Program-made: the position numbers and the translations under genes
Shown here: piece after piece, positions 1 through 64,000 of the stretch
How the letters are laid out: each line of letters begins with the position of its first letter
Position numbering within the stretch: the first letter of the stretch is position 1
Notes under the pieces: model-generated
What the model saw: the letters and a program-made list of their open reading frames with translations, nothing else
What the model was told of the DNA's origin: nothing
The model's database searches: none
Assembly (NCBI GenBank): GCA_963823665.1
Contig: CAWGMQ010000003.1
Location: forward strand, 928,001 to 992,000
From: an uncultured Planctomycetota bacterium
GTDB taxonomy: Bacteria > Planctomycetota > Planctomycetia > Isosphaerales > Isosphaeraceae
Reading direction: 5' to 3'
Length of the DNA: 64,000 nucleotides

Positions 1-140
1 GGCGTCGCGCTCAAATCTGGGGCTTCGATCGAGTTGATCGTTGCATCCGCTGCGACGTGAAAAAAAAATCCAGGTTTTCTGGTCGACGAAATGGCCGAAT
101 CGCGAAAGTGGGGCCATACTATACATAGCTCACTCTCGAT

Positions 141-343
141 CGCTGACACTGGAGTTGGCGCGAGGGACCAACCATGTCTCTGGAACCGGGAATGATTACC
201 GACGGAAGAGTTCCAGGCGCTCGAAGTGTTCCAGGGCGTCGAAGCCCCTGCCTGTTGAACTGCGCCCCGTTGGGGCCGGACATCGCCCCAGGCGTGGCCG
301 GCAGGAGTGTCAGCGCAACGGTGCCCGCGCCGGTGGGCGGCGG
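141..343 (+). ncRNA. candidate structured non-coding RNA or leader (multi-stem)
   Basis: Perfect 10-bp closing stem CGCTGACACT (141-150) / AGTGTCAGCG (306-315) enclosing several hairpins (GTTGG/CCAAC, CTGGAAC/GTTCCAG, GCCCC/GGGGC), followed by a GC hairpin at ~325-343. No convincing CDS here. Confidence 0.3.
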
Positions 344-654
344 GTACAGACTAAATTCAGATCAAGATCGGGATTCAGAATGCGGCCCATTTACAGTAGT
401 GTACGGATGCTTGAACACGCCGCAAAAGCGCCACTTTGCGCCACTTTCCGCCATGTGTTTGACGATTGCCTCGGGTGGAGTCATTCTTTGCAAGTTCAAT
501 GGGCGTCAACGAATGGGAACAGCGCGAGGCGTTCTTCGGCGACGGCGAAGGCGAGTGGCGCGGGCCACCAAGAACGCCACGACAATTCGACGGTGTTGTT
601 CAGTATGTTTTTTCGTCCCTTTTGGAAACCCAAGGCGAGCGCATTGGACATCCA

Positions 655-920
655 AGGCGTTGCCGTTGGGCTGGGTTGTTGTGGCCTTTCAGGCCGGATT
701 TTTGGGATGAAATGGCCTCGAGTTTGGGCCGGGACGGGCGTGGGACGGGTCTGGACCACGGGGAGGGTGAGTGTTCACCCATTCGGCCGAGGGATCATGG
801 AGCGGGGCTGATGGCGTTATCCTCTTTGGCTCTCAGCATTTCCGTACGGTTTCGGGGCCTGCCGGCCAGCCATCGGACGTGGTTCAAGACCGCACGCAAA
901 ATGAGATTTTTTTGGGGCCA
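655..920. repeat. ~270-bp degenerate direct repeat, copy 1 (copy 2 at ~2350-2630)
   Basis: Collinear shared blocks: GGCCTTTCAGGCCGGAT, GGGATGAAATG, GGTCTGGACCACG, ATGGCGTTATCCTCTTTGGCTCTC[AG]GCATTTCCGTACGG (811-849 vs 2522-2560, 38/39 identical), GGTTCAAGAC, GCAAAATGAGA. Confidence 0.85.
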
Positions 921-1552
921 GGAGTCCCGTCTAGTTCCATCTAGTTCCATTCACTTCTACTTATTTGGAGCGTGCGAAGCGTGGCCAGGCTGTCGTTTGA
1001 CATGGCGGGGGACGTCGAACCACGAATCTTACGAATCTCACGAATGAGGGAAGAGAAGATGACACGATACCCGGATCGGGATTCGACCGAGATTACCGAT
1101 CGGATGACCGCGTGGTCGTTTTGCTTCGACCGCGTGTTCACAATTAACAAAGAAATCGCGCAAAGCCGTAGGTCCTGACGTTGCAGCCGTGTCGATCGAG
1201 CGATTGCAGTTTTTTTGGAGGCTTTTATTGCCGATCACTGAAACCGGTCGCATTTTATAGGTAGGGCAGAGTCTGCGAGCGCGCGATGCTGGCGCGATGG
1301 GCGGCACCCCTGTGCTTTCCTACCTTCTCGTCGATCTCCATCTCAACCTGAAGAACAGCGCTGAAATTCACGCAAGGAGTGACATCCAGTGCGAACTATG
1401 GGTAAAGAAGCCGAGACCAAAACCGAAACTCGAGCAGACCTGGCCGTTGCGCAGGATGACTCCGTCGCCCTGGCGGCTTTGCCGGGTCGTCAGTCGAGCG
1501 CACGGTTCGCTCCCCCGGACTCTGAACTGGGAGGAAGGCGAGGATCTCCTGT

Positions 1553-1852
1553 TTTGTGCTATCATTAGTTATCAATTTCGGCCACGCGAAAGATGCTGTT
1601 GATCGACCGAAGCCCTTTTCGCATGGACACTTGCGGATCGCCGCGGAGCCGGATCTGGGGGGTGGAGCGCTCCGCATGCCGGGCCGTGGCGATTCGGAGC
1701 CGGAATCAGGACGGAGGAAGGAGGGCGGAGGACGAAGCGCGGTGCGAATGGAGCCGGAAGACGGAGAGCGGGGATCGGAAGAGACCTTCATGGTGGTATC
1801 ACTTTGGTATCATTTCGCACCAGGGGGCGAGAGGCTGTTGGATCGACCGAAG
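1553..1852. repeat. pair of ~60-bp degenerate direct repeats (1553-1612 and 1790-1852)
   Basis: Both copies contain a TATCA-N5/6-TATCA doublet and end in GCTGTT(G)GATCGACCGAAG. The interval carries GGAGCCGGA motifs. Confidence 0.6.
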
Positions 1853-2124
1853 ACATGTGTATATTTACGTTTGCGGAGGGCGGCCGAACCGGATTCGGGG
1901 TCTGTGCCAGGTCGCGGGCCGCACCCTGGCGATTTTGGGCCAAGGCCGGGCGGTTACGGGCGGGGTTTCGGCTTCGAATTCGGCCGATGGTTCGCCATCA
2001 CGACAGACCGAGTGCATTCCCGTAATCCTTGTGGCGTAAGGACGCGCGACAAATCTGCAAAACGAATTCCCCCTGCGCGGAGACCGAAAGAAGGGCGCTG
2101 CGCCGGCGCTATCGGGCTGGGGCC

Positions 2125-2146
2125 GTCAGGCGGAAGCCTGACCTAC
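2125..2146 (-). repeat. GTAG-type REP-like hairpin
   Basis: GTCAGGC-GGAA-GCCTGAC followed by CTAC, i.e. GTAG 5' of the hairpin on the minus strand. Confidence 0.55.
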
Positions 2147-2349
2147 GCGTCCGTCTATCGCTGGGTGTCTGCCTCTCGTTTTGCGGGGGCTCAGGCCCGC
2201 CTCGGCCACCTGCGGTGGCATCTCCCCCACGAGCGCGGGAGGTATGCCTTCGGGGGGCGGGAAGAATCCCTTTGCAGAGCGACGGGCGACAATGGGTGGT
2301 ATTGGGCTCCAGGGGGTGGTGGCGAGGAATGGGGTACGGACACACCTAG

Positions 2350-2630
2350 GGCGTTGCTAACAGTTGCCCTGGGCTTTGTTGTTTTGGCCTTTCAGGCCGG
2401 ATGGCGGAACTTGCGGGATGAAATGCCCCAGAGTTTTGCGATGTGGCGAGTGTGGGACTGGTCTGGACCACGCGAGAGGGAGTTTTCACCCGGCGGCCCG
2501 GGCGATCTTGGAGTAGTACCCATGGCGTTATCCTCTTTGGCTCTCGGCATTTCCGTACGGCATCAAACCGTTCCGGCCAGCTATCGGACGGGGTTCAAGA
2601 CAGCAAGCAAAATGAGACTTTTTGGGGTCA
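2350..2630. repeat. ~270-bp degenerate direct repeat, copy 2
   Basis: Same blocks as copy 1 at 655-920. Confidence 0.85.
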
Positions 2631-2732
2631 TTCGTCCCATTTCGTCTCATTTCGACCCATCCACTAGTGTTTATTGTCGAAGTGGCCGCGAAGTGACCAT
2701 CGTGCGGTTTCAGTACCAGTGTCGAGGCCAGA

Positions 2733-2893
2733 GTTCCGAATATTCGATCGTCACGCCATAACCTTAGTCACCACATGATTTTACATCTGGAATTGCCAAG
2801 GTTCCGAATATTCGATCGTCACGCCCTAAATATAAGGCGAGCAGTTGTTTACGACGATAAAAGAACAGGTTCCGATTATTCCATCGTCACACT
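2733..2893. repeat. three-unit regularly spaced array (25-bp repeat, 43-bp unique spacers, 68-bp period); CRISPR-like, no cas genes
   Basis: GTTCCGAATATTCGATCGTCACGCC at 2733 and 2801 (identical) and degenerate GTTCCGATTATTCCATCGTCACACT at 2869. Confidence 0.75.
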
Positions 2894-3339
2894 TAAATCC
2901 AATGGTGGTAAGGACGTGACGCAAATCGGTGGTTCTGGATGCAGAGAAGTCCCCGCTCCGCTCTCGGCGGGTTGCGCGATCACGTTCTGCTTTGCTTCAA
3001 TTGGCTCCCCATCGTGATGCCAGAAGAGGAGCGTTGATTGCTGGTTCGCGGCGAGACAGCTTGTCGATCGCGGTGATCGAGCTGCGACTCGTGACTCGGA
3101 GATCCCGCAACCGTTCCGGCCCGGCTTGCCTGATCGGTCAATGTGAGGTAGGTTTCCGCCTCGAGTATGCGGTTGCGGCGGGGCCGGACTGGAACGGTTT
3201 TGCTGGCGCGAGGCGTCGTGGCTGACGCGAGAGCAGACTGAGGGAGGTGAAAACCCGTCCGAATTGGCGAATTTCGAGGCGGATGATTCGGCGTTTCTCT
3301 GTTGCGGGACGGGTTTGTGATGGCGGCCGCCGGGGCGGA

Positions 3340-3374
3340 CCCGCCCTGGCCCCCCCTTCTTAAGGGGGGGGAAC
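3340..3374. repeat. REP-like palindrome (C-run / G-run stem), related inverted copy at ~44890-44925
   Basis: CCCTGGCCCCCCCTTCTTAAGGGGGGGGAAC; the reverse complement resembles TTCCCCCCCTCGCAACGGGGGGGCCAGGG at 44890. Confidence 0.6.
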
Positions 3375-3452
3375 TTGGCGCAACGTTCGCGACGGGAAAT
3401 CTCCGCGCCTGATAGTGCGAGTTTTCAACAGACCAGACTGAGGGAGGCCGGC

Positions 3453-4745
3453 ATGGAGGCGGGCATCCGCGGGGCGGGGCTGCGAACGCGGACCGGATAT
3501 GGCGAGGCAGGCATCGGCGCGGGCCGGCGTCTGGGGTCTGACCATCCGCTGCCGAGTGATCATGGTGTGCCGGCGTCACTCGCTGGTCTGCGCGTCGCGT
3601 TGGTCCACGACTGGCTCACTGGCATGCGCGGTGGCGAGAAGTGCCTCGAGGTGTTATGTCGGGCGTTTCCAGACGCGACGCTTTATACGCTCATTCACCG
3701 GCGGGGGTCATTGAGCCCGACGATCGAGTCCATGACGATCCGCACCTCGGCGCTTCAGAAGGTGCCCGGTGTTTTCCGGTGGTATCGCCACCTGCTGCCG
3801 GTCATGCCCTTGGCGGTGCGCGGATGGCGCCCGAGCGATGTGGACGTGGTGATCAGCCTGAGTCACTGCGTGGCGAAGGCGGTCGTGCCGCCGCCTGGCG
3901 TCGCGCACATCTGCTACTGCTTCACGCCGATGCGGTATGCCTGGCAGGGCCGGGATGCCTACCTGGAAAGCTGGTCAGACCGGCCGCTACGGCGGCTGCT
4001 CGCTCGCAGGCTGCTCTCGAGGCTCAGGCGCTGGGATCGCACCACAGCCAGCCGTGTCTCGCACTTCGTCGCGATCTCCGAGACCGTGCGCAGGCGCATT
4101 GCGCGCTGTTACCGGCGCGACAGCCGCGTGATTCAGCCTCCCGTGGACGTCGAGTTTTATACTCCGGCGAATGACTCCAGCCCGCGCAGCGATGATTATC
4201 TCGTCGTGTCGGCGCTGGTGCCTTACAAGCGCATCGACCATGCGGTCGCAGCCTGTTCGCAGTCAGGCCGGCGGCTGATCGTGATCGGTGAAGGGCCCGA
4301 GCGGGCGAGGCTCGAGGGCATGGCGCGGGGCTCGGTGCAATTTCTGGGCTGGCAGCCGGATGATGTGATTCGTGAGCATTACCGGCGCTGCCGGGCCCTG
4401 CTGTTCCCGGGTGACGAAGATTTCGGGATCGTTCCCATCGAGGCCCTGGCGTCCGGGATGCCCGTGATCGCGCTCGGGCGCGGTGGGGTGGCCGAGACCG
4501 TTGATAACACCGTTGGGCTCACCTATGGCGAGCCCACGCCGGCAGGCTTGCTCGGTGCGATCGATGACTGGGAGTCGAACGGGTGCCGATTTGATGCGGA
4601 TCTCGCCCGGCGCCGGGCCGAAGGGCTGTCGCTCGACGTTTTTCGCGAACGGATCCTTGGGTTGATCGGCGAGGTCGTCTCCGCCGGCATGAGCCGGCGT
4701 GTGCCGCCGGCGCCGCATTTCAATGTGGTTGGGGCGACTCCCTGA
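3453..4745 (+). CDS. glycosyltransferase family 4 (GT-B fold)
   Basis: VALVHDWLTGMRGGEK N-terminal motif, YKRID, EDFGIVPIEALASGMPVIA (Ex7E). GGGAGG RBS before ATG 3453; the ORF track starts at 3375. Confidence 0.92.
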   Translation: MEAGIRGAGLRTRTGYGEAGIGAGRRLGSDHPLPSDHGVPASLAGLRVALVHDWLTGMRGGEKCLEVLCRAFPDATLYTLIHRRGSLSPTIESMTIRTSALQKVPGVFRWYRHLLPVMPLAVRGWRPSDVDVVISLSHCVAKAVVPPPGVAHICYCFTPMRYAWQGRDAYLESWSDRPLRRLLARRLLSRLRRWDRTTASRVSHFVAISETVRRRIARCYRRDSRVIQPPVDVEFYTPANDSSPRSDDYLVVSALVPYKRIDHAVAACSQSGRRLIVIGEGPERARLEGMARGSVQFLGWQPDDVIREHYRRCRALLFPGDEDFGIVPIEALASGMPVIALGRGGVAETVDNTVGLTYGEPTPAGLLGAIDDWESNGCRFDADLARRRAEGLSLDVFRERILGLIGEVVSAGMSRRVPPAPHFNVVGATP

Positions 4746-4792
4746 ATGGGATTTCGCGATTTTCGACCACGTCCAGAGAATCCCTTCGCGGA

Positions 4793-6444
4793 GAGGCTGT
4801 CATCTTTTGGCCGCGTTGCGGTAACTCGGCCGTTGGGCCTAGTCGGCTGTGATTCACCGCTTGGTCGCTCGGTTAGTGCCGCCGATTCACGCCAGTTCTC
4901 CAATAGCCCAGCCGTTGACGCAAACGCGCTTTCCTATTTTGTCCCTTTTTTGCAAAGTACCGCTCATTCCGCCAGTTTGCCCATCGCTGGGCGCAGTCTC
5001 CCTGCGACAACCAGGTTGTGAGCAATTGCAAACAACAATGCGACGGCGCGGCAACGCGGTTGGCCACGCACGGGCATAAACCAGAATCCTCGATTGCGAG
5101 CCTGGGCGTTGACCCACTCGGCTGTTTGGCCTCGCAGCCGGTAGATCAGCTTCGCGGCCTCGGTCCCCATTCGGATCCGCCAAGCGGCAACCGCTTCGCT
5201 GTCGCCCTTCTTTGCGGTGTAGGGATCTTCTCCATTTGCCTGTTTCTTTTTCTCGTCTCTGATCGGCCCGTATACGATGCAGCCGCGTTGGGCCGCCTGA
5301 TCGATCGAGTCCTTGGTCGTGAAGCCACCGTCAACCAATGCCTCATCCGGAATTCGTTCGTAACGCTCCTCCAACTGGTCGAGCATGGGCGGAAGTTCTT
5401 CGCCATCGTTCCCTGCGTTGGTCACCTCCACACCCACAATCACACCGCTTTCGGTGTCTGTTGTGAATTGAACGTTATATCCCGGCCGGAATCCTCCGTC
5501 TGGAAACTTCATGATCCTCGCGTCGGGGTCGGTGGTCGAAGCACGCGCTTCCCGCCCCTTGCGGCCGTAGGACTCGTCACGTTCGCGTTGCAGCTCCTCG
5601 CACTGCCGCATCGCTTCTTCGATCCGTTGCTGTCGCTTGTTGGCGGCACGCTCCCGCGCCGCTCGCTGCCGTCGAGTCAGCTCTGCTGTGTCCTCCTCGG
5701 CCAGTTTCTTCAGCGCCTCAACCTGCTCCTTCGCCGCTTTCAGGCACTCCTCCAGGCTACCGCGACGACGAAACGAGCTCTTGCCCGCGCTGGCACGCAC
5801 TCTCATTCCGTCCTGAGCGACCCGGTCCATTTTCACCAACCCGGCATGGAGCAGGGTGCCCACGATCTGCGTGAGCAGTTCGTTCAACTTCTCGCCCCCA
5901 CAAGCGAGGAAGTGGGACAACATGCTGTGGTTGACGGTTACGCCGCCGCACAGCCACTGGTACGGCAGACTCCCTTGGTTCTTTTCGCACAGCCGTTCGA
6001 TTTCACGGGCGCTGCCGACTCCCTTCAATGTGGCGAAAACCCGCAATCCGACCAGCAAGCGCGGGTCGGTGGCATCTCGGCCGACATGTCGCTCGACGGC
6101 CTTGATCTCGCCGAGCCAGGCTTTCAGATCGAGCTTGCAGACCGCCGCCCAGACGACCCGGGCCGGATGGTCGGCCTCGAGCAATTCATCGAGCGATGCC
6201 CAGCGCATCTCGATCTGGTCGCGTACGGGACACCGCAGCCGCGGCTTGCCAGTTGGCATCGACTGGGCAGCCTGGGCGGGAGAGGGCTGATCGGGCAAGT
6301 CTTCTGGGCTAAAGAGAGGAAGTGTCATGACGCTCGTCCTGCAACACCGGGGCTGCGTGGGGCTCATGCGGCGGACTACATGCGTGGTATTAGAACGTGA
6401 ACACTATACAAAATCAACCCCAACGCCGAAAAAATCACAGCCTC
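4793..6444 (-). mobile_element. IS1182-family insertion sequence (1652 bp)
   Basis: Terminal inverted repeats GAGGCTGTCATCTTTT (4793) and AAAAAATCACAGCCTC (ends 6444). Flanking duplication GGA, or CGGAG if the ends are taken 1 bp inward. Single transposase inside. Confidence 0.88.
4964..6328 (-). CDS. IS1182-family DDE transposase
   Basis: DUF772-like N-terminus (LDELLEADHPAR, SAREIERLC), QDGMRVRASA, STTDPDARIMK, GYNVQ, LVDGGF, YRLRGQTAEWVNA. Likely start MTLPLF at 6328. Confidence 0.93.
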   Translation of the reverse strand: MTLPLFSPEDLPDQPSPAQAAQSMPTGKPRLRCPVRDQIEMRWASLDELLEADHPARVVWAAVCKLDLKAWLGEIKAVERHVGRDATDPRLLVGLRVFATLKGVGSAREIERLCEKNQGSLPYQWLCGGVTVNHSMLSHFLACGGEKLNELLTQIVGTLLHAGLVKMDRVAQDGMRVRASAGKSSFRRRGSLEECLKAAKEQVEALKKLAEEDTAELTRRQRAARERAANKRQQRIEEAMRQCEELQRERDESYGRKGREARASTTDPDARIMKFPDGGFRPGYNVQFTTDTESGVIVGVEVTNAGNDGEELPPMLDQLEERYERIPDEALVDGGFTTKDSIDQAAQRGCIVYGPIRDEKKKQANGEDPYTAKKGDSEAVAAWRIRMGTEAAKLIYRLRGQTAEWVNAQARNRGFWFMPVRGQPRCRAVALLFAIAHNLVVAGRLRPAMGKLAE

Positions 6445-6496
6445 GGAGCGAAGGGCGACAATGGGGCGCGCGTGTCAACCTTCTCCATCATCTCGT

Positions 6497-7174
6497 CTAT
6501 GCGGTGAGAACCGCGTGCCGCAGGCGCGCCAGCGTGTCATCAGCCTCGAACGGGATCGACCCGCCGAGCACTTCGAGCTTCCATCGCGCCTCGGGGTCGC
6601 GCGTATCCCGGGCCACGGCGGTCACGGCGTTCGTCAGTGCGAACCGCGAGCGGTCTGCGCCGCGCACGAGATCGTGGAAGATTGAGTCGATGAGCTCGCC
6701 TCGAATCGCTTCTGGCAGACGAGCGAGCATCGACGCCATTGTCACGGCCATGTCGATCGGAGAATGAACCGAGGAGCGCATCGCGTCGGCTGCGGTGTCG
6801 AAGGCTTCGGGCGCACAGCAATCGCGAACGGCGTCTCGAATCGCACCGGCTAGCTCTTCCTCGCCAAAAGCGGCGGAAAAGTCGGCTTGCTCGATGTGTA
6901 GCGTTTGAGTCGCGCGAGCGATGATCGCGCCGTTGGAGCAGACCTGGCGAAAGACATAGGGATGCACCCACACGTCGTCGTCGGTCGCCCGCAGGGCAAC
7001 GCCGCCTTGGAGGCGATCGCCGCGCTTGACCTCCTGTTCGGCTGGAAGCACCGCCCGCAAAAAGAGGCGTGCCCCATCGTCGAACGTGTCCGTCACAGAA
7101 CCACCCTGCGCCACAATTTCTTCGGCGAAGATCGTGGCGATCTCGCTCGTGGAGAGCCCACCTTGAAGAGACAT
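6497..7174 (-). CDS. DUF932-like hypothetical protein
   Basis: RQVCSNGAI and C-terminal SRFALTNAVTAVARD motifs. GAGGAG RBS before ATG 7174. Confidence 0.6.
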   Translation of the reverse strand: MSLQGGLSTSEIATIFAEEIVAQGGSVTDTFDDGARLFLRAVLPAEQEVKRGDRLQGGVALRATDDDVWVHPYVFRQVCSNGAIIARATQTLHIEQADFSAAFGEEELAGAIRDAVRDCCAPEAFDTAADAMRSSVHSPIDMAVTMASMLARLPEAIRGELIDSIFHDLVRGADRSRFALTNAVTAVARDTRDPEARWKLEVLGGSIPFEADDTLARLRHAVLTA

Positions 7175-7462
7175 GATCGCACTCCTCGTGCTTGGGACGA
7201 ACCGATCGTCCGCCGGTCCGATTGGATGCGGCGAGGTTCCCCGTATGGGCATGGAGTGGATCGAGCCCGCAGGGCCCCGGGTTATTCTACCAAACCGACC
7301 GGGTTTTTCTCGACCCTGGAGCGAGCCGATTACAATCAACGACATTCCGATTCCGAAGTGATCGCCGGAGACTGGAACACCGCGAGCACTCATCGTATGC
7401 TTCCAGGAGCGACCTCAACCGGACTTCATCACCAGTCGAAGAGGGCGCAGGAGGTCAAGTCG

Positions 7463-9028
7463 ATGTCGAGCCATTCCGTCGTGCTCCATTCGTGCTTGAG
7501 GTCGATTCGCCCGATCTTGTACGCCGTTTTATCAGGGGTCGCGGTCATCGCGGTGTCGTTCGCCGCGCGGCGCAGCAGCCTCCGACAGGCGGCGTGGTCA
7601 CGACGCAGGTGGATTTCTCGCTCAAGGGTCTCGAACCCGGGCGAGGCTCGGACCAGCGGCCGAAACTGATGAAATCCCAGGAGCTCCTGACGCAGGGGAA
7701 GCTCGACGAAGCCGAGGCAGTGATCGACGACGTGCTCAAATTCTTCGAGAACGAGACGGCTGACAAGCAGGTCGACTATGTAGCCGTGGTGAATCGCGAG
7801 CAATTCGAGCGCTACCGGAAGGAGCACCCGGGCGAGCGAAAGCTTGTCTGGGTCGACTGGTGCTACGGGTGGGCCCTTTGCAAGAAGGGGTGGATCGAGG
7901 GAGCGCGGCGGCGGTTGAACGAAGCGGAATCGTGGCTTACCAGATCGGTCAAGATGCGCCCTTACTCGGCGGACGCATACATCGAGCGGGGTTTCGTCTA
8001 CTCCCAGTTGGGCCGCCCTGAGGAGGGCATGAAGTCGTACGAGACGGCGGTTTCATTAGCGAGGAGCATTCCGTTCGAGAAACCATTCGAGGCGGCGGCA
8101 ATGCGCGGGGTGGGCTTCGATTATATCGAGCTCAAGAAACTCCCTCAGGCGCGAAAGGCATTTCGAGATTCGCTGCGCATCGAGCCGGCCAACCGCGTGG
8201 CGCTCGGCGAGCTGTTGTACATCGCGCGCCTCGAGCAGCAATGGGCCGAGCACGAATTCGGTGACCTGAAGCGGCAAGGCCGTTGGGCAGAGGTCACCGC
8301 CAAGCTCGATCGCCACATCGCCGCGTCACCAGATGACCTGGCCGCGCCGCATGCTGCGCGCGAACGCGCGGGCCGAGCAAGCACAGTGGAGTGCCGCGAT
8401 CGAGGAGCTGGAATCCGTGCTCAAGACCGACCCGGCGAGCCCGACGGCGCTCTACTTCATCGCGCTAGCACAACTGGGAGCAGGAAATGAGGCCGAATAT
8501 CACCGCGCCTGTAGCCGAATGCTCGCGAGGTTCCCAGTCGAGTTCGATGCGGCGCCGTCGGTCGTGGCAGCTTGCACGGTGATTCCGGATGCTGTCGCTG
8601 ACTTGAATCCGGTGTGCGCGACGGCGCAGATGATTCACGGCGCTCGCGTTGCTTCGAACGCTCGGCTGAAGAAGGCCCGGCCCGTGGCCGAAACGCAGAG
8701 CGAATTGGGGCGCATTCTCTATCGCTCGGGGCAGTTCGACGATGCCGTACGTCAGCTTGACGAAGCGATCACGGCGCAGACCAAGAACGACTACCAGAAG
8801 TTCTTGAACCTGGCGTTTCTCGCGATGGCACACGATCGCCTTGGCAACTCGCTCGAGGCAGCCCGGCGACTGGCCGAGGCGGAAAAGGTGCTGGACCAAG
8901 CTGAACATGACCCCAAGCGTGAGCCGGCGCCGTGGAACGTGCGGGTCGCTGTCGATCGCGTGCGCAAGGAGGCCAGGTCGCTTCTGCGGCCGGCCAAAAG
9001 GGCAACTGAAGGCGAGAAAAAACGTTGA
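7463..9028 (+). CDS. secreted TPR-repeat protein (two frameshifts, ~7570 and ~8345)
   Basis: AGGAGG RBS, then a signal-like N-terminus; TPR motifs continue across ORFs 7192..8490 and 8333..9028. Confidence 0.7.
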
Positions 9029-9073
9029 GTCGCGCGAGGCCAGCCGCGGCGCAACGATCCCGTCGACGGCGAA

Positions 9074-9514
9074 TCAGCTCTTGGCCTTTTCTTTCTCTTC
9101 TTTCTTGGCGGCGCGGGCCTTGCGGCGCTCGGCCTTGGCGGCCTTGGCCTCGGGAGCCGTCGTGCTGCTGAACCGCTCCTTGAGCCGGACGGCTTTGCCG
9201 GAGCGCTCGCGCAGATAATAGAGCTTGGCACGCCGGACCTTGCCCGAGCGCTTCACGACAATGTCGGTGATTCTCGGGGACTGGAGCGGAAACTTCCGCT
9301 CGACGCCCTCACCCTGGACGATGCGGCGCACCACGAACATCTCGCGTGGTCCCTGGCCGGAACGGGCAATCACGACGCCGTTGTAAATCTGAATACGTTC
9401 CTTGTCGCCCTCGAGAATGCGCACGTGAACGTCGACCGTGTCACCAATCTCAAATTTGGGCGTCGTAGCTTTGAGCGTGGCCTTCTCGACCAGCTCCATG
9501 AGTTTGTTCTGCAT
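9074..9514 (-). CDS. rplS: 50S ribosomal protein L19
   Basis: FEIGDTVDVHVRILEGDKERIQ, GEGVERKFP, GKVRRAKLYYLR. Confidence 0.98.
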   Translation of the reverse strand: MQNKLMELVEKATLKATTPKFEIGDTVDVHVRILEGDKERIQIYNGVVIARSGQGPREMFVVRRIVQGEGVERKFPLQSPRITDIVVKRSGKVRRAKLYYLRERSGKAVRLKERFSSTTAPEAKAAKAERRKARAAKKEEKEKAKS

Positions 9515-10199
9515 GGGAAGCTCCTTTCAAGCTCGTTGGCCGGCGGTGTTCAAGCCGCCAGCGGGCGATGGCGGCATGGTCGCCGCCCAAGAGAATTTCG
9601 GGGACTAATTTTCCGCGGTAGGCACGTGGCCGGGTGTAGTGGGGATATTCGAGTCCTCCATCCGGGCCGAACGACTCATCAACGGCACTCTCGGGATCAC
9701 CGAGCACTCCGGGAATGAGCCTCACGACCGCGTCGATCAAGACCATGGCCGCAACTTCGCCACCGGAGAGGATGAAGTCGCCCACGGAAAGCAGCTCGGG
9801 CTCGAGGATTTCGATGATCCGCTCGTCAAACCCCTCGTATCGCCCACACAACAGAATGAGTCTTGGTTCCAGTGCCAGCTCGGCAACGCGGCTCTGGTCG
9901 AGCCGGGAGCCTTGCGGCGAGAGCATGATCAGGCGTCCGCGCGGGAGGTTGGCCGCTTGCACGGCCTCGGTCGCCGCTACGACCGGCGGGGCCATCAGGA
10001 CCATTCCCGGGCCACCCCCGAACGGCCGATCGTCGACCTGTTTGTGTTTGCCCTCCGCGTGGTCGCGGAAATCCCAGCATTTGATCTCGACAAGCCCTGC
10101 GTCAATCGCCCGCCTGAGGATGCTCTGGCCCAGGTATCCATCCAGAATCGCCGGGAAGAGTGTCAGAACGTCGATGCGATGCTGCGGCGAGCTTGCCAT
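9450..10199 (-). CDS. trmD: tRNA (guanine37-N1)-methyltransferase
   Basis: IDVLTLFP, VDDRPFGGGPGMVL, CGRYEGFDER, SVGDFILSGGE, YPHYTRP. The 65-bp overlap with rplS suggests a 3' indel, with the true stop possibly near 9527. Confidence 0.97.
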   Translation of the reverse strand: MASSPQHRIDVLTLFPAILDGYLGQSILRRAIDAGLVEIKCWDFRDHAEGKHKQVDDRPFGGGPGMVLMAPPVVAATEAVQAANLPRGRLIMLSPQGSRLDQSRVAELALEPRLILLCGRYEGFDERIIEILEPELLSVGDFILSGGEVAAMVLIDAVVRLIPGVLGDPESAVDESFGPDGGLEYPHYTRPRAYRGKLVPEILLGGDHAAIARWRLEHRRPTSLKGASHAEQTHGAGREGHAQSYDAQI

Positions 10200-10244
10200 G
10201 TCGCTGACATCCTGGGCCGGTCACTCCCTGGGCGCCTCGGTCAG

Positions 10245-10583
10245 TCAGGCGCCTGGTTGCGACGCGGCCGGCTGCGCGGCTGAGGCCGGGGCCGCGGCGA
10301 CTTCCACCGGCACCTCCCACGGCTCGCCCGGGGCGGGTTTCTTCACACCAAACTTGTTCAAGAGCACCTGAACCTTGTGCGACGGCTGGGCCCCGACGGA
10401 CAGCCAGTAGCGAAGGCGGCTGACGTTCAAGACCGTCTGCGTTTTGGCGTCGGAGCACATCGGGTCGTAGTGACCCAGTTCCTCGATCGGACAGGCGTCG
10501 CGCCCCGTGCGCGAATCCATCGCGCAGATGCGAAAGAACGGGCGATGACGGCGTCCCAGGGCTTTCATACGAAGTCGAACCAC
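10245..10583 (-). CDS. rpsP: 30S ribosomal protein S16
   Basis: VRLRMKALGRRHRPFFRICAMDSR...IEELGHYDP...YWLSVGAQPS. AGGAG RBS before GTG 10583. Confidence 0.97.
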   Translation of the reverse strand: MVRLRMKALGRRHRPFFRICAMDSRTGRDACPIEELGHYDPMCSDAKTQTVLNVSRLRYWLSVGAQPSHKVQVLLNKFGVKKPAPGEPWEVPVEVAAAPASAAQPAASQPGA

Positions 10584-10703
10584 TCGCGCACTCCTGTAAT
10601 CAAAAGTCAAATCGAGCTCGTCTCGCCTCACCTTGAGCAGAGATTCGCTCGCTGTTAGATCAGTCGAATCGTAACCAACAAAAATCCCGGGCGGCGCCGG
10701 TGT

Positions 10704-12207
10704 TCACTCGGGGGGCGGGCCGGCTCGGCCGCGCTCCTCGCGGCGGCGGCGGCGTTCCTCCTTTTCTCTCTGTTTTCTCTGTTTTTCGCGCTCCTTGGAT
10801 GTCAACCGCTTGCCCGTCCCGATCTTCGGGCGCCATGATCTGGGCGGCGGGGTTGGTCGCGGCCACGCGGCCGAGCCCCGTCAGCGTGCGGACCTTGTCC
10901 ATCATGCTCATCTGCGCCATCTGCTTGATCACCGCCGCCATCGCGTCGAATTGCTTGACCAGGCTGGATACGTCCGACGGGTCGACGCCGCTGCCGGAGG
11001 CGATTCGCCGCCGCCGCGAGATATCGATGGTTGCCGGATCCCGGCGCTCACCGGGCGTCATGCTGTCGATGATTCCCTCGATCCGCTTCACCTCTTCATC
11101 CGCGTCGACGCCCGCGCCGGCCAGGTTTTCCATCCCCATCTGGCCCATGCCGGGTATCTTGCTCATCAGGTCGCGCATCGAGCCCATCTTCTTCATGGTG
11201 CCGAGCTGCTTACGGAAATCGTCGAGATCGAACTTGCCCTTGGCGAGCGCCTCCTGCTGACGGCGAGCTTCGTCTTCGTCCATCACCGACTGCGCGGCCT
11301 CGACCAGGCCGACGATGTCGCCCATGCCGAGCATCTGGCCAACCAGGCGCTCGGGGTCGAACGGCTCGAGCTTGTCGAGCTTCTCGCCCTTGCCGACGAA
11401 TTTGATCGGCACTCCGGTGACCCGCCGCACCGAAAGCGCCGCGCCGCCGCGGGCGTCGCCGTCGAGCTTGGTCAAGATCACGCCGTCCAGCTCGAGGGCC
11501 TTGTTGAAGGCTTCGGCCGAGGCGACCGCATCCTGCCCCGTCAATGCGTCGCAGACGAAGAACACCTGGTGGGGCTTGACCTTCTTCTCGATCAACGTCA
11601 ACTCGGCCATCAGCTCATCGTCGATGTGCAGCCGCCCGGCGGTGTCCAGAATCAGGGTGTCGCACCCCTGCCGGTTGGCTTCAACCAGAGCCTGCTGGCA
11701 GACCGCGACCGGGTTCGACCCGGTCTGGCTGAAGACCGGAACCCCGACCTGCCCGCCGATCACCTTGAGCTGCTCGACGGCCGCGGGGCGCTGGAGGTCG
11801 GCCGCAACCAGCATCGGCTTGCGCCCCTCGGAACCGAGCAGCCGGGCAAGCTTGCCGCAGGTCGTCGTCTTGCCCGAGCCCTGAAGCCCGCAGAGCATGA
11901 GGACCGTGAGCCCTGCCTTCTCGAGGCGAATCGACGGGTCGACCGGACCCATCAGCTCGATCAGCTCGTCGTGCACGATCTTGACGATCTGCTCGTCGGG
12001 CCGAACGCTCTTGATCAACTGCGTGCCGACGGCCTTGTCGGTGATCTTGGCCATGAAGTCCTGGACGACGTTGTAATGAACGTCGGCCTCGAGCAAGGCG
12101 TTTCGCACCTCGCCCAGACCTTCCCTCATGTTCGCTTCGGTCAGGATGCCGCTCTTGCGGAACCGCCGGAACGCCGAGGACAGCCGTTTTTGTAAGTCGT
12201 CGAACAT
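10704..12207 (-). CDS. ffh: signal recognition particle protein Ffh
   Basis: GLQGSGKTTT, DLQRPAA, DTAGR, TKLDGDARGGAALS, M domain. A 1-bp shift near 10830 restores the tail PKIGTGKRLTSKERE ending at 10704 (ORF track ends at 10660). Confidence 0.97.
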
Positions 12208-12251
12208 CGTTGGCCAGGACCCTGCGCATACATGATGGACTAGAACCCCTG

Positions 12252-12280
12252 ATTATAATGGGTGCAGCAAGCCCTGGCAA
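12252..12280 (-). promoter_or_regulatory. sigma70-type promoter of the ffh-rpsP-trmD-rplS operon
   Basis: TTGCCA-17 bp-TATAAT on the minus strand, ~45 bp upstream of the ffh ATG. Confidence 0.75.
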
Positions 12281-12357
12281 CGCGAAGGGCACCGGAGGTC
12301 GTTTCCCGCCATTAAGAAAATATGTTTCGATCGGTCACGAGAGTTGCTGAGCGCTGA

Positions 12358-12394
12358 TTGTAGCATTGACTGCTACAACGGCATGGGCGATAGT
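12358..12394 (+). promoter_or_regulatory. TA operon promoter with overlapping palindromic operator
   Basis: Perfect inverted repeat TTGTAGCA-N5-TGCTACAA (12358-12378) overlapping -35 TTGACT; -10-like GATAGT 17 bp downstream. Confidence 0.6.
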
Positions 12395-12432
12395 TAAAAG
12401 TAGGGAAATTCTCCCGAAATCAAGACTCGGTT

Positions 12433-12738
12433 TTGAATATGAGTGCAGAGCGAATGGCCGCTAAACGGTTGCGCCACGAACGCGAAATCTCCAAGACTCC
12501 GTCTGGAAAGGCTCGGGCTGCGAAGAAACCTTCGTCCGAGGCTGTAGACTCCAAGTCTGACAAAGCGGTCATCGTTAAGAATGGACCTTGTGGTACAACG
12601 ACCAAGACTACTAAATCTCGAATTCCCAACGCAGTTTCACGAAAGGCTCTCGCTGATCTCAAAGCGGGACGCGTGACGCGATACGCTGACGTGGACGATC
12701 TGTTTGATAAATTGGGGATTAAGATTGGCGAAGGCTAG
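12433..12738 (+). CDS. putative antitoxin (RelB/DinJ-like C-terminal neutralising segment)
   Basis: C-terminal IPNAVSRKALADLKAGRVTRYADVDDLFDKLGI resembles DinJ/RelB tails; overlaps the toxin gene. ATG at 12439 is also possible. Confidence 0.7.
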   Translation: MNMSAERMAAKRLRHEREISKTPSGKARAAKKPSSEAVDSKSDKAVIVKNGPCGTTTKTTKSRIPNAVSRKALADLKAGRVTRYADVDDLFDKLGIKIGEG

Positions 12739-13042
12739 TCAGGAGTCCTCACAGCCACCTCCGCCTTTGATCATAGTAACAACGCCAGCGTATGATCGAG
12801 ACATGAAGCGGCAGGCGAAGAAGCAAGGTACTCGCATAGAGAAACTCTATGCGGTTATACGGTTGTTGTCTGATCGCGAATCGCTGCCTGGAAGTCACAG
12901 AGATCATGCACTTGAAGGCGATTGGGCCGGATTTCGAGAATGCCATGTCGGCGGCGAAGGAGACTGGCTATTGGTCTATCGGCGCTCCCAGAACATGCTC
13001 GAGCTTGTTCGTACTGGGACGCACGATGAAATCTTCCAATAG
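12704..13042 (+). CDS. yafQ: type II toxin, YafQ family (RelE superfamily mRNA interferase)
   Basis: RDHALEGDWAGFRECHV..DWLLVYR...LELVRTGTHDEIF. Start probably TTG 12725. Confidence 0.9.
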   Translation: MINWGLRLAKASQESSQPPPPLIIVTTPAYDRDMKRQAKKQGTRIEKLYAVIRLLSDRESLPGSHRDHALEGDWAGFRECHVGGEGDWLLVYRRSQNMLELVRTGTHDEIFQ

Positions 13043-13080
13043 GTTCCGCTAAGAGACAGTTCTGACTGCGTAGGTCCGCG

Positions 13081-13782
13081 TCACGTCGACTGCCGTGGAT
13101 CGCTGTGGTTGGAGCGAAGGCGCCGCACAAGCCGATCAACGTCGAACCCAATCAAGCTCTCCACCACCAGGTCGGCGCCCGACTGGGCCAGCGTGGCGAC
13201 GGGGTGGGTCGTCGTCAGTCCGACGGCGTACATGCCCGCGGCCTTGGCGGCCTGGATCCCGACGGTTGCATCCTCGAACACGACCGAACGCGCCGGCAGA
13301 GCTCCCGACTTGGCCGCTGCGATCAGGAACACTTGAGGATCGGGCTTGCCGCGCGTGATGTCCTCGAGCGACGCAATCGCCGCAAATCGCCCCTCGAGCC
13401 CGCATTCGCTGACGCTCAGCTCGAGGTTAGCCAGCGGGCCGCTCGAGCCGATCGCCAGCTTGACCCCGCGATCGGTGAGCGCATCGAGCAGCTCCCGCAT
13501 TCCCTCCAGCAGTTGAATGCGCCCCCGCGCGACGTCGCGGTAGCACTCTTCCTTCAGATCCGCATAACGCCGCACCTCCAGGTCACTGAGCTTTTCCCCG
13601 AGCAGATGGCGAAAAATGCTGGGGTTCGTCATGCCGAATGTCGAGTGGATGAACTCGGGCGTGAAGCCCAGTTTCGTCCTCCGCTCAAGCTCCATCCAGG
13701 CCTGCTCGTGGAATTCGAACGAGTCAACCAGAACACCGTCATGATCGAATATGGCGAGAAGATCGTCCGGATCCGGCGTCAC
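13081..13782 (-). CDS. HAD-family phosphatase (beta-PGM/CbbY-like)
   Basis: IFDHDGVLVDS, GSSG, GKPDPQVF, VFEDATVGIQAAKAAGM. Confidence 0.9.
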   Translation of the reverse strand: MTPDPDDLLAIFDHDGVLVDSFEFHEQAWMELERRTKLGFTPEFIHSTFGMTNPSIFRHLLGEKLSDLEVRRYADLKEECYRDVARGRIQLLEGMRELLDALTDRGVKLAIGSSGPLANLELSVSECGLEGRFAAIASLEDITRGKPDPQVFLIAAAKSGALPARSVVFEDATVGIQAAKAAGMYAVGLTTTHPVATLAQSGADLVVESLIGFDVDRLVRRLRSNHSDPRQST

Positions 13783-13872
13783 ATCAAGGTCCTTTTTCGA
13801 GATGAATGCGTCAGTTTGTACCGCCAGGAAAGATTCCGCGCACGATTCCGGCGGCACCCAGCATCTGGTCGC

Positions 13873-14313
13873 TCACCATCGCTTGTACGGCAAGAACTTG
13901 CCCGACATCGTGATCTTCACGCGATCACCCTTGGGGTCGAGCTCCTTCTCCACATCCATCGTGAAATCGATGGCACTCATGATGCCGTCACCGAAGGTTT
14001 CCTGGATCACATCTTTGAGCGGCAAGCCATAGACTTGCAGAATCTCGTGAAAGCGGTAGAGCAGCGGGTCGACCGGGACCGTTTCCATCAGACCTCCCTT
14101 CACGGGAAAACCGGTTAACTCCGGCACGAGCGTCCGGTCCAGCCCCAAGGCGTCTAGCAGCTTGCCCGCCTGCTCCGGGGTCGCACTGGCCTGTCGGTAG
14201 CAGACAGCCGCCAGGAAGATCGGATTGCAGCCCGCGATCTTCGCCAGCTCGGCAAAGGTCATGCCCTTCGCTCGCTTGGCTTGCAGAATGGTTTCGGTGA
14301 TTTCGAATTGCAT
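13873..14313 (-). CDS. cynS: cyanate hydratase (cyanase)
   Basis: PVDPLLYRFHE, FGDGIMSAIDF, ITMSGKFLPY, plus an N-terminal HTH-like domain. Confidence 0.96.
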   Translation of the reverse strand: MQFEITETILQAKRAKGMTFAELAKIAGCNPIFLAAVCYRQASATPEQAGKLLDALGLDRTLVPELTGFPVKGGLMETVPVDPLLYRFHEILQVYGLPLKDVIQETFGDGIMSAIDFTMDVEKELDPKGDRVKITMSGKFLPYKRW

Positions 14314-14497
14314 GGCCGTTTGTCCCCAGAAGCATCAAGATGGACCCACGACCAGCGCGATCTTACGATTGCGGCGGTCGTAAAGGCGAGCGCGCCCGGC
14401 CCTGCCGGCGACTCATCGTGCGGGGTAGCCATTCTACGGGCATTGTGTTCTGGCGCCCAAGCGAGAAGCGCGGCGCGCGAGCGAGGGAGATCGATCG

Positions 14498-15875
14498 ATG
14501 GCTGCGCGCCCGTTCCGGATCTTCTGGCTGAAGGTACTCGTCGCCCACACGATTCTGGCGATTCTCTGGTGGGAATTACAGCCGGGCGGGTTCCCCGCCG
14601 GCCATCCGCGGTTCTGGTCCAACACGGTCGCGCCGATCGCGGCACTCGCCGCTTCACTCGGCTCGCTGTGGGCGCTCCATCGTGAATCGATCGCGGCGCT
14701 GCGAGTGCTGTTGCCGGTCTGGCCCGCGGCGTGGGCCGCGATGGCGGTCTCGACCCGCGTCTTGTTCCCGATCACGCTGGCGTGGCTATGGCTGGCGCCC
14801 GCCGCGGCTGCCGCGCTCATGGCGCTGTTGACGATACCGGTGTATTTTCACCGGCCGCGAGCGAGCACGCGAGCGATCATGGCTCTCGCCGGAACGATCA
14901 TGCTCTCGGCGACCACCGGGGTGGCTCTGGCCTACACGCAACGCGCGCCCCTGCCCGCGACGCGTCCACTCGACATCCCGTTTTCCGAGCTCGAAGCCGG
15001 CCCGGGGAACTCTGCCTCACAGCCGGGGGCGATCCGACTCGACGGGAATGTGCTGGTTCAGTCATCAAACGCCTCAATCACGGTGCCCCTGGGCCGCCTG
15101 ACATTGATGGTTGATCCGCTCTTGTTGTTCTCCAGCCGATCGCTGGACGGATGCCCCACAGTTCTCGTGCAACCGCAGGTGCGTGAGGGTGCCGCTCCCA
15201 GGTTTCGTGGCGGGCGTCACGAAGGCCAGCAAGCCTGCTCGCTCATCTTCGACGTCCCGGGTCAAGGCCCGGCCTTCTTGAGCGGCACGGGCCGGGAGTG
15301 GCGGGACCGTGCTTTCGGTTCTGGCCCTGACACGGCTCGATCAGCCTGTGTATTCGCACCTGAATTCGTACTGCGACGTCGAGATTCGCGGGCATCGCGA
15401 GCTGTCGCTCGAGTTTTCGCCTTGTCCGGACGTCGCCGTTGACGTCCTGCCTTTCGACTATCCCTTCGGCCGGCCCGCCCGCTTCGCATTCCTCGATCGA
15501 GGAGGCACCTTCCGCGTGGTTGAGGCCTCGAGCGGCGAGAAGGGCCCGTTCAAGCTGCTCGCGAGCGGCCCGCTCGGCCGCGACGAGCCGCTCGAGATCA
15601 CCCTGCTCGACCAAGGGCGGCCCGAGGGATGGATCACACTGGCCGACTGGGCGCAACAGGCCGGTACAGCCCTGTCGCCATCGGCGGGCTGGGGCGTGCC
15701 GGTGAATGCGATCGAGTTCAGCGCTTCGGGTGATGAGCCGGAGGCGCCGGCCTCAATCTTCGTGACGCTGGCGGGCACATCGGTCGGTCGCGGCTGGGAT
15801 TGCGTGGGGCACACCGCGGGCACGTACCGGAATCGCATTCGCTTCGAGCGGATCGACGATTCCGGTACGGATTGA
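14498..15875 (+). CDS. hypothetical membrane protein (frameshift ~15300)
   Basis: About five hydrophobic helices followed by a soluble domain; ORFs 14498..15442 and 15309..15875 join. Confidence 0.6.
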
Positions 15876-15878
15876 GAT

Positions 15879-18105
15879 TTAGCGACGGCCGGTCGCCGCG
15901 GGCGGGCAGTTGGCCTGGACCGGAACCACCGCGGGCGCCGGAACAAGGTACTGCGCCTGCACAGGCGCGGCCCTCGCCGCCGCCGCGCGGGTAAACTGTG
16001 GCATCGGGTAGCTCGGGTCGCGCTCCAGGCTCACCTGCACCCATCCGCTGGGGTCCAGCGGCGAGATCGAACGGATGAATAACCCCGGGATCTTCACGTC
16101 GTCGAGCGTCAAATCGATCGGCTGCTGGCGAAGCTGTGCCGCCCAGAGCACCGAGCACGAACGCCGTCGAGAACCGTGAGAGCAGTGCGGCCTTGGCCTC
16201 GTCGTCGGCGATGGCGAAGACCTGCCCGTCGGCCCCGGGGTTGAACTCCTCGACCTTGGCCTGAACGCGCATGGCCCCCGGCTTGGACAGGTCGACCTTG
16301 TATGACAGCGAGATCTCGGCAAGCGGGACCTTGATCCGGTAGACCTTGGCCGGTGCTCCCACGAACCCGCCTTTTTCTTGATTCTCGGGTGCCGGCACCT
16401 CGATCTGGAGGTCGTGAATCAGCGCGACCAGGAATCCGCGGGCGTCGGTGCTGAATTCGGGCGGAGTCTTGGGGCGCGTGACCCGAAGGACCGTCGTCTT
16501 GGGAGTACCGGGCTTGGGCTTGCGAGACTCGGCGAGCCGCTTGGCGAAGGTGGTGAAGTCGACGTTCTTGGCGATCTCGAGTCCCTCGCGCGGCGGCGTG
16601 CCGGGGGGCACGTCCTTGATGACGAGCATCACGTTGTCAACCGACCGCACCATGTCTCGCTCGTAGAGCCCCGTTGCCAGGCTCCCGAGCAGCGAACCAA
16701 CGTGGACGCTCGCCCGGATGCCGGGCTCGATGTTCGAAAGCTCCGTGGGCGCCGGAACGTCCGCGCCGGGCCCGCCGGGTAAATCTTTCCAGTTGAACCG
16801 CCCGCCGACGAGGACACCCTCAGGCCGGGACCGCAGGGCCAGGTTCGTGATCACGACGTCCTTCACGGCCAGTGTATTGTCGCCGAGCAAGCCCTGAGCC
16901 CGCAGGTCGGCATTTCTCTGCGCGGTCTCGGCGGCGATGCGCTCCTGCGCCTCCTCGAGCGCTTCCTTGGGAATCTCCTGGCGAAACTGCCCGATCGAGC
17001 CCTCGTAAACCTTCTGGTTGATCCCGTTCTCGTCCATGCCGATGAGGCCGGCGATCGCGCGGCCGAACTCGTGGCCCTGTGTCGGCACCGAGCCGATTGC
17101 GGCGTCGATGTTGTGTGTGTACGACGGCCAGATCTGCAATCCGGTCCCGCGCAGCACCGTGGTGATCGTGAGCTCGGCCCAGTCGTAGGTGGTCGCATTG
17201 AACTGGTAGAGCTTGGTTGCCCGCTGGCCTTGCGCGTCGGATGCGACCCGGTTGTTGAAATCCCAGACCGGCGTCACGCTGGTGAAGAGCTGCTTGTTGT
17301 AGAAGGCGATGCCGTCGTCGCTGCTCATCAGTCCGAACCCGGTCTTGGGCCCGGCGGTGACCTGCGAGATATAGCCCTTGCGCTCGACCGGCCCGCTTTG
17401 GACCAGGTCGGCGTTCAGGAAGGGGGAGACGGTGCTCATATCCACGGTGATGTCGAGATTGGGACGGTTGAACAGGTCATTCACGGCGGCCTCCAGCTCG
17501 GCCGAAGGCCACCACGGCTGTTTGCGGTTTCCGTCGGAGAGCAGAGCCACCGAGTCGTGAATCCTCCGGAGGGCGGACTGCCGTTTGGCGACAGTGGGGG
17601 CGGAATCGTACTCCCGCAAAGCCGTTCCCAGATCGGTCCTCACAAAGTCGACCCAGCGCTTGCGGTTGGCGACAACGCCCGGGTCGCTGGTGGCCGGCAG
17701 CGCGTCGACCGCCTCGGAGAGCCGGCGCCTGGCCCACGCCAGGCGCAGGCGGGGCCGCAGCCACTCACGCAGCTCCTGCCGGAGATTGGCCGCCGGCTGC
17801 CAGGCAATGGATCCCAGCGTCTCGGAGACCTGGTAGATCGGGTCAAGTGCCGCCAGCCGGTCGGTCTCGCTCTCGGCGTTTCCGTAAGCGCGCAAGTCGG
17901 CCAGCAGGGCATCGAAGAGCGCGTCCCACCCGGCGCGATTGGGCTGAGCAGCGGCGCCCGGGCTGTCCCATGACTTTCGGATCGCTTGGATCGACCGCTC
18001 GACTGCCTGGTAGCTCGGGGTTGTGGGAGCTGCCGCGAAAGCCGTTACAACCACCCAGCTCGCCACCGCGCATGCCGCCGTTAGAAGCCTAACCGTCCGT
18101 CGCAT
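15879..18105 (-). CDS. hypothetical secreted protein (frameshift ~16145)
   Basis: Signal peptide MRRTVRLLTAACAVASW and a long ORF; C-terminus continues in ORF 15879..16322. Confidence 0.7.
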
Positions 18106-18530
18106 CGTTGTCTCCGTCCTTTGGCTGTTCGCCTGAAATCCAAGCGATGGTCAAAGTTGAATCGTCCGAACGCTCCTCGTGCAATGAACCGTCCTGAACC
18201 GATTTCGAGTGGCCGTGCCGGCATTTTCCGTAGGCGCCCTAGAACCCCGGCCGCAAGTGGGGCTCTGCAACGAGCATAAGATATGCACGATCGATGCCGA
18301 TGATTCAAGATGTAAGGGATCGCCCGGGCGGACGCACCGCAGAATTGCCGGCGGGCGCCGCGAGCCGCCCACGACAATGCGCGGCGGTTTTTGCTACAAT
18401 CGCCTGCGGTCGTGCTGCGGTTGGCTCGCGCTCTTGCGCCAGGCCGCCGAGGGCCCTCGCGGCTGAGCGGAATTATCCATTCATCATCAGGCCGCGCTTT
18501 AGCTTACATTTCGCCAAGGAGAATCGCTTC

Positions 18531-20493
18531 ATGAATGCCGATCGGCCTTCAGAAACCCGCCCGTGGCCCGTTCCCCCGTCATTTTTGATCTTCATCCTGA
18601 CCGCAACTCTCGCCGCCGGCTGCAACGGCACTCCGGCTGCCACGAGCAATGCCGGCACGAAGACCGGCGGGCCCGATCAGGCCGGCTCGCAGAAAGCCGC
18701 CGGAGGTGTGGCCAAGCCCGCTGAATCCCAGGCGACCGTCTCGCACATCGAAGGCGATCGTATGTCGAGTATCCCCAAGGCCGTCATGTCCAAGCAGACC
18801 GAGTCGAGCCCGTTTCGATTTGCCGAGATCGCCAAGGAGGCCGGGATCGACTTCGTGCATTTCTCGGGCATGACCGACGAGAAGCATTTCCCGACCGCCA
18901 ACGGCTCGGGAGCCGCCGTCTTCGACTTCGACAACGACGGCCTCCTCGACATCTACTTCGCCACCTGCACCCTCTTGCCGCTGGGAACCGCCGAGAAGGG
19001 CCCAAACCGGCTCTACAAGAACCTGGGTGGCAACCATTTCAAGGATGTGACCGAGTCGTCCGGGCTGGGCTTCGAGGGCTTCTGTCACGGCATCATCACC
19101 GGCGACATCGACAACGACGGCGATCAGGACGTCTTCCTGTGCAACTACGGCTCGAACGTTCTCTATGTGAATAACGGCAACGGCACGTTCACGGACATCA
19201 GCAAGAAGGCAGGCATCGACGCTCCCAACTGGTCTTCCGGCGGCGCCATGCTCGATTACGACAACGACGGCTTTCTCGACATCTACGTCACGAACTACGG
19301 CCGCTGGCGCTACCCCGAGGACCACCACCGGGCCGGCGACCCCGAGAAGAAGGTCTGGCTCTACTCCTCGCCCCGGGCGATCCAGACCGTCCAGCACCTG
19401 TTCTTCCACAACAACGGCAATAACACGTTTACGAACGTCTATGAAAAGGTGATCCGCACCGACCCCAAGCCGCGCTCCGACGGGCACGGGTTCGGCGTGG
19501 TGGCCGCAGACGTGAACGACGACGGGCTGATCGACCTCTTCGTCGCCAACGACATGAACCCGAACTTCCTCTTCTTGAATCGCGGCGACGGCACCTTCGA
19601 CGACGTCTCCGAGATCTCGGGCGCCGCCTTCAACGTCAACGGGATGGCCCAGTCGGGGATGGGAGTCGACGCCGAGGACGTCGACGGCGACGGCCTTCCC
19701 GAGCTGTTTGTCACCAATTTCTCGAACGAATACTGCCACCCTTTACTTCAACTACGGAAAGGGAACGTTCTCCGACGACACCGCCTTCTACGGCCTGGCC
19801 TCCGACTCGCTCCCCTGGGTCAAGTGGGGCTGTGCACTTTCCGACTTCGACAGCGACGGCTGGCCCGACCTCTTCTTCGTCAACGGCCACGTCGACAACA
19901 ATCGCCGCGAGATCGGCCAGCCCGTCGACTACGAGGAGCTTCCCCTTCTCTTCCACAACGTGGCTGCTGGCGGCAGGAAGCGCTTCCGCCTGGCAACCCG
20001 CGATGCCGGACCGTACTTCGACACCAAGCACGTCGGGCGCGGAGCCGCCTTCGGCGACATCGACAACGACGGCGATATCGACATCGTGGTCAACCACAAA
20101 GACGCTGCGCCGGCCTTGCTGCGAAACGACACCAAGTCTCCAAACCACTGGATCCGCTTCATCCTGGAAGGCACCAAGAGCAACCGCGACTCGATCGGTG
20201 CCAAGCTCGCGATCACCGTCGGCGGAACGACCATTTACCGCCAGCGCAAGGGCGGCTACAGCATGCAGGCCACCAACGATCACCGGGTGGTCGTTGGCAT
20301 AGGCCCCGCAACGACGGTCGACAAGGCCGTGATCCGCTGGCCGTCCGGTCGAGAGATCACCCTCGAAAAGCTCAAAGTCGACCAGGATTACAAGCTGGTC
20401 GAGCCCAAGAGCGAGGCCGCGTTCAAGCCGTACACGCCTCTCGCCAAGCCGGCGCCCGCGGCTCCCACGGAGAAAGCCAAGGCCTCCCCGTGA
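18531..20493 (+). CDS. CRTAC1/ASPIC-UnbV family FG-GAP lipoprotein (frameshift ~19735)
   Basis: Repeated DxDNDGxxD FG-GAP motifs, LAAGC lipobox, C-terminal SNRDSIGA...IRWPSG ASPIC/UnbV domain. Confidence 0.9.
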
Positions 20494-20613
20494 CGGCCGC
20501 GCTACGCAATAATCTCGCGGAAACCGCGAAGTGGATTACAGAGCCCTCGCACCGCGCTCCCGTTCAGGACGCATGCGATGCGCTTGCGCCAGGGCCGTTT
20601 CACGGGGCAAGTA

Positions 20614-21328
20614 ATGAACGCAGAGCATTCGATGTGGCCGCTGATCCGATTCGGGGTCGTCAAGGACGCCTGGGCTCTCTACAAGCAGCACGCTTTCGTC
20701 TGGTCGCTGGCCACACTGATCATGATGGCCGCGTTCGGGATGGTGAATGGAGCGCTCCACGCCGCGTTTGGGGGCGGCGAGCCGCTGGGTCCCGGCGGCT
20801 TCCGGCTTTTTCTTCCAGCCGACCGGCGCCGTGAGATTCATCACTTCAACCGTGGTGAGCGGCTTCTTCCTGGGCGGAATGATCCGCATGGCGGGCCGCC
20901 AGATTCGCGGCGGCACGCCCCGGATCGAAGACCTGTTCAGCATCACCGACTGCTGGTTTGACCTGGTCCTCGTCTCGTTTCTGATCGGCGTGGCAACCTC
21001 GATCGGCTTCGCGCTTTGCATCGTGCCCGGCATCATCGTCTCCGGCTTGTTCATGCTGGCCATTCCACTGGTGGCGGAAGGCCGCCTGCCTGCCACCGGC
21101 GCGCTCATCCAGAGCTGGCACGCGCTCAAGTCGCAATGGCTCACTGCCGCGATCTTTCACGCGGTCCTCATCATTGTGGCCGTGGCTGGCATCATGTGCT
21201 GCTTCATCGGCGTTTTCGTCACCGGCCCGCTCTACTGCCTGTCCGTCGCCCTCCTGTACCAGCAGTTCTTCGGCTGGGGCGCGGTTCCGCATTCGAACAA
21301 ACCCGCCGACCCATTCCCCGACGTGTGA
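20614..21328 (+). CDS. hypothetical integral membrane protein (frameshift ~20810)
   Basis: Multiple TM helices, LCIVPGI and GIMCCFIGVFVTGP motifs. Confidence 0.7.
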
Positions 21329-21506
21329 CGCCCAACCGCCAGCCCTGTCGGAGCCGACTCCGCACGGCAACCTCACACGCCCCGCACAGCCATTCGGGCG
21401 AGGAACACCCTGAACGCATCAGACTGGGTTTTGACCCCGCCGTCTGCTACAACAATGTTTAACTTCAGTTAAAACATTCGTTTCACACAGCGCGGATAAA
21501 ACGGCC

Positions 21507-24484
21507 ATGAGCAGAATGGCGAAGTCGCCGGTGATCTTGTCGGTTTTGATCCTGTTCGGCGCATGGATCGTCCGTGCGGACGAGCCCGGCGGGTTTTCAC
21601 CCGAGGAAGCCACGCGGCGCATGGTCGTGCCGCCGGGCTTCCACGTCGACATCTTCGCCGCCGAGCCGATGGTGCGGCAGCCGTTGTCGGCCAGCTTTGA
21701 CGAGCGCGGGCGGCTTTGGGTCATCGAATACTTGCAGTATCCCAATCCGGCAGGGTTGAAGCCGGTCAGCGTCGATCAGTACCTCCGCACTGAATATGAC
21801 CGCGTGCCCGAGCCGCCTCCCCGCGGCCCGCGGGGGGCAGACCGGATCAAGATCCTCGAGGATACCGACGGCGACGGCCGTGCCGACAGCGGAGAAGATC
21901 TTCGTCGACGGTTTGAACCTGGCCTCCGGCCTGGCGGTTGGACACGGGGGAATCTTCGTCGGCCAGGCGCCCTATCTCCTCTTCTATCCCGACCGAAACC
22001 ACGACGACCGGCCCGACGGCGACCCCGAGGTGCTCTTGACCGGTTTCGGCCTTCAAGATGCCCACTCAACCGTCAACTCGATGACCTGGGGGCCGGACGG
22101 CTGGCTCTACGGAGCCCAGGGAAGCACCGTCACCGCCAGGATCAATGGAATCGAGTTCCAGCAAGGAATCTGGCGATATCCACCCCAGGTCACACCGGTT
22201 CGAGCTATTCGCGGAGGGCGGAGGCAACACCTGGGGCCTCGACTTCGACGCCACGGGCAACGCGTTCGGCAGCAGCAACGGGGCATACATCACGTTTCAC
22301 ATGGTCCAGGGCGGCTACTACTTCAAGGGCTTCGCCAAGCACGGGCCGCTGCACAATCCGCACACTTACGGCTACTTCGGCCCGATCGCCTACGAGGGCA
22401 CGAAGCAGGGAGGCCACGTCACCCCGGGTGGGATCATCTACAAAGGCGACGCCTTCCCGCGGGAATTCCGGGGCGCGTTCATTGGCGGCAACCTGCTCTC
22501 GAACGCGGTCTACTGGCACAATCTCACGCTAGACGGCTCGACGTTCGCCGGCCGCCACGGAGGAACCCTGATCGATGCCCGCGACCGCTGGTTCCGGCCG
22601 ATCGACGTCCTGGTCGGGCCCGGACGCGGCCGTCTATGTGGTCGACTGGTACGACAAACGGGCCGCCCATCTCGACCCGCGCGACACCTGGGACCGCACC
22701 AACGGCCGAATCTATCGCGTCGTCTACGGAGAGCGCCGCAAGGTGCCCCCCTTTGACCTGGCCAAACGATCGAGCGATGACCTGGTCTCGCTCAGAGAAA
22801 GCAGCAACGACTGGTGGGCCGCCGAGGCGCGGCGCATCCTTGCGGAGCGGCGCGACCCTGCGATCGTTCGCGCGGCTGAAATCCCTGTTGCACGACGATC
22901 GGGACCCGACAATCGCCCTGCGAGATCTCTGGGCACTCCACATTAGCGGCGGGCTCGACGACGGCACCGCCAGCGAGCTTCTGGACCATCCGCTCGCCGC
23001 GGTCAGGCGCTGGACAATCCGCCTGCTCGGTGACGACCATCGCATGAACTCCGACCTACGCTCCAAGCTTGTCCGCCTGGCCGAGTCCGAGCCAGAGCCT
23101 CCGGTACGCAGCCAGCTCGCCTCGAGCTGCCAGCGCTGGGGCGCTGCCGACGCGCTGCCAATCCTGTCTCGGCTGGTGCAACGCGACTCGGACGCGACCG
23201 ACACCCACATCCCCAATCTCATCTGGTGGGCCTTCGAGCGGCAGTTACGCAACGACCCTCAGGCGGTCGTGGCGCTGCTGTGCACGCCAGTGGTGCAGCG
23301 AGGTCGATTGATTCAATCGGTTCTCGAGCGCACGGCTCGGGCACTGGCGTCAGACGGCTCGGCCGATGACGTCGCTTTGTGCACCCGACTTCTGGATTCC
23401 GCGTCGCGCGAGCGGCAATCAGAGCCGATCGTCACGGGCATGGACATGGGGCTCGAAGGCCGCCGGCTGGCACCGGCCCCCCCTGCCCTGAAGGATTCAC
23501 TCGCGCGTCTCTGGGCGGCTTCCGGAGGCGCACCAGAACTTCCTCTCATTCGCCTGTGTGCTCGCATGAAGCGTCCCGAGGCGATTGAGGCTGCCTTGAA
23601 GCTAGCGCGCGACCGTCATGAGCCCGAAAGCCGGCGGATTTCAATGATCGCACTACTCGGCTGAGCTCGGTCGCGCCGATGATGCAACCGTTCTGCTGGG
23701 TTTCCTCGACGAGGGCTCGAGCGTGACGCTCCAGCTCGCTGCGGTGGCCGCGCTCGGGCGATATCAAGAGGCGTCGTTATCAGCTCCGCTGCTCTCGCGC
23801 GCCCGGTCGGCGGCGCCGCCGGTACGAACCAACATTTTCGCTCTGCTGGCCTCGCGGCCCGCCTGGGCGCGGGCTCTGGTCGATGCGCTTGGTCGAGGTG
23901 AAGTCGCCACACGGGACATCACTCCTGCAAACGTTCAGACGATCGCCAAAGTCGCCGAGCCGGCGGTGGTCAAGCGGCTGGAGACACTTTGGGGCAAGCT
24001 GCCCGCACCGGGCTCTCCGGAAAAAACGCGACGCATCGCCGAGGTGCGCGGCCTGCTCCCCGAAGGCGACAAGGGCAACGCAGCGAGGGGCAAGCCGATC
24101 TTCAAAGAGCAGTGTGCAGTCTGCCACAAACTCTTCGAAGAGGGCGAGAACATCGGACCCGAGCTGACCGGCGCCGACCGGGGCAATCTCGACTTCCTGC
24201 TGACGAGCCTGGTCGACCCCAGCGCCCAGGTCCGCAAGGAATTTCAGTCGCAGACGATCGCCCTGCGCGACGGGCGAATTCTCTCAGGCCTGGTCGTCGA
24301 CGAAAACGACCGCGTGCTGACCCTGATCGACAGCAATCGCCAGAAGACGCCGATCAATCGGGATATGATCGAAGAATCCAAGCCGGCGGATGTCTCGCTG
24401 ATGCCTGAGGGGTTACTGGAAAAGCTGACGGAGCCCCAGATCCGGGATCTGTTCAAGTACCTTCAGAGCAGCGGCGTGAAGTAG
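21507..24484 (+). CDS. PVC-type membrane-bound dehydrogenase / heme-binding CxxCH protein (about five frameshifts)
   Basis: FAAEPMVRQP..FDERGRLWV, WGPDGWLYG, HEAT-like middle region, CAVCH, IGPELT, SLMPEGL. Confidence 0.88.
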
Positions 24485-24531
24485 CGGTTTCTCCTCCCCG
24501 GGAGGGCGAAGCTCCTGCGAAGGCGCCATTT

Positions 24532-24663
24532 CTCGTTCCCATGCTCCGCGTGGGAATGCCCTCTTCGACGCTCTGCGTCGTCCGACTTTGCTCGAGATGT
24601 TCCCCGATCGACCAGACGCAGAGCGTCGAAAACAAACGTCCCCACGCAGAGCGTGGGAACGAG
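24532..24663. repeat. REPIN/MITE-like nested inverted repeat (132 bp)
   Basis: CTCGTTCCCATGCTCCGCGTGGG ... CCCACGCAGAGCGTGGGAACGAG, with inner pair TTCGACGCTCTGCGTC / GACGCAGAGCGTCGAA. Confidence 0.8.
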
Positions 24664-24869
24664 CCATTGCAAGTGTCTGTCCCATTAGAATTGCTACGAA
24701 TTCAACGGGATGGGCGTTACGCACGGCGAAGCTACCGCTGAGCCGTTTCCCAACAAGTGTTCGAACGAAATCCACACCATTGCAGAATCTCGATGATCCG
24801 CATATTCTGCTCGAGAATCCGGTCAATAACTCGAGATGCCGTCAGTTTATCGCCAAAGTACCTGATCCG

Positions 24870-25908
24870 ATGGGCGCCTATTTCCTGGTCCGACAGTCCG
24901 TCCCTCTCGCGCACGCCATACTTGCCGCGATGGCCCGGAATGATGTCCCGGAGCTTGCAGTCTGGCTCGCAGATTCCGCCGAGCCAAATTGCTGCCAGCT
25001 CAGCGACGAAGAATTCGAGCGGGCGAAGTCCTACGAGAGAGCAATCGTCCTCTCGTCACAGTTCCAGAAAGGCAAGGAAATCGCCATCGTGTTCGGTCCG
25101 CGCGACGAGTGGCCGCAGGAATTCAGCCAGTTCCGGGACTATTTTGCCGAAATAGACGGGCGCGAAGCCGAACGAAAACACATAACCGAAGAGATCTGGC
25201 TAGGGTGCGACACACGACCGAACGACCTCGCGAACTTCTCGCTCCCGCACTTGAGCACGCGAAAGACTCGCCTTTTTACAATCGCATGTTGCGAGTTGGT
25301 CATCGACAAGATGGTTGACCCGCGCAGTCGAACCGCTGTACAGGTGGCGCGAAAATATGTGAATGGCATCGCGAATCAGCAGGAGTTGAACGTAGCGTTT
25401 CAGGAAGCTTACGAGGCAGTGATTTCAGTCATGGTAAACGGACGCCGAGAACCGCGGCGTCGACGTTCAGGGCACCCCCGAACACGCAGCAGCCGTTCTG
25501 ACGAGCCACGCCGCAGCCCCCCACGCGCCAACACCCGCCTCGGAAATACCCGACGAAAGTAATAGCGATTACATCATCTGGAACACCATACAAGCCGCGA
25601 CCGACGACCCATCGATCAACGCCAAAATCACGGCCTCGCTGCGCGACATCTGCGGCAACCCGTTTCACCGTGTCCTCCCCGAGCCAGCATGGCAATCGCC
25701 CAGCCTGAAGTCGCTGGCCACCGCGATTTACGATCACAATGCGATCGATCGCCTTGCGGAACTAGGCACTGCCCTGGAGAATGTCGGCTGCTGTGAACAG
25801 ACAGTCCTTGATCACTGTCGTGTTCCGGGGCAGCACGTCCGCGGCTGCTGGGTCGTCGACCTCGTGCTCGGGCACCTGACATGGCGCAATAGGCCGACCG
25901 ATCTGTGA
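24870..25908 (+). CDS. planctomycete multicopy-type hypothetical protein (RKxRLF...LRDIxGNPF...HVRGCWVVDL), frameshifted
   Basis: RKTRLFTIACC and DPRSRTAVQVA in ORF 24588..25562; a second frame gives LRDICGNPF...DHCRVPGQHVRGCWVVDLVLG. Confidence 0.65.
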
Positions 25909-25924
25909 GAACCGAGACCCCACC

Positions 25925-26893
25925 GTGCGTGACATCCGCATCGCCACCGCCCAGTTCGAGCACCGCAACGGCGACAAGACCTTTAACCTCGCGCGGATCG
26001 AAGACCTGACCCGCCGCGCCGTCGAGAAAGGCGCGGAGATCGTCAGCTTCCATGAATGCTCGATCTGCGGCTACACGTTCCTCCAGCATCTCGACCGCGA
26101 CGAGCTAGCCTCCATCGCCGAACCTGTACCAGGCGGCCCATCCATTCGCGAGCTCGAGCGCATCTCCCGCGCCCACGGCACGGTCATCATGGCCGGCCTT
26201 ATCGAAGCGGCCGAAAACGGCCGCTTTCACAACTGCTACGCGACCGTCGGCCCCGACGGTTTCATCACCAAATTCAGAAAACTCCACACGTTCATCAACC
26301 CGCACCTGACGCCCGGCGATTCGTACAACGTGATCGATCTCCTGGGCATCAAAGCCGGCTTCCTGATCTGCTACGACAACAACCTTCCAGAAAACGTGCG
26401 GATTACCACCATGATGGGGGCGGAAGTCATCTTCATGCCGCACGTCACCGGCTGCCTCCCCTCCACGATGCCGGGACGTGGAACCGTCGATGGGGCACTC
26501 TGGGAAAACCGCCTGCGCGACCCCGTGCGCCTCCGCCAGGAGTTCGACGGGCCCAAGGGCCGCGGCTGGCTGCTCCGATGGCTGCCGGCCCGCGCCTGGG
26601 AGAACGGCATCTACGCCGTTTTCAGCAACCCGATCGGCCTCGACGACGTGACGATCAAACCCGGACTCGCCATGATCCTTGACCCTTACGGCGAAGTCCT
26701 GGCCGAGAGCCGCGAGCTCGGCGATGACGTCGTGGTCGCCTTGCTCACCGGCGACAAGATCCTCGATTCCTCGGGCAGGCGATACCTGCGAGCGCGGCGG
26801 CCAGAGCTCTACGGCAAGCTGGTCGAGCCACCGCCACCTGGCCAGGAACCCATCACCACCCCCGGCTGGAAACTCGCGAGCGGAACCTCCTGA
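25925..26893 (+). CDS. carbon-nitrogen hydrolase (nitrilase superfamily)
   Basis: E-K-C triad motifs SFHEC, FRKLH, LICYD; RARRPELY. Confidence 0.92.
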   Translation: MRDIRIATAQFEHRNGDKTFNLARIEDLTRRAVEKGAEIVSFHECSICGYTFLQHLDRDELASIAEPVPGGPSIRELERISRAHGTVIMAGLIEAAENGRFHNCYATVGPDGFITKFRKLHTFINPHLTPGDSYNVIDLLGIKAGFLICYDNNLPENVRITTMMGAEVIFMPHVTGCLPSTMPGRGTVDGALWENRLRDPVRLRQEFDGPKGRGWLLRWLPARAWENGIYAVFSNPIGLDDVTIKPGLAMILDPYGEVLAESRELGDDVVVALLTGDKILDSSGRRYLRARRPELYGKLVEPPPPGQEPITTPGWKLASGTS

Positions 26894-27029
26894 CACGCGA
26901 GCAGTAACCAGACGCGACATCCAGCGATGTGGCTCGTTCGCAATGCCAACCCCACTGGCCATTCGAAACCGCGTCCGCTACAGTGTTCGTCACCTCGCGC
27001 TCAAAGCCCTGTCTCTTGAATCGGATGAC

Positions 27030-28568
27030 ATGATACGAAAGCCCGACTTCACACGCGGTATGAAAGTCAAGCTCCTCCTTCTTCTGGCATGCGCGTTCTC
27101 GATGTTCACGGCGCTACTGGGTCTCGCCGGGTGCAATTCGACCGCGACCTCGCAGCGCGTGCCGCCCCCGCCATCAGTCACGGTTGTCGAAGCCAAGAAG
27201 ATGACCGTGCCCCTCATCGTCAATCCAATCGCAACGACACGCGCTCTGGAAGAAGTGACCGTTCGCGCCCGCGTGCGAGGCTTCCTGACCGAGCGCCATT
27301 TCAAGGATGGCTCGAACGTCAAGAAAGACGACCTCCTGCTCGTGATCGATCAGAAGCCGTTCCAGGTCGCCCTCGATCAGTCAAAAGCCCAGCTCGCGTC
27401 AGCCCAAGCAACTCTCGAAAAAAGGCAGTCCTCGAAGGCAGTCGAGGTCGCAAAGGCCACCCTGGCGCTCGACAAGGCACAGCTTCGCCTTGATGAAGTC
27501 GAGGAGCGCCGCGAGCGCATTCTGCTGGCACGCAAGGCCGCGTCCCAGGAAGACTACGACAAGGCCGAGGCCCAGAAGCTCAAGAGCGCCGCGAGAGTCG
27601 AATCCGACCAGGCTTCACTCGAGCAGTCCATCGCCGATTTCAAGATCGACATCGAGAATGCCAAGGCCGAGATCGATCGCGCCCGTGCCGCGCTCGAAGA
27701 CGCCAGCATCAGTCTGGGCTACTGCAAGATGTACGCACCGATCTCCGGAAAGATCGGCGAGCTGAAGGTCAAGGTGGGCAACCTGGTCGGTGACGCCGGC
27801 TTGACCGAGCTCGTGACGATCGAGCAGCTTGATCCGATGGGGCTCGACGTCCGCCCCCCTGCGCGCTACCTGGAGCAAGCAACCGCCCTGCTCGGCACGG
27901 GAGTCGCCGTCAACCTCACCGTCGAAGGCGAGCGACGCCACCCGCACGTCGGCAAGGCCATTTTCATTGACAACACCGTCGACGCCCAGACGTCGACGTT
28001 CCTGTTGCGCGCGGCGGTGCCTAACCCCACCGGGTCGATCCTTCCGGGTGAGTACGTACGCGCCACCATGACTGTCGGCGAATATGTCGATGCCGTCGTC
28101 GTACCCGAGCAGGCTGTTCTCGAGGGACAAGAAGGCACTCGCGTCTTCTTCGTCGGTCCCGATAACAAGGTCGACGTGGCCAAAGTCTCGGGCGTCGACA
28201 CCTACCGCGGCCTGCGCGTGCTCGAGTCCGGCCTCGAGCCCGGCCAGCGCGTGATCGTCGAAGGGGTTCAGCTCATCCGGCAGGGGCAGAAGGTCGACGT
28301 CACCGTGACCTCGCTCGAAAAACTCATGACGGAAGAACTGCCTGTTCTGCCCGGTGATCTCCGATTCAACAGTCGAGTCTCGCGGGTTCCCGGCCGAGGC
28401 AAGACGGCGACGCCGAACGAACCTGAAAAACCCGCAACCGAAAAAGCCGCGCCCGAGAATTCCAAGGCCGAGCCCGCCTCGCCCGAGCAAGCCGCTCCCA
28501 AGGCTGCCGGCGCAAAAGGCAAGCTTCAAACGCCCGCCACGCCGCCAGCCGCGAAGCAGCCGAGGTAA
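27030..28568 (+). CDS. RND efflux periplasmic adaptor (lipoprotein)
   Basis: LAGC lipobox, VTVRARVRGFL, coiled-coil hairpin, YAPISGKIG, GLEPGQRVIVEG. Confidence 0.92.
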   Translation: MIRKPDFTRGMKVKLLLLLACAFSMFTALLGLAGCNSTATSQRVPPPPSVTVVEAKKMTVPLIVNPIATTRALEEVTVRARVRGFLTERHFKDGSNVKKDDLLLVIDQKPFQVALDQSKAQLASAQATLEKRQSSKAVEVAKATLALDKAQLRLDEVEERRERILLARKAASQEDYDKAEAQKLKSAARVESDQASLEQSIADFKIDIENAKAEIDRARAALEDASISLGYCKMYAPISGKIGELKVKVGNLVGDAGLTELVTIEQLDPMGLDVRPPARYLEQATALLGTGVAVNLTVEGERRHPHVGKAIFIDNTVDAQTSTFLLRAAVPNPTGSILPGEYVRATMTVGEYVDAVVVPEQAVLEGQEGTRVFFVGPDNKVDVAKVSGVDTYRGLRVLESGLEPGQRVIVEGVQLIRQGQKVDVTVTSLEKLMTEELPVLPGDLRFNSRVSRVPGRGKTATPNEPEKPATEKAAPENSKAEPASPEQAAPKAAGAKGKLQTPATPPAAKQPR

Positions 28569-28576
28569 GACCCCAC

Positions 28577-31500
28577 ATGGTCAACTTCTTCATCGGCCGG
28601 CCGATCTTCGCGACCGTGCTCGCCTTGCTCATGCTTCTGGTCGGCGGCATCTGCATCTTCATCCTGCCGATTGCCCAGTACCCCGAGATCACGCCGCCGC
28701 AGGTGCAGGTGACCACCACCTTCACCGGCGCAGATGCCCAGACGGTCGCCGAGACCGTCACCACGCCGATTGAACAGCAGGTCAACGGCGTGAAAGGCAT
28801 GATCTACTTCAATTCCGACAGCACCAGCAACGGAGTTTCCACGATCGTTGCAACCTTCGACGTCGGTTACTCCCAGGATATCGCCGCGGTCGACATCCAG
28901 AACCGCGTGCAAACCGCGCAGGCCGTGCTCCCGCCCGAAGTCAAGCAGTTCGGCGTGACGATCAAGAAGACATCGACCGACATGGTCTGCGTCGTGAACC
29001 TGGTTTCACCGGACGGCCGCTACGACTCGACATTCCTCGACAACTACGCGCAGATCTACGCCCTCGACGTGCTCAGGCGAATTCCGGGTGTCAGCGACGT
29101 GAACGCCTTCGGCCGCAAGTACGCCATGCGCATCTGGCTCGAGCCCGACCGCCTCGCCGCCCAGAAGATCGCGCCGACCGAGGTGATAAGCGCCATTCAG
29201 TCTGAAAACAAGCAGGCGGCCGCCGGCCGCATCGGCAGCCAGCCCGTGCCTCCCGGCCAGGCGCTCCGCGAATACCCGATACTCGTCAAGGGCCGCCTGA
29301 GCAGCGTGCAAGAGTTCGAGGAAATCATCGTCAGACGCCGCGATGACGGCTCGATCGTCCACCTTCGAGATGTCGCCCGCATCGAGCTCGACTCGGAGAA
29401 TTACGACACCGCCGGCTGGTTGAGCGGCAAGCCGGCCGGCACCCTGCCCGTCTATCAATACGCCGACGCCAACGCCCTCGACATCGTGCGCCAGGTCCGC
29501 GAGAACATGGACCGGCTCGCCAAGAGCTTCCCCCCCGGCCTCGAGTACCGGATTGCCTACGACACAACCAAATATGTGAGCGAGAACATCCGCGAGGTCG
29601 AAGAGACCCTGCTCGAAGCGTTTCTGCTCGTGCTCCTGGTCGTCTTCATCTTCCTTCAGGGCGTGCGGCCGACGATCATCCCCATGATGGCCATACCGGT
29701 CGCCCTGGTCGCGACCTTCGCCATGATGGCCGCCTTCGGCTTCTCGATCAACACGCTCACCTTGTGCGGCCTGATCCTGGCCATCGGCCTCGTGGTCGAC
29801 GACGCAATCATCGTGGTCGAGAACGTCGAGAAATACCTCGAGCGCGGCGAGCAGCCGGTGCCGGCCGTGCGCGCGGCCATGGCCGAGATCACGGCGCCCA
29901 TCCTGACCATCACGCTGGTGCTGGCCGCGGTGTTCGTTCCCGTGGCTTTCATCCCCGGCCTGACCGGCAGGCTGTACAACCAGTTTGCCATGACGATCGT
30001 CTTCTCGTTCGTCTTTTCCGCGATCAACTCCCTGACATTCAGCCCCGCGATGTCAGCGGTGTTCCTGCGGGCGCGGCACGGCCAGAGCAAATTCATTCTG
30101 TTCCGCTGGTTCAACGCGGGTATGCACTGGCTCGAGAATTCGTACGACGCGTTTCTCGACTTCACCGCACATCACTGGTGGACGATCGTCGTACCGTCGA
30201 TCGCGCTCCTGGCGCTCACATACGCCATGCTCATCGAGCGCCCCAAGGCGTTCATTCCGGTCGAGGACCAGGGCTACTTGATCACCGCGATCCAGACGCC
30301 GGATGGAACGGGCCGCGAGGCGACTTCCAAGGTGTCGGCTGCGATCAGCGACATCGCGCTCGGCATCGAAGGAGTGAGCGACGTCGTGCTGCTCGAGGGC
30401 TTCAACGTTCTGAATTCGACCAACCAGACGAATTCGGCCACGGCTTTCGTGATCCTCAAGGAATGGAGTGAGCGCACGAAATCCGAGCTTCGGGCACCGG
30501 CCCTGTCGACGAAGCTTCAGGCGGCGATCTCCAAGGGAATTCGAGGCGCGGTGGCCGTTGTGCTACAGCCCCCGCCGATCCGTGGCTTGAGCCAGACCGG
30601 CGGATTCGAATTCATGATCGAGGACCGCGAAGGCAAGGGCGTCGATGCGCTGGCCCTGATCACCGATCGATTCCTCGCCGAAGCGAAGAAACAGCCCGAG
30701 CTGGGCGCACTGTTCACGCCATTCACCGTCAAGGTTCCCCAGATTCGATTCAAACTCGATCGCACCAAGGCCGAGCGCTTGAATGTCGGCGTCTCCGACG
30801 TGTTCACGGTTCTTCAGACTTATCTCGGCGGTTACTACGTCAACGACTTCAACCTTTACGGCAAGGTCTGGAAGGTGATGGTGCAGGCCGAGGGATCTCA
30901 GCGCATCACGAAGACCGATATCGAAAGTCTCTACGTACTGAATCGCCAGGGCGACCGTGTGCCCCTCGACGCGCTGGGCGATGCGGTCTACGCCCTGGGC
31001 CCGATCGATGTCCCGCATTACAACATGTACAACGCGGCAAAGATCACCGGCGGGCCCGCCGCGGGGTATAGCTCGGGCCAGGCGATCGCCGCGATGGAAC
31101 GAGTGGCCGACGTGGTGCTGCCCGAAGGCTTCTCGTACGAGTGGACGGGTACGACGTTTCAGGAGCAGAAGACCGGCAACCTGGCGATGTACATCTTCGC
31201 CTTGTCGATCGTGTGTGTGTTCTTGTTCATGGCCGCCCTTTACGAAAGCTGGATCCGCCCTCTTGTGATCATCCTGACGGTGCCGCTGGCGATGTTCGGC
31301 GCCATGATCGGCCTCTGGATCTTCGACATGCCGCTCGACGTCTTCGGCCAGATCGGACTGGTGATGTTGATTGGGCTGGAAACCAAGAACGCGATCCTGG
31401 TCGTCGAGTTCGGCGTCGAGATGCAGCAGAAGCACGGCATGAACATCATCGACTCCGCCAAGGAGGCGTCGCGCCAGCGACTGCGCCCGATCCTGATGAC

Positions 31501-31750
31501 CTCATTCGCCTTCATCATGGGCGTCTTGCCCATGGCAAGAGCCACCGGCGCCGGCGCCTACAGCCGAAACTCCCTGGGCGTGGTGATCGCCTCCGGAATC
31601 CTGGTGAGCACCGTGCTGGGCCGATTTGTGATCCCGATCTACTACGTGCTAGGCGAGCGCATCAGCCAGTGGTTCCGCCGCCGCGGCGGAGGCGAGCCGG
31701 CCGAGCTAGAAGCGTCGGATCCAGGTGAAGAAAAGAAGCCCGTGCACTGA
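28577..31750 (+). CDS. RND efflux permease (AcrB/HAE1 family)
   Basis: 1057 aa; FFIGRPIFA, LPIAQYPEI, IGLVVDDAIIVVENVE, KNAILVVEF, RLRPILMT. Confidence 0.96.
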   Translation: MVNFFIGRPIFATVLALLMLLVGGICIFILPIAQYPEITPPQVQVTTTFTGADAQTVAETVTTPIEQQVNGVKGMIYFNSDSTSNGVSTIVATFDVGYSQDIAAVDIQNRVQTAQAVLPPEVKQFGVTIKKTSTDMVCVVNLVSPDGRYDSTFLDNYAQIYALDVLRRIPGVSDVNAFGRKYAMRIWLEPDRLAAQKIAPTEVISAIQSENKQAAAGRIGSQPVPPGQALREYPILVKGRLSSVQEFEEIIVRRRDDGSIVHLRDVARIELDSENYDTAGWLSGKPAGTLPVYQYADANALDIVRQVRENMDRLAKSFPPGLEYRIAYDTTKYVSENIREVEETLLEAFLLVLLVVFIFLQGVRPTIIPMMAIPVALVATFAMMAAFGFSINTLTLCGLILAIGLVVDDAIIVVENVEKYLERGEQPVPAVRAAMAEITAPILTITLVLAAVFVPVAFIPGLTGRLYNQFAMTIVFSFVFSAINSLTFSPAMSAVFLRARHGQSKFILFRWFNAGMHWLENSYDAFLDFTAHHWWTIVVPSIALLALTYAMLIERPKAFIPVEDQGYLITAIQTPDGTGREATSKVSAAISDIALGIEGVSDVVLLEGFNVLNSTNQTNSATAFVILKEWSERTKSELRAPALSTKLQAAISKGIRGAVAVVLQPPPIRGLSQTGGFEFMIEDREGKGVDALALITDRFLAEAKKQPELGALFTPFTVKVPQIRFKLDRTKAERLNVGVSDVFTVLQTYLGGYYVNDFNLYGKVWKVMVQAEGSQRITKTDIESLYVLNRQGDRVPLDALGDAVYALGPIDVPHYNMYNAAKITGGPAAGYSSGQAIAAMERVADVVLPEGFSYEWTGTTFQEQKTGNLAMYIFALSIVCVFLFMAALYESWIRPLVIILTVPLAMFGAMIGLWIFDMPLDVFGQIGLVMLIGLETKNAILVVEFGVEMQQKHGMNIIDSAKEASRQRLRPILMTSFAFIMGVLPMARATGAGAYSRNSLGVVIASGILVSTVLGRFVIPIYYVLGERISQWFRRRGGGEPAELEASDPGEEKKPVH

Positions 31751-31753
31751 CCC

Positions 31754-31778
31754 TGTAGCAGGCACACTCCGTGTGCCG
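31754..31778 (+). repeat. GTAG-type REP hairpin (direct copy at 34160-34184)
   Basis: TGTAGCAGGCACACTCCGTGTGCCG vs TGTAGCAGGCATACTTCGTGTGCCG. Confidence 0.7.
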
Positions 31779-32126
31779 CCCGCCGGTTGAAGCGACCGGT
31801 CGAAACAAGGAAGAGCGCAAGCACACAGCTCCCGCTGAGCCGCACCCGTGTGCCCGTCGCCACGTCCTCCGGCCGCCTGACCCCAGATCCCCCCTTTGTT
31901 AACTTTGTTACCTTCTGTTCGACTCTCATGCTTTCACACGCCCATCTCCTCGATCGCAAAAAGCCATTCCAGGACCACAGCCCGCCAGAGCCGAGCGGCG
32001 CACCGCGAATCCCATGCCCGTTCGCGGCCGCCGCTCAAGTCGGCGTTCTCTCCAATCGTTCAAATTGTCAAAGACCCAAAGACCCGACGAACAACTGACA
32101 ACCGACAACTGACAACACACAATCTT

Positions 32127-33895
32127 TCATTTCGCCCCTGCCCGCGCCGCCTCCTTGTTCCTCCGCCGGCGCTCACGCCGCGACCCTCCGCCGGCCGCGC
32201 CATCTCGATTCCCGAGTCGAACGGCGTCCCGCAGACTAATCCCCGGCCGCAACAGACGCTCCGCACCACGCATCGCCCCGGTCAGGCCCGTGTCAAACCG
32301 CACAGACCGCACGACCTCGCGTTCGTTTCGCACCACTTCGTCTTCCACATCGCCCTTGCCGCGGACGCGAGCGACGGCCTCCGAAATCGCGCTGGCTTCG
32401 TTTCGCAACGAGCCCCCCGCATCATCGGTTGTCCCTTCAGTCGCGCAACTTACGTCCTTGGGTTCGTTTCGCAAAATCGCTAGAGCGCCCATCCCAGCAG
32501 CCTCATCGCCGTTCCTGCGCAAGAGCGACAGCCTCGGAAACCACGGTGGGTTCGTTTCGCAACGAGCCCCCCGCATCGTCCGTTGTCCCTTCAATCGCAC
32601 CACTTACGTCCTTGGGTTCGTTTCGCAAAACCGCCAGAGCGCCCGTCCCAGCAGCCTCATCTCGCCGCGGCAAAACCGCCGGCGATTCCTCCTCCGTCCC
32701 CTCGTCATCAAGGTTCCAACCGGCCCAACCGTCGAGCGCATGTTGATGACCATCTTCATGATCATGATCATTGCCAAGATGATCATGATCATCGCATTCA
32801 GGCACCAGCCAACCCGCCGACGGAAGCAGATAGGTGTTGCTGCGTCCCCGGCCGCTTTTCGATCGTTCCTCGTTCAGCTTCTTCAGGTCGTTCGTCTTCC
32901 GGTCCATCAACCGGCCCCACGCGAATTCATACCGCAGCATGAGCAGGCCTTCGTGGCTCAAATCGAACTTGGCGAGATCGGGCGCCAGTTCGGCCATCAG
33001 CTCGGTCCGCTCCCGGTGAGAGTGGGCCTTTTCTTCGAGTCTCTCGATCTCCAGGTGAACAACCCCGATCAAATGCTCGCGCGCCGAGTCTCGGTCCATT
33101 GCGGGCTTCTGCCCGACCAGCCGCTGGTATTGGTTTTCAAGCACCGGCAGGTCATTCGCCGAGACAACCTCGTTCCACACCTCGCTGACCAGGCTTCCCG
33201 CCGTCGGGTCAAGCGTCTGGCACGCCTGGAGCATCGACGTGAAATCGTCGTCGAGATAGGCATCCATGGGGTGAATCCCCATGAGCCGCATGGCGCGAAA
33301 TCGCTCCGATGCGTTCCATCCCTCGCCTCGCTCGATCGGTGCCAAGCAGCGCATTCCACTCGATGAGCAGCCAACCGACGCCGAGCGGATTGGACTCAAG
33401 TCTCCGGACAACGCCCGCCGGGCGCTTTTGCCCAGCGCCGTCGAGCTTCCCCTTGCACGCTTTGCCCGCTTCCGCGTCGGGCAGTTCACCACGTGGGAGC
33501 ACGGTCGGCCTCCCGTTTGGTGCGCGGTACAGCTCCGCCGCCAGCTCGGTCCGCTCGTTCTCCAGCCGTTGCTGTTCGTCGGCATGGCCCGTCACAGCCC
33601 GAGTATGCAGCCGCGCCCACCCGGCCTCGCGGCAGCGCTTGACCTGCCACGAGCAATAAACCGCGTCCTCCGTCAGAACCACCTCATAAGGATTCTGCGG
33701 CATGAAATGATCGAAAAACGCTTTCGTCCGCTTGTTGAACTCCGCAGGCTGCTCTGCCGGCAGCAACACGAGCTTCGCAGTGCATGCATGCTTCACGGCG
33801 TTGTATTTCGAACGATTCTTACCCTCAATCGTCCGAGGCCCAGTGCTATGTTTGGCATTCTGCTGATTACGTCTGATTTGTGCTGAAGTTGTCAT
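32127..33895 (-). CDS. STGPRT-family hypothetical protein with C-terminal RNE(P) repeats (frameshifts ~33340 and ~32500)
   Basis: NQQNAKHSTGPRTIEGKNRSKYNAVKH N-terminus, His/Asp tract, five LRNE/VRNE repeats encoded by TGCGAAACGAA[CG]. Confidence 0.7.
32380..32670. repeat. ~154-bp internal tandem duplication
   Basis: TTCGTTTCGCAACGAGCCCCCCGCATC..TTGTCCCTTCA..CTTACGTCCTTGGGTTCGTTTCGCAAAA occurs at 32397 and 32551. Confidence 0.8.
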
Positions 33896-34337
33896 CTTGC
33901 GCTCCGTTCCCTTGAGAGGATCTTTCCTATATTCATGTCGTTTCCGGCTCTCGAGTCGCGGTCCCTCCCCCGCGCCACCGCCACTCGCCGAGCCTTCGCG
34001 ACGTGCTTTAATAAGACTGTACGCCAGATTCCCCCAGTCGCAACTCTCGCCGCAAATTTCGCGTGCTCATAAATTGATAAACTCGCGCAAAACGGCGCGA
34101 CCGTTAGAATCCGGAATCCATGCCACGCACGTGTGGCACTGACGAACTCAGTGGTCCGGTGTAGCAGGCATACTTCGTGTGCCGTCAACCGAAGTTGCCG
34201 GTTGCATGGCACTGACTATGCGAGCGTCCGTTAACGCGAGCGCGATCCTTCAGTCCCGAAAGGGGCCGTATTCATTACACGTAGGGTCCGCCATTGCGAA
34301 CCGTCCCTTTTTGGGTTGGGCACTCGTGCGCCGCGGA

Positions 34338-36741
34338 TCAGCGCCCGGAGCGCGGCAGCTCCTCAACGAGCTCCGCGAGCAGTTTGCCCTGGAAGTCGGC
34401 TCGCATCGATTCACAGGCCTGCATTCGTGTGTCCCCGGGCTTCAGACGCACGATGGCCTTATCGATCGCGTCCACGGCGGCATCGAACGCTCGGCACTCG
34501 GCCTGAGCATTCGCCAGCGCCATCAGACAATCAACGCTCTTCCCGCCGGTAAGCGCGGCACGCTTCGGTAGCCGACTCCGTGGCGAGTCGCCCATCGCGC
34601 AGACGGACGTCAGAACATGCCGTTCGCAATCGGGCCCGCGCGAGATAAGCCCTCCAGTTGCCCGCGTGTTCGGGGGCGCGTCGGATCGCCTCATCGCAGT
34701 CCTCGAGCTCGTGCTGATAGTCCCGCTTCGCGTGGTAGATCTCGGCTCGCTCCGAGCACGAAAACCAGTCCCTTGGCTCGAGCCCGATCGCTTTGCTGTA
34801 ATCCGCGAACGCCAGGTCCAATTCCTTCCGACGCACCCGCGTGAACCCTCGCAGCGAATACGCCCCCGCATGTTTCGGCGATTCGCTGATGATGGTGTTT
34901 AATTCGGTGATCACGCGATCGTCTTGATGCAGACTGCTCAAGAGCCGGGCGCGATCGAACCGGATGGCCGTGTCGTCGGGCTTCAACTTCACGGCATGGT
35001 CATAGTCATCGAGCGCTTTGGCCAGGTCGTTCCTCGTCCATCGAACGCCCGCCCGCTCGAAGTAAAAATGACTGTTAACTGCGTCAAGGTCGATGGCCTT
35101 GTCGTAGTCCTTCTCGGCCTTTTCGTAATCCTTCTGCAAGTTTCGATAGTAGCCCCGGGAGGCGTAGCATACCGAAACACCCGGAGCCCGTCGGACTGCC
35201 TCATCGCATTCACGAAGTGCCTCAGCGTACTTACCCTGGAGCTCGTAGACGCGCGATCGTGTCAAGTACAAGCGATAGTCCGCCATTCCCAGCCGCAGCG
35301 CTTCGTCGAGATCCGCGTGGGCGTTCTTGAAGTCCTTCTGCATGCCGAGCACGGTGGCACGATTGAGGAAAGCGAGCGCGTCTGTGGGATCGAGCGCAAT
35401 CACCTTGTCGAAATCTGTACGCGCCCTGTCGAAAGAGCCTCGTTGCACGAGGATCAGACCACGCTCGGTGATCGCTGCCGTGTTCTTGGGATCTTGTCGG
35501 ATCGCCTCGTTCACGTCTGACATCGTCCGTTCGTCCGCCCCTAAGATGCCGAGATCTTTCGCCCAGAGTTGATGCGTGAAGGTTAACGTGCCTCGCTCAC
35601 GCTCCCAATCGAGGGCAACGGGGACCACGTTCTCTGAGCCAAGAGCCTTCGGATCGTGCGCGTTTTTCAACGAGCGCGTCATCGCCCGCATCGCCAGCGC
35701 ATCGGAGTTCTTGGGATCGATCTCAATCACCTTGTCCAGATCCAATCGCGCCGGGTCAAACTCGCCTTGGCTCAAGTGAATCTGTGCCCGAAGAAGCAGA
35801 GCATTGACGCGTTTCGGGTTCAACCGGATGCTCTCATTCAAGCCCGCAAGAGCCCCTTTCATGTCGCCCTTTTTCAGCAGCAGTTCGGCCTGCATTCCGA
35901 GTGCCCCGTCATTCTTGGGATTCAACCGCACCGCCTCATTGGCCTCGACGAGGGCTTTGTCGATTTCGTTGCGTAAGGCGAAATAGGCCGCCCGGCTCAA
36001 ACGCGCGCTCGAGCTCTTCGGTCCCAGTCGAACCGCTTCATTGAAGTCGGCAATTGCCCGCTCCGGTTTGGCTAGTTCAATCCAGGTTTGACCGCGCATG
36101 ATGTGGCACCAAGGGCTTTTGGGATCACACTCGATCGCCGTGTTCAGATCCGCGAGGGACTTTTCGTGGTCCTTGCGGGCGGAGTAATACTCGGCACGGC
36201 CGAGATAGGATTGTACATCATTCGGAGCGAGCTCGACTGCTCGATCAAGATCGCGCCCAGCAGCTTCGAGATCGCCAAGTTGCATGAGCACTCGCCCACG
36301 GATCACGTAGGCGCCAGCGTTTTTCGGATCAAGCCGGATCGCATCGTCACAGTCCATTCGTCCCTTCACCAGGTCGCGATTCTCCAACCGGGCCATTGCC
36401 CTCATCAGGTAATAGTAAACAACCTGCGGATTGTGTTTGATGCGCTCGCTGAAGAGCGCCTCGGCCTGTTCGATAGGGATTACCTCACTCGTTCGAGCAT
36501 CTCCCTCGCGTGCGTCAAGGTAGAGACGAATTCCATTGCCGTCGACCGTTTCGACAAAGAAGACGTTCAAATTCGATTTGACAGAAATCACGTGCGGTCC
36601 GTCTTTGAGAACGAAATCCGGCGATCTCGCCATGACCTCCATGCCGCGCTCGAGCTTTGGCTCCTGGGCGCGAGCCCACGGTGCGGCCAAGCAAACGCCA
36701 ACAAGCCACGCGAGAGAAACTTTCATTCGACTGGCACGCAT
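34338..36741 (-). CDS. secreted TPR protein, paralogue 4 (frameshift ~34545)
   Basis: Signal peptide ending ARA-QE, shared N-domain SPDFVLKDG..REGDA, many TPRs, LRDGRLA cap. Confidence 0.85.
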
Positions 36742-36786
36742 CGTAGCGACCTCCTCCTTGAAGTTCGAGCATCGTAACCGCGATTC

Positions 36787-39293
36787 TTACGGTGCAGACG
36801 ATTTCTCCGCGTTCAGCCCACCCTGCAAATTCATCTGGAAATGTTCTCGCATTCCCCGACAAGTCCTCAACCGTTTGTCGCTAGGCTTGATGAGCGCGAC
36901 GGCTGTATCGATCGCGGCGACCGCCGCGCGAAAATCCAGATTCACGTTCTGTGCGTTGGCCAGCGCGATCAGGCAGTCGGCGTCTTTCCAGGCCGTCAGC
37001 TCGCACGCCTTCGAGGCAGACTCCACGGCAAGACGCCCATCCCGCACCGTTTCGTCATTCGTTGACGATCGGACCCAGGCCCGCGTCCGATAGGCGCCGG
37101 CCGTGCTCGGGCTCTCCGGTGCTCGCCGGATCACTTCATCGAGGTCAACAAGCGCCTTCGCGTGCTCATCCATCTCATAAAGAACGACGCCGCGTTCGTA
37201 AAAGGCGAGTGTCTCCTTTGGATCGAGGCGAATCGCTTCGCTGAAATCAGCCACCGCCGCGTCGTACTGCTTCCTCCGCTTGCGTGTGAGGCCGCGCAGA
37301 CACAGCGCGACCGCATCGAGCGGCGGCTTGTTGATGATGTAATAGAGCTGGTCGGGCTCGGTGGCACCCAGATATCTGATGAGCCTCGCGCGCTCGAGCC
37401 GAATCGCCATTTCCTCGGGCGCTAGCGCCACAGCCCGGCCGTAGTCATCGAGCGCCTTAAACAAACCAAACTTGGCTTGCCACGCTCTCGCACGACCAAG
37501 GTGCGCACTGCGCGTTCCGCGGCTCCAGCTCGATCGCTTTATCATAATCTGCTAGAGCCAGATCGTTTTGTTTGAGCGCCCACCGAATCTCAGCCCGGTT
37601 GATATAGCACATGGGGTCGTCGGGACCGCGCCTGACGGCTTCGTCAGCCTCCGCAAGTGCTTGCTCGAATTTGCCCTGCAATCTGCTAAGGGAAGAGTCC
37701 TGGAGAAAAAGCCTGTATCCCGCAAACCCCAGACGACGCGCGTGATCCAGTTCCGCTCGTGCCCGGGTATAGTCCTTGAGCCGCACAAACAAAGCGCTGC
37801 GGTTGAGATAGATCAACTCATTGTTTGAATCGAGCGCGAGCGACTCATCCAGATCGGCACGCGCCTTCTCGCACAGGTTCCGCATCAAGTAGAACGCGCC
37901 GCGATTGTTCAGCGCGAGTGCGTCGCGTGGATTGTTGACGATAGCTTGATTCAGCGCGGCAAGTGTCATTTCGTCGTCTTTCGTCCCGCGCTTCACGGCG
38001 CCATTTGCCCGCAGACTCGCGAAGAGCTCGACGCCTGTTCGCTTTTCACCGACGCGAACGCTTCCGGTCAGGCCGGACGCCGACGCATCTTGGACTTGTT
38101 GCGCCATGAGCAAGTAACCCCGCTCGCCCGGCGCCGCTACATTCCGCGCCGTGACGCTCTTGGGATTTGACTCCTTCCGTGCGTCCAGATCGCGGATCGC
38201 CCTCTTCACGTCGCCCATCAGCACAAGCAACGCCCGGCGCAGCGAAAGCGCCTCTTCGTTTTCCGGATCGAGTCGCAAGGCTTCGGTGACGTCGGCGAGT
38301 GCTTGCTCGAATTTCTTGCGCTCGGCGAGGTACCCTGCCCGTGCGACCAGCGACTCGGCATCCTTCGGGCGGATGCGCACCGCCTCGTCCGCATCAGCCA
38401 GAGCCTTGTCGAGGTCGCCCATGGCCGCGGCGATCTTCGCCCGCATGATATAGCCGTCGGCTTCGCCAGGCTCCAGGCGAAGCGCCTCGTTTGCGTCGGC
38501 CAAAGCCTGATCGTACTTGCGCTGAACCGAAGTACTCGGCCCGAGCAAGGCGCACGGAAGCGCTACCGGGAGCCAAGCGAATCGCGTCACCGTAATCGCG
38601 GAGTGCTTTCTCATGGTCGCCCCGTTCCGCCCACACCGCCCCACGCAGCGCGTACACGCCCGGATTTTCCGGGTCCCGACGGATCGCTCTTTCAATGTCG
38701 GCCATCGCCTTATCTGCGTCTCCGAGTGCCAGATGGCAGCCAGCCCGGCAGAGGTAGGCATCAACAATTTTCTCGTTGAGCGCGATCGCCTGATCGAAGT
38801 CACCAAGCGCTTCTTTCAGGTCAACTTGCTCACCTCTGATGCTCCCGCGCAGCAGATAAGCCCAGGGGTTCTTGGGTTCGAGGCGAATCGCCTGCTCACA
38901 ATCCCGCAACGAGCCGGCCGAATCGTGCTGCAACACGCCCCGCACGAAAGACCTCATCAAGTAGCCATACACCGCCCGCGGGTTCGCCTTGATCTGCTCG
39001 CTGAAATACGCCTCAGCCTGGTCGACACGAACGACCTCACTCGCGAGAGCATCGCCCTCGCGGCCTGCGGCATACAACCGGACGCGGTCACCTTCGACCC
39101 GCTCCACGCGGCACTTGTCGAACAGCGAGCTAAGATGAATCACCTTCGCCCCGTCTCGGAGAGTGAAGTCCGGCGATTTGGCGACGACACTCATGCCCGG
39201 CTCGAGCTTGGACTCCTGCGCACGAACAATCGGCGCCGCCAGACAGATGCCGGCGACCGCCCCAATCCGAACGGCGATATGACTTGCACGCAT
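36787..39293 (-). CDS. secreted TPR protein, paralogue 3 (frameshifts ~38525 and ~37500)
   Basis: ORFs 38394..39329, 37457..38806 and 36787..37545 join. GGAGGAGG RBS before ATG 39293. Confidence 0.82.
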
Positions 39294-39338
39294 CGTCAAG
39301 ACCTCCTCCTTGAAGTTCGAGCATCCCAAGGATGATTC

Positions 39339-41528
39339 TTACGGCGCAGACGATTTCCCCGCGCTAAGCCCACCCTGCAAATTCATCTGAAAATGTTCTC
39401 GCATATCCCGGCAAGTCCTCATCCTTTTGTCGCCAGGCTTGATGAGCGCGACGGCTTTGTCGATCGCGGTGAGCGCGGCGCGAAAATCCAGATTCACGTT
39501 CTGGGCGTTGGCCAGTGCGATCAAGCAGTCAGCGTCTTTCCAGGCCGTCAGCTCGCATGCCTTCAAGGCCGACTCCACAGCGAGACGCCCATCGCGCACC
39601 GATTCGTCATGCGTTGACGATTGGATCCAGGCCCGCGTCCGATAGGCGCCGGCCGTGTTCGGGCTCTCCGGTGCGCGCCGGATCACCTGATCGAAGTCTA
39701 CAAGCGCCTTCGCGTGCTCATCCATCTCATAAAGAACGACGCCGCGTTCGTACAGCGCGAATGTCTCCTTGGGATCGAGGCGAATCGCTTCGCTGAAATC
39801 CGCCACCGCCGCGTCGTACTGGTGCCTCCGTTTCCGCGTGAGGCCGCGCAGACACAGCGCGACCGCATCGAGCGGAGGCTTGTTGATGATGAAATAGACC
39901 GCGTCGGGCTCGGTGTTACCGAGATATCTGATGATCCGCTCGCGCTCCAGGCGGATTGCCGTGTCGTCAGGCGCAAGCGACACGGCTCGGCCATAATCGT
40001 CCAGGGCCTTGATGAACTCCTGCTTTAACGCCCACGCTTCACCCCGCTTTGCACATCCGAGCGCACTGTTCGGATCGAGCCGAATTGCAGCGGCGAAGTC
40101 CGAGATCGCCAGGTCGTACTCGTGCCGCGATACGCGGATCTGCCCCCTGACGATGAAACACTGCGGCTCAAGCGGTCCCAGCTTGACGGCTCTATCGGCG
40201 TCGACCAGTGCATCGTCGAGGTTGCCCTGCGATTTGCTCAACCGTGACCGCGCGATGAAGATCGCGTATCCTCCGATGCCACGAGCAAGCGCCGCGTCGA
40301 GTTCGGCTCGAGCCCTCTTGAAATCGTTCTGCATCGAGTACAGCCCGCTTCGATTCAGATAAACGTTCGGCTCGGTCGGATCGAGCGAGAGTGCTTTATC
40401 GAGATCGGCCAGGGCTTTGTTATATTCACGCCGCGTTATGTAACGCAAGACTCTGTTCATGATTGCCGCCGCGCTTGCTGGGTGGTGTTTCACTGCGTCA
40501 TTAGCTGCCCGCAAAGCGACTTCCTCCGCGTTCGAAGCATCTTTGACGCCGGCCATGACCGGCACCTTTTTTGAAATCTCCGCCCCAAGCGACACACCAC
40601 CCTCAGCGGGCGTGATCGCATGTGCGGGATCTGCATACGGCCGAGCTTTGGTGTGTTTCGCGCCCAGGATTGCGGCTCGGAGCTCGAGCGCACGGTCATG
40701 GTTCGCATCAAGTTTGAGCGCCACGTCGACGTCGGAAAGGGCCATGTCTAGCTCGCCTCTTTGTGCGTGGACGAACGCTCGCGCAACCCAGGCCTCCACA
40801 TCCCTGGGCGCGAGCTGCACGCACCGATTCAGGTCCGCTAATGCCTTCTCCGTGTCTCCGCGACCCGAAAACAACCTGCTGCGCAAATCAAGGGCCTCCA
40901 CGTCGTTCGGCTCGAGGCTTAGGGCCTGATTCACGTCGGCGAGTGCCTTGTCGAAATCCTTGGCCAAACGATGGCAATCTGCTCGCGCCACGTAGGCGGC
41001 AGCGATTTTATTGTTCAGTCCGATCGCCTTGTCGAGGTCAACGAGCGCGTCTTTCAGGTTGTCTTGCCCCGCCGAGATTTCACCACGAACGAGGTACGCC
41101 CAGGGATTCTTGGGTTCGAGACGAACCGCTTCGTCGCAGTCAATTCGGGCGTTAACCAGATCGTCGCGAAAGCTGCGAACGGCCGCCCGCATCAAGTAGC
41201 CGAAAGCCATCCGCGGACGTGCTTGGATCTGCTCGCCGAAATACGCCTCAGCCTGATCCAGACGAATGACGTCACTCGCGAGGGCATCACCTTCGCGGCC
41301 GCCGGAATAAAGACGCACCCGGTCCCCTTCGACTCGCTCCACACGATAGATTTCGTACGGCGATGCGACAGGAATTACGTTCGCCCCATCTCGCAGAACG
41401 AAATCCGGAGACCGGGCGACAACCTTCGCGCCGCGCTCGAGCCCGGCCTCCTGGGCACGCACATCGGAGGCTGCCACGCACATCGCGACGATCAGCGCGA
41501 TCCCGTTACTGACGCTACTTGTCCGCAT
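39339..41528 (-). CDS. secreted TPR protein, paralogue 2
   Basis: Intact 729-aa ORF with the same architecture; 3' ~700 bp closely similar to paralogue 3. Confidence 0.9.
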   Translation of the reverse strand: MRTSSVSNGIALIVAMCVAASDVRAQEAGLERGAKVVARSPDFVLRDGANVIPVASPYEIYRVERVEGDRVRLYSGGREGDALASDVIRLDQAEAYFGEQIQARPRMAFGYLMRAAVRSFRDDLVNARIDCDEAVRLEPKNPWAYLVRGEISAGQDNLKDALVDLDKAIGLNNKIAAAYVARADCHRLAKDFDKALADVNQALSLEPNDVEALDLRSRLFSGRGDTEKALADLNRCVQLAPRDVEAWVARAFVHAQRGELDMALSDVDVALKLDANHDRALELRAAILGAKHTKARPYADPAHAITPAEGGVSLGAEISKKVPVMAGVKDASNAEEVALRAANDAVKHHPASAAAIMNRVLRYITRREYNKALADLDKALSLDPTEPNVYLNRSGLYSMQNDFKRARAELDAALARGIGGYAIFIARSRLSKSQGNLDDALVDADRAVKLGPLEPQCFIVRGQIRVSRHEYDLAISDFAAAIRLDPNSALGCAKRGEAWALKQEFIKALDDYGRAVSLAPDDTAIRLERERIIRYLGNTEPDAVYFIINKPPLDAVALCLRGLTRKRRHQYDAAVADFSEAIRLDPKETFALYERGVVLYEMDEHAKALVDFDQVIRRAPESPNTAGAYRTRAWIQSSTHDESVRDGRLAVESALKACELTAWKDADCLIALANAQNVNLDFRAALTAIDKAVALIKPGDKRMRTCRDMREHFQMNLQGGLSAGKSSAP

Positions 41529-41580
41529 GCGCGGGACCTCCTCCGTAAGGATCGCACGTGCTGCCGATACAGATCTCGGT

Positions 41581-42879
41581 CTAGTTTTGTTCTTTCTTCA
41601 AGCTCAGCACATAATCCCGCCATTCGGCGGCATCGGCATCCTTGGGATCGATTTCAAGGGCCTTGTCCAGATCCGATAGTGCTCGATCGAAGTCGCCTTT
41701 GTCGCAGTAAATCCTCGCGCGGGCAATCAGGGCATCGCTGTTCCGGGGGTTCGATTGCAGGCTCTCGTTCAAATCGCGCAGGGCATCCGCGACATGGCCG
41801 TTCTCGAAGTGAATTTGCGCACGAAGCAAGTGCCCCACGTCATCGCTCGGGTTCAAGCGCAGCACTTCCGTGACGTCGGCCTCCGCCTTATCCAGCTCGC
41901 CGCGGCCGATGAAAACATTCGCACGCCCGAGCAAGGCCTCGACGGCCTTGGGAACGAGGCGGATCGCCTCGTCGAAGTCGGCAAGCGCCTTGGCTTGATC
42001 GTCCATCCCAAAGCGGATCAACCCGCGCGTGGTGTAGGCATCGACGTCCTTCGCGTCGAGGCGAATCGCTTCATCCGCGTCGCGGAGCGCCTTATCGAAC
42101 TCGTCAATTGACCCGTAATACTCGGCTCGAGCGATATAGCCCGTGGTGCTCTTGGGATCCAAACGGACTGCCTCGTTGAAGTCCTCGAGTGCCTTGGCTT
42201 CGTCACCTTTTTCCTGCCAGATCGCTCCACGCAGTGCGTAAGCGGTGATGGATCTCGTATCCCGCTGAATCGCCTCATCAACTGCGGCCAAAGCCTTATC
42301 GAAGTCGCGATTCTCGGCATGACAACTCGCCATGCCTGCGTAAGCGTCAGCAATCTGCTGGTCCAGGCGAATCGCGGTCTCGTAGTCGGCGAGCGCGTTC
42401 GTGAGATCGCCACGCATGCCTCGGAGATCCCCGCGCAGCAGGTAGCCCCAAGGATTCTTGGGCTCGAGGCGAATGGCCGTTTCGCATTCCGGAAGAGCAC
42501 CAGTCAGATCGCAGTGTTCATACAACCGCAGTGCGCACCTCATGAGGTATCCATGAACCTCTTGCGAATTCGCGCTGATCCGATCGCTGAAATAAGTCTC
42601 GGCCTGTTCGACGCCAACAATCTCACTCGAGCGAGCGTCGCCGGCGCGACCGCGGTAATGAAGTCGGATGCGATCCCCGTCGACTTGCTCCACACGGTAA
42701 TGGGACAGCGGAGATCCACGACTGATCACCGTCGTCCCGTCACGAAGAACGAAGCCCGGCGAGCGGGCAACGACCCAGTCGCCCGCTTTGAGTTTGGCCT
42801 CCTGGCCACGAGCCGCCGGCGCCGTCAGCCAGATGCCAGTGATCAACGCAATCCAAACGTTCATGTCCCGCACACGCAT
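41581..42879 (-). CDS. secreted TPR protein, paralogue 1
   Basis: 432 aa; signal peptide, shared N-domain, TPR array. Confidence 0.9.
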   Translation of the reverse strand: MRVRDMNVWIALITGIWLTAPAARGQEAKLKAGDWVVARSPGFVLRDGTTVISRGSPLSHYRVEQVDGDRIRLHYRGRAGDARSSEIVGVEQAETYFSDRISANSQEVHGYLMRCALRLYEHCDLTGALPECETAIRLEPKNPWGYLLRGDLRGMRGDLTNALADYETAIRLDQQIADAYAGMASCHAENRDFDKALAAVDEAIQRDTRSITAYALRGAIWQEKGDEAKALEDFNEAVRLDPKSTTGYIARAEYYGSIDEFDKALRDADEAIRLDAKDVDAYTTRGLIRFGMDDQAKALADFDEAIRLVPKAVEALLGRANVFIGRGELDKAEADVTEVLRLNPSDDVGHLLRAQIHFENGHVADALRDLNESLQSNPRNSDALIARARIYCDKGDFDRALSDLDKALEIDPKDADAAEWRDYVLSLKKEQN

Positions 42880-43084
42880 GCTCGAGACCTCCTCCTTGAG
42901 AATCGATCGTGATGTCGAATCGAACGGGATGGACGCGCAAAGATAGAGAGAGCCCAGTTCCTGGCCGGGATCAATTCGCGCAAAACTGGGGCACTATGAC
43001 AGGAATCCGAAAAATGGGCAAGCCGTACCGCAACCAGCGGAAACAGACGCGACAATCGAAGAGCGGGGCCAGCACAAGCTCAAG

Positions 43085-43450
43085 TTGATCGGCTATCGCT
43101 ATGCGCCAGCCGGCTATGAACCCATCGCGCCGAACGAGCATGGTCGGATCTGGCTTGAGGCCGTCGGTGCGTGGCTGGGCGTCGTCCACGACGCCGACAC
43201 CGGAATGGATCGCGTCGCATGCTTCGATGCCGGCTCGCAAGCCGAGATCGGCGACTACACTGCCATCACGCAAGCTTATGCCCGGGAGGTTGAGGCACAC
43301 GCTCGATCAAAGAATCGAGCCGCGCAGGCTGAAGCCAAGGCCACAAAGGCTGAAGCCAAGGCCAAGGCCGAAGCCGAGGCGCGAGCGCTCGCCGAAACTC
43401 GAATTCGCGAGCTTGAGGCCCCGCTGAAGCGCACCACGCCCGACCGCTAG
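43085..43450 (+). pseudogene. C-terminal remnant of a Uma2/DUF820-type protein
   Basis: LIGYRYAPAGYEPIAPNEHGRIWLEAVGAWLG followed by an AEA-rich coil ending RIRELEA, typical of Uma2 tails; no nuclease core upstream. Confidence 0.55.
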
Positions 43451-43926
43451 ACCGGCTTTCCCGCCACCGACGGACCCTGCACGCCGCGCTTCTCAACAGC
43501 CTCCTTGAGGGCAATCAATCGCCGCCGCGTGTCGCGCGCAAAGACCCGCTCGATAATCGGATTCAGCAACCACGACAACGACCTCGGCCATGCGTTCAGG
43601 CTGTAACAAAAGCCGACGCTTGTTTGCCCCGGTTTGACCTCTTCGAACCGCCAAGAGCCGGCGAAGCTTTCGAGAAACCACGGGCCGCGCGTCATTTTCA
43701 CGGCCACCGCCCGCGGCGGGTTATACGAAACGTACTCGGTTTCCATCCCGGTGCCTTTTCGATCGACACAGAGAGCCCGCACGCCAACATCCGGTTCAGT
43801 CGCGCCGCCCAGCAACTCCGCCGATCGGAGAAATGGGTCCCACTCGAGCCGGCGGTTGTAGTCCTGCGACAGCTCAAAAAGCGCGGCCGCCGGGGCGTCG
43901 ATCACGATCGAGTCTTCAAACGTCAT
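43447..43926 (-). CDS. SRPBCC/START-family protein
   Basis: FEDSIVIDAPAAALFE, WDPFL, MTRGPWFLESFAGSWRF. Confidence 0.85.
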   Translation of the reverse strand: MTFEDSIVIDAPAAALFELSQDYNRRLEWDPFLRSAELLGGATEPDVGVRALCVDRKGTGMETEYVSYNPPRAVAVKMTRGPWFLESFAGSWRFEEVKPGQTSVGFCYSLNAWPRSLSWLLNPIIERVFARDTRRRLIALKEAVEKRGVQGPSVAGKPV

Positions 43927-43968
43927 GGCCGCGGCCTCTCCCGTCGAGGGGGCCGGGTAAGGCCCCGC

Positions 43969-44853
43969 TTACTTCTTGGGGTCGAGGTTCTGCTCGAGTA
44001 ATTCGGGGCCGATCTTGCACTCGACGCCATCCGTCGGCACATCCATCTTCGCCGTCCACAAGAGCGCGTTCAGCACCAGTTTGCGGAAGTTCGGGTCGCC
44101 CCAGTTCTTGTGCGCATGAGCGCCAGTGAATCCGAATCCTCTTCCCCCATCGGGCCGCTCGACGGCCCACGCCAGCACCTCGTCGCGCCCCTTGGCGGCG
44201 ACGATGTGGGCATACGGACCACGGGGGGCGGACGACTTGCCGCCTCGGGCCTCGTCGTCGGGCTTTGCCGAGAGGATCGGCGTGATCCCCTTCATCTCCG
44301 GACGGAATCGAATGTTGAAGTACCACTCATCCTTGATCGAGAACGGCTTCACGCCGCGGGTGATCGGATGCTCGGGAAACGACAGGAAGTCAGCCACCCA
44401 GTGCGGGTTGGTCGAATAGCCGGTTTCATAGTACCCGCCGATCCAGTCCAGGAACTTGTCGCCGGGCTTGCCCTTGGGCACCTCGACGGCGTAGTGCAAA
44501 CAGGCGATCCCGACGCCCTTATCCATCAATTTCTGGATGATCTCCAGGTGGTCTTCCTGAATGATCGGGTGGCCGCCGCCGCCGTCCATGAAGAAGACGA
44601 TCGCGCGGGCTCCGTCAAAGATGGATTCGTCTTTGGGCCATCCCCCGGCGACGAACACGGGCTGCACGTCCAGCACCTCAGCCAGACATTTCTCCAGCAG
44701 CTTGCAGCCGGCGTTGAACTCGTGATCGCCCGGTCCGTGGCTCGGCCGGCCCGCCACCAGCACGATCTTGGCCGCGTCGGCAGCGTGGGCAGATTCGACT
44801 GCGAAACAAAAAGACAAGACGACGGCGCACGCCAAAGTGAGCAGCTTTCTCAT
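43969..44853 (-). CDS. secreted ThuA-like domain protein
   Basis: Signal peptide, KIVLVAGRPSHGPGDHEFNAGC, HPITRGV, DEWY, GGRGFGFTGAHAH. AAGGAG RBS before ATG 44853. Confidence 0.85.
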   Translation of the reverse strand: MRKLLTLACAVVLSFCFAVESAHAADAAKIVLVAGRPSHGPGDHEFNAGCKLLEKCLAEVLDVQPVFVAGGWPKDESIFDGARAIVFFMDGGGGHPIIQEDHLEIIQKLMDKGVGIACLHYAVEVPKGKPGDKFLDWIGGYYETGYSTNPHWVADFLSFPEHPITRGVKPFSIKDEWYFNIRFRPEMKGITPILSAKPDDEARGGKSSAPRGPYAHIVAAKGRDEVLAWAVERPDGGRGFGFTGAHAHKNWGDPNFRKLVLNALLWTAKMDVPTDGVECKIGPELLEQNLDPKK

Positions 44854-45013
44854 GATTAATCTCCTTATACGAAGCGATCCGCCGATCCCTTTCCCCCCCT
44901 CGCAACGGGGGGGCCAGGGGGGGTGAAGGGCGGCACACGGCAGTGATCCGACCGAACCGCCGCAACCAAGCGGACGAACCGCCGTTCCCTTTCGGTCGCT
45001 CTCGAAAAACGCA

Positions 45014-45038
45014 CTTTCGCGGAGCGAAAGGCGACAAT
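45014..45038. repeat. REP-like hairpin CTTTCGC-GGA-GCGAAAG-GCGACAAT (intact version of the IS1182 target)
   Basis: Matches the sequence rebuilt by joining the IS flanks (4782-4792 with 6448-6462, one GGA copy removed). Confidence 0.7.
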
Positions 45039-45044
45039 GAAGTT

Positions 45045-46337
45045 TCAGATCAGCTCGGTGACGCCCGGCTTCGGAACGGGGGGCTCGGGCATCGGGTTGC
45101 CCATGGCCAGGTTCTGCGGGAACGTGTCGAGCTTGGAGTTGAGCGCGACTTCCCAGGGAACGGCCTTGCCGGTGTAGGCCGACATCCGCCCCATGATGGC
45201 CGTCAGCGTGCTCTCGGCAACCTGCTTCAGCTCGCAGACCGGCTTGTGCGAGACGATGCTCTCGAGCAGGTCGATATGCTCTTGCACGTACGCATTGATC
45301 TCGTTGGCAATGCGAACCCGATCGTTCGTTGCGCCGCTGAAGCGATACCCGCCGCTGTGCCACTGCCCCTTGGTGCCGACCATCGTTTCCGAGACGTTGT
45401 TTTCACAGCCCTCGATCTGGCGGGCCATGCTCATGACGTGCACGCCGTTCGGAAACTCATAATCGACCGCGAAGTGGTCGTAGCTCTGGCCGTACTCGGG
45501 CTCGCTGATCACCTGGCGGCCGCCCATGCCGACGGCCCGCACTGGATGCGCGCCAATCGCCCAGCAGGCCACGTCGAGGTTGTGCACGTGCTGCTCGACA
45601 ATGTGGTCGCCGCAGAGCCAGAGGAAGTGGTACCAGTTCCGGATCTGGTACTCGGTGTCCGACCAGCCGGGCTGCCGCTTGTTGGCCCAGATCGGCCCTT
45701 GATTCCAGTAGACCTGGCCGCCGGTGATGTCGCCGATCGCCCCGTCGTGAATGCGCTTCAAGCATTCGACGTAGCCCGCCTGGTGGCGGCGCTGGGTGCC
45801 GGTCACGACCGAGAGCCCCTTCTTGACGGCTTCATCGTGGGCAGCCAGCACCTTGCGAATGCCGGTGCCGTCAACCGCAACCGGCTTCTCGGCGAAGAGG
45901 TGCTTGCCGGCCTTGATCGTCGCTTCGATGTGCTGGGGACGGAATCCCGGAGGAGTCGCCAGCATCACCATGTCGCAGCAGTCGATGACTTTCTGGTAGG
46001 CGTCAAGGCCGGCGAAACAGCGATCGTCGGCGACATCCACCTTGTCTTTGGTGGCGTTGTTCTCCTTGAGCCGGTCGCGGCAGTTCCTGAGACGGTCGGG
46101 GAACGCGTCGGCCATGGCAAAGATCTTGATGTTGTAAGTCGACCCCGCCGCCTTGCAAACATCATCCGCCGCGCCGCTGCCGCGGCCGCCGCAGCCGACC
46201 AGACCGACCTTGATCGTGTCGCTGCCCGCGGCGTGGGCATTTGACAACATGCCCAGACCCAAGGTGGCCGCGGTGGAGCTCATCAGGAAACCACGTCGAG
46301 ACGCAAGAAGCGGGTTCGTGGCGCCGGGGTTGGTCAT
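45045..46337 (-). CDS. Tat-exported Gfo/Idh/MocA-family oxidoreductase
   Basis: SRRGFL twin-arginine signal, VGLVGCGGRG, ATPPGFRPQH, AEKP, EQHVHNLD. Confidence 0.93.
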   Translation of the reverse strand: MTNPGATNPLLASRRGFLMSSTAATLGLGMLSNAHAAGSDTIKVGLVGCGGRGSGAADDVCKAAGSTYNIKIFAMADAFPDRLRNCRDRLKENNATKDKVDVADDRCFAGLDAYQKVIDCCDMVMLATPPGFRPQHIEATIKAGKHLFAEKPVAVDGTGIRKVLAAHDEAVKKGLSVVTGTQRRHQAGYVECLKRIHDGAIGDITGGQVYWNQGPIWANKRQPGWSDTEYQIRNWYHFLWLCGDHIVEQHVHNLDVACWAIGAHPVRAVGMGGRQVISEPEYGQSYDHFAVDYEFPNGVHVMSMARQIEGCENNVSETMVGTKGQWHSGGYRFSGATNDRVRIANEINAYVQEHIDLLESIVSHKPVCELKQVAESTLTAIMGRMSAYTGKAVPWEVALNSKLDTFPQNLAMGNPMPEPPVPKPGVTELI

Positions 46338-46425
46338 CGCTTGTCTCTCCTCTGGGGTTTGAGCCGGAATCCAGTCGAAAACCGATTTTTGTCATCTGGC
46401 CGGCCAGACGGCCGGTCTGCACCAA

Positions 46426-47481
46426 TCAACGGGTCGATTTACCTTTGACAACTTGTGACTTGAGCCCCTTCAGATTGTCTTGTTCTTTGAGAGGCCGCAC
46501 GATCCGGAAGCCCACGAACGTTGCGTCGGTGTGCCACCAGATGCTCTGTGGCCGCTGAGGGTCCTGCACGCTCCACTCCGGGTTCGACGCCTTTCGCGCC
46601 GCCGAGCGCAGGTTCTCGGCGTCATCATCCCACGATCCGCCGCGGGCCACATAAGGATACTCCTTGGCGTCGGGCAGGACCACCGGCCCCTTGCCCGGCG
46701 AGGCCGCGGCAAACTTCTTGTAAGCAGCCGAATCGTAGTGGTCCAGGCACCACTCGGCGACATTGCCGTGAATGTCGTAGAGGCCCCACGGGCTGGGCTT
46801 CTTCTTGCCGACGGGCATCGGCTTCTCGGCATTGTTGACGAACCAGGCGTACTCGCTCTTGTCATCCAGCTCGTCGCCCCAGAAGTAGGCGGTCTTGGTG
46901 CCGGCGCGGCAGGCATATTCCCACTCGGCTTCGGTGGGAAGGCGATAGATCAAACCCGTCTTCTCTGAGAGCCAGCGGCAATACTCCATGGCCGCATGGT
47001 GGGTGATGCAGATCGCCGGCTGGCCGCTTCGGCCGTAGCCGAAGGTTGAGTCAGCGTACGGCGGCGTGGGCCGCGTCACGGCGTCGGCCTTCTTCTCCAG
47101 ATCGGATTGCTTCGCCACGTCGACGTTTTCGCGTTTCTTCTTCTTCAGGTCATAAGAGAACGCGAATTGCTCGTACTCGTCCCACGTCACTTCCCTGGCG
47201 CCCATCCAGAATGGCTCGATCTGCACGGTGTGCTGCGGCTCTTCGTCCTTGCCGTGCTTGGCCTCGCCGGTGGGTGCCCCCATCTCGACCGTTCCGGCGG
47301 GAATCGGAACCATGTCGAACTTGATGTCGGTGCTGGGGATGACCTGAATGTAAGACTTCATGGACGAGGCCGATGTCCCGCCCGGCGGCTCCTGCGGTGC
47401 GGAACGGGCTGTTTCCGTGCCCGCGATGCCGATGGCCAGAGCGGCCACGGCGAGACGAACGGCGTGCGAGGGACTGATCAC
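46426..47481 (-). CDS. secreted FGE-sulfatase/SUMF1-fold protein lacking the FGE catalytic cysteines
   Basis: RLPTEAEWEYACRAG, WGLYDIHGNVAEW, RGGSWDD, GFRIVR; signal peptide after GTG 47481. Confidence 0.88.
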   Translation of the reverse strand: MISPSHAVRLAVAALAIGIAGTETARSAPQEPPGGTSASSMKSYIQVIPSTDIKFDMVPIPAGTVEMGAPTGEAKHGKDEEPQHTVQIEPFWMGAREVTWDEYEQFAFSYDLKKKKRENVDVAKQSDLEKKADAVTRPTPPYADSTFGYGRSGQPAICITHHAAMEYCRWLSEKTGLIYRLPTEAEWEYACRAGTKTAYFWGDELDDKSEYAWFVNNAEKPMPVGKKKPSPWGLYDIHGNVAEWCLDHYDSAAYKKFAAASPGKGPVVLPDAKEYPYVARGGSWDDDAENLRSAARKASNPEWSVQDPQRPQSIWWHTDATFVGFRIVRPLKEQDNLKGLKSQVVKGKSTR

Positions 47482-47577
47482 GTTTGGTATGCTCCAGGTT
47501 CGCCAGGGCTGCGCCGCATGGTGGTAAGGTGCGCTCCGGCTCTCGTTGCGTGGGTCGCCAAGGGGGGGGAGGGAATC

Positions 47578-48627
47578 ATGAGGATGCCTGCGGCCGCGGT
47601 CTGGTTCTTGGGCCCAATGCTCGCGGGGACGAGCCCCACCCAGGGGCCCGCGCCGCCGAAAGAGCTCGTGCGTTTCGAGTATGAAGAAACGCACATGGCA
47701 AGCCCGTTCAAGATTGTTTTATACTCCACCGACCCGGCAACCGCCAGACGTGCCTCCCGCGCGGCGTTTGACCGGATCGCCGCACTCAACACCATCCTGA
47801 GCGATTACGACCCCGAAAGCGAGCTCTCGCTGCTCTCGCAATCGGCCGGCAAGAACCCCGTCCAGGCCAGCGCAGATCTCTTCGAAGTGCTCGCCCGCTC
47901 CCGCGCGATGTACGAACGATCAGGCGGAGCGTTTGACGTCACGATTGCGCCGGTGGGCCGGCTCTGGCGGCGCGCACGGCGCGACCACAAGCTGCCGGAC
48001 CCGACGAAGCTCGCTGAGGCGCAGAAGCTCGTGGGTTCGGACCGGATGGTGTTCGACCCGACCGCGCGCACCGTCTGGCTCAAATCCGCGGGCATGAAGC
48101 TGGACGTGGGGGGCATCGCCAAGGGCTACGCGGCGCAGGCGGCTTTGGAAGTTCTCAAACGGGCGGGTATCAACCGTGCCCTCGTGGGTGGAGCCGGTGA
48201 CATCGTGGTGGGCGATGCTCCCCCCGGCAAGAAGGGCTGGACGATCGCGATCGCGCCGCTCGAACCGGGCGGACGAGGTGGTGCGCCGCCGTCGCTCCTC
48301 CTGTCCAACGCGGCGGTCTCGACCGCAGGAGACGCCGAGCGGTTCGTGATCATTGACGGCCATCGCTACTCACACATCATCAACCCGGCGACTGGCCAGG
48401 CTGTGGAAGACCGAGCGAGCGTGACCGTGGTCGCCCCCGACGGGGGGACGGCGGATGCGCTTGAGACCACCGTCTATATCCTCGGGCCGGAGCGAGGATT
48501 GAAGCTGGTGGATGACACACCGGGCGCGGCGGCGATTTATGTACGGTCGACTCCGGAGGGGATCAAGACATTTGAGTCGTCGCGATTCAAACAGATCTCG
48601 AAGGTCTCTGAAGGTACGAACGGATGA
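47578..48627 (+). CDS. apbE: FAD:protein FMN transferase (flavin transferase)
   Basis: HMAS, SDYDPESELS, GAFDVTIAP, LDVGGIAKGY, STAGD, YSHIINPATG, ADALET. Confidence 0.93.
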   Translation: MRMPAAAVWFLGPMLAGTSPTQGPAPPKELVRFEYEETHMASPFKIVLYSTDPATARRASRAAFDRIAALNTILSDYDPESELSLLSQSAGKNPVQASADLFEVLARSRAMYERSGGAFDVTIAPVGRLWRRARRDHKLPDPTKLAEAQKLVGSDRMVFDPTARTVWLKSAGMKLDVGGIAKGYAAQAALEVLKRAGINRALVGGAGDIVVGDAPPGKKGWTIAIAPLEPGGRGGAPPSLLLSNAAVSTAGDAERFVIIDGHRYSHIINPATGQAVEDRASVTVVAPDGGTADALETTVYILGPERGLKLVDDTPGAAAIYVRSTPEGIKTFESSRFKQISKVSEGTNG

Positions 48628-48836
48628 TGGGGTGCAAAGGGACGACGGTGCGCCAAGGGGTTCACCCCCTGGACGGCGTCAACGGCCCGAATCCGTCCAC
48701 CATCTCATCATCAACATCGGCCCCAACGGCTGCGTAATCACATCCACCCCCTAACCACAGCCACCCCCTGATCACACAGCCACCATCTCCTCCGTCGCCC
48801 CCGATCGGGCCCCACCAAACAATCCCAAAAAAAATT

Positions 48837-48867
48837 GGGACCCCGCTGCACCCCTCCTGTCTCAATA
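48837..48867 (+). promoter_or_regulatory. possible ECF-type (autoregulated) promoter
   Basis: GGGACC-16 bp-GTCT upstream of the ECF gene, resembling GGAAC-N16/17-GTCT. Confidence 0.3.
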
Positions 48868-48912
48868 ATGGGGTAGAGCGGAAAGCGCCCGTCATGAACC
48901 GGAGGACCGCCG

Positions 48913-51900
48913 ATGTCACGAGCCCACGTCGAGACCCGCGTCAGCGAGCAGATTCGCACGCTCTTCCAGGCCGGCTCGCTCGGGGCGCTCACCGACGGGC
49001 AGTTGCTCGACCGCTACCTTTCGCCTGACGGGTCGTGCTCGGAGATGGCCTTTGCCGCGGTCGTGGATCGGCACGGACCGATGGTCATGGGCGTTTGCCG
49101 GCGACTGCTGGCTGATACGCACCTCGCCGAAGACGCCTTCCAAGCCGCGTTTCTCGTCCTGGCGCGACGAGCCCGCTCAGTGCGGAATCACGATTCACTC
49201 GGCGGCTGGCTCCATCGCGTTGCCCGGCGAATTGCGATGCGATTGCGATCGGCCCATGAGCGCCAGAAAACCCGGGAACGACCGGGGAACGTGGAGGCTG
49301 CCGTGCAAGATCCCGATCACGCGCTACAGAACGAGCTCAAATCGGCGATCGACCAGGAAATTGACCGTCTCGCCGAGTGGCAGCGCCTGCCCGTGGTCCT
49401 TTGCTGCCTGGAGGGAGTCTCCCACGAAGAGGCCGCACAACGGCTCCGCTGGCCTCTGGGCACGGTGAAAAGCCGGCTGGCCCGAGGGAAAAAACGCCTG
49501 CAAGAACGCCTTGTGCGAAAAGGCTTTGCGCCGTCGGTTGCGCTGGCGACCGCGGCAGGCGCGGGGCTGCTGGGCGGCGAAGCATCCGCCGCCGTGCCGC
49601 CTGCGCTGATCGACGCCACCGCCAAGGCCGCGGCTGCAGTTGCCTCGGGCGCATCGCTCGCCGGGTTGGTCCCATCACCGCTGTCGGCCCTTGTCCGAGA
49701 GGAGTTGAGCACGATGATCGCGACCAAGCTGAAACTGGTTGTGGGAATCCCTCTGGCCGCCGGGGCATCCGCGGCGTTCGTGGGATTCATCCTGGCGGCA
49801 GCTCCGAGTTCCAAGCCCGAGGTGTCGCCTGTGTTTCCCGCCGCGGCTCCACAGAACGAGAAATCGCAAGGCAAGGCCGAGGAACCGACCGTGGCGACCA
49901 AGCTCTCGGCGACCGGCACTGTTCTTGACCAGGCGGGCGGGCCGATCGCGGGCGCACGCGTGATTCTACGCGAGTGGTCCGTCTATCGAGTCCGGGGAAT
50001 GCCTCGCAAGCAAACGGAGAACCTCATCCGAGGCGAGGAACTTCACGACGCGTTGATGGAAACGACGACGGACAACGCGGGACGATTTCGGTTCGACAAC
50101 GTCCCTGCACCGGCCTTTCCGGAAGTCCCGGAGGCGGGCCAGAGCGTCTATCCCTGGGACATCGTCGCGCTCGCGCACGGCCATGGCCTGGCGTGGGTGC
50201 AGCTTACGCCGCAGCATCAGCGTGCACCGATCACGCTCAAGCTCGGCCCGGAAAAAATCATTCGCGGCCGGATCATCGAGCCCGGCGGCAAGCCCGTAGC
50301 CGGGGCGAAGATCAAGGTCCACGGCATCGACCCGCTGGGCCGGCCCCTCGGCAACGGCCTGCAAACCGAAAACCGGCTGAACCTGATCTGGTCGGCGTTT
50401 CCTCTCGGTGCGACCACGGACGCAGACGGCCGATTCACCATCGCCGGAATACCTCCGGAACAGGTCGCCACGCTGATCGTCACCGAACCACGGCACGAGC
50501 GCCTGTCCGTGTTTGCCGCCACGACCGATAAGCCCCAGCCCGAGAATGTCTGGACCTACTACCAGTCCGGTCAACCACGAGAGGTGCGCGAGCCGGTCTA
50601 TTCCGGTGAACTCACGCTCACGGCCAAGGCCGCCAACCACGTTCTCAAGGGCCGCGTGATTTTCGAGGCCGACGGCAAACCGGCTACGGGAGCTTACGTT
50701 GGTTATAACGGATCAAACATCAAGGCCGATGCGAATGGGTCGTTCCGCATTGATGGGCTGGCTGCCGGCAAGATCGAGCTGCATGCAAATCAGTTCAGCT
50801 CGAACGCCGCCCCCCGCGTCGCGCAGATCGAGATACCCGAGACACCCACCGAGATCGAGCACACGATCGCGCTGCCTCCCGGTCTGATCATCACCGGACG
50901 GGTGGTCGACGAAGCGTCGGGACAACCCGTGGCAAAGGCAATGGTCGATTTCACCCCGGCACCGGACGCAAATCAGGCCGCGTCCTTTTTCGCCTTATGG
51001 AAGGAAACCGATCGCGACGGCAAGTTCCAACTCGTCCTGCCGCCAGGCCGCGGAACGGTGTTCCTTCGCACGATCCCGAACCAGTTTCCGCAGCCCGAGC
51101 GTGAATTCACCGGCCAGCCCAAGGACCCTAGGCTCAACCGCGAGGTCTCGGGGGCCGGCGGGCAAACGGTCGACGTTGGTGATTTCAAACTCGCAGCCGG
51201 GCGGACGGTCGTCCTCCGCGTGGTCGACCCCGACGGTCAACCCGTGCCCGACGCCGAGATTCTCGTCCGCGACCCCAACCGCATGTTCGACAAAACAGGC
51301 CCCGCCCGTTCGGACGCCGCAGGACGATCGACGCTGGGCGGGCTGCCGATCGAAACGAGCACCATCGTCGACATCATCGCCATGAACCGATCCCTGGGTG
51401 CGATGGTGGAGGTCCCTGACGCCGCGTCGGCCGGCGCCAACAACCGCGAGATCGAGGCCCGGCTCCAGCCGCTCTTGTCGCTCTCGGGTCGAGTGCTCGA
51501 CGAAGCCGGCAAACCGATCGCCGGCCCGATCGTTCACCTGTACCGCGACGTGGTCTATCCCGGTCAAAGCGGGCGGTCGTTCGGCCTGCCAGTCGGAACT
51601 TTGAACCAGATCAGGAACGACGGCACGTACACCTTCGACCATCTGATCCCAGGCGCAACCTATAACACGCAGGTCGAAGTGAGCGGGTACCCGAACGCAA
51701 CGACCGACCACGTGATGCTGAAACCCGGCCCGCCAATCCGCCTCGATGATTTCCGGCTGCCGATCGCGGATCAGCGCGTGAGCGGAACGGTCGTCGACAC
51801 GCACGGGAAGCCGCTTGAAGGCGTGATGGTCAACGCGCAGCGGACCTCCCAAAAGACCCCTATGTACGCTCCCAGCGGCGGAGTCTGGTTTCAAGAAACC

Positions 51901-52086
51901 AATCCAGGTGGCAGGTTCCAACTGACGAGCCTGCCGCGCGGCCCGATCAAGCTGATGGTTTATCGCAAGCCAGATGGTGCCGACGGCCAGATCAAGGACA
52001 TCCGTTACTTCGACGTGCCCCCCGGTCAAACCGAGATTCGGATCGAACTGCCCGACGCGAACGACCGGCTTCGGGGTATTGACTGA
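48913..52086 (+). CDS. ECF sigma factor with TM segment and long C-terminal carboxypeptidase-regulatory-like repeats
   Basis: Sigma region 2 (HLAEDAFQAAFLVL, GWLHRVA) and region 4 (EAAQRLRWPLGTVKSRLARG); repeated GxVxDxxGxPxxGA / TDxDGRF beta-sandwich motifs. Confidence 0.92.
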   Translation: MSRAHVETRVSEQIRTLFQAGSLGALTDGQLLDRYLSPDGSCSEMAFAAVVDRHGPMVMGVCRRLLADTHLAEDAFQAAFLVLARRARSVRNHDSLGGWLHRVARRIAMRLRSAHERQKTRERPGNVEAAVQDPDHALQNELKSAIDQEIDRLAEWQRLPVVLCCLEGVSHEEAAQRLRWPLGTVKSRLARGKKRLQERLVRKGFAPSVALATAAGAGLLGGEASAAVPPALIDATAKAAAAVASGASLAGLVPSPLSALVREELSTMIATKLKLVVGIPLAAGASAAFVGFILAAAPSSKPEVSPVFPAAAPQNEKSQGKAEEPTVATKLSATGTVLDQAGGPIAGARVILREWSVYRVRGMPRKQTENLIRGEELHDALMETTTDNAGRFRFDNVPAPAFPEVPEAGQSVYPWDIVALAHGHGLAWVQLTPQHQRAPITLKLGPEKIIRGRIIEPGGKPVAGAKIKVHGIDPLGRPLGNGLQTENRLNLIWSAFPLGATTDADGRFTIAGIPPEQVATLIVTEPRHERLSVFAATTDKPQPENVWTYYQSGQPREVREPVYSGELTLTAKAANHVLKGRVIFEADGKPATGAYVGYNGSNIKADANGSFRIDGLAAGKIELHANQFSSNAAPRVAQIEIPETPTEIEHTIALPPGLIITGRVVDEASGQPVAKAMVDFTPAPDANQAASFFALWKETDRDGKFQLVLPPGRGTVFLRTIPNQFPQPEREFTGQPKDPRLNREVSGAGGQTVDVGDFKLAAGRTVVLRVVDPDGQPVPDAEILVRDPNRMFDKTGPARSDAAGRSTLGGLPIETSTIVDIIAMNRSLGAMVEVPDAASAGANNREIEARLQPLLSLSGRVLDEAGKPIAGPIVHLYRDVVYPGQSGRSFGLPVGTLNQIRNDGTYTFDHLIPGATYNTQVEVSGYPNATTDHVMLKPGPPIRLDDFRLPIADQRVSGTVVDTHGKPLEGVMVNAQRTSQKTPMYAPSGGVWFQETNPGGRFQLTSLPRGPIKLMVYRKPDGADGQIKDIRYFDVPPGQTEIRIELPDANDRLRGID

Positions 52087-52113
52087 ACGCTGCTTGAGAG
52101 AAAGGACCCAGCC

Positions 52114-53334
52114 ATGAATGCTCTCCTCGTCACACTGCTGCTCGGCACTACCTTCACGGAAAAGCCGGACATGACAGGCCGCGTACTCTCGAGCGGCGGC
52201 AAGCCGTTGGCCGGTGCTCATGTCATGATCGATTCGGCCGCAGTGCGCCGGGGGACGAGCCCGCTCTGCCCGTCGTGCTATGCTGACTGCCGCAAGAGCG
52301 CGGAAACCGATTCCGATGGCCGCTTCCGCATCGCATCCGTCGACCCCGAGCTGTTTTTCAACGTCCTGGTCGTCGCCGACGGGTTCCTGCCCACGATCGT
52401 CAACAGGACTGACCCCGCCAAAGGACCGATTGCCGTCTCCCTTTCGCCGCTCGACGAAGACAAGCTCGACCCGAAGTGCCTGTTGCGCGGCGTGGTGCTC
52501 GACCCGTCTGATAAGCCGCTCGCAGGGGCCAGGATCTCGGCACAGATGTTCAAGACCGATGCCTTCAGCGGTTACTCGCCCAACATTTTCGACCCCGTCG
52601 CGGTGACCAACCTGCGCGGTGAGTTCGTGCTGACGTCGATTTCGCCGATCACGTACGCCGATCTGAAGGTCGAGGGCAACGGCGTCGCGCCGCGGGTCGT
52701 GCCCGGCAGGAAGCCCGAGTCAAACCCACACACGATCAAGATGCCGGCCGGAGTGACACTCACCGGCCGCCTGGTCCGCGATGGCAAACGCGTGTCTGAA
52801 GCCGCCGTCGGCCTGGTCCAATCCGACCGACGTCTCGGCGGGTATCTGGGTGACCTGACGATCGGAACCGACGAGCACGGGGGCTTCACGTTCTTGAACG
52901 TGCATCCCGATGAAGACTACTTCATTTACGGGATGATGGGGACCATCAAGGACGGCGGCGCCGTGCCGGCGATCCGCGTGCACTCCGGCGCCGACGGCGC
53001 AACCACGGATCTCGGCGATCTGCGGGTTGTGCGCGGCCACCGCGTCAAAGGCCGGGTTGTGCTCTCCGACGGCAAGCCCATACCCCCCAAGACGCGGCTG
53101 ATGCTGAGCCGAGAAGAAGCGTGGGACAATCAGCAAGTCGAGCTCGACGCGGAGGGCGGTTTCGAGCTGAACGGGCTGCCCACGGAAAAGTACACGCTCA
53201 ACATCACGCTGCCCGGCTATCGGATCTCCTCCAAGAACCACAGCGTCGACCCGCAAAACACGTGGCGGCTCGTCGGCACGATCGATCAAGACATCGATTC
53301 GCTCAAGATCTTGATGGAGCCGGGAGAGCGGTGA
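52114..53334 (+). CDS. secreted carboxypeptidase-regulatory-like repeat protein with CPSCYADC motif
   Basis: Repeated GRVLSSGGKPLAGA / TDSDGRF modules; AAGGA RBS; 27 bp downstream of the ECF gene. Confidence 0.8.
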   Translation: MNALLVTLLLGTTFTEKPDMTGRVLSSGGKPLAGAHVMIDSAAVRRGTSPLCPSCYADCRKSAETDSDGRFRIASVDPELFFNVLVVADGFLPTIVNRTDPAKGPIAVSLSPLDEDKLDPKCLLRGVVLDPSDKPLAGARISAQMFKTDAFSGYSPNIFDPVAVTNLRGEFVLTSISPITYADLKVEGNGVAPRVVPGRKPESNPHTIKMPAGVTLTGRLVRDGKRVSEAAVGLVQSDRRLGGYLGDLTIGTDEHGGFTFLNVHPDEDYFIYGMMGTIKDGGAVPAIRVHSGADGATTDLGDLRVVRGHRVKGRVVLSDGKPIPPKTRLMLSREEAWDNQQVELDAEGGFELNGLPTEKYTLNITLPGYRISSKNHSVDPQNTWRLVGTIDQDIDSLKILMEPGER

Positions 53335-53364
53335 AGTGCTGACAACCGCCGGAATTGAGGCCCG

Positions 53365-53727
53365 TCAGCCCGGTTTGGCTTGACCTCCGGGCTTGCCCGG
53401 TGGCAATGTCTGGGGACTGGGGGACTCCGGCGAGTGCAGTATGCCAGCCAGCCGCGCGTTCATCTCGCCAGGGCTGATCCCTTCCACCAGGAACCGCTTC
53501 TGCCGCGACGTCGTCCCTGCGATCAAGTGAATCTGGCTCATCCTGCAAGCCAGTGTCACAGCCAGGATCCGCCCGATCGCCTCGTTCGCCTTTCCCTTTT
53601 CCGGCGGCGACGTCACCGCGACGCGCAGAGCCCCGGCCCGCTCGCCCAGAATCGCATTCCGCTTCGCGCCGGGTTGCGCCAGAACCGGCAAGACTGACCC
53701 GTCTGAGTGAGCCGTGATCGCGATCAA
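53365..53727 (-). CDS. yggU: DUF167/YggU family protein
   Basis: [35 protein letters not shown]; follows yggS. Confidence 0.88.
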
Positions 53728-54426
53728 GGCGCGAGCCCCTCAAAAAGCGCGGTTCCGATGCGAACGAGCGTTGCGCCTTCCAGGATTGCAAGCTCGAAGT
53801 CGCCCGACATGCCCATGGAAAGCTCCGGAAGCGGCAAGCCCGTCTCGCGGGCGAGCAGGTTCTCGCGTTTCGCGCAGCCGGGCGAAGCAGCCGCTTGCGC
53901 ATTCGTCCGTGCCGTCCAGGGCAGCCATCGTCATCAATCCCACGACGGGGATCGACCGGCACCCGGCGATCCATTCGGAATCGTTGAGGATTTCGTCCGT
54001 GGTCCAGCCATGCTTGCTGGCTTCGCCCGACGTGTTGACCTGAAGGCAGACGGGAGGGGGCTCGACGCCACCCACGGCAGCCTCATTCAGAACTCTCAAC
54101 AGCTTGAGCGAATCGACCGCATGAATCATCTTCACCAGCGGCAGTGTTTTCTTGACCTTGTTGGTTTGCAAGTGTCCAATCAGGTGCCAGCGAATCGCGT
54201 CGCCGCGATCGGCCAGAACCTCGCTTTTCTTCCAAAGCTCCTGGGGGTAGTTTTCGCCGAGATCACAAACACCGCAGTCCAGCAGGGCCCTGATCCACTC
54301 CGGAGAGCTTCTCTTCGTGACCGCGACCAGGCGGACGTCCGCGGCGGGCCGCCCGGCCCGTTCGGCGGCCCGCGCGATGCGCGCCTGCACTTCCTCGAGA
54401 TTGTGGCGAATTCGCTCCTGGATCAT
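53724..54426 (-). CDS. yggS: PLP homeostasis protein YggS (frameshift ~53850)
   Basis: [42 protein letters not shown]; the shifted frame gives [23 protein letters not shown]. Confidence 0.93.
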
Positions 54427-54482
54427 CGTTCAAAAACTCCCTCGCTCGCGATCTACCCCATTCTGAAGGATATGACACGACA

Positions 54483-54686
54483 ATGAAACTGATCCTGCTC
54501 ATCCTCGGATTCACGGCCGCGCTACTAATCACCATCCAGCTCGTGCTGGGCCTGCTGATCCTGCAAGGCCAGGCATCCATGCGAACCGCCCATCAACACT
54601 CTGGATATTTGACCGTCGCCGTTACCTTGCTGTACATCACGTGGTCCCTCGCCGTGATCGCCACGACGCCCAAGCGCAAGCCGTGA
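54483..54686 (+). CDS. small two-helix membrane protein
   Basis: 67 aa with two hydrophobic helices around HQHSGYL; AAGGA upstream. Confidence 0.65.
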   Translation: MKLILLILGFTAALLITIQLVLGLLILQGQASMRTAHQHSGYLTVAVTLLYITWSLAVIATTPKRKP

Positions 54687-54725
54687 CAAGTGGCCCGACA
54701 ACGCTATAGCCATTGTCGCCCCAAC

Positions 54726-54771
54726 GCCCCAAAGGGGCGCAGGTCAATAGCCAGGGGCTTCCAGCCCCTGG
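54726..54771. repeat. REP-like double hairpin
   Basis: GCCCCAAAGGGGC and CCAGGGGCTTCCAGCCCCTGG; related hairpin at ~48652-48672. Confidence 0.55.
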
Positions 54772-54841
54772 AACCCTACCGTCGCCCGCACACCGCACCG
54801 TTTATTACGCCGGGTAAACCCTCGCCCCGATGATCTGCGGC

Positions 54842-56110
54842 TCACTCGACTTTGACGATCGGCGTCAGGTTTCCATCCGAGGTGAACAGCCCGATCAAGA
54901 ATCGCGCGCTCGTCCGGTATCCCAAAAACGCGCGTGGGGCGGGCGGGTCGAGGCTGCGGTAGACCACGTACGTCTCATGGGCTCCCCAGCTCACGCGCAC
55001 GGCGAAGGCCCGGTCGGGGGGTACGGCGTTGCCGCGCTGGGAGACGGTCAAGATGCGCCAGGACGCGCGGCGCCGGTTCCGCGCGGCGTCCCAGGAAACC
55101 AGGAGCGGCAGCCAGCAGCGGCGCCCCTCGGGCGCCTGGCCTAGAAGCAGGACGCCGTCCTGGGCGAGAAAGGCCCCGCGCTCCGTTTCGTAGGGCAGAC
55201 ACGGGAGCCCGATCGGCAGCACCTGCGCCGATTCGCGCCGCTTGGGTCCGTTCAGGCGAAACCCGCGGCACGCCGCCAGGTGCCCGGCATTGATCGACGG
55301 TGGACATGTGAGCCGGACGTTCAGGCTTGGGGCGAGTGCAGAGCGGGACTCGAAGAGAGCCGACAAGAGCGCCAGACGGCGGCCGCCCAGGAGCAGAATC
55401 GTCTGGGTTATCCGCGCCCGGCCCACGCGGTATGACCACTCCGCCATCTCGGCGCCCGAGACCGAGATCCGCGGCCCGGGTTTCGGCGGCGTGGTCGCGC
55501 CTGGCTCGCCCTCGATCGTCCACGAAGGCCCCAGCCAGGACCTGCCGGACCCGAAAAGCTCGAAGCGGCAGGACGGCCCTGACTCGCGGTGGTCGACGGC
55601 CACGAAGTCGCCGTTACCGCCAACCTGGTCGCGTAAGACCGACAACACGCGCCGGGAAGCGTCCCACGCGGGGGCTTCCGGGGTGAAATTCACGTCGCGC
55701 TGCCGAGATGCCTGCCAATCGCGCAGGTACCTGGCGGTCTCGGTGCCTTCGACGGCGTCAAGCCAGCGCCGCAGGGTCGTCTCAGGCGGGGCAAACGACG
55801 CACTGCCGTTGAAGTCGGCCGCCGGCGAGCCATCCGGTCGCGAGAACCGCAGCGTGGCGATGACCAACCTGGCAATGGATTCCTCCCAGTGCCCAGGCCA
55901 GCGCGGGCTCCTGCGCCTCGCCTCGCGAAGGGCCTCGAGACACACATGCCAATCCGATATCGGCAGCCGCGACAGCGACCCCCGCGAATCCAGCTCGCGA
56001 GCCAACCACCGTGAAAGGGGCTGCTCATTTTGGCGGCAGACCCACTGCTCGACCGAGCGATGGAAATTACCGAGAATCTGCGCACGGTTCCTCGAATCTT
56101 CGACCATCAC
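54842..56110 (-). CDS. conserved-looking hypothetical protein
   Basis: 422-aa ORF; AQVLPIGLP, SWRILTVSQ, VVYRSL..PAPRAFLG. Confidence 0.6.
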   Translation of the reverse strand: MMVEDSRNRAQILGNFHRSVEQWVCRQNEQPLSRWLARELDSRGSLSRLPISDWHVCLEALREARRRSPRWPGHWEESIARLVIATLRFSRPDGSPAADFNGSASFAPPETTLRRWLDAVEGTETARYLRDWQASRQRDVNFTPEAPAWDASRRVLSVLRDQVGGNGDFVAVDHRESGPSCRFELFGSGRSWLGPSWTIEGEPGATTPPKPGPRISVSGAEMAEWSYRVGRARITQTILLLGGRRLALLSALFESRSALAPSLNVRLTCPPSINAGHLAACRGFRLNGPKRRESAQVLPIGLPCLPYETERGAFLAQDGVLLLGQAPEGRRCWLPLLVSWDAARNRRRASWRILTVSQRGNAVPPDRAFAVRVSWGAHETYVVYRSLDPPAPRAFLGYRTSARFLIGLFTSDGNLTPIVKVE

Positions 56111-56449
56111 AGCACCTTCACGGGTCGACGGCCCATTGTCGGCTTATTGGGCGGAGCTGCACATATCCTAGACGATCCAAGCCGGGCCGCGCAGATTCCA
56201 GCGAATGGGAATCAACTGGATTCATCATCGGCGAAGGGCGCGTAAGACCTAAATTCTTTCAATACTTGTGGCGATCGATCGTGAAAGTCTCGCCGTCGGG
56301 ACGGCGGGTGTTTCGCCGGCTGCCTGCGTTCTGGCATTGAGTTTGCTTTTAGAGCTCACATCTGAGACGAAGCCAACAAAAGCAGGATCCACAATAGAAT
56401 ACTGGAGCCACGCTGAGCGAACACGATTGACTTTGCAAGATTCCACCCC

Positions 56450-56676
56450 AAAGGCGACAGCCGTTTCACAGACCCTGGAACGGCTCACCGCCACAGGGCG
56501 AGCGGGTAGCCTCGCACGACCCCCCGCTCGCCCTTTCTCAGCCAAAAGCCCGAGGTGTGAGAGGCACATCTTGAGCTTTCCCGACGAACCGGCCAGTCGG
56601 CCGGGTTCTGAACGACTAAGGGAGAGGTAGTCGTTCGGAGCCCGTTCTCTGGCCGGTTTTTTCATTTTATTTTTTT
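56450..56676 (+). ncRNA. candidate small RNA: four consecutive hairpins ending in an intrinsic terminator
   Basis: Stems at 56453-56492, 56495-56534, 56545-56579 and 56587-56658. G-U pairs only work on the + strand; U-tract follows. Both flanking genes are on the - strand. Confidence 0.6.
56587..56676 (+). terminator. rho-independent terminator
   Basis: AACCGGCCAG...CTGGCCGGTT stem followed by TTTTCATTTTATTTTTTT. Confidence 0.7.
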
Positions 56677-56677
56677 G

Positions 56678-58378
56678 TCATTGGCGATGCCGCAGTGCCC
56701 GGCCCGGCCGGGTAGCGGTCGGTTCGCCGTTTTCCAGCACCAGCCGGCCGTTTACAACCACGTGGACGATGCCCGTGCTGTATTGAAACGGCTCGAGGTA
56801 GGTGGCTCGATCGATCACGACCTTGGGGTCAAAGACGGTCACGTCGGCGATGCGGCCGCTGCGCAGAATGCCCCTGTCGTGAATGTGGGCCTTGGCGGCG
56901 CTCAGCGACGTCATTTTGCGGACGGCTTCTTCGAGGCGAAGCAGTTTTCGATTGCGTACGTATTCACCCAGAACACGCGGGAAAGTGCCGAAGCTCCTGG
57001 GATGAGGATGCCCGCGGCGCAGCGGCCCTTCGATCGCCAGCGCGTAGCCGTCCGAGCCGATCGAGCACCACGGCTGGGCGAGCGCGAGGTTCATGTCGCT
57101 CTCGGTGTGATGGGCGTAGATGGTGCCAATCGTGCCGTTTTCCTCGATCAAGAATTCGAACAGCACGTCGAGTGGATCCGGCACAGGGGTTCGGCCCTTG
57201 GTCTTGGCGGCGATGATCCGGTCCATCGTCTGGCCTTCGAACGCCTGGTTCGCCGGGCTCAACCGCGCGCTGATCTGCATACGCGACCAGTCGCCGCCCA
57301 CTGCCGTGTAATGGTTGTACCAGCCGGGGAGCCCCTCGCGGATATCACGCTTGAGCCGGTCGCGGAGTGAACGGTCTTTTAATCGCGCGACCAAAGCGGC
57401 AGCGCCCCCCTCGTGTGCCCAGGGAGGAATGATGCTGGCCAGGTCGTTGTTCCCCCGTGTGTAAGGATAAACGTTCGCCTGGACGTTAACGCCGTCGCGG
57501 CGGGCATCATTGATCAGCTCGATGATCTCCGGCATGCGTCCCCAGACCGACTGATCGGCGATCTTCAGGTGGATGATGTCGACCGGTACGTGGGCCTGGC
57601 GGCCGATCAAGATGGCCTCCTTCACGGCAGCGAAAACATCCGTCCCTTCGTTGCGGATGTGCGATGAATAGACCCCGCGATCGGCATTGACCACACGGCA
57701 AAGCTCGACCAGATCGTCGGTTGTGACCTCGAGTTCCCTCGGACTTGCAAGCATGGTCGAGAGCCCGATCGCACCATCGCGCATGGCCTCGTCAAGGAGG
57801 ATCTGCATCCGCGCGATCTCCTCGCGGCCGGGCCGGGCGAGCGAATCGCCCTGCACGCATTCGAGCAGTGTGCCCAGGCCGACGTAGCTGGCCACGTTGA
57901 CGGCAATTCCCTCCTTTTCGAGTGCCTGGAAATAGCCTCCCAGCGTCGACCAGGTACGGGTCGCACGCGCCCCCTTGAATGTCTTCGCCGAGCGTTCTCC
58001 TTTGGCCGGCCCGGCCGAAGTGTCCTCGCCCAGGATCTCGGTCGTGACTCCCTGGCGGACCTTGCTCGAAGCGCGTCCATCTTCGAGCAGAGTCATGTCG
58101 GAATGGGAATGCATGTCGATGAAGCCGGGGGCGACCACCAGCCCGCGTGCTTCGAGTGTTTTCCGCGCGGCGACGGCCGGCTCGACCGCACCGACCGTGA
58201 CGATCCGGTCGCCGCGAATGGCCACGTCGCCCGAGAACGAAGGCTGCCCCGTTCCGTCGACAATCGTGCCGCCGCGGATGATGAGGTCGAATGGATCTCC
58301 GGGTTGGCCCCGGGCAACGGTGGTCGTGCCGAAAGCGAGCGCTGCCACGAGCAACCATCTTCGAGCTGTGGTGGGCAT
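56678..58378 (-). CDS. N-acyl-D-amino-acid deacylase (amidohydrolase), secreted
   Basis: APGFIDMHSHSD, GVTTEILG, SHIRNE, HLK, GSDG, HPRSFGTFPRVL, ADVTVFDP. Confidence 0.93.
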   Translation of the reverse strand: MPTTARRWLLVAALAFGTTTVARGQPGDPFDLIIRGGTIVDGTGQPSFSGDVAIRGDRIVTVGAVEPAVAARKTLEARGLVVAPGFIDMHSHSDMTLLEDGRASSKVRQGVTTEILGEDTSAGPAKGERSAKTFKGARATRTWSTLGGYFQALEKEGIAVNVASYVGLGTLLECVQGDSLARPGREEIARMQILLDEAMRDGAIGLSTMLASPRELEVTTDDLVELCRVVNADRGVYSSHIRNEGTDVFAAVKEAILIGRQAHVPVDIIHLKIADQSVWGRMPEIIELINDARRDGVNVQANVYPYTRGNNDLASIIPPWAHEGGAAALVARLKDRSLRDRLKRDIREGLPGWYNHYTAVGGDWSRMQISARLSPANQAFEGQTMDRIIAAKTKGRTPVPDPLDVLFEFLIEENGTIGTIYAHHTESDMNLALAQPWCSIGSDGYALAIEGPLRRGHPHPRSFGTFPRVLGEYVRNRKLLRLEEAVRKMTSLSAAKAHIHDRGILRSGRIADVTVFDPKVVIDRATYLEPFQYSTGIVHVVVNGRLVLENGEPTATRPGRALRHRQ

Positions 58379-58666
58379 CTTTGAGTGACCTCGCGGCGCG
58401 GCCGGTGTTCCGGTCCAGTGATTGCGAGAGCATCGCGCAGTCCGTCTCGTTTTATCCGACGGATGCGCTCGCCGCCAGTTGGGCGCGAGCGACAGTGCTT
58501 GGTGCCCCGCCAGACAGCCAGTGCCATCGCCGGACGGAGCCCGCTCCTACAACGGTTCTCGGCGGCACGATTCGAATGTTGTCCCCCGGCGGCCGGTGCC
58601 TGTACAATGAGTTTTGTCCCGGTTCATCTCGATGGTGGAGATTGGCCGTGAAAAAGAAAAGGAGAT

Positions 58667-58945
58667 GTGCCCGTGGCCCTCGTCGATGAAATCCGGCAGG
58701 CGAAGAACGCTCAGCCCTTTCGGCCCTTCAGCCTGAGGCTGACCGATGGAACCACGTACAAAGTCAAGCATCCGGACTATCTTTCGGTTCCTCCCGTCCC
58801 TCGGCCGCGAGAAGTGATCTTCTATTCCCCTGGCGAGGATCAGGACTACCGTTCCCATTGGATACAAATCGGCTTGATCCTGGAATTGATCGTGCCGAGC
58901 GAAACGGATACCCCGCGTCCGCGCAGCGAGGGAAACGGGAGCTAA
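58667..58945 (+). CDS. small planctomycete-type hypothetical protein (PFRPFxLxLxDG family)
   Basis: QPFRPFSLRLTDGTTYKVKHPD; AAGGAG RBS. Confidence 0.7.
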   Translation: MPVALVDEIRQAKNAQPFRPFSLRLTDGTTYKVKHPDYLSVPPVPRPREVIFYSPGEDQDYRSHWIQIGLILELIVPSETDTPRPRSEGNGS

Positions 58946-58948
58946 TCC

Positions 58949-59881
58949 GTGACGATGGCAACCCGCGCATCGACCGAATTCCGCTACGAAAAACTCACCT
59001 GGCCCGAGATCAACGACGCGGTCGACCTGGGCAAGGTTTGTGTGCTACCGTGCAGCGCCGTGGAGCAACACGGGCCGCACCTGCCGCTCGATGTCGATGT
59101 GATCTGTCCAACCGAAATCGCTCGCGGCGCAGGGCGAGCCATCCCCGAGAAGATGCTCCTTCTGCCCACCTACTGCTACGGTTACACCGGCCACGTCATG
59201 GATTTCCCCGGTACGATCAACACCCATTTCGAGCATTTCATGGACGGAGTGCTCGACATCACCAAGAGCCTGGCTTATCACGGGTTCAAGAAGATCATCC
59301 TGCTCAACGGACACGGCTCGAACTGGCCCAACCTCGATCTGGTGGCGCGGCGAACCAACCTGGAGACTGACGCCGAATGCGTGCCGATCTGCTGGTGGGG
59401 CTTGCTGACCGTGGACAAGGAGTTCATGCCGAAGTGGCGGCAGAGCAAGTTTCCCGGCGGCTGCTCTCATGCCTGCGAGCTCGAGACCTCGCTCTACCTC
59501 TACCTCGACGGCGACAACGTGCGCAAAGACCTGATCAAGAGCGGGACGATCTCGTTCAACGAGGAAGAGAGCCCTTTTATGTGGGTCGACCTGCTCGGGG
59601 CAGGCCCTGCGAGCTTGATCTCCTGGACGAGCAGCTATTCCGAGACCGGCGTGCTGGGCGACGCCGAGCTGGCGACCGCCGAAAAGGGCCGCGTCGCATT
59701 TGAAGAATCGGTCAAGCAACTCGCGCGATTCATCACCTGGTTCAAGGATCGGCCCAAGGATGCGCCGAGACTTGCACCGCAAGCCGCCGACGATGCCAAT
59801 GCCCTGGGGCCAGCGGCCGATGGGATCGTGAGCGTCGCAATGCGTTCGGGCGCTACGGCCGAGAATTCGCAAAGAGGTTAG
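58949..59881 (+). CDS. creatininase/MftE-family amidohydrolase
   Basis: EQHGPHLPLDVD, FPGTI, LLNGHGSN, HACELETS, ATAEKG. Possible 3' indel near 59760. Confidence 0.92.
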   Translation: MTMATRASTEFRYEKLTWPEINDAVDLGKVCVLPCSAVEQHGPHLPLDVDVICPTEIARGAGRAIPEKMLLLPTYCYGYTGHVMDFPGTINTHFEHFMDGVLDITKSLAYHGFKKIILLNGHGSNWPNLDLVARRTNLETDAECVPICWWGLLTVDKEFMPKWRQSKFPGGCSHACELETSLYLYLDGDNVRKDLIKSGTISFNEEESPFMWVDLLGAGPASLISWTSSYSETGVLGDAELATAEKGRVAFEESVKQLARFITWFKDRPKDAPRLAPQAADDANALGPAADGIVSVAMRSGATAENSQRG

Positions 59882-60573
59882 CGAACGATGACGTCCCGCA
59901 AGAACTGCCTTCGGGTCTGGGACGCGGACTCGGTGGGATATTGCGCCACTTCAGGCCGCGAGCTCAGCCGGTATGGGCCGGACCCCATCACGAAGTGGTC
60001 ACGAACGCCCTGAGCATTGAACAGCGGCGACGATTCCCACAACAATCGCCCGGTCTTGGGGTCGTAGGCGAAGAGCGAAGCCTTGACGACGGCATCTTGC
60101 TGGTTGGTTTCGGAGAAGGTCAGCGAAGTTGAGCTTCCCGAGCTGCTCAAGGCGGCGCCTGTGGTCAAGGAGGGGGACACACTGAAACCCGGCAAGCCAA
60201 ACTTGCGATCGCGCTCATCCGTACCATAGGCGCCCAGCGCGGCTTCGATGATCACCTGGGCTTTGTCCTTGTTGTTCTCGAGCAAGAGCCCCTGCTCGGC
60301 CATCGTCCGGCGAATGGAAGAGGTGATCCAGTCCTTGTCAGGCGCCGTGATGTACTGGTTGTCGAGGAAGACTCTCTGCCCGGCCAGCGAGCTGAAATCG
60401 ACGTGCGAAAGGGCGTTGTCCCAGGTTCCCGTGAGCAGAAGCTGTTCCGTTCCCGTGCGCGCCGTTCCCGTCATCTTCACGCTGGTGCAACCCGGCACGA
60501 GCGCGACAACGAACAAGACGAGCCATATCGCCGAACGGGGGACCACATTCCGCTGCATGGTCAAACGCCACAT
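59878..60573 (-). CDS. DUF6655-like lipoprotein
   Basis: VPGC lipobox, TARTGTEQLLL, GAYGTD. Confidence 0.7.
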   Translation of the reverse strand: MWRLTMQRNVVPRSAIWLVLFVVALVPGCTSVKMTGTARTGTEQLLLTGTWDNALSHVDFSSLAGQRVFLDNQYITAPDKDWITSSIRRTMAEQGLLLENNKDKAQVIIEAALGAYGTDERDRKFGLPGFSVSPSLTTGAALSSSGSSTSLTFSETNQQDAVVKASLFAYDPKTGRLLWESSPLFNAQGVRDHFVMGSGPYRLSSRPEVAQYPTESASQTRRQFLRDVIVR

Positions 60574-60806
60574 GTGACCTGGCTACCGCGGGCGCCGGTG
60601 GCGATTCACATCGATCGGAACCGGCGAGAATTTGATATCACGATTCGAAGTGAAATGAGCCGGTGGTCGAGCTTTTCCCGCTCGGTCGGTCTGGGCCGAC
60701 ATTCCCGGCGGCGGGATGATAGCACGAGCGAGGAAGTGTGACAACGCCAACGCCGCGTTCATCTGGACAGTCGTTCATCCGTGCGGCTGGCAACGGATTC
60801 GAACAC

Positions 60807-62030
60807 TCACGCGGGGAGATCCACGTCGATTGCAGCGTCCCTCGAAGATTGAGGCGCGCCAGCGGGTACGGCGTCCGAACCCGGTTGTGCCGCGCTTTTC
60901 CCGAGACGTGCTTCGGTTACTACGTCGGGCAGTGTTTGGGTCGCGAGCCGAACCGGGATCGGTGCCGGCCCGGCACCCTCCTGGGGCTGGTTCATGGCCT
61001 CCATGGTCAACAAAGCGTCCATGGGAGCGATCACGAGGATCGTATCTCCGGGCTCGAGCATGATCTGGGGGTCGGGGTTGACGTTGACCCCCTGCGCACC
61101 TTGGTGCATGACGATGTTGATACGTTTGTCTGACTGAATCTCACCGACGGACAAGCCGACAAGGCGGCCGGTCGGGCAGATTGAGAGGTCAGTGAAATGG
61201 ACGTACTGGCCCGCGAGCTGAAAGCCCTGGTAAATCTTTCGGCCGGTTGCGGCGGCGATGAACGCCGGGGCCGCCACTTGCGAGGTGGAGATGGTCGGCA
61301 TCGAAAACGCGCCGGCGACCTTCGTCGCGAGCGTTTCGTCGAAGAGGCGGATGACGATCTTCGCGGTGGCGTTAATGTCGCGAGCGGTGATGGCGGCGTC
61401 GAGGTTGGTCAGGTCGTCGCTGGTGGTGATGATCACCGAGCGTGCCTTGCGCACCCCCGCTTGCTCGAGAACCGACGCCATGCGGGCATTGCCCTGGATG
61501 ACCGGAACTCCCTTGTCGAAGAGCTCGCCCAGGAGCGGTGAGCCGCTGGCCATCTCGATGGCGACGACGGTCTCGCGCATCTCGAGAAGCTGCTTGATAA
61601 CCTGATAACCGACCTTTCCAACCCCGATCACGACGAAATGGTTGCGGCAGAACGAGGCGAGCATGCGGTTCCACTCCGGAAGGTTTTGCTTGCGAGTGAA
61701 GATGAGGTAAGCCAGCCGCACCACCGAGTCGGCAATCGCACCCAGGCCGGCGATCGGCAGCAGGAAGAACAAGGGCTGGAGATACCACTCGTTTGGAAAC
61801 TCGAGTGACGACTCGAGGAAGATCAGCAGGAACACCGCGTGGCATGCACGGGCATAGCCCAGCCCACCATGGTTGTAATAATGGTCAAGGATCCAGCCTC
61901 CTCCCAGGACAAGCGCAGTGAACACGCCGAGGGACCAGCGGAATTCCCAGAGGAGATACCTCGCGAATCGGAGGTAGATCAAATACCGCACCGGAGCGCG
62001 GACGTGCGGGGCCAGCCGTCTGCGTCTCAT
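60807..62030 (-). CDS. potassium channel-like protein with TrkA-N/TrkA-C (RCK) domains
   Basis: N-terminal TM helices, NHFVVIGVGKVG, DDLTNLDAA, TrkA-C LEPGDTILV; ATGA overlap with the upstream gene. Confidence 0.85.
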   Translation of the reverse strand: MRRRRLAPHVRAPVRYLIYLRFARYLLWEFRWSLGVFTALVLGGGWILDHYYNHGGLGYARACHAVFLLIFLESSLEFPNEWYLQPLFFLLPIAGLGAIADSVVRLAYLIFTRKQNLPEWNRMLASFCRNHFVVIGVGKVGYQVIKQLLEMRETVVAIEMASGSPLLGELFDKGVPVIQGNARMASVLEQAGVRKARSVIITTSDDLTNLDAAITARDINATAKIVIRLFDETLATKVAGAFSMPTISTSQVAAPAFIAAATGRKIYQGFQLAGQYVHFTDLSICPTGRLVGLSVGEIQSDKRINIVMHQGAQGVNVNPDPQIMLEPGDTILVIAPMDALLTMEAMNQPQEGAGPAPIPVRLATQTLPDVVTEARLGKSAAQPGSDAVPAGAPQSSRDAAIDVDLPA

Positions 62031-63439
62031 TTGATTGAGCTCACGGCGCCACTTGTTTCCGCTTCGGAGATTACCTCGCCCAGGCTCCGATCGAGAATGG
62101 CCACCATTGTGTCGATGTGCTCGGCTGTCGAGACCAGCGGCGGGCCAAACGCAATCCAGTGCGGGTCGAACCGGCAGAGCAATCCGTGCTCGAGCGCGCG
62201 GCGGCCCACCTTGACGCCCAGGGCGGCCGCGTCCGCGAAGCGGGCTTTGGTCGCGCGGTCGCGTACCAGCTCGATCGCCTGGAACAAGCCCTTGCCGCGC
62301 ACGTCGCCAATCAAGGAGTGCTTCTGCGCGAGGCCGAGAAGACCTTGCCGCAGACGCTCGCCCTGAATTCGCGCGTTTGCCAGCAAGTCGCGCTCGATGA
62401 TCTCGCGAAGCACGGCGATCCCGGCGGCGCACGAGATGGGGTTGCCTTCGAACGTGTGCCCTTCCACGAAGCCCGGGTTCTCGGAGATGGGGCCCCAGAA
62501 CGCGTCGGCGATCCCTCGGCGGCAAATCATTGCCGAAAGAGGCGCATACCCGCCCGAGAGTCCCTTGGCGACGCAGAGAACGTCGGGCGTGACCCCGAAG
62601 GTCTCGGCCGCGAACATCCTGCCGGTGCGGCCGATCCCGGTGATGATCTCATCGAAGATCAAGAGGATGTTGTGGCGGTCGCAGATCTCGCGAAGGATCG
62701 GCAGGTATTCTTCGGGGGGGTCGATCACGCCTCCGGTGTGGCCGATCGGCTCGACCAGGATTGCCGCCACCGTCGCGGGATCTTCCATCTCGACGACGTC
62801 GCCCACGATCGTCGCGCAGGTGATTCCGCAATCGGGGTAAGACTTGCCGAAGGGGCAGCGGTAGCACGTCGGCGGAAAAACGTGGACGAAGCCGGGGGCC
62901 ATGGGCTCATTCACGGTCTTGCGCGACTTGAGTCCGGATGCCGAAAGGGCAGCGAGTGTCGAGCCGTGCCACGATTGATAGCGGCTCACGATCTTGTATT
63001 TGCCCGGCGAGCCGGTGAGCTTATGGTACTGGCGGGCAAGCTTGATCGCAGCCTCGATCACCTCCGCACCGCCGCATTCGAACTTGACGGTGGAGAGGTC
63101 TCCCGGGGCGAGCTCGGCCAGCAGGTTGGCAAGCTGCACGGCCTGCGGGTTGGTCCCGTGCATGGGGGGTGAAAACGCGAGCGAGTCAAGCTGCGTCCGG
63201 ATGGCCTCGATCACCCGGCGGTTATTGTGCCCGACCGAGACGACGTAGATCCCCGAGATGCCGTCGAGATAGCGATTGCCCTGGGTGTCCCAGTAAAAAA
63301 CGCCGTCGGCGCGGGCCATGACCAGCGGCTGCTTGGACCATTCCGCCATCTGATCGCGAACAAAGATCTGGCGGAGGAAGGCCTCATCGGAGGTCTGGGT
63401 TGGGTCGATCAGATCGGGGAGAACGTTCGTGTTCGGCAT
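62027..63439 (-). CDS. class III PLP-dependent aminotransferase
   Basis: YLDGISG, SWHGST, FDEIITGIGRTG, AKGLSGGY, GHTFEGNP. Confidence 0.95.
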   Translation of the reverse strand: MPNTNVLPDLIDPTQTSDEAFLRQIFVRDQMAEWSKQPLVMARADGVFYWDTQGNRYLDGISGIYVVSVGHNNRRVIEAIRTQLDSLAFSPPMHGTNPQAVQLANLLAELAPGDLSTVKFECGGAEVIEAAIKLARQYHKLTGSPGKYKIVSRYQSWHGSTLAALSASGLKSRKTVNEPMAPGFVHVFPPTCYRCPFGKSYPDCGITCATIVGDVVEMEDPATVAAILVEPIGHTGGVIDPPEEYLPILREICDRHNILLIFDEIITGIGRTGRMFAAETFGVTPDVLCVAKGLSGGYAPLSAMICRRGIADAFWGPISENPGFVEGHTFEGNPISCAAGIAVLREIIERDLLANARIQGERLRQGLLGLAQKHSLIGDVRGKGLFQAIELVRDRATKARFADAAALGVKVGRRALEHGLLCRFDPHWIAFGPPLVSTAEHIDTMVAILDRSLGEVISEAETSGAVSSIK

Positions 63440-63469
63440 GGTTGGCTCGGGTAGTTCGCGTGATGCAGC

Positions 63470-64000
63470 TCATGGCGGCGGGGATGAGATCGGGGATCCG
63501 GAGTGACAGAAAAGCACGGCCGTCGCAGCATACAACTCCGCGACCCGCACCAGGTCGTCGATCTCCACCCACTCCGAAACCGTGTGCTGACCGCCGGCCG
63601 CGGGCCGTGGGTGATGGCGGGTACTCGGGCCAGCGCCCAGAAGCTGTTGCCATCGTCGACGAACGGCTTGGGGCCTTCGTGGAGCGGCAAGCCCGAGCGA
63701 GCACTCGACCGGTAGCACGTCTGAAAGGCCTTCACGAGGGACGTATTGGCATCGAGGGCGAATGCATCACGGATCATCATCCAATCGCACGATATCGTGG
63801 TTCCCGTGGCGGCCGCGTGCTCTTCGAGCATGGCACGGAATGCCGTCTCCACGGCCCGATGGTCTTCCCCCGGCAGCCACCGCCTTGTGCCCTCGAGCCA
63901 TGCCTCGTGCGGGTACTGATTGAAGATCTCTCCGGAATGAATCTGCCCGATGAACGCGCTGGCCGCGCCACAGATGGGATGAGCGCGGGTAGCCGAGCTC
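63470..64000 (-). CDS. M20 family peptidase/deacetylase (ArgE/DapE-like), 3' part only, frameshift ~63600
   Basis: IHSGEIFNQYP, DDGNSF..VPAITHGP, HTVSEWVEIDDL. Confidence 0.75.

Follow-up and report, generated by a model that had tools for sequence, protein, structure and literature searches.

CrcZ and Qrr are sigma-54-dependent regulatory small RNAs, the latter with multiple paralogues, and both depend on Hfq. An RpoN promoter of CrcZ is noted in the description of NrsZ from Pseudomonas (PMC4253122), the RNA that is closest in architecture to the one reported here and that we regard as an analogue, homology not being claimed. NrsZ is described there as transcribed from an RpoN promoter with NtrC-type activation, induced under nitrogen limitation and composed of one to six hairpins, the copy number being species-dependent, which carry the conserved 8-nt loop motif ACAGGCAG and are interspersed with variable spacer hairpins, and as processed into single-hairpin RNAs; the description leaves the mechanism open, and the screen it reports gave no protein partner. 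For the RsmY/RsmZ/CsrB group, Duss et al. called the A(N)GGAX bases irreplaceable (PMC4005645), while Zere et al. proposed that sRNA antagonists of CsrA driven by BarA-UvrY are a feature of Gammaproteobacteria and that FliW may be what Planctomycetes use (PMC4682653). The Rhodopirellula-1 motif (PMC2864571) is likewise a structured motif from Planctomycetes; it is described as cis-regulatory, a single long hairpin with a variable loop, and the rows compared lack the loop motifs of the present RNA. No regulatory sRNA of Planctomycetia was found described in the literature searched, and full-text searches brought up no description of this RNA, though the supplements of later motif surveys may list it. 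The gene analyzed below apparently represents an undescribed, modular family of sigma-54 sRNAs of Planctomycetia.

The window, i.e. the whole 64,000-nt stretch of DNA that was analyzed, comes from an uncultured member of the Isosphaeraceae and contains an intergenic gap of 567 bp (56111-56677) between two minus-strand ORFs, in agreement with the approximately 570 bp given in the earlier note. On one side lies a divergent gene (54842..56110, - strand) for a 422-aa protein that has no Pfam family and is heparinase II/III-like according to language-model features, and on the other a convergent amidohydrolase gene (56678..58378, - strand). The four + strand hairpins of that note were found where it had placed them: H1 (56453-56492), H2 (56495-56534), which is indeed a perfect stem with 12/12 bp paired, the spacer hairpin H3 (56545-56579) and H4 (56587-56658), which has a 10-bp base and 17-nt upper arms and ends in a U-tract (56657-56662), the predicted 3' end. 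The fold z-score was -6.38 for the + strand and -4.95 for the - strand, and 0 of 200 shuffles were as good on either strand. The + strand was fixed by the homologues, in which G-U pairs outnumber A-C mismatches by 100:31, 107:21 and 62:20 (three alignments), a three- to fivefold excess that upholds a strand call originally based on four G-U pairs, two in H3 and two in H4. In 46 of 49 homologues, the 8 nt that follow the final H4 contain at least five T.

Searches with the Rfam 15 covariance models gave a best E of 0.86 at the locus (21 bits, with a cut-off of 91), and no family reached its gathering score in the window or in eight homologous loci. The 6S, SRP, tmRNA, RNase P, tRNA and riboswitch families had no covariance-model match at the locus, which bears out the first impression that it resembles none of tRNA, SRP RNA, 6S, tmRNA and RNase P RNA. 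Elsewhere in the same genome, a sub-threshold 6S-like match was seen at L195 (35 bits, with a cut-off of 46.4). BLAST and three covariance models each place the element once in this 16.5-Mb, 92% complete genome; two weak model matches in it (L240 and L241) were rejected as not paralogue-like. Taken on the sequence comparisons, the small RNA gene is almost certainly real, and its boundaries (as sequence signals), strand, structure, modularity and loop invariance were established by comparison with homologues. The original proposal of an undescribed, free-standing, structured sRNA gene on the + strand stands.

The hairpins are preceded by a sigma-54 -24/-12 promoter (TGGCA-N6-TTGC, 56332..56346, + strand), for which the consensus was taken as given in PMC4253122. 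Transcription would start at 56358-56360, and from the position of the promoter we predict an RNA of about 305 nt (~56358-56662). This is longer than the ~220-270 nt proposed earlier, the sigma-54 site lying 50 to 60 nt upstream of the TAGAAT that the earlier note had called -10-like. The hexamer is present (56395-56400), but as a promoter it had to be dismissed: no sigma-70-type site was found, and a -10-like hexamer occurs in 3 of 57 leaders. Of 58 distinct copies of module A (H1-H2, see below), 57 have a sigma-54 site 147 to 317 nt ahead of the H2 loop, the background of the same pattern being 0.05 per 330 nt of window, and the A after GGC, which the pattern leaves free, was found in 50 of 50 copies. 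The next-best sigma-54-like site of the window, at 34207 (+), scored 16.8 as compared with 22.1 here and has no tandem boxes; rpoN is encoded in the genome. Transcription from the sigma-54 site is, on this evidence, very probable.

Farther upstream, tandem enhancer-like boxes of the form TGCMY-N7-RKGC, 21 to 22 bp apart (56137..56174, no strand assigned), are predicted to be sites of an NtrC-type activator, and they resemble the consensus of the 17-bp E. coli NtrC box (PMC8743547). In 42 of 50 homologues, the best tandem box site falls into a zone that begins 160 and ends 205 bp ahead of the promoter (31.5% in shuffles), a count from the same family set from which the motif had been read. In an independent set, 5 of 15 had perfect boxes (vs 1.2%), and in a second one, 25 of 29 matched at 9 or more of 10 (vs 16%); the first box of the window itself is degenerate. 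An activator of NtrC type is, by these counts, somewhat favored. A strict enhancer pattern run over the own genome gave 0 matches and also misses the window locus itself. The 5' leader (56358..56442, + strand) is variable and A-rich, and the leaders of homologues have no conserved ORF, their short ORFs being scattered and unrelated. ANTAR targets of the NalA/nasF type consist of two 3-bp hairpins with A1/G4 hexaloops, 5 to 12 nt apart. An ANTAR substrate was considered and rejected: such a dual hairpin was present in 0 of 56 leaders (shuffle mean 0.2), and in family f5, whose 30 genomes all have a match to the RNA model, ANTAR was detected in 0 of 30. A single genus lacks ANTAR as well as module A, which counts as one event. 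At L514, L517 and L521, a sigma-54-like site was noticed just upstream of REC-ANTAR-type genes.

The RNA can be divided into two modules. Module A (56443..56539, + strand) consists of a C-rich CCACCCC, H1, H2 and a pyrimidine linker. H1 has a conserved 4-bp base and a variable top, and the H2 loop core CCUCGCACGAC, to which the earlier note had not drawn attention, is invariant across homologues. In 58 sequences, 17 of 26 pairs of H1-H2 showed double changes, with a covariation score of 0.261 compared with 0.143 in shuffled alignments (0/500 as high); this and the other covariation scores given below (H4 and short forms) beat all of their controls, i.e. 500 shuffles and slid alignments, in which kinship remains. 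The covariation in relatives that had been proposed as a check is seen for the stems of H1, H2 and H4. BLAST with the core (~56442-56670) found 34 of 36 Isosphaeraceae genomes at E 3e-8 or better and one more weakly. A collection scan with a loose pattern yielded at least 118 loci, in at least 27 of which the H2 stem was true, and among the matches listed all 17 titled H2-stem loci were planctomycetes, including Isosphaeraceae, Paludisphaera soli and Singulisphaera sp. PoT. The covariance model of module A (R1) matched 31 of 36 Isosphaeraceae genomes and 0 of 114 others. Some paralogues that have the same promoter (L035, L050-L053, L056, L058, L060 and L153) contain module A but no H4 loop, and one of them (L058) has module A twice, in tandem. 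Within the genomes compared, module A is confined to Isosphaeraceae and separable from module B. An ammonium-transporter gene lies ahead of three of the H4-less paralogues and a CitMHS_2 transporter gene behind two of them, and a divergent copy was seen in which two module-A units and one H4 stand behind one promoter (L233:2443 and 2657).

Module B (56587..56658, + strand) is H4, a long rod that is also the terminator stem and bears the loop N-GGGAGAGG at 56619-56627. In an alignment of 61 hairpins (61 of 62 units, one short internal unit being left out), 18 of 20 pairs showed double changes (0.482 vs 0.229, 0/500), and the GGA of the loop is unpaired above these covarying stems; it is the one unpaired GGA among the five of the window RNA. 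Behind sigma-54-like sites we counted 197 loops with at most one mismatch, of which 183 were exact; among the 14 inexact ones, three clearly belong to the family, and 11 are chance-like or uncertain. The set of 183 was gathered by the motif, and the loop position is backed by model searches and a metagenome scan. Loops are 9 to 10 nt long, with extra bases entering only on the 5' side. The ANGGA that had been read as a feature of the loop proved not to be conserved, A(N)GGA being found in 69 of the 183 loops. A relaxed A-N(1-2)-GGA, with A at -2 or -3 before GGA, is present in 167, neither A being found in 16, and the upstream A covaries with the closing pair of the loop. Among 126 distinct apexes, 13 had neither A as compared with 26.8 expected by independence, a difference between related sequences that carries no valid p-value. 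H3 is kept loosely as a structure (fold z < -1.5 in 33 of 49 homologues) and not in sequence or loop, and an H3-like spacer is often repeated along with H4 in tandem arrays. The GAGAGG that the earlier note had seen in the loops of both H3 and H4 is present here; as a repeated feature it does not hold, since the H3 copy is found in this genome alone (1 of 49 homologues), and the H3 loop was dropped as a second site.

Module B was detected in 35 of 36 Isosphaeraceae genomes, including the module-A-less genus of this family (true in 3 of 4 regions), and in four other families. In some loci H4 is repeated two, five or seven times in tandem, at spacings of 62 to 137 nt, and 7 of 7 genomes of one genus have three to seven H4 units. 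A model of the short form matched 30 of 30 f5 genomes at E ≤0.05, with 1 to 10 matches each; the loop was present in 28 of 28 f5 genomes examined (one with a 4-bp stem only), 24 of which had a promoter match, and it was also found in three genomes of f14, one of f7 and one of f9. It was absent from nine f4, two f11, one f15, one f17 and two out-of-class loci; three weak f3 matches, two f4 matches and two f5 genomes were outside this check. Of 19 weak matches in other families, 16 genomes were examined; in 10 of these a sigma-54 site precedes the loop, and the remaining 6 have plain terminators. Among 141 genomes outside Planctomycetia, two weak matches were obtained, neither with the loop, and viral contigs gave 0 matches. 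A metagenome search for promoter, 5' motif and loop, in which a hairpin was not demanded, returned 39 loci, 31 of them distinct, and 30 of these had the hairpin (21 by script and 9, with a 10-nt loop, by eye). An alignment of 35 short forms (26 of the 31 distinct metagenome matches and nine genome copies) again had 18 of 20 pairs double-changed (0.526 vs 0.221). Promoter plus loop alone, searched in 401 genomes of the phylum, matched 72, comparable to the reversed control. As read from these alignments, the universal gene is a promoter, a hairpin with an N-GGGAGAGG loop and a U-tract, predicted to give an RNA of 70 to 100 nt in the other families, and the window holds its long, fused form; H4 is its universal core, in line with the early idea that its loop is probably where the RNA acts. 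At L282/L435, three and probably four complete short genes with their own sigma-54 sites follow each other at 420- to 600-bp spacing. Many short forms (alignment A6) begin at the 5' end with a near-invariant 3-bp hairpin that has GAGA as its tetraloop and shares GAGAG with the main loop; the search pattern had in part required it.

As to expression, ten RNA runs contained small shares of the region (0.05-0.10), and four of four examined had contigs over 56476-56671. One contig of 303 nt, reaching from 114 nt before 56487 to 8 nt past 56667, fits the predicted length; four further contigs end 87 to 144 nt ahead of the core, and two extend 52 to 60 nt beyond the U-tract. These contigs come from relatives, are strandless with undefined ends and belong to runs picked by this very sequence, uncovered flanks carry no weight, and the contigs give a weak hint of expression.

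Compared with NrsZ, this RNA shares the sigma-54 promoter (in the 57 of 58 module-A copies and 24 of 28 f5 genomes mentioned above) and a variable number of one-loop hairpins split by spacer hairpins, whereas NtrC-type activation has been shown for NrsZ and is predicted here. It differs in its loop (GGGAGAGG and not ACAGGCAG), phylum, much longer stems, the added module A and a host without Hfq, and no Rfam or sequence match connects the two; since the loop differs, it is NrsZ-like in design and not a member of NrsZ. With RsmY, RsmZ and CsrB, as described in PMC4005645 and PMC4682653, it has in common that it is free-standing, multivalent and multi-gene, with GGA in the loop and a CsrA-rich host. 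Unlike them, it has A(N)GGAX in a minority of loops, longer loops of 9 to 10 nt and usually one or two sites per RNA (RsmZ has eight GGA; the tandem forms here have two to seven units), and in place of BarA-UvrY/GacS-GacA it has sigma-54 and NtrC-like boxes, outside Gammaproteobacteria. Because it departs in A(N)GGAX and in its regulator, we did not file it under this group, although it may work like its members. CrcZ and Qrr differ by a shared motif and an Rfam match being absent and by their Hfq dependence, as Hfq was found in 0 of 151 Planctomycetia genomes.

We propose that an NtrC-type sigma-54 activator would bind the tandem boxes and that the sigma-54 promoter would drive a trans-acting RNA of ~305 nt ending at the U-tract of H4. 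The working unit would be the H4 hairpin, whose purine loop resembles a Shine-Dalgarno sequence with no start codon behind it; acting as a decoy, the loop would titrate a translational regulator that binds RNA, with one or more CsrA paralogues as the likeliest candidates, and free the mRNA targets of this regulator for as long as the signal is on. The dose may be set by hairpin repeats (1-7 per RNA) or by gene copies (up to 10 model matches per genome), and in Isosphaeraceae H1-H2 would be fused in front with a separate partner of its own. A decoy is suggested by the repeated, free-standing, Shine-Dalgarno-like loop with its unpaired GGA and no start codon, and the pattern of A at -2 or -3 points to recognition by a protein across a flexible spacer, although the loops compared are related sequences and 16 of them have no such A. 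The fixation of the whole 8-mer counts against a decoy, as it suits a pairing seed equally well. We give a titrating decoy for an RNA-binding protein an even chance, so that the protein sponge of the earlier note remains a leading mechanism.

That the titrated protein is a CsrA paralogue is a more tentative proposal. CsrA was found in 151 of 151 Planctomycetia genomes in 2 to 17 copies, ten of them in this genome, and all ten, when aligned with RsmE, retain its arginines R6 and R44 (for the role of R44, see PMC4005645). Genes for csrA are reported to be enriched for sigma-54 promoters in Planctomycetia (PMC12316311). In addition, a 2026 survey describes CsrA homologues as differing widely in how they read their targets (PMC13443453), which leaves room for a shifted code and does not show one. 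FliW was present in 71 of 151 Planctomycetia genomes, to be set against the FliW proposal of Zere et al. (PMC4682653), namely in 35 of 36 Isosphaeraceae, 0 of 30 f5 and 0 of 35 f4 genomes. Family f5, where the RNA accompanies CsrA without FliW in 30 of 30 genomes, was counted for a CsrA decoy, and f4, which has CsrA and no FliW and lacks the loop in 9 of 9 loci examined, against it. Further points against CsrA are that the RNA does not track it, CsrA being class-wide and FliW being kept in Isosphaeraceae, and that the loops deviate from the known code, with A(N)GGAX in 69 of 183, 9 to 10 instead of 5 to 8 nt and a single site in most copies. We put forward only tentatively that these RNAs sequester CsrA, as a family outside Gammaproteobacteria in which a subset of planctomycete CsrA paralogues would read a shifted A-N(1-2)-GGA-GAGG code. 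A hairpin for csrA autoregulation was looked for and discarded, as it is not shared among 20 csrA leaders. In the own genome (L186), fliW sits next to one csrA, a sigma-54-like site separates the two, and no flagellin gene follows within the locus.

The reading that comes nearest to the decoy keeps the same gene and control and makes the H4 loop an Hfq-independent base-pairing seed, which would kiss C/U-rich stretches, e.g. anti-Shine-Dalgarno strands hiding ribosome-binding sites or C-rich sRNA loops, with the C-rich loop of module A as a second seed. It accounts for an 8-mer that is fixed in the 183 exact loops with three clear member variants only, for extra bases on the 5' side only, as would be expected of 3'-stacked kissing loops, and for long stable stems that suit chaperone-free pairing in a lineage without Hfq; a kissing model has also been proposed for NrsZ, although no binding of NrsZ to its proposed target was seen in that work (PMC4253122). 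However, such a seed does not predict that the upstream A covaries with the closing pair, and no pairing target was found: complements of module A ahead of start codons in 41 genomes were about as frequent as in a reversed-pattern control. The 3' end of the 16S rRNA, which carries the anti-Shine-Dalgarno sequence, was not found in the assembly. We consider a pairing seed less likely than the decoy and still a strong rival to it. Clearly less probable is an internal tertiary contact or switch, in which the H2 loop or pyrimidine linker would meet the H4 loop, to which both are complementary on paper, or a cis attenuator of the next gene. Some copies do have a same-strand gene just behind them, i.e. 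amtB in L285, porin genes in L271, L272, L274, L030, L041 and L105 and a citrate-transporter-family gene behind two H4-less paralogues, and L285, which lies directly before amtB and has an 8-nt complement of its loop in its own 5' part, could act as an attenuator. Yet of 15 copies that lack module A, one has such a complement, the gene that follows is encoded on the other strand in the window and in many homologues, and each module occurs alone and is still invariant, so that an H2-H4 contact is unlikely to be essential.

The two readings that deny a functional RNA fare worse. H4 is a terminator-type stem, and 7 of 21 weak model matches examined were plain terminators, which might suggest a terminator cluster or a palindrome of the BoxC/REP type; but these palindromes are high-copy and have their purine arm paired in the stem, while here the 8-mer is unpaired in the loop, the stems covary and a dedicated promoter stands at a fixed distance. 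The high-copy REPs that the earlier note had itself named as the opposite case are at odds with a single copy in 16.5 Mb, and we judge this explanation very improbable. A small protein gene is, if anything, still harder to credit. ORFs cross the region on both strands (56268-56630, + and 56249-56665, -), but among 49 homologues a frame is open across the core in 20 (+) and 27 (-), the distance from H2 to H4 is spread over the three frames (22, 15 and 12), and the leaders share no ORF; no reading frame is conserved in the 49 homologues, as expected from the earlier statement that there is no credible + strand CDS.

If the CsrA decoy holds, the family would link translation, in a lineage without Hfq, to a signal of the sigma-54/NtrC type, its valency would be changed by tandem duplication, and the Isosphaeraceae form would be fused to a second, independent module. 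It also supplies a minimal candidate antagonist of CsrA, of 70 to 100 nt, for an Hfq-less, CsrA-rich lineage, and valency can be tested directly on the 1- to 7-mers that occur in nature. As a pairing RNA it would remain a conserved regulator that works without Hfq, and it would add a second case of the NrsZ architecture.

A homologue of the 422-aa neighbor lies upstream in 38 of 42 H4-bearing loci, and by this synteny it is a marker only; downstream genes differ in identity and direction between loci, and because of this variation the amidohydrolase gene is not counted as part of the system. Nearby in the window, an alanine-racemase-N-family ORF (53740-54426, - strand) ends oddly, possibly through an assembly error. 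Nitrogen limitation as the signal is conceivable, and we hold it only slightly less doubtful than the CsrA assignment. The boxes and a few neighbors suggest it: amtB precedes three of eight H4-less paralogues, and nitrite reductase or amtB stands beside two of 13 short-form loci. Against it, nitrogen-assimilation genes were 0 of 47 neighbors of metagenome copies, and in the own genome no sigma-54 site with tandem boxes was found before the two amtB, four glutamine-synthetase-family and ten csrA genes. The leader of the own glnA gave the idea of a decoy of its ribosome-binding hairpin, which was abandoned because the hairpin is not conserved in 24 aligned leaders (29 loci examined, five without an automatically found start). 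The glnA of L198 seems frameshifted near its start, again possibly an assembly error.

Other conserved arrangements of a sigma-54 site, hairpins and a U-tract were noticed during this work. Five f5 loci (L460:1568+, L463, L464, L466 and L491:1475+) contain a second candidate sRNA with two hairpins between the sigma-54 site and the U-tract, near-identical between genomes and without the GGGAGAGG loop; in L463 and L464 it lies about 5 kb from GGGAGAGG paralogues. One f4 genus (L473-L475) has a conserved sigma-54 site, hairpin and U-tract with another loop, and a further conserved set of this composition, also with a different loop, is present in the module-A-less genus of Isosphaeraceae (L485 and L486).
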